Source: a virus | Taxonomy: Duplodnaviria > Heunggongvirae > Uroviricota > Caudoviricetes | DNA: 36,413 bases | Strand: one strand, 5' to 3' | IMG/VR virus record: IMGVR_UViG_2724679172_000015 | Part shown: positions 1 through 36,413 of the stretch, piece by piece | Position numbering within the stretch: the stretch's first letter is position 1 | How the letters are laid out: every line of letters starts with the position of its first letter | Translations under genes and position numbers: made by a program | The notes under the pieces: model-generated | Seen by the model: only the letters and a program-made list of their open reading frames with translations | Databases searched by the model: none | What the model was told of the DNA's origin: nothing

Positions 1-633
1 TCATTCATCGTTCGTTGCACGAACGCGCCTGATCTCCACTCTGGCAATCTGATCTGCTGGAATATAGGTTGCCAGAGCTCCCCAGTACTTATCAACCACG
101 CCTTTATACTCTTCCCATTCGTTACTGCCTGAAGGGCTGCTGTGCGTGACGTAAAGAACCATATCGCCTTTATTCCCCAGGGTAAACGGACCGTTAGGCC
201 ACTCTTCAAAGTTCCCTGGCAGCCGTGACATCATACCGGAACCATCGCGAAGAATCACTCTGACCTCGGTAACGCTGAAGCCTGTTTGATCAAACATTGC
301 CTGCCATGCTGAGCTGGTATCGTCAGACCATGAAACATCATTATTCCACAGTAATCTGTACATCCATTTGCGACCGTACCTGCGCCACCACGCACCGCAT
401 GTAACGGCACACAGAAGTGCTGGTGGTGTTGCCAGCCAGGCATTCAGACCTGCCCACATAACAGCCTGGTAAGCCATCATTGCTGTCAGGCCAAAAATCA
501 GCGAAGAAAAAGTCACCTCAATGGGCTTGTGGTGATCCTTCAGTCCCACATTCGCAATAAAATACCCAATATAGCCACTGGTCAGGGTCACCAGTGTTGC
601 CCATGGCAGATTTAACAACGAAACGTCAAACAT
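1..633 (-). CDS. Hypothetical membrane protein (about 3 N-terminal TM helices plus soluble C-terminal domain), 210 aa
   Basis: ORF in the 1..711 frame; best start is ATG at 633 preceded by AGGGAG 5 nt upstream; stop at 1-3; hydrophobic segments LVTLTSGYIGYFIANVGL, FSSLIFGLTAMMAYQAVMWAGL. Confidence 0.5.
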   Translation of the reverse strand: MFDVSLLNLPWATLVTLTSGYIGYFIANVGLKDHHKPIEVTFSSLIFGLTAMMAYQAVMWAGLNAWLATPPALLCAVTCGAWWRRYGRKWMYRLLWNNDVSWSDDTSSAWQAMFDQTGFSVTEVRVILRDGSGMMSRLPGNFEEWPNGPFTLGNKGDMVLYVTHSSPSGSNEWEEYKGVVDKYWGALATYIPADQIARVEIRRVRATNDE

Positions 634-670
634 ATTTTCTCCCTGCATCCTGAATACTAAAGAGAGAGCA

Positions 671-708
671 TAAAAAAAGCACGGTAAGGGGTCTACCGTG
701 CTTTTATA
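671..708 (-). terminator. Intrinsic terminator hairpin between mor-like gene and the downstream membrane-protein gene (possibly bidirectional)
   Basis: Perfect 9-bp inverted repeat AGCACGGTA / TACCGTGCT (678-686 and 694-702) with 7-nt loop, flanked by an A7 run on the plus strand (U-run on the minus transcript) and TTTTATA on the other side. Confidence 0.5.
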
Positions 709-747
709 CAATAAGGAGATTTTTGAAAGGACTTTAACAAGCAGGAA

Positions 748-1146
748 TTATCTGGATTTGTTAACGTCTTTCGTCTCCTCTGGCAGATCTTCATCAAACA
801 ACCTGCCCTGCATCCGATCCAGTTCTTCTTTTCTGACCCGCTTAACCACGCTGTAGACCCACTGAAGCGAAACACCAAACTTGCGGGCCAGTTCGTGGTG
901 GTTGCGTCCGTTAAACTCCCTGAAGATTTCCCGGTCGCGCTGACTGACCTTCCATACCATGCCCATCGGGAAATAAACGTTTTGCCCGCCCCAGACCTGC
1001 ATCATTCGGTTCGCGACGGCCTGACCAATCTGGTCGGCAATTGCGGGCTCAATATCAATAATCTCGCGAACGGTCTCAGAGGTATGCTGTGCCAGCTCCA
1101 CCAGGAGTTCCGGCCCTTTACTTCGAAACTGATTCAGGTCGCTCAT
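748..1146 (-). CDS. mor: Mor/C-family transcriptional activator (middle-operon regulator)
   Basis: 132 aa; C-terminal motif FNGRNHHELARKFGVSLQWVYSVVKRVR matches the HTH region of Mu Mor as I recall it (WNDFNGRN..L...YGV....VYKAIRR); RBS GGGAG before ATG. Confidence 0.7.
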   Translation of the reverse strand: MSDLNQFRSKGPELLVELAQHTSETVREIIDIEPAIADQIGQAVANRMMQVWGGQNVYFPMGMVWKVSQRDREIFREFNGRNHHELARKFGVSLQWVYSVVKRVRKEELDRMQGRLFDEDLPEETKDVNKSR

Positions 1147-1567
1147 GTTTTACTCCCGCAGCTCTGTGCTGCCACTTCTTCAGTTTCTCAATAACACTGC
1201 TTGCCTGTTCAGTATTGAGCCAGCGCAGGGCGCTGATGCCCGTTTCCCGCTTGATCCACCGCGCTAATGCATTTTCTGAACGGTCACGAACAATGCCGGC
1301 AGCAGCCATTTCAAGCCATAGCGCACGAATTTTCCTGGACTGCGGATGGTTATCCAGCGGTAAACCGGAGCTGGCTTTTCTGGCTGGTTTAACGCGAAAG
1401 CCTTTCTTTTTCATGGATTCCAGCACGCAGTTTAGTTGTGTGGTATCCATTCCTTTGGTTGAGGCTTTACCGGTCAGCCCCTGTAACATCTGGCGGTAGG
1501 TGTCTTCATCCATACCCAGTTCATTACGGGCAATATGGATAAGCTGTATCAGGCGTTTTTTCTGCAT
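1118..1567 (-). CDS. Mu gp16/GemA-like protein (DUF1018-type), 149 aa
   Basis: ORF with AGGAGA RBS; N-terminal pattern LIQLIHIARNELGMDEDTYRQML resembles Mu-like prophage gp16 family; position upstream of mor as in Mu. Confidence 0.5.
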   Translation of the reverse strand: MQKKRLIQLIHIARNELGMDEDTYRQMLQGLTGKASTKGMDTTQLNCVLESMKKKGFRVKPARKASSGLPLDNHPQSRKIRALWLEMAAAGIVRDRSENALARWIKRETGISALRWLNTEQASSVIEKLKKWQHRAAGVKHERPESVSK

Positions 1568-1568
1568 A

Positions 1569-1775
1569 TCATCTCCTTTTTTTCAGTCTGTCGGCAACAA
1601 TGTCGGTTGCAGCTGGCAGGGTGACTGGCCAGAACAACATGACGGCGGTCATGTACAGGATGTAATGCGCGGTGTCGTAGTGCCTGCCATAGCCCAGGGA
1701 ACGATGAAGTCTTGCGCTGCATGATCCTGCGTACATATACCAGAAAAGAAAACAGACAATGGTTTCAGTAGTCAT
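1569..1775 (-). CDS. Small hydrophobic membrane protein, 68 aa
   Basis: ATG at 1775 preceded by GGAGG; two hydrophobic segments; the longer 120-aa ORF N-terminus has no RBS. Confidence 0.4.
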   Translation of the reverse strand: MTTETIVCFLFWYMYAGSCSARLHRSLGYGRHYDTAHYILYMTAVMLFWPVTLPAATDIVADRLKKRR

Positions 1776-1995
1776 TCTGAATACCTCCCCATTCGATATG
1801 AATATTACGGGCAGCAATGACAGGGTCGTTATTCCACCATGCACCTGACATGTATTTTTCAACCTGTTCGCGTCCGGCAATAACACCAATTGTGATCCCC
1901 GGCCTGACGTTCTTAAAAAAGGCGCGGGCAAAAAGGTATCTGGCAGATATTCGGCAGGCTTTTAATTTCCGGCTGTTACCTGATAGCGTAATCAT
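1765..1995 (-). CDS. Hypothetical protein, 76 aa
   Basis: ATG overlapping upstream stop (ATGA coupling), GGAGG RBS. Confidence 0.4.
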   Translation of the reverse strand: MITLSGNSRKLKACRISARYLFARAFFKNVRPGITIGVIAGREQVEKYMSGAWWNNDPVIAARNIHIEWGGIQNDY

Positions 1996-2675
1996 CTGGC
2001 CTCCAGTTTCTGTTGTTCCTGCCCACTGACCGGGCGGTGCAGTCTGACGTTCTGCCCTTCACGAAACCCCGCATAGCGCGAGGCGTCGCCATTGCGGCTT
2101 CTTCCCGGTTTACGCGCCCTGGTGGTTTGCGTTTGCGGGTATTTATGTTCCAGCCACTGTTGCATCAGTTCACGCTCATCATCGGTCAGGGCAAAGGACT
2201 GTATTTCACTGATAACGGCCAGTACCCAGCCTTCAGCAAACTGGTCTCCACGGCTGGTACGGGTGGCGTTTTTTATTCTTTTGTTCTGTGCGCTGATATA
2301 CTGCTGACGCGCCTTTTTCAGCTGGCGGACCAGCACTTCCCAGGTGTACGCAGCCAGTGCCGCTCGTTCCCGGTTACCGTAGAACCCCACAGACGGATGC
2401 GTGCCGGGGTGAATGATGGAGTTAACACCAAATGCCTCGCGGATGATGTTCATCAGGCCCAGCATGTAGCGCGGTGGACGGAGACTGCCTGTCGGCCAGT
2501 AATGACTGATGGTTTCATCAATATCACTCATAGCAATGTCGGAATGTGTGATGCCGTGAACATCCATCAGTTTACGGGCTCGGCGCAGTGCCAGAGCGGC
2601 CTCGTGCGGGTTGCCGGATGCGGCCAGCGCCAGCAACTTTTTCAGTTTCTCAATGTGTTTATTCTGGTCTGTCAT
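1992..2675 (-). CDS. DUF2786-like early protein, 227 aa
   Basis: Start chosen at internal ATG (2675) with GGAGA RBS and ATGA overlap with upstream gene; N-terminal motif KLKKLLALAASGNPHEAALALRRARKLM typical of DUF2786. Confidence 0.5.
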   Translation of the reverse strand: MTDQNKHIEKLKKLLALAASGNPHEAALALRRARKLMDVHGITHSDIAMSDIDETISHYWPTGSLRPPRYMLGLMNIIREAFGVNSIIHPGTHPSVGFYGNRERAALAAYTWEVLVRQLKKARQQYISAQNKRIKNATRTSRGDQFAEGWVLAVISEIQSFALTDDERELMQQWLEHKYPQTQTTRARKPGRSRNGDASRYAGFREGQNVRLHRPVSGQEQQKLEAR

Positions 2676-2887
2676 TGTTCTGTATCTCCGGTATTTTTCT
2701 GCCGTTTCCATGCCCGGACAGCGTCGGACAGCTCTTTCAGGCTGTATGCTGCTTTAAGCTTTTCCCATAACCACTGTGTTGTTATGTGCATCAGCAGGGC
2801 AGCCAGGGCTGCCCCCGCACTGAGGCATGTCGCCAGGCCAGTAAGAATCAGTGTCCATGCGGTGATTTCCCTGAGTATGTCAGCCAT
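2672..2887 (-). CDS. Small membrane protein, 71 aa
   Basis: GGGAGG RBS 6 nt before ATG; one strong hydrophobic helix (WTLILTGLATCLSAGAALAALL). Confidence 0.5.
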   Translation of the reverse strand: MADILREITAWTLILTGLATCLSAGAALAALLMHITTQWLWEKLKAAYSLKELSDAVRAWKRQKNTGDTEQ

Positions 2888-2901
2888 TGAATGCCTCCCG
2901 G

Positions 2902-3201
2902 TTACTCGTTCGTGTAAATCACGCCCAGTCGTGCAGCCAGACGTTCCAGTTTTTTCTGTTTGTGGAAGTCAATCAGCCGGTCCATCCCCTGAAGGCGCAG
3001 TTGCTCTGTCATGATTTCCACGTCTGCCAGCTCTGCCGCGAGGTCACTTTCGCTGCCCTGTCCGTTCAGATTGCGGGCAGCACTGGCCGCCAGTTCAGCG
3101 GCCTCTTCTGTCAGTTTCAGGGCCTGTGCGTCCGGCCCGAAACGCTGCTGCAGGGCCAGACGGTAGAGGGCGGTGCGGGTGAGTTCGGTGTTTCGTGTCA
3201 T
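2902..3201 (-). CDS. MazG-like nucleotide pyrophosphohydrolase (small all-alpha NTP-PPase), 99 aa
   Basis: GAGGG RBS; acidic motifs EEAAELAA and LAAELADVEIM resemble the EExxE / ExxD metal-binding helices of the MazG family. Confidence 0.5.
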   Translation of the reverse strand: MTRNTELTRTALYRLALQQRFGPDAQALKLTEEAAELAASAARNLNGQGSESDLAAELADVEIMTEQLRLQGMDRLIDFHKQKKLERLAARLGVIYTNE

Positions 3202-3210
3202 GCCGCGCCC

Positions 3211-3483
3211 TCAGTGCTTCCGGCTGACGGTGATGTGCAGGCCGCCTTCTGCAGTGGTTTCCATCCGGTACGGCACCTCATGCTCTGCCGTGTGGGTGAG
3301 TGTGTTCATCAGTACCTGCAGGGCAGCCTCCTTTCCGTTGGTCGCCACAATGGCCTGTGTGGCCATGCTGATTAGCGCCGTCAGGACGTGCTTCACATCG
3401 GTGAGGTCGCGGCATTCACACTCGTTGACATAGTGTTCAACAAGAGTTCGGGTGCGCTGTCGTGCTTCCTGTGGGGTAATCAT
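3211..3483 (-). CDS. Hypothetical early protein, 90 aa
   Basis: ORF with start overlapping the upstream gene (coupled); no recognisable domain. Confidence 0.45.
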   Translation of the reverse strand: MITPQEARQRTRTLVEHYVNECECRDLTDVKHVLTALISMATQAIVATNGKEAALQVLMNTLTHTAEHEVPYRMETTAEGGLHITVSRKH

Positions 3484-3674
3484 TGCGCGTCCTCCCTGTC
3501 AGGGCGGGAGAATTCTATGACGGGCACGTCCGCCGAAAAATGCTGGCTGCAGTACGGGCAGACCAGGGTGACACGTACTGCAGGTATGTGATACTTACCG
3601 GACATCACGGCGATGGCGCTGTGAAAACGCAGGGCTGTTATATCCCTCTCGCACTGAATACATTTAAATATCAT
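3480..3674 (-). CDS. Small zinc-ribbon-like protein, 64 aa
   Basis: Two CxxC pairs (CIQC ... CPYC); GAGGAGAA RBS. Confidence 0.5.
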   Translation of the reverse strand: MIFKCIQCERDITALRFHSAIAVMSGKYHIPAVRVTLVCPYCSQHFSADVPVIEFSRPDREDAQ

Positions 3675-3771
3675 AATTTAATTCTCCTCTGTTTCCGGCG
3701 TGCAGAAGCCCGCGGCGCTGACGCCGGAATAAAAAAGAAAATGTTTTTATTAAATAATTAACGTGGTGTGT

Positions 3772-4302
3772 TTACTGCACATCCTGCTCAAAAGGAATTA
3801 TTGAAAAATCCTCAATATCACTTTTTATGGTAATACCGGGAATATTTTTCACAGCCTCTTTTTCATTCAGAATGGCATCTTTATTTATTTCCTCCTTTAC
3901 ACGAATAAAGCGCTCAAGCCCCAGACGTCTCAGCAGTTCAATGACATTATCCGCTCCGCGAATGCTGACTGACGGCGGGCGGTTTCGCCACTGCACCTCG
4001 CCGGTGGTGAGGTTAGCAAACTTCACCTTCCCGTTGCCGGTCAGTTCATCACGGTGTGCCTCACACCATGTCTGGATACCGGACTGCAGTTCGGCCATGC
4101 GTTTTTTCAGGCTCTCGGTGAGCGGGGCATAACGTGCGGTGATATCGCCAATGGCGTCATTCATTTCTGTTTCAGCCCTGACCAGTTCACGTTGTGCGTC
4201 ACCGAGCAGTCTGATGCCCTCAATGACCTCTTCGCGTGTCCCTGGTACCCAGAGTGCCGCTGCGGACTTGATACGTTTTGCCCCTTTTGTACTTTTTGCC
4301 AT
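3772..4302 (-). CDS. gam: Gam-like host-nuclease inhibitor (Mu Gam family, DNA-end binding)
   Basis: 176 aa; strong resemblance to Mu Gam as I recall it (RIKSAAA..., ETEMNDAI, WCEA.RDELT..GKVK.ANL.TG.V.WR.RPPSVSIRG, SDIEDFSIIPFEQ). Confidence 0.85.
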   Translation of the reverse strand: MAKSTKGAKRIKSAAALWVPGTREEVIEGIRLLGDAQRELVRAETEMNDAIGDITARYAPLTESLKKRMAELQSGIQTWCEAHRDELTGNGKVKFANLTTGEVQWRNRPPSVSIRGADNVIELLRRLGLERFIRVKEEINKDAILNEKEAVKNIPGITIKSDIEDFSIIPFEQDVQ

Positions 4303-4329
4303 ATTTTATGATTTCTCCGGTTGTGCTGA

Positions 4330-4599
4330 TTACCACAAAGATTCCGGCCACACGACGCGACAGCCGTGCAGTTCGAAAACGCCCTGACGGAAATATCCCC
4401 TGTGGTCATGTCCGGTATACAGATAACAGGCCTTTCCCTGCTCAAGCATGCGCATGCAATGCGCACTCCGGGAAACGCGGATGACAGGTTTGTTACCCCT
4501 GATGGTGATGCTTTGTACATCCGTGTTCGTCGCCTTAAGCGCCATAATGGCTGACTGCACTTTACTGATTTGCTGGTTGATACCTGTGGTGGATTTCAT
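4330..4599 (-). CDS. Hypothetical protein, 89 aa
   Basis: ATG 2 nt after the stop of the upstream ATPase gene, AAAGGGG RBS. Confidence 0.45.
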   Translation of the reverse strand: MKSTTGINQQISKVQSAIMALKATNTDVQSITIRGNKPVIRVSRSAHCMRMLEQGKACYLYTGHDHRGYFRQGVFELHGCRVVWPESLW

Positions 4600-4601
4600 T
4601 A

Positions 4602-5768
4602 TTAAACCCCTTTGACAACGTCAGCGTTGACCTGTGGAACCCCGATTTCAGCGGCCAGATTCATGGCGGCTATTACCAGGTTACTGACGGCCAGCGGATA
4701 CAGCAGGCTGACCATATTTTTACGATGACTTCCCGGATTGCTCAGGCGGGTACGTATGGCATCCACTGCGCTGGCGTCCATAATGTCCGTCAGTTGTTTA
4801 CCGGCCCGTTGCAGTTTGAACGTCAGAAATTCTTCAAGGTGATTGTCCAGAGGCAGAAGTTCGACCACCTCACAGCGCTGAACGACTTCGCGGACTTCCA
4901 TATTGCGTTCAGACAGTTTTGTCGCCAGTTCCGGCTGGCCAATCAGCACGATGGACAGCAGTTTTTTGAAACCGGACTCCAGCTCAAAAAAGCGTTTGAG
5001 GTGTTTCAGTGTCGGAATGGGCAGACTGTGGGCCTCCTCAATCACCAGAACGTGGCTGAACCCCGCCTGGCTGCTGTCTTTCAGGACGCGATGCAACTGG
5101 CGAAAGCGGGCGTCCTGACTGCGTCTGATGCTTTCCAGTGGTGCGATGGTACTGATAATGGCTTCGGCAATCGCTGCTGCCTTCAGGGTTTTCCCTTTCA
5201 CATCGTTGTCTTCCATAGCGATGATGTATGGCTCGATAACAATTACCGGCGCATTCTCGCGGTTGATACGTTCAGTCAGGTCACGGCGCAGCGTGGATTT
5301 ACCCGCACCGGACTCACCGATGACGGCCATAAACCCACCATGACGGGCTGTCTGGTACAACGCCTCACGCACGTAGCGAATGTCCGGGGTGGTGAACACA
5401 TCATCAGAACCCTGCATGGCTTCGTCGGCGAACGGGTCACGGAAAAGACCAAACGCTTTTTTGGTTGCTGGAAATAACACCTGTTTTTTGAGTAACATAT
5501 TCTCTTCCTCACTGAGGCTCGTTTTATCTGTGGTACCCGCTGTACGGGGCGTGGCCGCGCCCTGTACAGCATCAAAACTCTTCGCTGTATCAATCCCCTG
5601 ACTTTCCAGCCAGGACGCAAGACGCCGGCGCACTTCTCCGGGGCTGGTGCGGGGCCACGCGTTATGATTCACAATCTGGGCCAGCGTGGCCTCAGAAACA
5701 TCGACAGCTCTCGCCACCACCGCCTGTGGAATACGGGCCTCTTTCAGTTGCTGCTTCAGTACCAGCAT
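4602..5768 (-). CDS. MuB-like transposition ATPase (AAA+), 388 aa from the preferred start
   Basis: Walker A GESGAGKST, Walker B-like HVLVIEEAH; N-terminal HTH-like segment; start set at second ATG (5768) because GAGGAGGG precedes it; sits directly downstream of the transposase gene as in Mu. Confidence 0.75.
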   Translation of the reverse strand: MLVLKQQLKEARIPQAVVARAVDVSEATLAQIVNHNAWPRTSPGEVRRRLASWLESQGIDTAKSFDAVQGAATPRTAGTTDKTSLSEEENMLLKKQVLFPATKKAFGLFRDPFADEAMQGSDDVFTTPDIRYVREALYQTARHGGFMAVIGESGAGKSTLRRDLTERINRENAPVIVIEPYIIAMEDNDVKGKTLKAAAIAEAIISTIAPLESIRRSQDARFRQLHRVLKDSSQAGFSHVLVIEEAHSLPIPTLKHLKRFFELESGFKKLLSIVLIGQPELATKLSERNMEVREVVQRCEVVELLPLDNHLEEFLTFKLQRAGKQLTDIMDASAVDAIRTRLSNPGSHRKNMVSLLYPLAVSNLVIAAMNLAAEIGVPQVNADVVKGV

Positions 5769-5778
5769 GTTTCCCTCC

Positions 5779-7548
5779 TCAGTTGCCGTTAACAATGCTG
5801 ATAACGCTGCTGCGGGCCGGCGTGGTCAGCGTAGCCATGACTTCATCCAGTGCGGCTTCCGGTACGCCGTCCGGATACTGTGCCGTTAACTGGCGGTAAT
5901 GTTCCGGCGTCCAGGTAAGGCCGTTGGCGCTGAACTTCCCGCGCAGGGCTTTCGCGGCCTCCACATGAGTCATGGGACGCTGTTCAGTGCGCGGTCCGCG
6001 TACGTCAGAGGCCTGACCTCGCTTCGGTATACAGGCCGGAAGTGTGGCGTCATCAATATGTTTATACGGGTCAAGCCGCCCGCCGAACGGCAGCGCCTTC
6101 GCCTTGCGTGCGGCAGCTGCATCTGCGGCGTTGTCTGTACCGGTGACCAGCGCTTCGGTTTCTTTTGCCGCCATCTGCGCCGGGGTTTCCGGCAGGGCTT
6201 TGTAACTTTCGCCAAATACCGCCGCGCCTTCAGCAAAGCCAAACTCGTTCTTTCTGACCTCTTCGACCAGGAAGAACGTCTCGTGGCCGTCCTCACCGGT
6301 CAGAACCACCTGTGCCACATCGCTGCGCCACGGGTTACGGGTAATCATCAGTTTTTCACCGACCAGTACGCCCGGTACCGTTGATACGTCAAATTCAGTG
6401 CCCCGGAACGAGACACGAAGTTTTGGCGTGACTTTGCGGAGTTCTGGTGCCGCCACAGCCAGTTCACGACATACCTCAACGGAAGGCGCTTTTTTCAGCT
6501 GCTCAGCAGTAATCTTCAGCCAGATATCCGTGCGGGTTTTACCGTGGCGGCTGTGAACAGCCGTGGCGTTAAAGTGGCTGCGCCATTTCGCGGCCAGCGC
6601 GTTGAGTTCTTCCAGACTGTGAACCGGCCGGAACTTCAGACCCGGCTCCAGCTTGCGTTCGATAATGTCACGCGCCTTTTCCACCTGTCCGGTGGCGCGG
6701 GCGTTATGCGGCTTGTGCGCTATCAGGTCAATGCCCAGTGAGCGGCACATGTTTTTCGTCATACCCGCGGTGTTTGCCGAGCCGGGGTCGAGATAGAGTA
6801 TTTTTGGCACGCCGTGCAGCACGTCTGCGCCGCCACGCTCCTGCATGGCGTTGATAAGCACAGAACACAGGTTCTCACCGGATTCCGCACCCGTCACATA
6901 CTCAACGTAAATCCAGCCGCTGGCATGGTCGGTAATCTCGTAACTCCACACGCGGTCACTGGCGATACGGGCAAGGTTAGCGGGTTTGTTCTTGTAGAAC
7001 TTCGCGCTGTCCATCACCTGCAGCCCTTTGTGTCCATTGCTCAGGTAGTAAAGCGTGCAGAGAGAGGCATCAATCTGCCAGACATGATTGGGATGCAGAC
7101 TGGCCACTTCGGTATGCGGCGCAGGGGCATCCAGTTGTTCCGGGTGCAGGCCATAGTTACGCAGGGCACGACTGATGGCATCTTCGGACAACGGGAAAAA
7201 CTCACCGGTGGTTTCATCTGTTCTGCCTGCGGAGATAAAGCCGTTAGCCCGCAGGGTTTCCACTGCATCCGCGATGGAATAGAGACGCTTACCGTTCTTG
7301 CGGGTGGCCTCACGCAGTGTGGCAGATATCAGCGCGGCTTCGTCGCGGGTCAGGGCGCTGCGCCCGGCATCGGCGCGTTTTTTGCGTTTATCAGTCACAG
7401 ATACCTCCTTCAGCCTGCGCAGCAGAGTGGCGCGGGACATGCCAAGTTCAGCACAGGCAGCGTCGTATATTGCACCGCGTTTACCATGCCCCGCGTCACG
7501 TGCCGCGCGGGCGACATAAACCAGTCGTTCAGTCAGGGCAGCATTCAT
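5779..7548 (-). CDS. MuA-like DDE transposase, 589 aa
   Basis: GGAGG RBS; N-terminal HTH, integrase-core-like region (HVWQIDASLCTLYY...), size and position upstream of the B-like ATPase. Confidence 0.8.
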   Translation of the reverse strand: MNAALTERLVYVARAARDAGHGKRGAIYDAACAELGMSRATLLRRLKEVSVTDKRKKRADAGRSALTRDEAALISATLREATRKNGKRLYSIADAVETLRANGFISAGRTDETTGEFFPLSEDAISRALRNYGLHPEQLDAPAPHTEVASLHPNHVWQIDASLCTLYYLSNGHKGLQVMDSAKFYKNKPANLARIASDRVWSYEITDHASGWIYVEYVTGAESGENLCSVLINAMQERGGADVLHGVPKILYLDPGSANTAGMTKNMCRSLGIDLIAHKPHNARATGQVEKARDIIERKLEPGLKFRPVHSLEELNALAAKWRSHFNATAVHSRHGKTRTDIWLKITAEQLKKAPSVEVCRELAVAAPELRKVTPKLRVSFRGTEFDVSTVPGVLVGEKLMITRNPWRSDVAQVVLTGEDGHETFFLVEEVRKNEFGFAEGAAVFGESYKALPETPAQMAAKETEALVTGTDNAADAAAARKAKALPFGGRLDPYKHIDDATLPACIPKRGQASDVRGPRTEQRPMTHVEAAKALRGKFSANGLTWTPEHYRQLTAQYPDGVPEAALDEVMATLTTPARSSVISIVNGN

Positions 7549-7551
7549 TGG

Positions 7552-8463
7552 TTATGCCTCCAGCCCGTTAATCTGTGGCGTCGGCTCAGTCAGCCATGAA
7601 GGCGCTGCATTGCCTGTTGGCTCGTCCGGCAGGTCAAATGTTGAGCGCAGGCTACGCGCTGTGCTTTCCAGTTGACAGACCAGGCCTGCCATGAAGTCTC
7701 TGGGGGTATCAATCATGTTTTCAGCACAATATGCGCACAGCGTCTCAAAAGCGCTGGACAATCGAACGGCGATAGCAGATTCCGCCTCAACCGCTAATGC
7801 TGTTACTTCCGCCCGCAGCTTCTTAACCTCTTCATCAGGCTCAGGCGGCTGAATACGGGATTTCTTCTCCAGTCTGGTGGAGAGTGAGTCAATTTTTTCA
7901 TTTTTGTCAGCGAGTACGCGCTGTTGTGCTGCGTTGGTTTCGCGCGCTTCGCGCAGGGCCTGACGCAATTCACGTACTGACATGCGATCAACGTCGTCAA
8001 GCGTCAGGCCGGCAACTGTGCCGCCGTCGGCCAGTTCGGCAAGCTCTTCGTCGTCTTCTGTCATTAATTCGAAAAGTTTGGCTTTTCCTAAAAGCGCAAA
8101 CGTCTGCGCTTTTGACTCAAGTTGTGGTGATAAATATTTTATTGATGCCTGCATCATTACCTGTGCAGTACGCTTTGACATTGATAATTCAGACTCGACA
8201 ATATTTATGAAATCACCATGTGGTTCATTTTCTTTCAGTATTATCAGTCGTTTACCTGCCTCTAGCATGGCCTCAGCACTTTGTGCCATATAAAAGCGTG
8301 CTTCGTGAACAATGCGATCACGTTCATAAGGCAGACCATCGCCGAACTGCTGCATGATCTCCACGCGGTGTTGTGCCATGGTATTAAGACTGATGTTGAG
8401 ATCATCAGACAGCGGCACCTCAGCATTCAGATCAGTGGACATTGGTGATTTGGTACGTCCCAT
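7552..8463 (-). CDS. Hypothetical early protein with coiled-coil C-terminal half, 303 aa
   Basis: AGGAG RBS; acidic and coiled-coil-rich; no recognisable catalytic motif. Confidence 0.5.
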   Translation of the reverse strand: MGRTKSPMSTDLNAEVPLSDDLNISLNTMAQHRVEIMQQFGDGLPYERDRIVHEARFYMAQSAEAMLEAGKRLIILKENEPHGDFINIVESELSMSKRTAQVMMQASIKYLSPQLESKAQTFALLGKAKLFELMTEDDEELAELADGGTVAGLTLDDVDRMSVRELRQALREARETNAAQQRVLADKNEKIDSLSTRLEKKSRIQPPEPDEEVKKLRAEVTALAVEAESAIAVRLSSAFETLCAYCAENMIDTPRDFMAGLVCQLESTARSLRSTFDLPDEPTGNAAPSWLTEPTPQINGLEA

Positions 8464-8473
8464 TGATTACTCC

Positions 8474-8782
8474 TTATAAACGACTACCTGAAATGACACG
8501 TTGGTTGATTTCGTTAATACGATCCTGCGCTCGTGCCATCTCGTTACTATGAGCTATGGCGATCTGCAGTAACTGGATGCCCGGTGCAAAACGTCCATTC
8601 TCCAGTTTCAGGGCCAGCCCTTCTTCAATGAGGGTGTTGAGTGCCCGATTAATGTTTGCTGGTGACTCGTGCAGTGCTGCCGCCAGTTCACCGTTGGAGA
8701 TACCGTTCAAAGCGTGGCCACGTAACGCCTTAAGAACACGCAAAATACGGGTACCTGCGCTTGATGTATTTGGTTTATTCAT
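8474..8782 (-). CDS. Small winged-helix/HTH DNA-binding protein, 102 aa
   Basis: Perfect AAGGAGG RBS; ATGA overlap with ner-like stop; HTH-like segment ISNGELAAALHESPANINRALNTLIEEGL. Confidence 0.5.
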   Translation of the reverse strand: MNKPNTSSAGTRILRVLKALRGHALNGISNGELAAALHESPANINRALNTLIEEGLALKLENGRFAPGIQLLQIAIAHSNEMARAQDRINEINQRVISGSRL

Positions 8783-9003
8783 GACACCTCCTTAAGGATA
8801 CCGGGGGTAACTTCTTTACCTATTGCAACCGATAGATCTCGCAAAATCCGATAAGTCAAACGACCACGTGGTAGTTCACTTTTACCAGCCCAGCGACTGA
8901 CTGCCTGTGTGACTGTTCGTGGCTCATAACCTGCGTTAAGCGCGAACTGGCGCAAGCTACTGCCTCGTTCAACTAGTCGTGCCCGAACTTGTTGTTTATT
9001 CAT
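8779..9003 (-). CDS. ner: Ner-like DNA-binding regulator
   Basis: 74 aa; SLRQFALNAGYEPRTVTQAV resembles the Mu Ner HTH (SLSALSRQFGYAPTTLANAL); divergent from repressor gene as in Mu. Confidence 0.65.
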   Translation of the reverse strand: MNKQQVRARLVERGSSLRQFALNAGYEPRTVTQAVSRWAGKSELPRGRLTYRILRDLSVAIGKEVTPGILKEVS

Positions 9004-15731: not shown

Positions 15732-16280
15732 ATGGGACGTCGCAGCAGCATTGATTCTCTGCCGACGGAGGTCCGCCGCTGGCTGGAGCGGGCACTGACG
15801 GAGAATAACTTCAGTGGATATGCCCGGCTGGAAGCCCTGCTGAAGGAGAAGGGATACGTCATCACCCGCTCTTCCCTGCAGCGGTTTGGCTACAAAATGG
15901 AGCGACAACTGGCCCGCATCCGCGCCGCCACCGAGGCCGCGCGTCTGATGGCACAGGAAGCCGGTGACGAGGCGGACGATCGTTCTGCCGGGATGATGGC
16001 ACTTATTCAGACCGAGATGCTGGATGTTCTGATGCGTCTGCAGGAAATCGGGGAAAATGATGACCCTGCAAAACGCGCAAAACTGCTGGCCACTGCTTCG
16101 GAAAGTATAGCCACACTGGTACGTGCTTCGGTGACCCACAAGCGATTCCGGGCCGAGGTGCTGGCAAAAATTGAGGCGCGGATGAATGCTCTGGAAAAAC
16201 AGGCGAAGTCCGGCGACACCCGCCTGAGTCTGGAAACCCTGAAGATGGTGCGGGAACAGATTTACGGGGTGATCTCATGA
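15732..16280 (+). CDS. Putative terminase small subunit (Mu gp27-like)
   Basis: 182 aa helical protein immediately upstream of and overlapping the large terminase gene; ATG at 15732 preferred over GTG at 15726. Confidence 0.45.
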   Translation: MGRRSSIDSLPTEVRRWLERALTENNFSGYARLEALLKEKGYVITRSSLQRFGYKMERQLARIRAATEAARLMAQEAGDEADDRSAGMMALIQTEMLDVLMRLQEIGENDDPAKRAKLLATASESIATLVRASVTHKRFRAEVLAKIEARMNALEKQAKSGDTRLSLETLKMVREQIYGVIS

Positions 16281-17593
16281 CAGCAGCCATTCAGCTGTAT
16301 CCCTACCAGCAGGCGTGGTTTCTGGATCGTGCCCGTTTCAAGATTGGCATGTTTGCCCGCCAGACGGGCAAGACGTTCACCACCACGCTGGAACTGGTTG
16401 ATGACTGTTTTGAAACAGAGGCATCAGGGGGACGCACTCGCTGGGTGATCCTATCGCGTGGGGAGCGTCAGGCAAAAGAAGCCATGGTGGAGGGGGTGAA
16501 AAAACACTGCAGCGCCTACCGGATGGCGGCCCGTGAGGTGGAAAGTTATTACCGTGCTGAAAGCGGCGAACGCTACACCATGCTTGAGGTGGAGTTACCC
16601 GGTGGCTCCCGTATCACGGCCCTGCCGGCAAATCCCGACACGGCACGTGGGTTTGCGGCTAACGTCTTTCTGGATGAGTTCGCCTTCCATGCCGACAGTC
16701 GCAAAATCTGGACCGCCCTGTTTCCGGTCATTTCCAACGGCTACAGACTGCGTGTGACATCGACGCCGAACGGCAAGGGAAACAAGTTTTATGAACTGAT
16801 GACCAGCAACGCCCTTGAAAATGTCTGGTCACGTCACATTGTGGATATTTACCGTGCCGTGCGCGACGGCCTTCCGCGTGACATTGCACAGATGCGACAG
16901 GCGCTCAACGATGATGACGCCTGGGCACAGGAGTTTGAACTGAAGTGGCTGGATGAGGCATCGGCCTGGCTGACGTTTGAACTGATTGACGGCGTGGAGC
17001 ACGATGCTGCCGGACTGCCGGTGCACTATACGGGTGGCCCCTGCTTTGTGGGGGTGGATATTGCTGTCCGTAATGACCTGTTTGTGATCTGGGTGCTTGA
17101 ACAGGTGGGGGATGTCTACTGGACCCGGGAAATCATCACCCGTAAACGGGCCACCTTTGCTGAGCAGGATGCTTTGCTGGATGACGTATTTTTCCGTTAT
17201 CGCGTGCTGCGCTGCTGTATGGATCAGACAGGAATGGGGGAAAAGCCTGTGGAAGATGCTCAGGAGCGCCACGGCAGGAGTCGTGTGGAGGGGGTGATAT
17301 TTAACAGCCCGAACAAGCTCACCCTCGCGACCCGTGGCAGGGAGATGTTTGAGGACCGCCGCCTGCGTATTCCGGCGGGAGATGTGGTACTGCGCAGTGA
17401 TCTGCATAAACTCCGTAAGATCACCGGACCTACCGGAGCGCCTCGCTTTGTGGCGGAAAGTGATGCAGCAGGTCACGCCGACCGTACATGGGCCTGTTTT
17501 CTGGCTATTAACGCCACTGACGGACCGTCAGGGCCGGTGGTGGCGCGTTCGCGCCGCCGCCGTGAAGCCGCCCGCATGCTGGAGGGATTCTGA
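16277..17593 (+). CDS. Terminase large subunit (Mu gp28-like)
   Basis: 438 aa; N-terminal YPYQQAWFLDRARFKIGMFARQTGKTFTT (Walker A-like) and downstream acidic nuclease-like motifs; followed by portal gene. Confidence 0.8.
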   Translation: MTAAIQLYPYQQAWFLDRARFKIGMFARQTGKTFTTTLELVDDCFETEASGGRTRWVILSRGERQAKEAMVEGVKKHCSAYRMAAREVESYYRAESGERYTMLEVELPGGSRITALPANPDTARGFAANVFLDEFAFHADSRKIWTALFPVISNGYRLRVTSTPNGKGNKFYELMTSNALENVWSRHIVDIYRAVRDGLPRDIAQMRQALNDDDAWAQEFELKWLDEASAWLTFELIDGVEHDAAGLPVHYTGGPCFVGVDIAVRNDLFVIWVLEQVGDVYWTREIITRKRATFAEQDALLDDVFFRYRVLRCCMDQTGMGEKPVEDAQERHGRSRVEGVIFNSPNKLTLATRGREMFEDRRLRIPAGDVVLRSDLHKLRKITGPTGAPRFVAESDAAGHADRTWACFLAINATDGPSGPVVARSRRRREAARMLEGF

Positions 17594-19089
17594 TGGCAAA
17601 AGGTATCTGGGTTTCACCCGATGAGTTCGTGGCGTTCACCGAACCCAAAAAATCACTGACCGCGCAGATTGCCTCGCGCAGTCGCGCCATCGACTTTTAC
17701 GCTCTGGGAATGTACCTGCCCAACCCTGATCCCATTCTCAAGGCTCAGGGACGGGATATCCGTATCTACCGCGAACTGCGCACCGACCCGCTGGTCGGGG
17801 GCTGTATCCGCAGACGTAAAGCAGCGCTCAAATCACTGGAGCGTGGACTGGAGCGCGGTCACGCTTCTGCCCGGGTCTTCCGTTTCATCCGCGACATGCT
17901 CGACGATCTGGATCTGTCCCGCATCATCGGTGAGATGAGCGATGCCGTGCTCTACGGGTATCAGCCCTGTGAAATCATGTGGGGCCGTTCGGTCAGGGCG
18001 TGGGCGGTGACGGATATTGTCGGCAAACCGCCTGAGTGGTTTCAGTTTGATACGGACAACTGCCTGCGCTTCCGGGCGCGTGATGCGGGTGTGGAGGGTG
18101 AGCTGCTGTCACCGTCAAAATTCGTGGTGCCGGCACAGGATGCCTCGTATGACAATCCTTACGGTTTCCCTGACCTGTCCATGTGCTTCTGGCCGGTCGC
18201 CTTCAAGAAAGGCGGGATGAAATTCTGGCTCCGCTTTGCCGAAAAGTTTGGCTCCCCATGGGTGATCGGTAAGCACCCGAGGGGTGCAAATGATGCAGAG
18301 ATTGAAAAACTGCTGGACTCCATGGAGCAGATGGTGGAGGACGCGGTGGCCGCCATCCCCGATGACAGCAGCATCGAACTCAAAGCCGCGGATGGCAAGG
18401 CGGACAGCAGCGAGGTATTCCGCGAGCTGATCACGCTGTCACGCAGTGAGATCTCCATTGCATTACTCGGTCAGAATCAGACCACGGAAGCGAACAGTAA
18501 CAAGGCCTCTGCACAGGCCGGGCTGGAGGTAACGGCTGATATCCGCGATGCGGATGCGGACATCATTCAGGCGGCAGTGAATCAGGTCATCAGAACGGTG
18601 GTCACCCTGAACTTCGGCGATGTGCCGTGTCCGGTCTGGGCCATGTGGGAACAGGAGGCCATTGATGACACCCGTGCCACCCGCGACGAAAAACTCACCC
18701 GGGCGGGTCTGCGTCTGACCCCGCAATACTTCAAGCGTGAGTACCAGCTGCAGGACGGCGATATTGACGAGACACCACCGTCAGAACGCGAGAAGAACAT
18801 GCTGCCGCTGTCATTTGCCGAGGCGATTGATGCCGATATTCAGGCTCAGCAGCAGCTTGACGACGCGCTGGACATTCTGATGAACGGAGGTGTGTTAAAT
18901 GGCACGCTGGAACCCGTCCTGGCACCTCTGTTTAAGCGGGTCGAAAACGGGGTTAACCCGTCTGAGCTGCTGGGCGAACTGGCGGAGCTCTACCCTCAGA
19001 TGAACACGGACGATCTGCAGGAACGGCTGGCCCGCATTCTCTTTGTGGCAAATATCTGGGGGCGTCTGCATGAGCGTGACAACGGCTGA
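17593..19089 (+). CDS. Portal protein (Mu gp29-like, DUF935 family)
   Basis: 498 aa; GGAGGG RBS; ATG overlaps terminase stop; position between terminase and F-like gene. Confidence 0.8.
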   Translation: MAKGIWVSPDEFVAFTEPKKSLTAQIASRSRAIDFYALGMYLPNPDPILKAQGRDIRIYRELRTDPLVGGCIRRRKAALKSLERGLERGHASARVFRFIRDMLDDLDLSRIIGEMSDAVLYGYQPCEIMWGRSVRAWAVTDIVGKPPEWFQFDTDNCLRFRARDAGVEGELLSPSKFVVPAQDASYDNPYGFPDLSMCFWPVAFKKGGMKFWLRFAEKFGSPWVIGKHPRGANDAEIEKLLDSMEQMVEDAVAAIPDDSSIELKAADGKADSSEVFRELITLSRSEISIALLGQNQTTEANSNKASAQAGLEVTADIRDADADIIQAAVNQVIRTVVTLNFGDVPCPVWAMWEQEAIDDTRATRDEKLTRAGLRLTPQYFKREYQLQDGDIDETPPSEREKNMLPLSFAEAIDADIQAQQQLDDALDILMNGGVLNGTLEPVLAPLFKRVENGVNPSELLGELAELYPQMNTDDLQERLARILFVANIWGRLHERDNG

Positions 19090-19891
19090 ACTGGCGTACT
19101 GCATGACGCTTCCCCCGAAGCGGGCAGTCAGTTACCTGAAGTCCAAAGGGTATCAGATTACCTGGGACTGGGAAGAAATGTGGCAGGAAGCCCATGCCCG
19201 CGCCTTTACCGTCGCTAAAGTGACCCGCCTGGATATTCTGGAAGATATTCGCGGGGCACTGCAGCAGGCTGTCGATGAAGGAAAAACCGATCGCTGGTTC
19301 CGGCAGGAGCTGGAGCCGGTGCTGAAGCGTAAGGGATGGTGGGGACCACGTGACACGACTGACCCGGTAACGGGTGAGCCGGTCACCATTCAGCAGGGCA
19401 GCCCGTGGCGGCTCGACACCATCTTTCGCACCAATATGTCCGTACTCTACAGCGCCGGTCGTTGGGCGGAGCAGATGGAAAACGTCGACGACAGGCCGTA
19501 CTGGATGTATACCGGCATCAACGACAGCCATACCCGCAGGAGCCATCTGGCGCTGCATGGTCTGGTGCTGCGCTGGGATGACCCGTTCTGGCAGGCATTT
19601 TACCCGCCGAACGGCTGGCGCTGCCGCTGTAGTGTGATTGCCCTGAGTGCGGCGGATGTACGTGCCCGTGGCCTGAAGGTTATCAGCTCCGGCTCTGCCA
19701 TGGGCCAGGAACTGAAACTGGTCTCAGAGAAAACCGGCGAAATGCGGAACGTGGCCACCTTTAATACCGGCACCACGAAGGTGACCACCGACGTCGGCTG
19801 GTCTTATGCACCGGGGGCAGCATACCGTCCCGACCTGGCCCGCTATCAGGGTACGCTTCAGCCACTGGCACAACAGGAACTGAGAGGATAA
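19070..19891 (+). CDS. Head morphogenesis protein (Mu F-like)
   Basis: Start set at ATG 19070, overlapping the portal gene by 20 nt; conserved position. Confidence 0.65.
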   Translation: MSVTTAELAYCMTLPPKRAVSYLKSKGYQITWDWEEMWQEAHARAFTVAKVTRLDILEDIRGALQQAVDEGKTDRWFRQELEPVLKRKGWWGPRDTTDPVTGEPVTIQQGSPWRLDTIFRTNMSVLYSAGRWAEQMENVDDRPYWMYTGINDSHTRRSHLALHGLVLRWDDPFWQAFYPPNGWRCRCSVIALSAADVRARGLKVISSGSAMGQELKLVSEKTGEMRNVATFNTGTTKVTTDVGWSYAPGAAYRPDLARYQGTLQPLAQQELRG

Positions 19892-19893
19892 CA

Positions 19894-20352
19894 ATGGCTT
19901 CCGATAACCTGGTCAGTATCACCATTAACGATAAATCCCTGCGCCGGAGCCTCCGTGCGCTGGATCTTGCTGCCACAGACCTGGAGCCCGCGATGCGCAA
20001 AATTGCCGGAACCCTGCTGGCGGAAACACAGTTTAACTTTCTTGATGAGGGGCGTCCGGGGTGGATGCCCTCGCTGGCAGCGGAAGAACGTGACGGGCAG
20101 ACACTGCAGGATACCGGGCGTCTGATGGGGTCAGTATCAACCGACCATGACGACCGGCAGGCTGTTGTGGGGACCAACGTTGTTTACGGTGCCATTCACC
20201 AGTTCGGGGGTAAAACGGGGCGTAATGAGTCTGTTGAACTTCCGGCCCGCCCGTTCCTGCCGGTGACGGGGGATGGAGAACTACAGCCTGAAGTGGTAAT
20301 CCCCATCCTCGATACCATTGTCCGCCATCTTGAATCAGCGGCCCGTCGCTGA
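19894..20352 (+). CDS. Virion morphogenesis protein (Mu G-like)
   Basis: 152 aa; GAGAGGA RBS; position after F-like gene. Confidence 0.6.
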   Translation: MASDNLVSITINDKSLRRSLRALDLAATDLEPAMRKIAGTLLAETQFNFLDEGRPGWMPSLAAEERDGQTLQDTGRLMGSVSTDHDDRQAVVGTNVVYGAIHQFGGKTGRNESVELPARPFLPVTGDGELQPEVVIPILDTIVRHLESAARR

Positions 20353-20398
20353 GTTTTCTCTCTTCAGGTGGGTGATTTATCATTGCCAGCGAATGAGG

Positions 20399-20440
20399 GG
20401 CTGTATTACCTTTATAAAGGCTTTACAGCCTCTGTTTTAT
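20399..20440 (+). terminator. Terminator-like nested palindrome after G-like gene (could alternatively be a late-activator binding site)
   Basis: Outer GGCTGTA / TACAGCC arms around perfect palindrome CCTTTATAAAGG, followed by TCTGTTTTAT. Confidence 0.4.
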
Positions 20441-20566
20441 AACCGCCTCCGGTTCACCGCATTGCTTTCCCTGTCCTTCTCCCCTGATGTTTTCTAAAGC
20501 AGATTAAAATCGCCGGGCCTGCATTTCTCACAAACTGTCTCCGACAACATAACGCGGGACAGCAAA

Positions 20567-21682
20567 ATGTCAGCCATTCACATTTTTAAAGCCGGTACTC
20601 ATACCGATATGCACGGCAAAAAACTGCCGTTCACGCCAGACGATCTTGCCGCCTGCGTGAAAGCCTATGACCCGTCCGTCCATGAAGCACCACTCGTGAT
20701 TGGTCATCCCAGAACGGAAGACCCGGCGTGGGGCTGGGTGAAAGCCCTGTCGCTCAGCGGCGTCGATCTGATGGCAGAGCCTGCCCAGCTGGACCCGCAG
20801 TTTGCTGAGATGGTCACCGACGGACGATTCAAAAAAGTGTCCGCCTCTTTCTACCTCCCGGATTCACCGTCCAATCCGAAGCCCGGCGTGCTCTACCTTC
20901 GCCATGTGGGCTTTCTCGGGGCACAGCCACCTTCCGTCAAAGGGCTGAAACAGGTGTCCTTCAGTGAGCAGGAAGAAGGTGTGGTGGAGTTCGCCGACTG
21001 GCAGGCCATCACGAATGCCTCCCTGTGGGGAAAGCTGCGCGATTTTCTGATCGCCCGCTTCAGTCTGGACGAGGCAGAAAAAGTCCTGCCGGAATGGCAG
21101 CTCAACAGTCTGCGCGAAGAGGCGTACCGCGACACACTGTCGCAGGATGCAGCAGGTGCACAATTCAGTGAGACAGGCCCGGGGCCGTCTTCCGCAAGTA
21201 ACGAGGAATCATCGATGACAAAAGAAGAGATTGAAGCCCTTCAGGAGGAGAACCGCCGCCTGAAGCAGCAGGCTGCTGATCGCGATGCGCGTGATGCACA
21301 GGTCAGACAGGAGCAACTGCATAAGGACAATGTGGCCTTTGCAGAAAAACTGGTCGCAGAGGGGCGTCTGGCTCCCCGCGCCTCCTCCGTGGTGGTTGCC
21401 CTGCTGGATGCCGTCGCCGGTGGCGACAAGCCGGTGGAGTTTGCTGAGGGGGAAAGCCGCACACCGCTGGCCACCGCCTTCCGTTCATTGCTCTCCGACG
21501 GGGAGCCGGTGATGAACTTCGCCGAACAGGCCACAAAGGATCGTGTCGGCGACGCGGTGAAGGTGGATGTGGCGGAGTTTGCGGAAGCCGATCCTGAGCG
21601 TCTGGCCCTGCATCAGAAAGCAGTGGCCCTGTCCAAAAAAGAAGGCATCAGCTATGAGGCTGCTGTCGCACGCTGCCTGTAA
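20567..21682 (+). CDS. Prohead protease/scaffold (Mu I-like)
   Basis: 371 aa; N-terminal protease-like region, C-terminal half coiled-coil and Ala/Glu-rich like a scaffold; precedes major capsid gene. Confidence 0.7.
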   Translation: MSAIHIFKAGTHTDMHGKKLPFTPDDLAACVKAYDPSVHEAPLVIGHPRTEDPAWGWVKALSLSGVDLMAEPAQLDPQFAEMVTDGRFKKVSASFYLPDSPSNPKPGVLYLRHVGFLGAQPPSVKGLKQVSFSEQEEGVVEFADWQAITNASLWGKLRDFLIARFSLDEAEKVLPEWQLNSLREEAYRDTLSQDAAGAQFSETGPGPSSASNEESSMTKEEIEALQEENRRLKQQAADRDARDAQVRQEQLHKDNVAFAEKLVAEGRLAPRASSVVVALLDAVAGGDKPVEFAEGESRTPLATAFRSLLSDGEPVMNFAEQATKDRVGDAVKVDVAEFAEADPERLALHQKAVALSKKEGISYEAAVARCL

Positions 21683-21696
21683 TTTAAGGAGAGAGC

Positions 21697-22650
21697 ATGT
21701 CTGATTACTTAAAAGGTAAACGTGTCGTTGATCCGGTACTGACCAGTATCGCCCGAGGCTATAAAAATGCCGCATTCATTGGCGAACGTATTTTCCCCGT
21801 CGTGCTGACGGACAAGGAAGGCGTGCGTGTGCCGACCTTCGGGAAAACCGCCTTTGTGGAATATGACACCGAGCGTGCCGTCGGGGCGGACAGCAATGTT
21901 CTGGTCCGTGAGAAAACCGGCACGCTTGATCTGGTGCTGGGTGAGCACGATCTGGCTGCGCCAGTGGACTATCGCGAACAGGCGGAGTCCATGTTTAACG
22001 AGGAGAGCAAGGCCATCCGTCGCGCCACGAATGGCGTGAATCTGCGCCGTGAACTTATCGCCGCCCGTCTGGCTCAGGATGAAAAGGTCTACCGTACCGG
22101 GCACGTTAAAAAACTGACAGCCGGCGACCGCTGGGCCGGTGGTAAGGGGGACCCCATCGGGGTAATTGAAGCCGGTATGGAAGCGGTCCGTACGGCCACG
22201 GGGCTGCGTCCTAACCTGATGACCATGGGGGCCGGCGTGATGGCGCTGCTGAAGTTCCACCCGGCAATTCAGGCAGCCATCGGAGCCAACGAACGCAAGC
22301 GCATCACCACGGAGATCCTGCAGGACCTCTTTCAGATCGAAGAGATCGTCATCGGTGCTCCTGTCTCCCTGCCGTCCATGAAAGCGGCAATGGATAAGGA
22401 CAGCGTGCCGACGGATATCTGGGGAGACAATCTGATGCTGCATTACGTCGGCAAGCCGCAGCCGGGGGCGGACAGCGCGGACGAGAACGAGCCGTCCTTC
22501 GGCTACACCCTGCGCCGTAAGGGGATGCCTGTTGCCGACAAGTACGACGGAGCCGGCGGCAAGGTGAAGTACTGCCGTTATACCGATATCTACAAAGTCG
22601 CCGTGGTTGGTGGCGATGCCGGGTATCTCATTACCGGTATCAGTAAATAA
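21697..22650 (+). CDS. Major capsid protein (Mu T-like)
   Basis: 317 aa; AAGGAGAG RBS; position after protease/scaffold. Confidence 0.75.
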   Translation: MSDYLKGKRVVDPVLTSIARGYKNAAFIGERIFPVVLTDKEGVRVPTFGKTAFVEYDTERAVGADSNVLVREKTGTLDLVLGEHDLAAPVDYREQAESMFNEESKAIRRATNGVNLRRELIAARLAQDEKVYRTGHVKKLTAGDRWAGGKGDPIGVIEAGMEAVRTATGLRPNLMTMGAGVMALLKFHPAIQAAIGANERKRITTEILQDLFQIEEIVIGAPVSLPSMKAAMDKDSVPTDIWGDNLMLHYVGKPQPGADSADENEPSFGYTLRRKGMPVADKYDGAGGKVKYCRYTDIYKVAVVGGDAGYLITGISK

Positions 22651-22659
22651 GGAGGCGTT

Positions 22660-22998
22660 ATGGGAACCACTCAGCAGGTCATTCTGATCACAACCGTAAC
22701 GGCAGGGGCCGCACTGACACAGCAGCGTTTTGTCGGGGCAGATAATACCCCCTGTAAAGCCGGTGCCGCAGCGCTCGGGGTTGCCGAAGTGGATGCTGTT
22801 ACCGGCGACAGCACGCCGGTGAGCGTTCTGGGCATTATTGCTGTCGAGGCCGGGGCCGCTGTCAGCCGTGGTGTGGCTGTTCAGTCAGATGCTCAGGCCA
22901 GAGCCGTGCCGCAGTCCGGCGACGGTAAATCCTGTGGTATTGCACTTGATGAAGCCGGGGGTGAAGGCGACGTCATTCGTATCCTGCGCGGGGTGTGA
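22660..22998 (+). CDS. Small head-associated protein (possibly decoration/cement-like), 112 aa
   Basis: AAGGAGG RBS; Ala/Gly/Val-rich beta-type composition; follows capsid gene. Confidence 0.5.
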   Translation: MGTTQQVILITTVTAGAALTQQRFVGADNTPCKAGAAALGVAEVDAVTGDSTPVSVLGIIAVEAGAAVSRGVAVQSDAQARAVPQSGDGKSCGIALDEAGGEGDVIRILRGV

Positions 22999-22999
22999 C

Positions 23000-23446
23000 A
23001 TGTACTGCACCCTGGAGGATTTGCTTGCGCAGGTGCCGGAGCGGACGCTTATCGAACTCACCAGTGAAGAGATGGACTTCGACTCGCCTGCAACAGTGAA
23101 TACCCGTGTGGTGGACAGCTGTATCCGCTATGCCGACGAGCTGATTGATGCCCATCTGCGCGGACGCTATATCCTGCCACTGGCAGAGATACCGACTGTT
23201 CTGCGGGACATTGCCATCACGCTGGTCCGTTACCGGCTCTACGCCCGCCGCCCGGAAGGTGACCTCCCGGATACGGTGAAGGATGACCACAAAGAAGCGC
23301 TGCGGCAACTCAGGGAGTTACGTGATAACAGGCTCACGCTGGGGCTGCCGTCCACTCAGAAAGATGTGCCTGAGCCTGGCGAGTTTCGTGTACGCAGTCG
23401 CCCGGCCACTTTCGGCGGTCGTGACGGTTTACTGGAGAAATACTGA
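23000..23446 (+). CDS. Head-tail connector-like protein (Mu gp36/DUF1320-like)
   Basis: 148 aa; ATG overlapping upstream stop; position. Confidence 0.5.
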   Translation: MYCTLEDLLAQVPERTLIELTSEEMDFDSPATVNTRVVDSCIRYADELIDAHLRGRYILPLAEIPTVLRDIAITLVRYRLYARRPEGDLPDTVKDDHKEALRQLRELRDNRLTLGLPSTQKDVPEPGEFRVRSRPATFGGRDGLLEKY

Positions 23447-23910
23447 TGAACGTTCTGCCCGTCCTTGATGCGGTACTGGCCCGGTTACGCGAGAAGCTGC
23501 CGCAACTGCAGGTGGAGTACTTCCCGGAGAAACCGGCTGAATATCGCCTGAACCATCCGGTTGGCGCGTTGCTGTTGAGCTATGCCGGTTCGCGCTTTGA
23601 CAGGCCGGATGATACCGGTGCGGTGATCCAGTCTCAGACTATCCAGCTCTGCGTCACGGTGGTCTTCCGCCAGCTCAACGGTAAAAAAGGGGCGATTAAT
23701 GTCCTGGATGCTGTCCGCCGCATTCTCGGTGGCCACACCCCGCCCGGCTGCCGCCGCCGTATCTGGCTGACCCGCGAGGTGTTTATCGGTGAAGTCAGGG
23801 GGCTGTGGCAGTACGCCCTCGACTTCGCGACTGAAAGCGTCTTTATCGAAGACAGCGATTTACCGTCCGGCCCGCTGTTAACCGAAGTGAACTATGAGGA
23901 AAGCGAGTGA
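23446..23910 (+). CDS. Head-tail joining/tail completion-like protein (Mu gp37-like)
   Basis: 154 aa; ATG overlaps upstream TGA. Confidence 0.5.
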   Translation: MNVLPVLDAVLARLREKLPQLQVEYFPEKPAEYRLNHPVGALLLSYAGSRFDRPDDTGAVIQSQTIQLCVTVVFRQLNGKKGAINVLDAVRRILGGHTPPGCRRRIWLTREVFIGEVRGLWQYALDFATESVFIEDSDLPSGPLLTEVNYEESE

Positions 23911-24161
23911 TGAAAGAATACCGCTATTCCGGCCCGGCCAGCGGCGTCACGCTGTCGGACGGAACCGAAATCCTGCTCTGGCCGGGGAAGACGGTTTCCC
24001 TGCCGGAGGAGCATGACTACGTGAAGGTACTGGTGGCGCTGAAACATCTGACGCCGGTACCTGAAGAGACTAAACCCGCCGGCACACCGGCTGTGCAGTC
24101 ACCAAAGCGCAGAAGCAGCAGTGACAGCGAAGTGAAAACGGAGGACACCCATGGCAGCTAA
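23910..24161 (+). CDS. Small hypothetical protein, 83 aa
   Basis: GAGGAA RBS; overlaps sheath gene start. Confidence 0.45.
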   Translation: MKEYRYSGPASGVTLSDGTEILLWPGKTVSLPEEHDYVKVLVALKHLTPVPEETKPAGTPAVQSPKRRSSSDSEVKTEDTHGS

Positions 24162-25578
24162 CTATCTGCATGGTCCCGAAACCATTGAGGTGGAAAACGG
24201 TGCCCGCCCGGTTAAAACGGTGAAATCTGCCGTTATTGGCCTGATTGGTACCGCCCCGATGGGGGATGTCAATACGCTGGTACAGTGCCTGTCTGAGAAA
24301 GACGCAGCGGCATTTGGCAGCCAGTTCACCGGCTTTACCATTCCGCAGGCGCTGGATGCGATTTATGACCATGGTGCAGGTACCGTTCTGGTCATTAACG
24401 TCCTCGACCCGGCGAAACATAAAACGGCGATCGAGGATGAGGTGGTTACCTTTGACAAATCGACAGGGCAGGCCAGACTGGCGCATCCGGTTGTCGCTAA
24501 TGTGGTGGTGAAAAACAGTGAAGGCAGCACCTCCCACACGGCGAACACGGACTACCGTGTTGATGCGCAGGCGGGTGTGCTCACGAACCTGGGCAAGGCT
24601 ATTGAGGCCGGTGGCAGCGTGAAGGTGAGCTATGAGTACGCGGACCCGTCGAAGGTGACTGCGGCGGACATCATCGGCGGGGTGAACAGCGCCGGAAACC
24701 GAACCGGCATGAAGCTGCTTAACGACAGCTTCAACCTGTACGGCTATTTCGCCAAAATTCTGATTGCGCCGGTGTTCTGCACCCAGAAGAGTGTCGCAGT
24801 TGAGCTTATCGCCATGGCAGAGAAGCTGGGCGCGGTAACCTACATTGATGCGCCTGTCGGTACCACCTTTGCACAGGCTCTGGCAGGTCGTGGCCCGGAA
24901 GGCACCATCAACTTCAATACCAGCTCCGACCGCGTCCGTCTGTGCTATCCGCATGTGAAGGTATATGACCCGGTGACAAACACAGAGCGTCTGGAGCCGC
25001 TCAGCCAGCGTGCAGCAGGTCTGCGTGCCAGAGTCGATCTGGACAAGGGCTACTGGTGGTCATCCTCCAATCAGGAGATTCTGGGGATCACCGGCGTGGA
25101 GCGCCAGCTGTCCGCGATGATTGATGACCCGCAGAGTGAGGTGAACCTGCTTAACGAACAGGGGATCACCACGGTATTCAGCAGTTACGGCAGCGGCCTT
25201 CGTCTGTGGGGTAACCGGACGGCAGCATGGCCAACGGTCACCCATATGCGTAACTTTGAGAACGTTCGCCGCACCGGTGATGTGATCAACGAGTCCATTC
25301 GTTATTTCAGCCAGCAGTACATCGACATGCCGATTACTCAGGCGCTGATTGATGCACTGACGGAGTCGGTCAACGCCTACGGTCGCAAAATGACTGGTGA
25401 TGGTGCGGTACTGGGCTTCCGTTGCTGGTTTGATCCGGCCCGCAATCCGGAGACGGAGCTGGCCGCCGGGCACCTGTTGCTGAGCTACAAATATACGCCA
25501 CCACCGCCGCTGGAGCGACTGACGTTTGAGACTGAGATCACCTCGGAATACCTGTTAACCCTGAAAGGGGGCAACTGA
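24151..25578 (+). CDS. Contractile tail sheath protein (P2 FI / Mu L family)
   Basis: 475 aa; GGAGGA RBS; motifs shared with P2 FI as I recall it (AVIGLIGTA, LNEQGITTVF, GLRLWGNRT, YKYTPPPPLERLTFETEITSEYL). Confidence 0.9.
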   Translation: MAANYLHGPETIEVENGARPVKTVKSAVIGLIGTAPMGDVNTLVQCLSEKDAAAFGSQFTGFTIPQALDAIYDHGAGTVLVINVLDPAKHKTAIEDEVVTFDKSTGQARLAHPVVANVVVKNSEGSTSHTANTDYRVDAQAGVLTNLGKAIEAGGSVKVSYEYADPSKVTAADIIGGVNSAGNRTGMKLLNDSFNLYGYFAKILIAPVFCTQKSVAVELIAMAEKLGAVTYIDAPVGTTFAQALAGRGPEGTINFNTSSDRVRLCYPHVKVYDPVTNTERLEPLSQRAAGLRARVDLDKGYWWSSSNQEILGITGVERQLSAMIDDPQSEVNLLNEQGITTVFSSYGSGLRLWGNRTAAWPTVTHMRNFENVRRTGDVINESIRYFSQQYIDMPITQALIDALTESVNAYGRKMTGDGAVLGFRCWFDPARNPETELAAGHLLLSYKYTPPPPLERLTFETEITSEYLLTLKGGN

Positions 25579-26099
25579 TGTCAAAGATTGAGATAAACCG
25601 CATCACGAATGCCAACATCTATCTGGATGGTACTAACCTGCTGGGACGGGCTGAGGAAGTTAAACTCCCCGATGTCTCCATGATTATGCAGGAACACAAG
25701 GCGCTGGGGATGGTGGGTAAGGTGGAACTCCCGGCTGGTTTTGACAAACTGGAAGGCGAAATCAAATGGAACAGCTTTTACCGCGATGCGATGCTGTCTG
25801 CCGCGAACCCGTACAGGTCGCTGGCACTGCAGTGTCGTTCCAGCGTCCAGCGCTACAGCTCGCAGGGGCTGATTGACGAAATCCCGCTGGTCACCTTCCT
25901 GACGATTATGTTCAAGAAGAACCCGCTGGGGACGTTCAAACAGCACGAGAACGCCGAGTTCTCCAGTAGCTTCACCTGCACGTATATCAGACAGGTACTG
26001 GATGGTGAAGAGCTGCTGCAACTGGACTATCTGGCCAACATCTTCCGGGTCGGCGGTGTTGATCAACTGACTGACTACCGTATCAATATCGGGGGCTGA
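25578..26099 (+). CDS. Tail tube protein (P2 FII / Mu M family)
   Basis: 173 aa directly after sheath gene, ATG overlapping sheath stop, AAGGGGG RBS. Confidence 0.8.
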   Translation: MSKIEINRITNANIYLDGTNLLGRAEEVKLPDVSMIMQEHKALGMVGKVELPAGFDKLEGEIKWNSFYRDAMLSAANPYRSLALQCRSSVQRYSSQGLIDEIPLVTFLTIMFKKNPLGTFKQHENAEFSSSFTCTYIRQVLDGEELLQLDYLANIFRVGGVDQLTDYRINIGG

Positions 26100-26101
26100 C
26101 G

Positions 26102-26383
26102 GTGAGTGTTGAACTGACGGATAAAGGAGGACGATGTGCGGCACTGGGCATGTCAAATGGTACGTGGTTTACCCTCCTTGATATTCCGGGGGTGGAAACC
26201 CTTTTTAATACCCGTAAAACCAATGACCCGATTGACTGCACACGTTCAAAGGCCCGCAAACTGGCGGATTTGATTGAAGCATGGGAGCCTCCCGACCACT
26301 GGTTCTCCGGCATCGGCAAATCTGAGGGAAAGACGCTTCTCATCGCTTTCCTGCGTAACTGCAAGGGGTTTCGCACTTGCTGA
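26102..26383 (+). CDS. Hypothetical small protein, 93 aa (uncertain)
   Basis: GTG-initiated ORF between tube gene and a terminator hairpin; no convincing RBS for an in-frame ATG. Confidence 0.3.
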   Translation: MSVELTDKGGRCAALGMSNGTWFTLLDIPGVETLFNTRKTNDPIDCTRSKARKLADLIEAWEPPDHWFSGIGKSEGKTLLIAFLRNCKGFRTC

Positions 26384-26389
26384 CATCAC

Positions 26390-26413
26390 AGGGGCTCCGG
26401 CCCCTTCTTCTTA
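26390..26413 (+). terminator. Intrinsic terminator after tail tube region
   Basis: Hairpin AGGGGC-TCCG-GCCCCT followed by TCTTCTTAAT. Confidence 0.5.
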
Positions 26414-26480
26414 ATCTCCTTTAATATCCGTCACGCGCTTCTCCCGACATACTGCCCTGAACTTACACAGGAGCACAATC

Positions 26481-26816
26481 ATGTCACAGACCCCATCCGA
26501 TACTTTTAAATTGTCTTATCCCTTCACCACTGCTGCAGGCACCAGAATTGAGCTGGTTGAACTGAAACGCCTGACGGTAAAAGACCTGAAGCAGGTGCGC
26601 AAAATCAGCAAAAACCCGGCAGACTGGGACGAACCGCTGATTGCCCGCAGTACTGGTCTTCTCCCGGAAGATCTCGACAATATGGATCTGGCTGATTACC
26701 TGCAGTTACAGAAACGATTTCAGCTCATCACGGGGATGGGTGAGAGCAACCAGGGCGCTGACGCAGGCGCAGGGGCTGCTGGCGAGATGGTTCCGGTTTC
26801 AGCCGGGGGAGATTGA
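26481..26816 (+). CDS. Tail assembly chaperone (P2 E-like), with probable frameshift-extended isoform ending at 26898
   Basis: 111 aa ORF with AGGAG RBS directly upstream of the tape measure gene; overlapping +1-frame ORF (to 26898) with protein-like C-terminus. Confidence 0.6.
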   Translation: MSQTPSDTFKLSYPFTTAAGTRIELVELKRLTVKDLKQVRKISKNPADWDEPLIARSTGLLPEDLDNMDLADYLQLQKRFQLITGMGESNQGADAGAGAAGEMVPVSAGGD

Positions 26817-26973
26817 TGCCCTCGATACTGACGATCTGGAGATGTGGCTGGAGCAGGCTGAAGAGCAAATAAAAAGCGAGTACGGCGACAAATCATAGTA
26901 CAGACAGCCGCCAGTAGCGGCTGTTCTGCGTTATTCCCTCACGTCTTTTCACCTTCCCCGGAGGTTAACCACT

Positions 26974-29925
26974 ATGTCGGGACAGTTTTCAGTCGGCGTT
27001 GTTATCGGCGGGATGATTGGCAGCACATTCCGTTCTGCAATGAGCGGTACCCGCCGTGCGCTTGATTCCCTGAGCGATACCTCACGCCGCCTGCAGGAAC
27101 GTCAGAACGCTTTAACCCGTGCAACAGAACGTTATGGTCAACTGGGTTCTTCCCGGATGCAGCATCTCAACAGCGAGCTGCTGCGGGTAAGCCGCACCAT
27201 GGAGCAAATTGAGCGCCAGCAGCGCCGTCTGTCAGCGGCATCCGCTACCAGTGATGCGCTGAAAGCTAACCGCATGGCGCTGTATGGTCAGGGGATTGAA
27301 GCGTATGGCATGGCACAGACTGTTTATCATACGGTTTCCCCTGCCGTTCAGCAGTCCATGTCTTTTCAGGACAAAATGATTGATATGTCGATCACCGCAA
27401 AATATGACAATAAAACGCGGGATGCACTTGCCGGACAGATAAAAGGCTGGGCGCTTAAATACAATCAGTATCAGGATGAGCTGCAGGAGGCGGTGGGTTC
27501 ACTCATCAGCGACAATATTGATAATGTGTCAGATATCGGTTTTCTGATGCCGGATATTGCCCGCGCGGCAACGGCAACACGCACGTCTGCTCAGGACTGG
27601 GCAAAAGTGGCCGCAGTCTGGCAAAACTCCCTGAAAGGTGCGGCCAGAGATTTTGGTGCCGTTCAGAATATTATGGCTTATGCCGGTGACCAGGGGTCAT
27701 TTGAAATCCCGGATCAGGTCAAGTGGATGCAGTCCCTGGCCCCAATGATGGCGGGTATTGCCAGTGGAAAAGAGGCTGTTGCTGAAATCGGGGCCAGTCT
27801 CCAGATAGCAAAAATCGGTGCAGGTTCCACCGACGAAGCAGCCAATAATTTTAAAAACTTTCTTACCAAAATTTTTGCCCGCGATACTCAGAAACAGTTT
27901 GCTGATCTGGGTATTGATTTGCAGGGATCTATTGCGAGTTATAAAGCTGCGGGGATCTCTCCGATTGAAGGGATGTTGAGTGTTATAGAACGTTACCTCA
28001 ATGCCAAAAGCCCCGAAGCGCTGGCCGGCTTCAAATCAGCCATGAAAATAAAGAATGATACGGCAAGAGATGAGGCACTTCAGGCTCTGGCGAAAAACTT
28101 TGGTCTGGGCGATATGTTCGCGGATATGCAGGTCATGGCATTTATCCGCCCGATGCTGGCCAACATGGACAGATATCGAGAGATCCGTGCCGGTGCTCTC
28201 AGGGCTGCGGATAACGATTTGCTTGCCAGTGCTTATGATCAGCGGCTGAAATCTCCCCTTGAAGCCACTAAAACACTTATGGTCAGCAGTCGCGATCTGG
28301 CAATTACGCTGGGCGATCAATTAGCTCCATCTTTTATTTCTTTGACTCAGGAACTGCTTCCACTCATTCAGGGGGCAAAACACTGGGTAGCGACTCACCC
28401 GCAATTTGTCAGTGGGGCTTTTAAGCTCATCAGTGCGCTCCTTGCGATTAAGATAGCGACTGTTGGTCTCAAACTGGGGCTGAATCTCCTTATTTCCCCC
28501 TTTGTAAGTGTCTGGAAAAATGCTGTTTTACTTCGGGCCAACTGGCTTCGTCTGTCGCTCGCACTGGGGCAAGGCGGTAAGCTCCGCTGGCTGGTGACCG
28601 GATTTAGCGCCGTCGCCAGAGGAGCCAGAACACTGAGTGGCGTGCTCTCCGGGGGGCTGGTTCGCGGAATTATGCTCGCCGGACGTGCTGTTCTCTGGAT
28701 TGGACGTGCGCTGATGATGAATCCCATCGGTCTCGTTATCACCGCTGTCGCGGCAGCAGCTTACCTTATCTACCGCAACTGGGGGGCAGTCAGTGGCTGG
28801 TTTAAACAGCGCTGGGCAGACATTCAGGAAGCCTTTAACGGCGGCATTGTGGGAATTGGTAAGTTACTGATTAACTGGTCGCCGGCAGGCCTGCTCTATA
28901 AAGCCTTTGCGGCTGCGCTGAAATATTTCGGCGTTGCTCTGCCGGCAAAGTTCACCGACTTCGGTGGCCATCTTATCGACGGTCTGATTAACGGTATCAA
29001 AAACAAATGGGGGTCGCTCAAATCCAGTGTAACCGGAATGGGTGACAGCATCAGTAGCTGGTTTAAACAGTGCTGGGCTGACATTCAGGAAGCCTTTAAC
29101 GGCGGTATCGCGGGAACTGGTAAGCTGCTGATTAACTGGTCGCCGGCAGGTCTGCTCTATAAAGCCTTTGCAGCTGCGCTGAAATATCTTGGTGTTGATC
29201 TGCCGGCAAAGTTCACCGACTTCGGTGGCCATCTTGTCGACGGTCTGATTAACGGTATCAAAAACAAATGGGAGTCGCTCAAATCCAGTGTAACCGGAAT
29301 GGGTGACAGCATCAGTGGCTGGTTCAGTGAAAAGCTGGGTATTCATTCGCCGAGCCGCGTGTTTATGGGCTTTGGTGACAATATCGCGCAGGGGGCCGCC
29401 ATTGGCCTGCAGCGGACCACTCCGCTTGCAGCTCTGGCCGGGCAGCGAATGGCCAGTGAACTGCTCCCCAAAATGCCCGTGAGCATTCAGGGGCCAGAAA
29501 TACGGGATAACACTTCAGGTGTTCGCTTCAGTATGCCGTTGCCCGATATCAACGGGTTTATGTCGTCTGCTAAAAATGCGATCGGAGCCGTAATCAATAG
29601 TTTGTCTTCCATGCCCGCTATCCCGCTCTCCACCCGGGCATCGATTTTACCAGGGCAACGTCTGGCAAATGAGATGACACCGGATGTTCCCCGTATCCCC
29701 TCGCCTGAAATCATGGCTGCCGGATATTCAGGCCGTGGTGCAGCTGCAACCGGCGGTGGAACGTCTGGTGGTATCCAGGTCAGCTTTAATCCTCAGTTTT
29801 TCCTCAATGGCAGGGAAACCACAGCGCCTGCAGGACTGACTGGTGCCCTGAATATGAGTCTGCATGAGCTGGAAAAAATGCTGGAGCGTCTGCTGGCTCA
29901 GAAACAACGTAAGGAGTACCGCTGA
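26974..29925 (+). CDS. Tail tape measure protein
   Basis: 983 aa; helical N-terminal region, hydrophobic central segments, internal tandem duplication; position between chaperone and baseplate genes. Confidence 0.85.
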   Translation: MSGQFSVGVVIGGMIGSTFRSAMSGTRRALDSLSDTSRRLQERQNALTRATERYGQLGSSRMQHLNSELLRVSRTMEQIERQQRRLSAASATSDALKANRMALYGQGIEAYGMAQTVYHTVSPAVQQSMSFQDKMIDMSITAKYDNKTRDALAGQIKGWALKYNQYQDELQEAVGSLISDNIDNVSDIGFLMPDIARAATATRTSAQDWAKVAAVWQNSLKGAARDFGAVQNIMAYAGDQGSFEIPDQVKWMQSLAPMMAGIASGKEAVAEIGASLQIAKIGAGSTDEAANNFKNFLTKIFARDTQKQFADLGIDLQGSIASYKAAGISPIEGMLSVIERYLNAKSPEALAGFKSAMKIKNDTARDEALQALAKNFGLGDMFADMQVMAFIRPMLANMDRYREIRAGALRAADNDLLASAYDQRLKSPLEATKTLMVSSRDLAITLGDQLAPSFISLTQELLPLIQGAKHWVATHPQFVSGAFKLISALLAIKIATVGLKLGLNLLISPFVSVWKNAVLLRANWLRLSLALGQGGKLRWLVTGFSAVARGARTLSGVLSGGLVRGIMLAGRAVLWIGRALMMNPIGLVITAVAAAAYLIYRNWGAVSGWFKQRWADIQEAFNGGIVGIGKLLINWSPAGLLYKAFAAALKYFGVALPAKFTDFGGHLIDGLINGIKNKWGSLKSSVTGMGDSISSWFKQCWADIQEAFNGGIAGTGKLLINWSPAGLLYKAFAAALKYLGVDLPAKFTDFGGHLVDGLINGIKNKWESLKSSVTGMGDSISGWFSEKLGIHSPSRVFMGFGDNIAQGAAIGLQRTTPLAALAGQRMASELLPKMPVSIQGPEIRDNTSGVRFSMPLPDINGFMSSAKNAIGAVINSLSSMPAIPLSTRASILPGQRLANEMTPDVPRIPSPEIMAAGYSGRGAAATGGGTSGGIQVSFNPQFFLNGRETTAPAGLTGALNMSLHELEKMLERLLAQKQRKEYR
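28798..29319 (+). repeat. In-frame tandem duplication inside the tape measure gene (2 x 261 bp, 87 codons each)
   Basis: Units 28798-29058 and 29059-29319 are near-identical (WFKQ.WADIQEAFNGGI...GMGDSIS.WF); periodicity is a multiple of 3. Confidence 0.85.
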
Positions 29926-30809
29926 TGTTTGCCGTACTGGGTGATATTGAGTTTGAGCTGATTACCTACTGGGACGGCTTCGAGGCCACGTTCGGCGTCG
30001 ATTATGCGGAGCATGCCCGCATCGGGGGTAAGCCTGGCCTGCAGTTCGTCGGCGACAGGCTGGACGAAATCCAGATAACTCTGGTTTTCCATCAGCATTA
30101 TTGTGTACCCGATGTGGAGCTGGCGAGACTGCGAACAGCCATGAAAGCCCATCAGGCACTGGCGCTGGTCTTCGGCAACGGTGACTATCGCGGCTGGTTC
30201 GTGATTACCGATGTGACTGCAACCAGCGAGCAGACTGACAGTACCGGCAACGTGCTGGCTGTCAGTGCCACCGTGTCTCTCCGGGAATACACCGGTGACC
30301 CGAAAAATCCTCTGCAACCACCGGCAATACGCACGAAGCTCCCGGGTGTCGGGGCGGTCTCCGGTGCCATTCCTTCACCTTCCGGGGTGGCGCAGTTCAT
30401 CCGCAACGGCGTCAACTATGCGAAACAGGCGCAGTCTGTACTCCAGACCACTATCAGCGCCGTTCGGGTGACACAGAAAATGAAGGATAACCCCGTTGTC
30501 GCACTGACCCGTGTGCCGGGGCTGATGAGCGGACTGGGTAATATCTCCGGGGCTCTGGGGAAAAGTGTTCCGGCGTTTAACGCACTCTCTGAATCCATGC
30601 CCGATGCCATCAGTCTGGCCAGAACAGCCAGCGAAGCAGCCACGTATGTACAGCAGGCACAGTCTGCGCTGAGTGGTGTGGACAAAAGAAATATTGCAGG
30701 TGCTCTGGATACCGTTTCCGGGCAGCTTAACGCCGCCGGCACAGCATTCAACCGCATGTCTCCGGGATTAAGTGCAATGGCCGCCAGAATACTGACGAGG
30801 AGTGTGTGA
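29925..30809 (+). CDS. Tail protein with gpU / DNA-circulation (Mu N) N-terminal-like domain
   Basis: 294 aa; AAGGAG RBS; N-terminal region resembles P2 gpU pattern; Ala/Ser-rich C-terminal extension. Confidence 0.55.
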   Translation: MFAVLGDIEFELITYWDGFEATFGVDYAEHARIGGKPGLQFVGDRLDEIQITLVFHQHYCVPDVELARLRTAMKAHQALALVFGNGDYRGWFVITDVTATSEQTDSTGNVLAVSATVSLREYTGDPKNPLQPPAIRTKLPGVGAVSGAIPSPSGVAQFIRNGVNYAKQAQSVLQTTISAVRVTQKMKDNPVVALTRVPGLMSGLGNISGALGKSVPAFNALSESMPDAISLARTASEAATYVQQAQSALSGVDKRNIAGALDTVSGQLNAAGTAFNRMSPGLSAMAARILTRSV

Positions 30810-31021
30810 TGTTTCTTGAACATGTTACCCGTGACGGAGAGCGCTGGGATTCGCTGGCATGGCAGTACTACGGTGACCCGCTGGGCTATCCCCGGATTAT
30901 TGCCGCCAATCCGCACGTGGCCATCACGCCGGTGCTGCCCTCCGGGCTGTTGTTACTGATCCCGGTGATTGAGGCTGAAGAAGCCCGTACAGAAGAGGAT
31001 ATTGCCCCATGGCTGAGATAA
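30809..31021 (+). CDS. Tail protein X-like (LysM-like small tail protein)
   Basis: 70 aa; GAGGAG RBS; WQYYGDPLGYPRIIAANPHVA...LPSGLLLLIPV resembles P2 gpX. Confidence 0.6.
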   Translation: MFLEHVTRDGERWDSLAWQYYGDPLGYPRIIAANPHVAITPVLPSGLLLLIPVIEAEEARTEEDIAPWLR

Positions 31022-32181
31022 ACAGCACTGCGCAAGTCACATCAGCGTTAACCGGCGTCAGCGATGTGCTGACACCGGTGTTCACTTTGTGGTATCTGCA
31101 GAAAAACATCACCTCTGATATCGCGCCTTATGTCACCCGTGTGACCTGGAGCGATAACATCAAAAATGAGTCCGATACCATTGAGGTGGAGCTGGACGAC
31201 ACCGATGGCCGCTGGCTGGATAAATGGTATCCGGGCAAGGGTGACACGCTGACGCTGAAAATGGGCTATCAGGGCGAGAAGCTGCTGTCCTGCGGTACGT
31301 TCTCTATAGACGAGATCGAAGTGAGTTCGCCCGCTTCCGTTGTTTCTATCCGTGGGGTGGCCACCTCGGTTAACAGTGCCCTGCGGACTAAAACCAGTCG
31401 TGGTTTTGAGAACACCACGCTGGCAGCTGTTGCGGGGCGGATTGCCAGAAAGCACCGACTGAAACTGGTGGGCAGCATTGAGTCCATCAGAATCGACCGG
31501 GTGACCCAGTATGCTGAAACCGACGTGGGTTTTCTGCGCCGGCTGGCCAGCGAGTATGGTTATGCAGTGAAAGTGGTCAGTGACCAGCTGATTTTTTCTC
31601 ATCTGGCCACACTGCGCAGTCAGGAGCCGGTCAGGCAGTTAAAACCGCAGGATGTGGCCCGCTTTTCCCTGCGTGACACCATCAACCGGGTCTATAAATC
31701 TGCAAAGGTAAAACACCAGAAAAGCAGCAGTAAAAAACTGATCGTCTACGAAGCTGATGGTGGTACCCGTGAAAGCGACAAAAAGCTCAAAGGTGGTAAG
31801 GTTACCAGCGCTGACTCACTTAAAGTTAACAGCCGCGTCAGCGACCCGGACAGTGCCCGGATTAAAGCGGATTCAGCACTGGCCAGACATAACGAATACC
31901 AGCAGAACGGCTCCCTGACGCTGACGGGAACACCTCAACTGACAGCAGGCAACAAAATTGAACTGGTGGGTTTTGGGCAGTTATCTGGGCCATGGCTCAT
32001 AACCACTGCCCTCCATGCGTTTGAGCGTAACAGCGGCTACACCACAGAGCTGGAAGTGGCACGGGGGCCGGTCACACAGGGCAAGGCGAAGAAAGGTAAA
32101 AAAACCGGCAAAACCCGGACGCTGACCATCTATAAACCGGACGGCAGCACGTCCACAGTAATAAGAGAGAAGAAAAAATGA
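31009..32181 (+). CDS. Baseplate hub / late control D-like protein (P2 gpD / Mu P family)
   Basis: 390 aa; position after X-like gene and before spike gene; lysine-rich C-terminus. Confidence 0.7.
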   Translation: MAEINSTAQVTSALTGVSDVLTPVFTLWYLQKNITSDIAPYVTRVTWSDNIKNESDTIEVELDDTDGRWLDKWYPGKGDTLTLKMGYQGEKLLSCGTFSIDEIEVSSPASVVSIRGVATSVNSALRTKTSRGFENTTLAAVAGRIARKHRLKLVGSIESIRIDRVTQYAETDVGFLRRLASEYGYAVKVVSDQLIFSHLATLRSQEPVRQLKPQDVARFSLRDTINRVYKSAKVKHQKSSSKKLIVYEADGGTRESDKKLKGGKVTSADSLKVNSRVSDPDSARIKADSALARHNEYQQNGSLTLTGTPQLTAGNKIELVGFGQLSGPWLITTALHAFERNSGYTTELEVARGPVTQGKAKKGKKTGKTRTLTIYKPDGSTSTVIREKKK

Positions 32182-32705
32182 CTGGTGTCACTCGTCAGGT
32201 CGGTACGGTCAGTGCCGTTGATGCCGACAGGGTTCAGGCCCGCGTTCGTCTGCCTGAATGCGATAATCTGCGCACAAACTGGCTTAACGTGCTACAGCGC
32301 AATACCCAGGATAACAAGGATTACTGGCTCCCTGACGTGGGGGAGCAGGTTGAGGTGCTGCTCGATGCCAACGGCGAGGATGGTGTTATTCTGGGCGCGG
32401 TGTACTCAGACGTCGATAAACCGCCGTTCAGTGATAAAAACGTCCGGGGTACGAAATACGCTGATGGCGCGGAGTTCAGTTATAACCGCGCGACCCATAC
32501 GCTGACGGTCAGAGGAGGTATTGAGCGTATCGTGGTGGAGGTTGCCGCTGATATCTCTCTCAAAGGGAAAAACCTCGACCTCACGGGAGTTACCACGATC
32601 AACGGCCCCGCGACACTCAATGGTGATCTGGAAATCAACGGAAGCGCCCATGCAACGGGTAACATATTTGCTGATGGTCAGAACTCTAATCACCATTCCC
32701 ATTGA
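32178..32705 (+). CDS. Baseplate spike protein (P2 gpV / Mu gp45 family)
   Basis: 175 aa; N-terminal OB-fold-like region GTVSAVDADRVQARVRLPECDNLRTNWLNVLQ...; start overlaps hub stop. Confidence 0.7.
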   Translation: MTGVTRQVGTVSAVDADRVQARVRLPECDNLRTNWLNVLQRNTQDNKDYWLPDVGEQVEVLLDANGEDGVILGAVYSDVDKPPFSDKNVRGTKYADGAEFSYNRATHTLTVRGGIERIVVEVAADISLKGKNLDLTGVTTINGPATLNGDLEINGSAHATGNIFADGQNSNHHSH

Positions 32706-32761
32706 ACCTTCTTAAACGCCTTTAATATCGGCGCTTACTTCCCGGGGGCAATACTGCCTCC

Positions 32762-33109
32762 ATGAAAACGACCTCAGTATTCTGGCAACCAGCTCTGCAG
32801 GCTCCCGGCGAAATCGTCCGGGGGCTGGATGATATCCGGCAGTCCATCCAGATCATCCTGCGGACTCCCCGCGGCAGCGACCCGCATCGCCCGGAGTTCG
32901 GCAGCAATCTGCACCTTTATATCGACTGGCCTGTCGGCCGGGCCATTCCGCATGTGGTTCGCGAATCCGTCGATGCCATCAGGCGCTGGGAACCCCGCTG
33001 CCAGCTTATGTCGGTTAAACCCGCCGTCGACGGCGAACATCTTACGCTCCGGGTGAGCTGGAAAGGCTCAGACGGACAACCCCGTACTCAGGAACTGCTA
33101 TGGCGCTGA
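32762..33109 (+). CDS. Baseplate wedge protein (P2 gpW / gp25-like)
   Basis: 115 aa; size and position; GEIVRGLDDIRQSIQIILRTPRGSDPHRPEFGSNLH pattern typical of GPW/gp25. Confidence 0.7.
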   Translation: MKTTSVFWQPALQAPGEIVRGLDDIRQSIQIILRTPRGSDPHRPEFGSNLHLYIDWPVGRAIPHVVRESVDAIRRWEPRCQLMSVKPAVDGEHLTLRVSWKGSDGQPRTQELLWR

Positions 33110-34203
33110 CAGAACCCGATTTTATTGAACGCGATGCCGATAAAATCACGGCAGAAATGATTGCGAAGTATGAAGCGGATACCGGAAAAACGCTGTACCC
33201 GGCACAGGCTGAACGTCTGCTGATTGACCTGTGGGCCTATCGCGAAATGCTGGTCAGGGTGGCAGTACAGGAGGCGGCGAAGCAGAATCTGGTCGCTTTT
33301 TCCCGTGAGCCGATGATTGATTACCTCGGTGAACTGGTCGGCGTATACCGCCTTGCTGCGCAGCCTGCCACCACCACACTTCAGTTCTCTGTGGATGAGG
33401 CACTGGCCATTGATGTGCTGATCCCGGCAGGCACCCGCGTCAGCGCTTCCGACAGTATTATTTTTGCCACCGATACAGATGTGGTGCTGAAGGCCGGATT
33501 GCTGCTGGTCAATGTCACGGCCACCTGTACCGAGCCGGGTACCGCTGGCAACGGCTGGCAACCGGCGCAGGTCAGTCAGTTACTCGATGAGATTGATAAC
33601 ATTGACCTGCTGGTGACCAATCTGACGGCCAGCTCTGGCGGTTCAGAGCAGGAAGACGATGACCGGCTCCGGGAGCGTATCAGGCTGGCCCCGGAGTCAT
33701 TCACCAATGCCGGAAGCCGTGGTGCATACCGTTTTCATGCTATGGGGGCGCATCCCGGCATTGTCGACGTTGCTGTTCTTTCTCCCGCTCCCGGCACTGT
33801 CGAGCTGTATCCGCTGCTCAGCACTGGTCTGCCGGACAGCAGTATCCTCACTCTGGTAGAGAGTTTCTGTTCTGACGAAAAAGTCAGACCACTCACTGAT
33901 ACCGTGCGAGCTAAAACACCTGTTCAGGTGGATTACACCATTGAAGCCAGGATTACGATCTATCGTGATCAGGATGCAAGGTTGGTAAAGGACAACGCTA
34001 ACAGCGCCATACAGAACTGGGTGGCATCCCGTACCGCCACGCTGGGGCGCGATATTGTTCCCAGCCAGATTATCAGCGTGTTGTCCGTTTCCGGGGTGTA
34101 CCAGGTCGAACTGGTGACACCGGCACTGAGGGTGGTGGCAGAAAACGAATGGGCAAACTGTACAGCGATCACTCTTAACATGACCGGGGTGTCCGATGGC
34201 TGA
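33100..34203 (+). CDS. Baseplate J-like protein (P2 gpJ / Mu gp47 family)
   Basis: 367 aa; position after W-like gene; overlapping start. Confidence 0.75.
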   Translation: MALTEPDFIERDADKITAEMIAKYEADTGKTLYPAQAERLLIDLWAYREMLVRVAVQEAAKQNLVAFSREPMIDYLGELVGVYRLAAQPATTTLQFSVDEALAIDVLIPAGTRVSASDSIIFATDTDVVLKAGLLLVNVTATCTEPGTAGNGWQPAQVSQLLDEIDNIDLLVTNLTASSGGSEQEDDDRLRERIRLAPESFTNAGSRGAYRFHAMGAHPGIVDVAVLSPAPGTVELYPLLSTGLPDSSILTLVESFCSDEKVRPLTDTVRAKTPVQVDYTIEARITIYRDQDARLVKDNANSAIQNWVASRTATLGRDIVPSQIISVLSVSGVYQVELVTPALRVVAENEWANCTAITLNMTGVSDG

Positions 34204-34774
34204 GGTGCTACAACTCCCGCCACCGCTTGAGGGTGATATCAGTCTCAGAACGCTGGGAAGACTGGCCGGACGGCTGGATAACATCGACCTGAGCGTACTG
34301 ATGGTCGGTCTCGTCGATATTGTCGACAGTTCCGCGCTGCCATGGCTTGGCGAGCAGTTCTCGCTGTTCGGCGATGGCTGGGAACTGGCGGAATCGGACG
34401 ATGTACGCCGCATGCTTATAAAAGCAGCCATCGAACTGCACCGGTATAAAGGGACGCCGTGGTCAATCCGGGAAGTTATCCGCCGTTTTGGCTTTGGTGA
34501 AGTGGATCTGATTGAAGGCACAGGTCGTCTCAGTTACGACGGCAATCGCAGCTATAACGGACTGTTTGTTCATGGAGATGCAGCCGCCTGGGCAGTTTAT
34601 CGCGTTATTCTGAAACAGCCCATTACTAACGATCAGGCCGCGATGCTGCGTCAGACGCTGGCTGCATTTGCACCGGCCCGCTGCCATCTGGCCAGCCTGG
34701 AGTATCAGTCTGTGGCCATTCGCTATAACAATACCGCCATCCATGATGGCAGTTATAACCACGGGAGCAGTTGA
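34196..34774 (+). CDS. Tail protein I-like (P2 gpI / Mu gp48 family)
   Basis: 192 aa; overlaps J-like stop; precedes tail fiber. Confidence 0.65.
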   Translation: MAEVLQLPPPLEGDISLRTLGRLAGRLDNIDLSVLMVGLVDIVDSSALPWLGEQFSLFGDGWELAESDDVRRMLIKAAIELHRYKGTPWSIREVIRRFGFGEVDLIEGTGRLSYDGNRSYNGLFVHGDAAAWAVYRVILKQPITNDQAAMLRQTLAAFAPARCHLASLEYQSVAIRYNNTAIHDGSYNHGSS

Positions 34775-34776
34775 TT

Positions 34777-35571
34777 ATGGGAAACCTGAATGAAACAGAA
34801 AAGTGGGAAGAAAATATCTATCAACTGGAGACATCAGATCCGGTTCTGGGTGGTGCAGACGGGATATCAAATCGAGCCCCCCGGCAACTGGCAAACAGGA
34901 CGAAATGGCTGAAGAAGAAAACGGAGGAAGCCGCACAGTCACTGGCTGAACACGTACGTTCCCGTAACCACCCGGACGCGACACTGACAGCTAAGGGGTT
35001 CACCCAACTGAGCAGTGCCACCAACAGCACCTCTGAAACGCTGGCCGCCACACCAAAAGCGGTCAAGGCTGCATACGACCTGGCAGCCGGCAAGGCGCCT
35101 GCCAGCCACACTCACCCGTGGAGTCAGATAACGGGAGTGCCTGCGGCTTCACTGACGGCAAAAGGCACCGTACAACTGAGCAGCGCCACGGACAGTCAAT
35201 CAGAAACTGAGGCTGCCACGCCGAAGGCTGTGAAAATCGCGTATGATCTGGCCCGGGGAAAATACACAGCCCAGGATGCAACAACGACCCGTAAAGGGAT
35301 CGTACAACTGAGCAGTGCCATCAACAGCACGTCTGAAACGCTGGCCGCCACACCGAAAGCGGTCAAGGCTGCATACGATCTGGCAAACGGAAAACAACCG
35401 GCAGATGCCACGCTCACTGCTCTCGCAGGACTTGCCACTGCAGCAGATCGGTTGCCTTATTTTACCGGAGCAGACCGCGCAGCGCTGGCAACCCTTACAG
35501 CTATTGGTCGCGCGATTATCGCTAAGGGCAGTATAAAAGATGTCCTCAATTACCTTGGATGTTGCGTTTAA
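34777..35571 (+). CDS. Tail fiber protein, proximal (constant) part with three internal repeats
   Basis: 264 aa; GGGAG RBS; three repeats of QLSSAT.S.SET.AATPKAVK.AYDLA; terminates 18 bp before a gix-like site. Confidence 0.7.
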   Translation: MGNLNETEKWEENIYQLETSDPVLGGADGISNRAPRQLANRTKWLKKKTEEAAQSLAEHVRSRNHPDATLTAKGFTQLSSATNSTSETLAATPKAVKAAYDLAAGKAPASHTHPWSQITGVPAASLTAKGTVQLSSATDSQSETEAATPKAVKIAYDLARGKYTAQDATTTRKGIVQLSSAINSTSETLAATPKAVKAAYDLANGKQPADATLTALAGLATAADRLPYFTGADRAALATLTAIGRAIIAKGSIKDVLNYLGCCV

Positions 35572-35586
35572 TTACATCGTAAGGGC

Positions 35587-35612
35587 CGCATAAAAACGTT
35601 GGTTTGGGGGAA
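35587..35612. other. Candidate Gin/Hin/Pin-family DNA-invertase crossover site (gix-like)
   Basis: CGCATAAAAACG-TT-GGTTTGGGGGAA: right half matches the invertase half-site consensus (reverse complement TTCCCCCAAACC vs TTATCNNAAACC), 2-bp core, weaker left half; lies exactly at the fiber constant/variable boundary. Confidence 0.4.
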
Positions 35613-35621
35613 GGCTCTGCA

Positions 35622-36413: not shown

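Follow-up and report, generated by a model that had tools for sequence, protein, structure and literature searches.

A predicted +1 ribosomal frameshift at a conserved TTT_C site in the tail assembly chaperone gene of a BcepMu-like prophage of Escherichia coli

Programmed frameshifting is well known in the tail assembly chaperone genes of phages, among which shifts of the -1, -2 and +1 type have all been recorded. The locus considered here raises the question of whether the chaperone gene of a BcepMu-like prophage gives a second, longer product, and at which nucleotides the ribosome would leave the first frame. The window, i.e., the whole stretch of 36,413 nucleotides that was analysed (IMG/VR record IMGVR_UViG_2724679172_000015, Caudoviricetes), contains an ATG-initiated chaperone ORF whose codons start at positions divisible by 3 (frame 0) and an overlapping ORF that is open from 26641 to the stop codon at 26896-26898. 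The second ORF lies in the +1 frame, and the two can therefore be connected only by a shift of +1 or -2. A preliminary description of the locus, made from the sequence, had pointed out both ORFs, the protein-like C-terminal peptide QPGEIDALDTDDLEMWLEQAEEQIKSEY of the second one, and a G-run close before the frame-0 stop codon (TGA, 26814-26816); all of these are present. It had proposed that a programmed shift of the +1 or -2 type, not the usual -1 type, takes place on the G-run and adds about 29 residues. The type of shift agrees with the comparative evidence and with the homology to P2 E+E' and Mu gp41 set out below, and the site and the length of the extension do not.

The tail module in the window is that of a transposable prophage of E. 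coli belonging to the BcepMu-like phages (Bcepmuvirus). Identity of the segment 25500-27200 is 99.8% with Escherichia phage PhiKM and approximately 85% with two further records, and the same segment is carried by 641 of 5426 complete E. coli genomes (approximately 12%). The ORF list together with Pfam gives the gene order sheath-tube-x-TAC-TMP-gpU-gpX (Table 1). The chaperone ORF matches Pfam family PF10109 ("E, or 41 or 14") over residues 8-81 with 74.8 bits (E 5.5e-21), above the gathering threshold of 25 bits, and is designated "phage tail assembly protein" by PGAP. It lies between the tube and tape measure genes, which is the position required of the lambda G/GT class. The encoded protein is a tail assembly chaperone of the P2 gpE/Mu gp41 type, and the tape measure protein is presumed to be its client. 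A stable hairpin is located directly 3' of the +1-frame stop codon and 5' of the tape measure gene; in KP12 and Phi06_2974B, its stem is kept and its loops differ.

Table 1. Features of the tail module and of the chaperone locus in the window.
Feature	Positions	Strand	Remarks
Sheath	24151-25578		Pfam
Tube, P2 FII type	25578-26099		Pfam
Small ORF	26102-26383		Weak DUF7739 match
Frame-0 tail assembly chaperone, gpE/gp41-type short product	26481-26816	+	111 aa; PF10109 (Phage_TAC_7)
Proposed recoding signal CGA_TTT_CAG	26715-26723	+	Slip tetranucleotide T_TTC at 26718-26721; E-site CGA (rare); A-site CAG
Linker SSSRG, +1 frame	26722-26736	+	Between slip site and conserved Trp; poorly conserved
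Conserved +1-frame coding segment	26737-26898	+	From invariant TGG (W) to stop 26896-26898; wobble-phase switch
PF06528 (Phage P2 GpE, i.e., E') match	26779-26877	+	Residues 100-132 of the predicted 138-aa product
G-run CCGGGGGAG	26803-26811	+	Codes in the +1 frame for P-G-E within the conserved QPGEID motif
Stable hairpin	26901-26928	+	MFE -18.1 kcal/mol, z-score -3.9
Tape measure protein gene	26974-29925	+	PF10145; named tape measure in PhiKM and by PGAP
gpU	29925-30809		Pfam
gpX	30806-31021		Pfam

Regarding the coding status of the +1 frame, a chaperone-profile search fetched 45 genomic and 80 viral loci, 94 of them unique, from which 85 intact copies were aligned; a second viral scan gave 68 further unique loci. 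Every intact copy has an open +1 frame that starts at 26704 or further upstream and ends 80-103 nt beyond the frame-0 stop codon. The comparison with homologous genes that the preliminary description had suggested as a check thus finds the overlapping, extended +1 frame in all of about 150 unique homologues, an overlap far above chance. Per-column entropy, calculated from 42 representatives with less than 97% mutual identity, is highest at the frame-0 wobble position as far as approximately 26732 and at the +1 wobble position from approximately 26733-26750 to the end. The same switch appears in the synonymous fraction of the distinct variant codons: upstream of a TTT codon discussed below (26481-26717), it is 32% in frame 0 against 9% in frame +1, and at 26737-26792 it is 10% against 30%; at 26793-26813, synonymous variants account for 3 of 23 in frame 0 and 9 of 14 in frame +1. 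Between these segments, at 26722-26736, the synonymous and nonsynonymous counts reveal no clearly dominant frame. A common E. coli allele, found on 914 contigs, carries CAG>TAG at 26751, which shortens the frame-0 product to 90 aa and is synonymous in the +1 frame (ACC>ACT). In two relatives of 85% identity, the frame-0 stop codon is a TAG at the equivalent of 26793-26795, and none of the three substitutions at 26785-26796 (AGA>AGG, TTC>TTT, CGG>AGA) alters the +1-frame protein. Judged from these substitutions, purifying selection acts on the +1 frame from TGG 26737 onward. The earlier view that the N-terminal part of the +1 ORF is not protein-like holds upstream of approximately 26737, where the frame is not conserved, and fails from TGG 26737-26739 on, where it is.

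The +1-frame peptide beginning at this TGG is conserved in E. coli and other Enterobacterales, including Photorhabdus, Xenorhabdus, Lonsdalea and Dickeya, with the motif W-h-x-x-x-K-x-L-x-Q-A-x-G-L-L-A-R-W-F-R-F-Q-P-G/S-E-I/L-D; W7, P29, E31 and L35 are invariant in the alignment (A5). Searches against Pfam connect it with the E' protein of phage P2. The extension encoded in the window matches PF06528 at E 0.0015 over profile positions 4-36 of 37, with a score of 18.4 bits that remains under the cut-off of 23 bits, and 13 of 22 extensions from diverse relatives also match this family at E <= 0.05, the best at 6.4e-6. The 138-aa fusion matches PF10109 at E 2e-22. Alignment by hhalign of a profile of the extension family with P2 E' gave a probability of 80% (E 1.4e-5). 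When P2 gpE+E' was rebuilt from its annotated -1 site, it was found to end in ...VIFHWPPSELYPMSLTELITWREKALRR, of which the counterpart in the window is ...ARWFRFQPGEIDALDTDDLEMWLEQAEEQ. On this sequence comparison, the extension and the E' domain of P2 gpE+E' are homologous, and 26737-26898 represents the E'/T-like C-terminal domain of the predicted long product. The existence of a programmed shift into the +1 frame is well supported because the +1 ORF is conserved and its product is homologous to the P2 E' domain (PF06528); the chaperone gene very likely makes a longer second protein in this way.

As for the position of the shift, the G-run is attractive at first sight, consisting of five G two codons ahead of the frame-0 stop codon, and the loss of one G at this place has produced several fused proteins in the databases (P0004, P0006-P0009, P0011, L014 and L205). 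Such fused proteins of 135-147 aa were considered as evidence for the junction and rejected. They arise from single-base indels at several places, namely the G5 run, CAGGGCG and GAAAAC, and come mostly from read-level assemblies; they are therefore uninformative on translation, being DNA-level variants of individual assemblies and not evidence of ribosomal slippage. Against a +1 or -2 slip on the run, its sequence varies among relatives (CCGAGTGAG, CCGGGTGAG, CCGAGCGAG and CCTGGGGAG), and approximately half of them have the frame-0 TAG mentioned above upstream of it. The common E. coli allele has already stopped at 26751, and in BcepMu-type relatives frame 0 ends only 21 nt past the TTT codon. 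Furthermore, the +1 frame is under selection over 22 codons upstream of the run, the substitutions at 26737-26813 being preferentially +1-synonymous. A shift at the G-run is thus very improbable. As the run is not conserved and about half of the relatives could not use it, the extension is not one of about 29 residues; it would amount to 58 residues if the slip occurs at the TTT_C described next.

The slip site is probably T_TTC at 26718-26721, a reading drawn from sequence comparison to which we give a probability of approximately 0.8. TTT_C lies approximately 85 bases upstream of the G-run and is the sole slippery motif common to all lineages. Among the 42 representatives, which are phylogenetically related, so that codon counts exaggerate independence, Phe80 is encoded by TTT in 42 cases and TTC in none, and the preceding Arg79 by CGA in 40 and CGG in 2. 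Other residues of the same protein show ordinary codon variation: Phe9 is TTT in 27 and TTC in 10, Phe15 is TTT in 11 and TTC in 20, the invariant Arg30 is CGC in 21, CGT in 17, CGG in 3 and CGA in 1, and the invariant Arg56 is CGC in 29 and CGT in 12. CGA accounts for just 7 of the 114 Arg codons in the tail genes of the window. In the second viral scan, TTT_C is kept in 66 of the 68 further loci, the exceptions being one degenerate and one fused copy. The surrounding codons fall into a few contexts, CGA_TTT_CAR (35), NCY_TTT_CGY (23), GTG_TTT_CGG (5) and a few others. CGA_TTT_CAG is found in a Salmonella Infantis prophage, CGA_TTT_CGC in Symbiopectobacterium and Arsenophonus elements, CGA_TTT_CTG in Ralstonia phage YO107_2, GTG_TTT_CGG in Pseudomonas phage Komp_PAO1_1, and TCC_TTT_CGC in BcepMu at the aligned invariant Phe. 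Even in the GC-rich phages of Burkholderia, Pseudomonas and Ralstonia, the codon at the site is TTT and never TTC; the tail genes of BcepMu use TTT 14 times and TTC 72 times, yet have TTT at the slip site.

The position is narrowed further by lineages in which the two frames overlap only near TTT_C, over 8 nt on its 5' side and 21 nt on its 3' side. At least five lineages (L132, L133/L137-144, L147-150/154, L191 and L207) have a +1-frame stop codon three codons 5' of the TTT. In loci L147-L154, frame 0 terminates just 21 nt past the TTT and the conserved W follows three codons after it, and in loci L199 and L211 the frame-0 stop codon is 27 nt past the TTT. Within this narrow overlap, TTT_C is the sole sequence that permits re-pairing. 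The same lineages bear on the proposal that there is no recoding at all, the +1 ORF being either unexpressed or translated independently from the TTG at 26641 or from an internal start. Although this TTG is present in the ORF list and the +1 ORF stands as a gene of its own in the annotations of BcepMu and Komp_PAO1_1, the +1 frame of several lineages opens three codons before the TTT and offers no ATG, GTG or TTG before the conserved W. In addition, the conserved part begins in the middle of the ORF, the homologous extensions of P2 (E') and Mu are made solely as frameshift fusions, and the purifying selection on the +1 frame is too strong for an unexpressed ORF. Independent translation or silence of the +1 ORF is thus hardly tenable.

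The most serious competitor of TTT_C is a +1 slip at GGG_A (26733-26736), where tRNA-Gly would move from GGG to GGA, instead of or besides the slip at TTT_C. The product would also be 138 aa, reading ...KRFQLITG/WVRAT..., and the enterobacterial sequences by themselves would also permit this site. Gly85 is GGG in 36 of the 42 representatives (GGC in 3, GGA in 2 and GGT in 1), the conserved +1 peptide starts at the next codon, frame-0 synonymous variation runs on through ACN and GGN at 26730-26735, and between the TTT and the TGG (26721-26736) frame 0 is at least as constrained as frame +1. There is also a resemblance to phage Mu, which shifts on ACGGGGGCGAGTGG two codons before its W-L-R motif, the window having ACGGGGATGG. 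However, Photorhabdus, Lonsdalea and Brenneria use GGA, GGC or GGT for this Gly, and a +1 step then brings the tRNA onto GAT, GCG or GTC, with which it cannot re-pair; the Salmonella Infantis-type group has AGC or ACC in place of the Gly codon; and GGG_A is absent from the BcepMu- and Pseudomonas-type genes. A slip at GGG_A also leaves the nucleotide-level invariance of CGA_TTT unexplained, and it is considered unlikely. A further candidate, A_GGG_G at 26772-26775, was rejected. The position of its fourth G is taken by any of the four bases, and these changes are synonymous in the +1 frame (GGN, Gly), which means that the +1 frame is already being read at 26772-26775. The linker between TTT_C and the conserved Trp ranges from 2 to 5 codons depending on the lineage.

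The direction of the shift deserves separate consideration, since a -2 step leads into the same frame. Mu gp41 resembles the chaperone of the window in belonging to the tail module of a transposable myovirus, in its PF10109-related domain, and in having its extension in the +1 frame, which opens soon after the site with a W-hydrophobic-R motif in both. The Mu gp41 record describes as verified a -2 shift on GAA_CGG_GGG_CGA_GTG_G that gives ...ERG/GEWLR..., and Xu, Hendrix and Duda are said to have verified the frameshift product (Mu_56) in 2004. The geometry of the window is compatible with such a -2 shift, of which the Mu homologue provides the verified example on CGG_GGG_CGA. Nevertheless, the triplet two nucleotides upstream of the TTT offers no conserved re-pairing site, reading GAT, CCT or TGT depending on the lineage, and a Mu-type shift would lack a conserved G-run, as GGGG at 26732-26735 occurs in some lineages only and the downstream G5 is not conserved. 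Rare CGA occupies the A site in Mu, whereas in the window CGA stands 5' of the slip codon; no -2 re-pairing is possible there. The extension of Mu also differs in having no PF06528 match, in contrast to the sub-threshold match of the window. Slippage of RNA polymerase, which requires long runs of A or T, might be regarded as a related possibility, and the T3 run is too short for it. A -2 shift or transcriptional slippage is accordingly scarcely credible at this locus. We infer the slip itself, its +1 rather than -2 direction and its efficiency from sequence comparison.

Under the preferred reading of a +1 slip at T_TTC, a minority of ribosomes would shift with peptidyl-tRNA-Phe (anticodon GAA) in the P site, where the tRNA would leave UUU (26718-26720) and re-pair with the overlapping UUC (26719-26721); out-of-frame binding of Phe-tRNA to UUC would be an equivalent description. 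The next codon would be AGC (26722-26724), and the +1 frame would be read to its stop codon. The predicted product of 138 aa would consist of chaperone residues 1-80 and 58 new residues, and the extension would read FSSSRGWVRATRALTQAQGLLARWFRFQPGEIDALDTDDLEMWLEQAEEQIKSEYGDKS, the first F of which is F80. Reportedly, UUU-pyrimidine sites are hot-spots of +1 errors in E. coli (Fu and Parker, 1994; Schwartz and Curran, 1997). A screen in an E. coli-type cell-free system ranks P-site UUU among the most shift-prone codons (bioRxiv 10.1101/2025.10.02.679949). A precedent is PA-X of influenza A virus, in which UUU_C, within UCC_UUU_CGU, is a proven +1 P-site slip site (PMC3498833). The PA-X authors point out that tRNA-Phe binds UUC more tightly, and they predicted that UUU_C sites form a class in which the A- and E-site codons are restricted (PMC3498833).

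The window shares with PA-X and with the UUU_CGN sites of eukaryotic RNA viruses the slip tetranucleotide UUU_C, and with PA-X the strongly conserved codons on either side and the lack of an obvious RNA structure. An in-frame UUU followed by C, as the PA-X class requires, lets tRNA-Phe re-pair with UUC. Restricted and conserved E- and A-site codons, which this class also requires, are found as well; they differ from UCC and CGU except in the BcepMu-type phages, where TCC_TTT_CGC has the E-site and slip codons of PA-X. In contrast to PA-X, the present case concerns a bacterial ribosome and gene, and the flanks are CGA and CAG instead of UCC and CGU. The conserved flanking codons, i.e., rare CGA in the E site and CAR or CGS in the A site, may stimulate the slip. 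In prfB, weak pairing in the E site favours +1 shifts, and the conserved rare CGA, which is read by I:A wobble, may act from the E site for this reason. CAG is a common codon in E. coli, and a classical "hungry A-site codon" stimulus is therefore not evident. Sequence inspection found no Shine-Dalgarno-like element upstream of TTT_C, and RNAalifold on 23 diverse sequences found no conserved RNA structure 3' of it (-5 kcal/mol, 0 covarying pairs). A search against Rfam gave no element, the sole hit being a chance match to RsmY on the opposite strand (E 0.69). Together with the common A-site codon, these results would mean that none of the classical stimulators is present.

One of the nearest relatives is the gpE/gpE+E' pair of P2 (FETUD tail operon). 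As in the window, a PF10109 chaperone is encoded between tube and tape measure genes, and the two extensions are homologous (PF06528, matched below the cut-off in the window), with the motif F-x-W/F-x-P-S/G-E-L/I...L...L..W.E.A. The slip codon, which is a proposed one in the window, is TTT for Phe in both and stands close to where the PF10109 domain ends on its C-terminal side, a likeness that refers to the position at the end of the Pfam match and not to an alignment column. A direct profile alignment of the N-domain of the window chaperone with P2 gpE gave nothing significant, and this part of the relationship is through Pfam only. The two systems differ in the slip, which in P2 is a verified -1 shift on T_TTT_TTG and in the window would have to lead into the +1 frame from TTT_C, and in the frame-0 tail past the slip site, which comprises 31 codons in the window and 6 in P2. 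In BcepMu, the chaperone is gp41 and its +1 extension is the ORF annotated as "gp42" (...LKIQPSEIAELDMDDYWHWVDAAEREIKRR); the GenBank note that puts the G/T pair on gp42/gp43 looks misplaced. A Pasteurella relative has its E'-like domain in the -1 frame, so that the chaperone family appears to switch the type of shift freely.

With regard to function, the locus is comparable to gpG/gpGT of lambda in functional logic and genome position. The lambda gene differs in that it shifts -1 on G_GGA_AAG and serves a non-contractile tail. Its two products share an N-terminus, low-level frameshifting sets their ratio (PMC5009743), and the gpG:gpGT ratio is approximately 30:1 (PMC5009743); for Mu, a frameshift of approximately 2% in vivo is quoted (PMC3498833). 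By analogy with lambda gpG/gpGT and P2 E/E+E', both forms of the window chaperone would bind the tape measure protein, and the E'-like extension, as in the lambda system, would recruit the tube subunit and thereby let the tail polymerise to its proper length. Neither form would be expected in the virion, as in the lambda and P2 systems. These assembly functions of the two forms are proposed by analogy.

In the literature searched, no earlier description of UUU_C in phage tail chaperone genes was found, although a mention by Xu et al. (2004) or by Summer et al. (2004) is conceivable, and the TTT_C site in the P2/Mu-related chaperone family appears to be undescribed. The long form of the chaperone is unannotated in every record inspected, including PhiKM, PGAP and Komp_PAO1_1 annotations. 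More tentatively, with the balance tilting slightly against it, the sequences suggest that NNN_UUU_C with a restricted E-site codon could be a compact, structure-independent +1 signal on bacterial ribosomes. The restricted E-site codon would be rare CGA in enterobacterial phages and NCC in the Burkholderia type, whose TCC_UUU_CGC closely resembles UCC_UUU_CGU.

The finding leaves the view of tail assembly unchanged, and its interest for the study of recoding is moderate. It would provide a natural case, in bacteria, of +1 slippage on UUU_C between conserved codons. Related elements are distributed across Enterobacterales, Burkholderia, Pseudomonas and Ralstonia. The corrected join, in which frame 0 is read through 26720 and then 26722-26898, would provide the right proteomes for this large phage group. 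If the proposed mechanism is true, a single homologous chaperone family, comprising the P2, Mu and BcepMu-like members, reaches two products via -1, -2 and +1 shifts, and these chaperone genes would provide a tractable bacterial model for the disputed role of the E site in +1 frameshifting.

Two variants are seen in the chaperone gene. A CAG-to-TAG change at window position 26751 is a widespread allele in E. coli (914 contigs; database protein P0026 and homologous loci L066 and L067), and it cuts the frame-0 chaperone to 90 aa. Read in the +1 frame, this widespread change is silent, so residues 91-111 of the frame-0 chaperone, its Gly/Ala-rich tail, seem to be dispensable. The second variant is the loss of a single G from the G5 run, which recurs in independent assemblies (proteins P0004, P0006-P0009 and P0011; loci L014 and L205). 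Frame 0 then runs straight on into the final 29 residues, which yields "fused" proteins of 138 aa. These losses may be homopolymer sequencing errors, or else real alleles of decayed prophages. A short direct repeat coding for R-F-Q is also present, with one copy per reading frame and the +1-frame copy located 79 nt downstream of the frame-0 copy.

Regarding the relatives, the GenBank annotation of BcepMu (AY539836, locus 2603-3364) designates gp42 as the analogue of lambda G and gp43 as the slippage product. Comparison shows that the PF10109-type chaperone is gp41, with the annotated "gp42" as its predicted +1-frame E'-like extension; the junction between gp41 and "gp42" is TCC_TTT_CGC (locus 2819-2827). 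Pasteurella phage AFS-2018a (L134, 877-1104) encodes a chaperone of the same family, but here it is the -1 frame that carries the E'-like domain. The candidate site, CAA_AAG_GGA_AAG, is rich in lysine codons, and the record annotates no frameshift. A chaperone with 99% protein identity to that of the window was found in an 8.2-kb contig (NZ_PJIO01000028.1, coverage 6.95) deposited as "Arthrobacter sp. GMC3"; this E. coli prophage-like contig in an actinobacterial assembly most likely represents contamination of that assembly.

Features in and around the chaperone and tape-measure genes, with window coordinates
Feature	Coordinates	Details
Conserved ORF	26102-26383	93 aa; between tube and chaperone genes
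Terminator-like hairpin	26390-26405	AGGGGCTCCGGCCCCT, then TCTTCTTAAT; within tail operon
R-F-Q copy, frame 0	26715-26723	CGATTTCAG
R-F-Q copy, +1 frame	26794-26802	CGGTTTCAG
G5 run	26805-26809	
Stable hairpin	26901-26928	ACAGCCGCC-AGUAG-CGGCUGU; -18.1 kcal/mol, z -3.9
Internal repeat, tape-measure gene	28790-29324	261-bp unit, 2.0 copies, 93% matches

The stable hairpin lies directly 3' of the +1-frame stop, 45 nt upstream of the tape-measure start, and its stem is kept in KP12 and Phi06_2974B, with different loops; it may act as a partial terminator or stability element. The terminator-like hairpin separates the small ORF from the chaperone gene. This ORF is labelled hypothetical everywhere, its sole domain match being a sub-threshold one to DUF7739 (24.7 bits versus 27). 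In P2, no gene occupies the corresponding place. The repeat in the tape-measure gene encodes a duplicated 87-aa block (...WFKQRWADIQEAFNGG...SVTGMGDSIS). In the record of PhiKM, which is nearly identical, the tape-measure gene contains a sequencing gap. Because tail length is set by the length of the tape-measure protein, the 261-bp duplication may result in a longer tail.

Follow-up and report, generated by a model that had tools for sequence, protein, structure and literature searches.

Is the tandem duplication inside a phage tail tape measure gene a young accident, does it still gain and lose units, and what would it do to the tail? The question is raised by a 36,413-nt stretch of viral DNA (IMGVR_UViG_2724679172_000015; hereafter, the window). 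Its features relevant to the phage type and the tail module are as follows.

4602-5795, minus strand: ORF with an AAA_22 domain (Pfam)
5779-7548, minus strand: ORF with an rve domain (Pfam)
24151-25578: sheath
25578-26099: tube
26481-26816, plus strand: tail assembly chaperone, P2 gpE-like (PF10109 Phage_TAC_7, 5.5e-21), directly upstream of the tape measure gene
26974-29925, plus strand: tail tape measure protein gene, 983 aa (ORF, PF10145, TIGR01760 and phrog_28)
29925-30809, plus strand: gpU-like tail protein (PF06995 Phage_P2_GpU, 7.4e-39), directly downstream of the tape measure gene
31009-32181: gpD

The product of 26974-29925 was matched by the Pfam profile PF10145 PhageMin_Tail (74 bits, 2e-20; cut-off 33.2), the NCBIfam model TIGR01760 tape_meas_TP901 (58.6 bits; cut-off 28.8) and phrog_28, "tail length tape measure protein" (E = 8.5e-135). 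Additionally, a near-identical gene is labelled "phage tail tape measure protein" in RefSeq. The gene is preceded by the tube and chaperone genes and followed by the baseplate hub genes, and the IAI39 prophage has an identical tail gene order in its RefSeq annotation.

Gene content indicates that the source is a BcepMu-like, predicted transposable E. coli prophage with a contractile P2-type tail. The window phage and the BcepMu-like phages (Bcepmuvirus; BcepMu and the Mu-like myovirus KS10) share their overall genome organisation: the early operon runs leftward and encodes a DDE transposase, an AAA+ B-like protein, Gam and Mor, and it is followed by lysis genes and by modules for a Mu-type head and a contractile tail. 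The annotation of the co-linear IAI39 prophage includes Gam, Mor, a DUF935 portal, and head morphogenesis and virion morphogenesis proteins, and PhiKM, a close relative, is placed in Bcepmuvirus by GenBank. Unlike BcepMu and KS10, the window phage represents an E. coli lineage.

Tandem Repeats Finder returned a single array at 28790-29324 (period 261, 2.0 copies, 93% matches, 0% indels, score 951). A self-comparison by an offset-261 match plot gave homology from 28790 to 29063+261, that is, 29324. Position 28798 is in frame 0 of the ORF, and the units are codon-aligned and head-to-tail without indels, which bears out the preliminary description of a contiguous, in-frame tandem duplication of 87 codons (28798-29319) inside the tape measure gene. 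The array and its surroundings comprise the following elements.

28405-28782, plus strand: hydrophobic, Gly-rich tape measure segment, approximately aa 478-603 (from the translation), adjoining the repeat upstream
28790-28802, plus strand: 13-nt motif TCAGTGGCTGGTT at the left array edge, encoding ..SGWF (sequence read)
28798-29058, plus strand: repeat unit 1, aa 609-695
29051-29063, plus strand: junction copy of the motif, TCAGTAGCTGGTT, with one G>A change (Gly>Ser) (sequence read)
29059-29319, plus strand: repeat unit 2, aa 696-782
29312-29324, plus strand: 13-nt motif TCAGTGGCTGGTT at the right array edge (sequence read)

Comparison of the two units showed 17 mismatches in 261 nt (15 transitions and 2 transversions; 93.5% identity). 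These differences hit 15 codons, 7 of them synonymously and 8 with a change of amino acid, and therefore the "handful" of differences noted in the preliminary description understated how far the units have drifted apart. By the Nei-Gojobori method, 9 synonymous and 8 non-synonymous substitutions were counted (dS ~0.17, dN/dS 0.24). The probability of at least 244 matches in 261 positions at p = 0.3 is ~1e-104, which excludes chance as the source of the similarity. For the 87-aa unit itself, no model was found in NCBIfam or Pfam. An antisense ORF at 28864-29346 had only sub-threshold Pfam hits and was set aside as a by-product.

It is very improbable that the repeat in the window is an assembly artefact, falsely expanded or chimeric. 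In related records, the repeat does disrupt assembly or annotation: the PhiKM record has a sequencing gap in place of unit 1, one IMG/VR contig (L021) is interrupted by an N gap within a series of identical units, and the intact three-copy gene of strain C7 is annotated by PGAP as two separate "pseudogenes". PhiKM was excluded as copy-number evidence because of its gap, and the apparent 4-unit (or 7-unit) array of L021 was rejected because of the N gap and the identical units. In the window, however, the units can be told apart about every 15 nt on average, and dozens of E. coli chromosomes that were finished independently share the identical two-copy structure, with 99.6-99.9% whole-gene identity, as do IMG/VR contigs. 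Some one- and three-copy alleles in draft assemblies could be artefacts. At the repeat, short-read assemblies break and automated annotation goes wrong, and copy number at this locus is trustworthy only from reads spanning ~0.8 kb.

Among 5426 complete E. coli genomes, 636 had a match, many of them with the identical two-copy structure. Copy number was surveyed in 60 of 634 matching genomes, taken at even spacing. About 42 carried two copies and ~11 three copies (three of the latter cases were verified by sequence), one carried a hybrid single copy, and four were of an 821-aa single-copy type. The two-copy allele is thus the common form in E. coli. Homologues fell into length classes of 896, 983 and 1070 aa, corresponding to one, two and three units. 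Between the copy classes, the flanks were >99% identical, with 3-8 substitutions per flank, and the tape measure gene was open in all examined one-, two- and three-copy alleles.

The two units had also been described as the product of a recent duplication, a view that the comparisons do not support. They are 6.5% diverged, and the identical unit-specific substitutions of the two-copy allele recur in hundreds of complete E. coli genomes. Because hundreds of genomes share both units, the array is old relative to the present alleles. When the differences were polarised against 59 single-copy relatives, unit 1 carried 10 derived changes and unit 2 carried 7; each unit has thus accumulated changes of its own. 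Following the duplication, the two copies drifted apart to a nucleotide divergence of 6.5% while under purifying selection. The duplication itself is therefore established, and the recent events are the secondary gains and losses of units.

Evidence for such gains and losses came from typing the units at the 17 sites that distinguish unit 1 from unit 2; in the patterns below, 1 and 2 denote the unit-specific state at each site and a slash denotes a switch. Three one-copy alleles (L005, L024 and L025) were typed as 111111111/22222222 and are clean unit 1/unit 2 hybrids. In two three-copy alleles (L007 and L027), the first and last units were of type 1 and type 2, respectively, and the middle unit, 222222/12111111111, was the reciprocal unit 2/unit 1 hybrid. 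Three other three-copy alleles (L006, L008 and L020) consisted of unit 1, unit 1 and unit 2. Unit 1 of EC958 (ST131) was typed as 1/2222222/111111111, a conversion tract. In every examined one-, two- and three-copy allele, the terminal unit was unit 2. The public genomes, holding one-, two- and three-unit alleles with hybrid units, directly bear out the earlier proposal that the repeat is a recombination substrate for copy-number change.

In the alleles compared, the two 261-bp units serve as sites of unequal homologous recombination and of gene conversion. Reciprocal hybrids in contracted and expanded alleles with near-identical flanks are the pattern expected of unequal recombination, and they strongly support the view that unequal crossover and gene conversion have repeatedly yielded the 896-aa and 1070-aa alleles. 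In its reciprocal hybrids and conversion tracts, the array resembles bacterial tandem coding repeats that undergo unequal crossover, whereas it differs from them in its long (261 bp) and 6.5% diverged units. Because the units are so long and diverged, changes should be RecA-type and rare. The array is not a case of fast slippage-type phase variation.

The 896-aa single-copy proteins were considered as the ancestral form, an idea that was rejected: with 96-99% identity to the window protein and a unit 1/unit 2 hybrid composition, they represent secondary deletions. More distant single-copy genes, among them L010 and L003, represent the ancestral state. The 13-nt motif at the array edges offers a clue to the founding step. 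Because of the motif TCAGTGGCTGGTT, the array extends 8 nt further upstream and 5 nt further downstream than the codon units. The Ser produced by the G>A change in the junction copy, at unit position 87, was present in every non-terminal unit of the two- and three-copy alleles. In the distant single-copy relative L010, TCAGTAGCTGGTT lies on the left of the module and TCAGTGACTGGTT on the right, matching each other at 11 of 13 positions. We infer that the founding step would have been one illegitimate recombination or slippage between copies of TCAGTGGCTGGTT flanking the module in single-copy genes.

Alternatively, two tape measure alleles that had diverged beforehand, such as those of two related prophages in one cell, might have recombined unequally to give the array, in which case the event could be younger than the 6.5% divergence suggests. 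Several related copies per genome are indeed common (median 2 places, maximum 9, a count that includes the repeat itself), and the gene is mosaic: in the 300 nt that directly precede the repeat, it differs from the ST131 allele at ~59 positions. Nevertheless, none of the sampled non-hybrid single-copy units was markedly closer to either unit; they showed 22-63 differences to either unit and mixed diagnostic states. Moreover, the sharing of both units by hundreds of genomes makes the array old whatever its origin. We therefore regard an origin from diverged alleles as unlikely and retain duplication followed by divergence in place.

More widely, 624 representative clusters contained the 87-aa module. 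Of 92 representatives of full length, 69 had one full module copy, 21 had two, one had three and one had four. In other relatives, 101, 188 and 235 aa had been duplicated in frame and independently, in the part of the gene where the window has its repeat; these duplications take in the hydrophobic Gly-rich segment. The diverged 235-aa duplication of L078 was found by the unit search and missed by Tandem Repeats Finder.

A change in tape measure length through internal duplication is textbook knowledge. Katsura and Hendrix reportedly engineered in-frame length changes in lambda gpH in 1984, and Pedersen is said to have done the same in the TP901-1 tape measure protein in 2000. According to the ruler rule, each residue accounts for 0.145-0.15 nm, and deletions and duplications in TP901-1 shift tail length proportionally (Mahony 2016; PMC5099701); the rule has also been applied elsewhere (PMC9928086). 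KS10, a Mu-like myovirus, combines a tail of ~140 nm with a tape measure protein of 811 aa, for which no repeat is mentioned (PMC2628397). A literature search for PhiKM yielded no paper with tail measurements. The tape measure protein would lie extended in the tail tube, and its end would stop the polymerisation of tube and sheath. Given this ruler action, each unit should add ~13 nm (87 x 0.15 nm). One additional unit would plausibly correspond to ~13 nm of tail, or roughly three tube/sheath rings, and the one-, two- and three-copy alleles would be natural tail-length variants of one phage.

The duplication could also leave tail length unchanged if the module belonged to a compact or membrane-inserting, channel-forming domain rather than to the extended ruler; in that case, copy number would influence DNA delivery or have no effect. 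The position of the module directly after the long hydrophobic Gly-rich segment, together with the Gly-rich motifs of the module itself, fits such a domain. Structural searches left room for it as well: no relative was found in a PDB sequence search with the tape measure protein, and a single-sequence AlphaFold2 model of aa 551-849, although nearly all helix, was unreliable (mean pLDDT only 43.3). Many prophage copies also look defective, so the variation could be neutral; some are decaying, as in IAI39, which has internal stops in several genes, so neutral drift in such defective prophages may account for some of the differences in copy number. On the other hand, TP901-1 tails became shorter in step with the size of the deletion, both for deletions in the repeat region and for those in the first hydrophobic region (PMC5099701), the gene is open in every copy class examined, and the units are under purifying selection, as their dN/dS indicates. 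An unchanged tail length is accordingly improbable in our judgement. We consider it likely that the locus combines an established duplication, divergence in place, ongoing unequal recombination and a tail-length effect of ~13 nm per unit.

A bolder reading, to which we assign only a slim chance, is that the one-, two- and three-unit alleles are not neutral by-products and instead serve as a tail-length dial under selection, with the 87-, 101-, 188- and 235-aa duplications being convergent. Unit recombination, possibly boosted by the many phage copies per cell during lytic growth, would then continually produce virions with tails ~13 nm shorter or longer. If this were true, lengths would be favoured according to the thickness of the host capsule or O-antigen, and the independent duplications would be convergent responses to that selection.

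Natural variation of this general type has been described by Belcaid, Bergeron & Poisson (2011), who reported that the number of 11-aa Trp/Phe repeats varies among tape measure proteins (PMC3271669). As in those proteins, growth and shrinkage occur here by duplication and loss of tandem units, the history is readable from unit-specific substitutions, and unit number varies (1, 2 or 3 in close relatives and 1-4 in distant ones). Unlike those short periodic repeats, the unit measures 87 aa, which is neither 11 nor 18 nor a multiple of 11, and its aromatic residues (at unit positions 1, 2, 6, 13, 27, 34, 37, 43, 44, 52, 55 and 71) are irregularly spaced rather than following an 11/18-aa Trp/Phe spacing; the events here are large homologous-recombination steps. 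The locus also resembles the lambda gpH and TP901-1 constructs in its in-frame change of tape measure length, with an expected proportional change in the tail of ~0.15 nm per residue. Those, however, are laboratory constructs in non-contractile siphoviruses, whereas here natural one-, two- and three-unit alleles occur in a contractile-tailed, Mu-like prophage.

The event is thus of a known and ordinary type, which the locus illustrates cleanly. The prophage is present in about one-ninth of finished E. coli genomes, including ST131, and carries one-, two- and three-unit alleles in near-identical backgrounds. Therefore, the ruler model is testable in a contractile-tailed phage without engineering, and the natural alleles would also allow the link between tail length and host surface to be examined.

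The 983-codon ORF carrying the repeat scored above the curated thresholds for PF10145 (74 bits vs. 33.2) and TIGR01760 (58.6 vs. 28.8), also matched PHROG tape measure families, and lies where a tape measure gene is expected among the following tail genes.

24151-25578, sheath, upstream of the tape measure gene
25578-26099, tube, upstream of the tape measure gene
26481-26816, tail assembly chaperone, next upstream
26974-29925 (+), tape measure gene
28798-29058, repeat unit 1, residues 609-695 of the tape measure protein
29059-29319, repeat unit 2, residues 696-782
29925-30809, gpU homologue, next downstream
31009-32181, gpD homologue, after the gpU homologue

E. coli IAI39 carries a prophage that is co-linear with the window and whose annotation includes a DDE transposase with an AAA+ partner, Gam, Mor, a Mu-type head module and a P2-type contractile tail. 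This gene plan is BcepMu-like, and the close relative PhiKM is classed under Bcepmuvirus in GenBank. Additionally, a +1/-2-frame ORF ending at 26898 overlaps the chaperone ORF and is named separately by RefSeq in strain DLI.5a ('GpE family phage tail protein'). The two look like the usual chaperone frameshift pair, and the putative frameshift may be a -2 shift as in Mu (PMC2628397).

Tandem Repeats Finder detected one strong array across the whole window, at 28790-29324 (period 261, 2.0 copies, 93% matches, no indels, score 951), and base-by-base comparison at an offset of 261 placed the start and end of homology at the same two positions. The codon-aligned array spans 28798-29319, its first base matching the reading frame of the ORF, and the contiguous in-frame 87-codon duplication reported in the preliminary description was correctly placed. 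The units are indeed near-identical (93.5%), but the "handful" of differences was somewhat generous: 17 of 261 nt differ (15 transitions and 2 transversions), affecting 15 codons, of which seven differ synonymously and eight change the amino acid. Nei-Gojobori counting gave 9 synonymous and 8 non-synonymous differences (dS 0.17, dN 0.04, dN/dS 0.24). A chance repeat was ruled out by the probability of such a match (~1e-104). A 160-aa antisense ORF (28864-29346, minus strand) within the repeat most likely exists only as a side effect of the repetition, because its Pfam matches were all sub-threshold.

Among the best 120 protein homologues in a large protein collection, lengths of 896 aa (26 proteins), 983 aa (43) and 1070 aa (17) correspond to one, two and three units, respectively. 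DNA typing at the 17 unit-distinguishing sites settled how these alleles are related. The one-copy alleles share the pattern 111111111|22222222 (L005, from a finished genome; L024; L025), a clean hybrid of unit 1 and unit 2. One three-copy class (E. coli C7, L007; L027; and, at the protein level, P0001) carries unit 1, then 222222|12111111111, then unit 2, and this middle unit is the reciprocal product of the one-copy hybrid. The other three-copy class (L006, L008 and L020) reads unit 1, unit 1, unit 2. Moreover, unit 1 of EC958 (ST131) reads 1|2222222|111111111 and so contains a tract converted by unit 2. The sequence flanking the array is almost the same in one-, two- and three-copy genes, which show just 2-5 substitutions relative to the window over 1824 nt and 7-8 over 606 nt. 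Sampling 60 of the 634 matching E. coli genomes evenly gave about 42 with two copies, about 11 with three (3 sequence-checked), one with a hybrid single copy and four with a distant 821-aa single-copy type. At the level of these allele sequences, copy number thus demonstrably varies by unequal recombination, and the earlier prediction that the repeat is a recombination substrate is borne out by existing data, namely the hybrid units, the typing classes and the near-identical flanks.

Assemblers and annotation pipelines also handle the repeat poorly: in PhiKM a sequencing gap falls within it (L001, 4914-5240), in scaffold L021 a run of identical units is interrupted by an N gap (~2997), and the intact three-copy ORF of strain C7 (L007, 1175-4387) was annotated by PGAP as two pseudogene fragments. 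One- and three-copy alleles in draft assemblies may thus include some artefacts; finished chromosomes supplied the key copy-number examples. Decay is evident in some prophage copies, for example that of IAI39, which has internal stops in several genes, and part of the copy-number variation may be neutral.

The duplication had been described as recent, which the comparative data contradict. Matches were found in 636 of 5426 finished E. coli genomes, and dozens of these have the window's two-copy gene with 99.6-99.9% identity; in ST131 genomes there is a two-copy allele with ~94.6% identity across the repeat region. The unit-specific substitutions are identical in all these two-copy carriers. 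Fifty-nine single-copy relatives (IMG/VR and other records) served as the outgroup: of the 17 sites, unit 1 retains the common outgroup state at 7 and unit 2 at 10, which places 10 derived changes in unit 1 and 7 in unit 2. Because the diverged units are common to many genomes and both have derived changes, the duplication must have arisen before this E. coli prophage group diversified. It is possible that the array instead arose from two tape measure alleles that had already diverged; the closest non-hybrid single-copy units differ from either unit at 22-30 positions, and the single-copy lineages sampled offered no clear candidate donor for either.

For duplication of a single module, the array boundaries suggest a route. 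The 13-mer TCAGTGGCTGGTT bounds the array at 28790-28802 and 29312-29324, and recurs with one G>A change at the unit junction (29051-29063). In the distant single-copy gene of E. coli GABEEC10 (L010), the lone module has a version matching at 11 of 13 positions on either side. The simplest founding event would be slippage or illegitimate recombination between such short direct repeats around one module.

Other length changes affect the same gene. Independent in-frame tandem duplications were found in the comparison protein P0018 (101 aa, overlapping the same region) and, in the same region, in the comparison sequences L066 (2936-4075; 564 bp or 188 aa, 99% identity) and L078 (ORF aa 648-969; a diverged 235-aa duplication). 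A 71-aa segment of the window (aa 823-893, 29440-29652), lying between the similar peptides GQRMASE and GQRLANE, is precisely missing from the 821-aa relatives in GABEEC10 and Klebsiella phage KP12 (L003), and is a second length polymorphism, again flanked by short repeats. The window differs from the EC958 allele at ~59 positions in a 300-nt mosaic patch (28474-28773) within the hydrophobic segment directly upstream of the repeat, the remaining gene being nearly identical.

The 87-aa unit was used as the query in an exhaustive profile-free search, which recovered 624 representative clusters at E <= 1e-3. Among 92 full-length representatives within the top 150, one full-length unit match was present in 69, two in 21, three in one and four in one, and several had extra half-units. 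These copy counts and the independent duplications show that the module has long been a building block in this tape measure family and has changed in number many times; the window shows the newest layer of this history.

Elsewhere in the window, a ~40-nt insertion (~35558-35597) splits the tail-fibre gene (34771-36077): a 266-aa constant part runs to a stop codon, and the Collar domain lies in a separate 157-aa ORF in a different frame. The insertion duplicates the 3' terminus of the gene (..AFNYIVRAA*); IAI39 reads straight through at this point (L004, fibre 37210-38394). An invertible fibre segment is suggested because window positions 35594-35824 match an inverted copy in IAI39 adjoining a recombinase gene. 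The IAI39 fibre gene has tandem repeats of the Phage_fiber_2 motif (300 bp x2.7 and 168 bp x3.6), which the window lacks. The IAI39 transposable phage is itself inserted into a lambdoid prophage, between two fragments of that prophage's Ail/Lom gene (L004, 3839-4012 and 40896-41330).

Contractile-tail rings rise by ~4 nm. Ruler experiments put tail length at ~0.145-0.15 nm for each tape measure residue, with deletions, including those in a hydrophobic region, and duplications altering tail length proportionally (PMC5099701), and this rule has been applied in PMC9928086. The Mu-like myovirus KS10 has an 811-aa tape measure and a ~140-nm tail (PMC2628397). A PDB sequence search found no related solved structure for the tape measure protein, and structure prediction for the repeat region was of low confidence. 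By the ruler rule, one 87-aa unit would add ~13 nm of tail, or about three tube and sheath rings at that rise, so the tail lengthening proposed earlier is plausible.

The duplication is real, correctly located and older than first thought. It is a well-documented new case of a kind of event already known, length change by tape measure duplication, here in natural alleles with one, two and three units within a BcepMu-like prophage group of E. coli.
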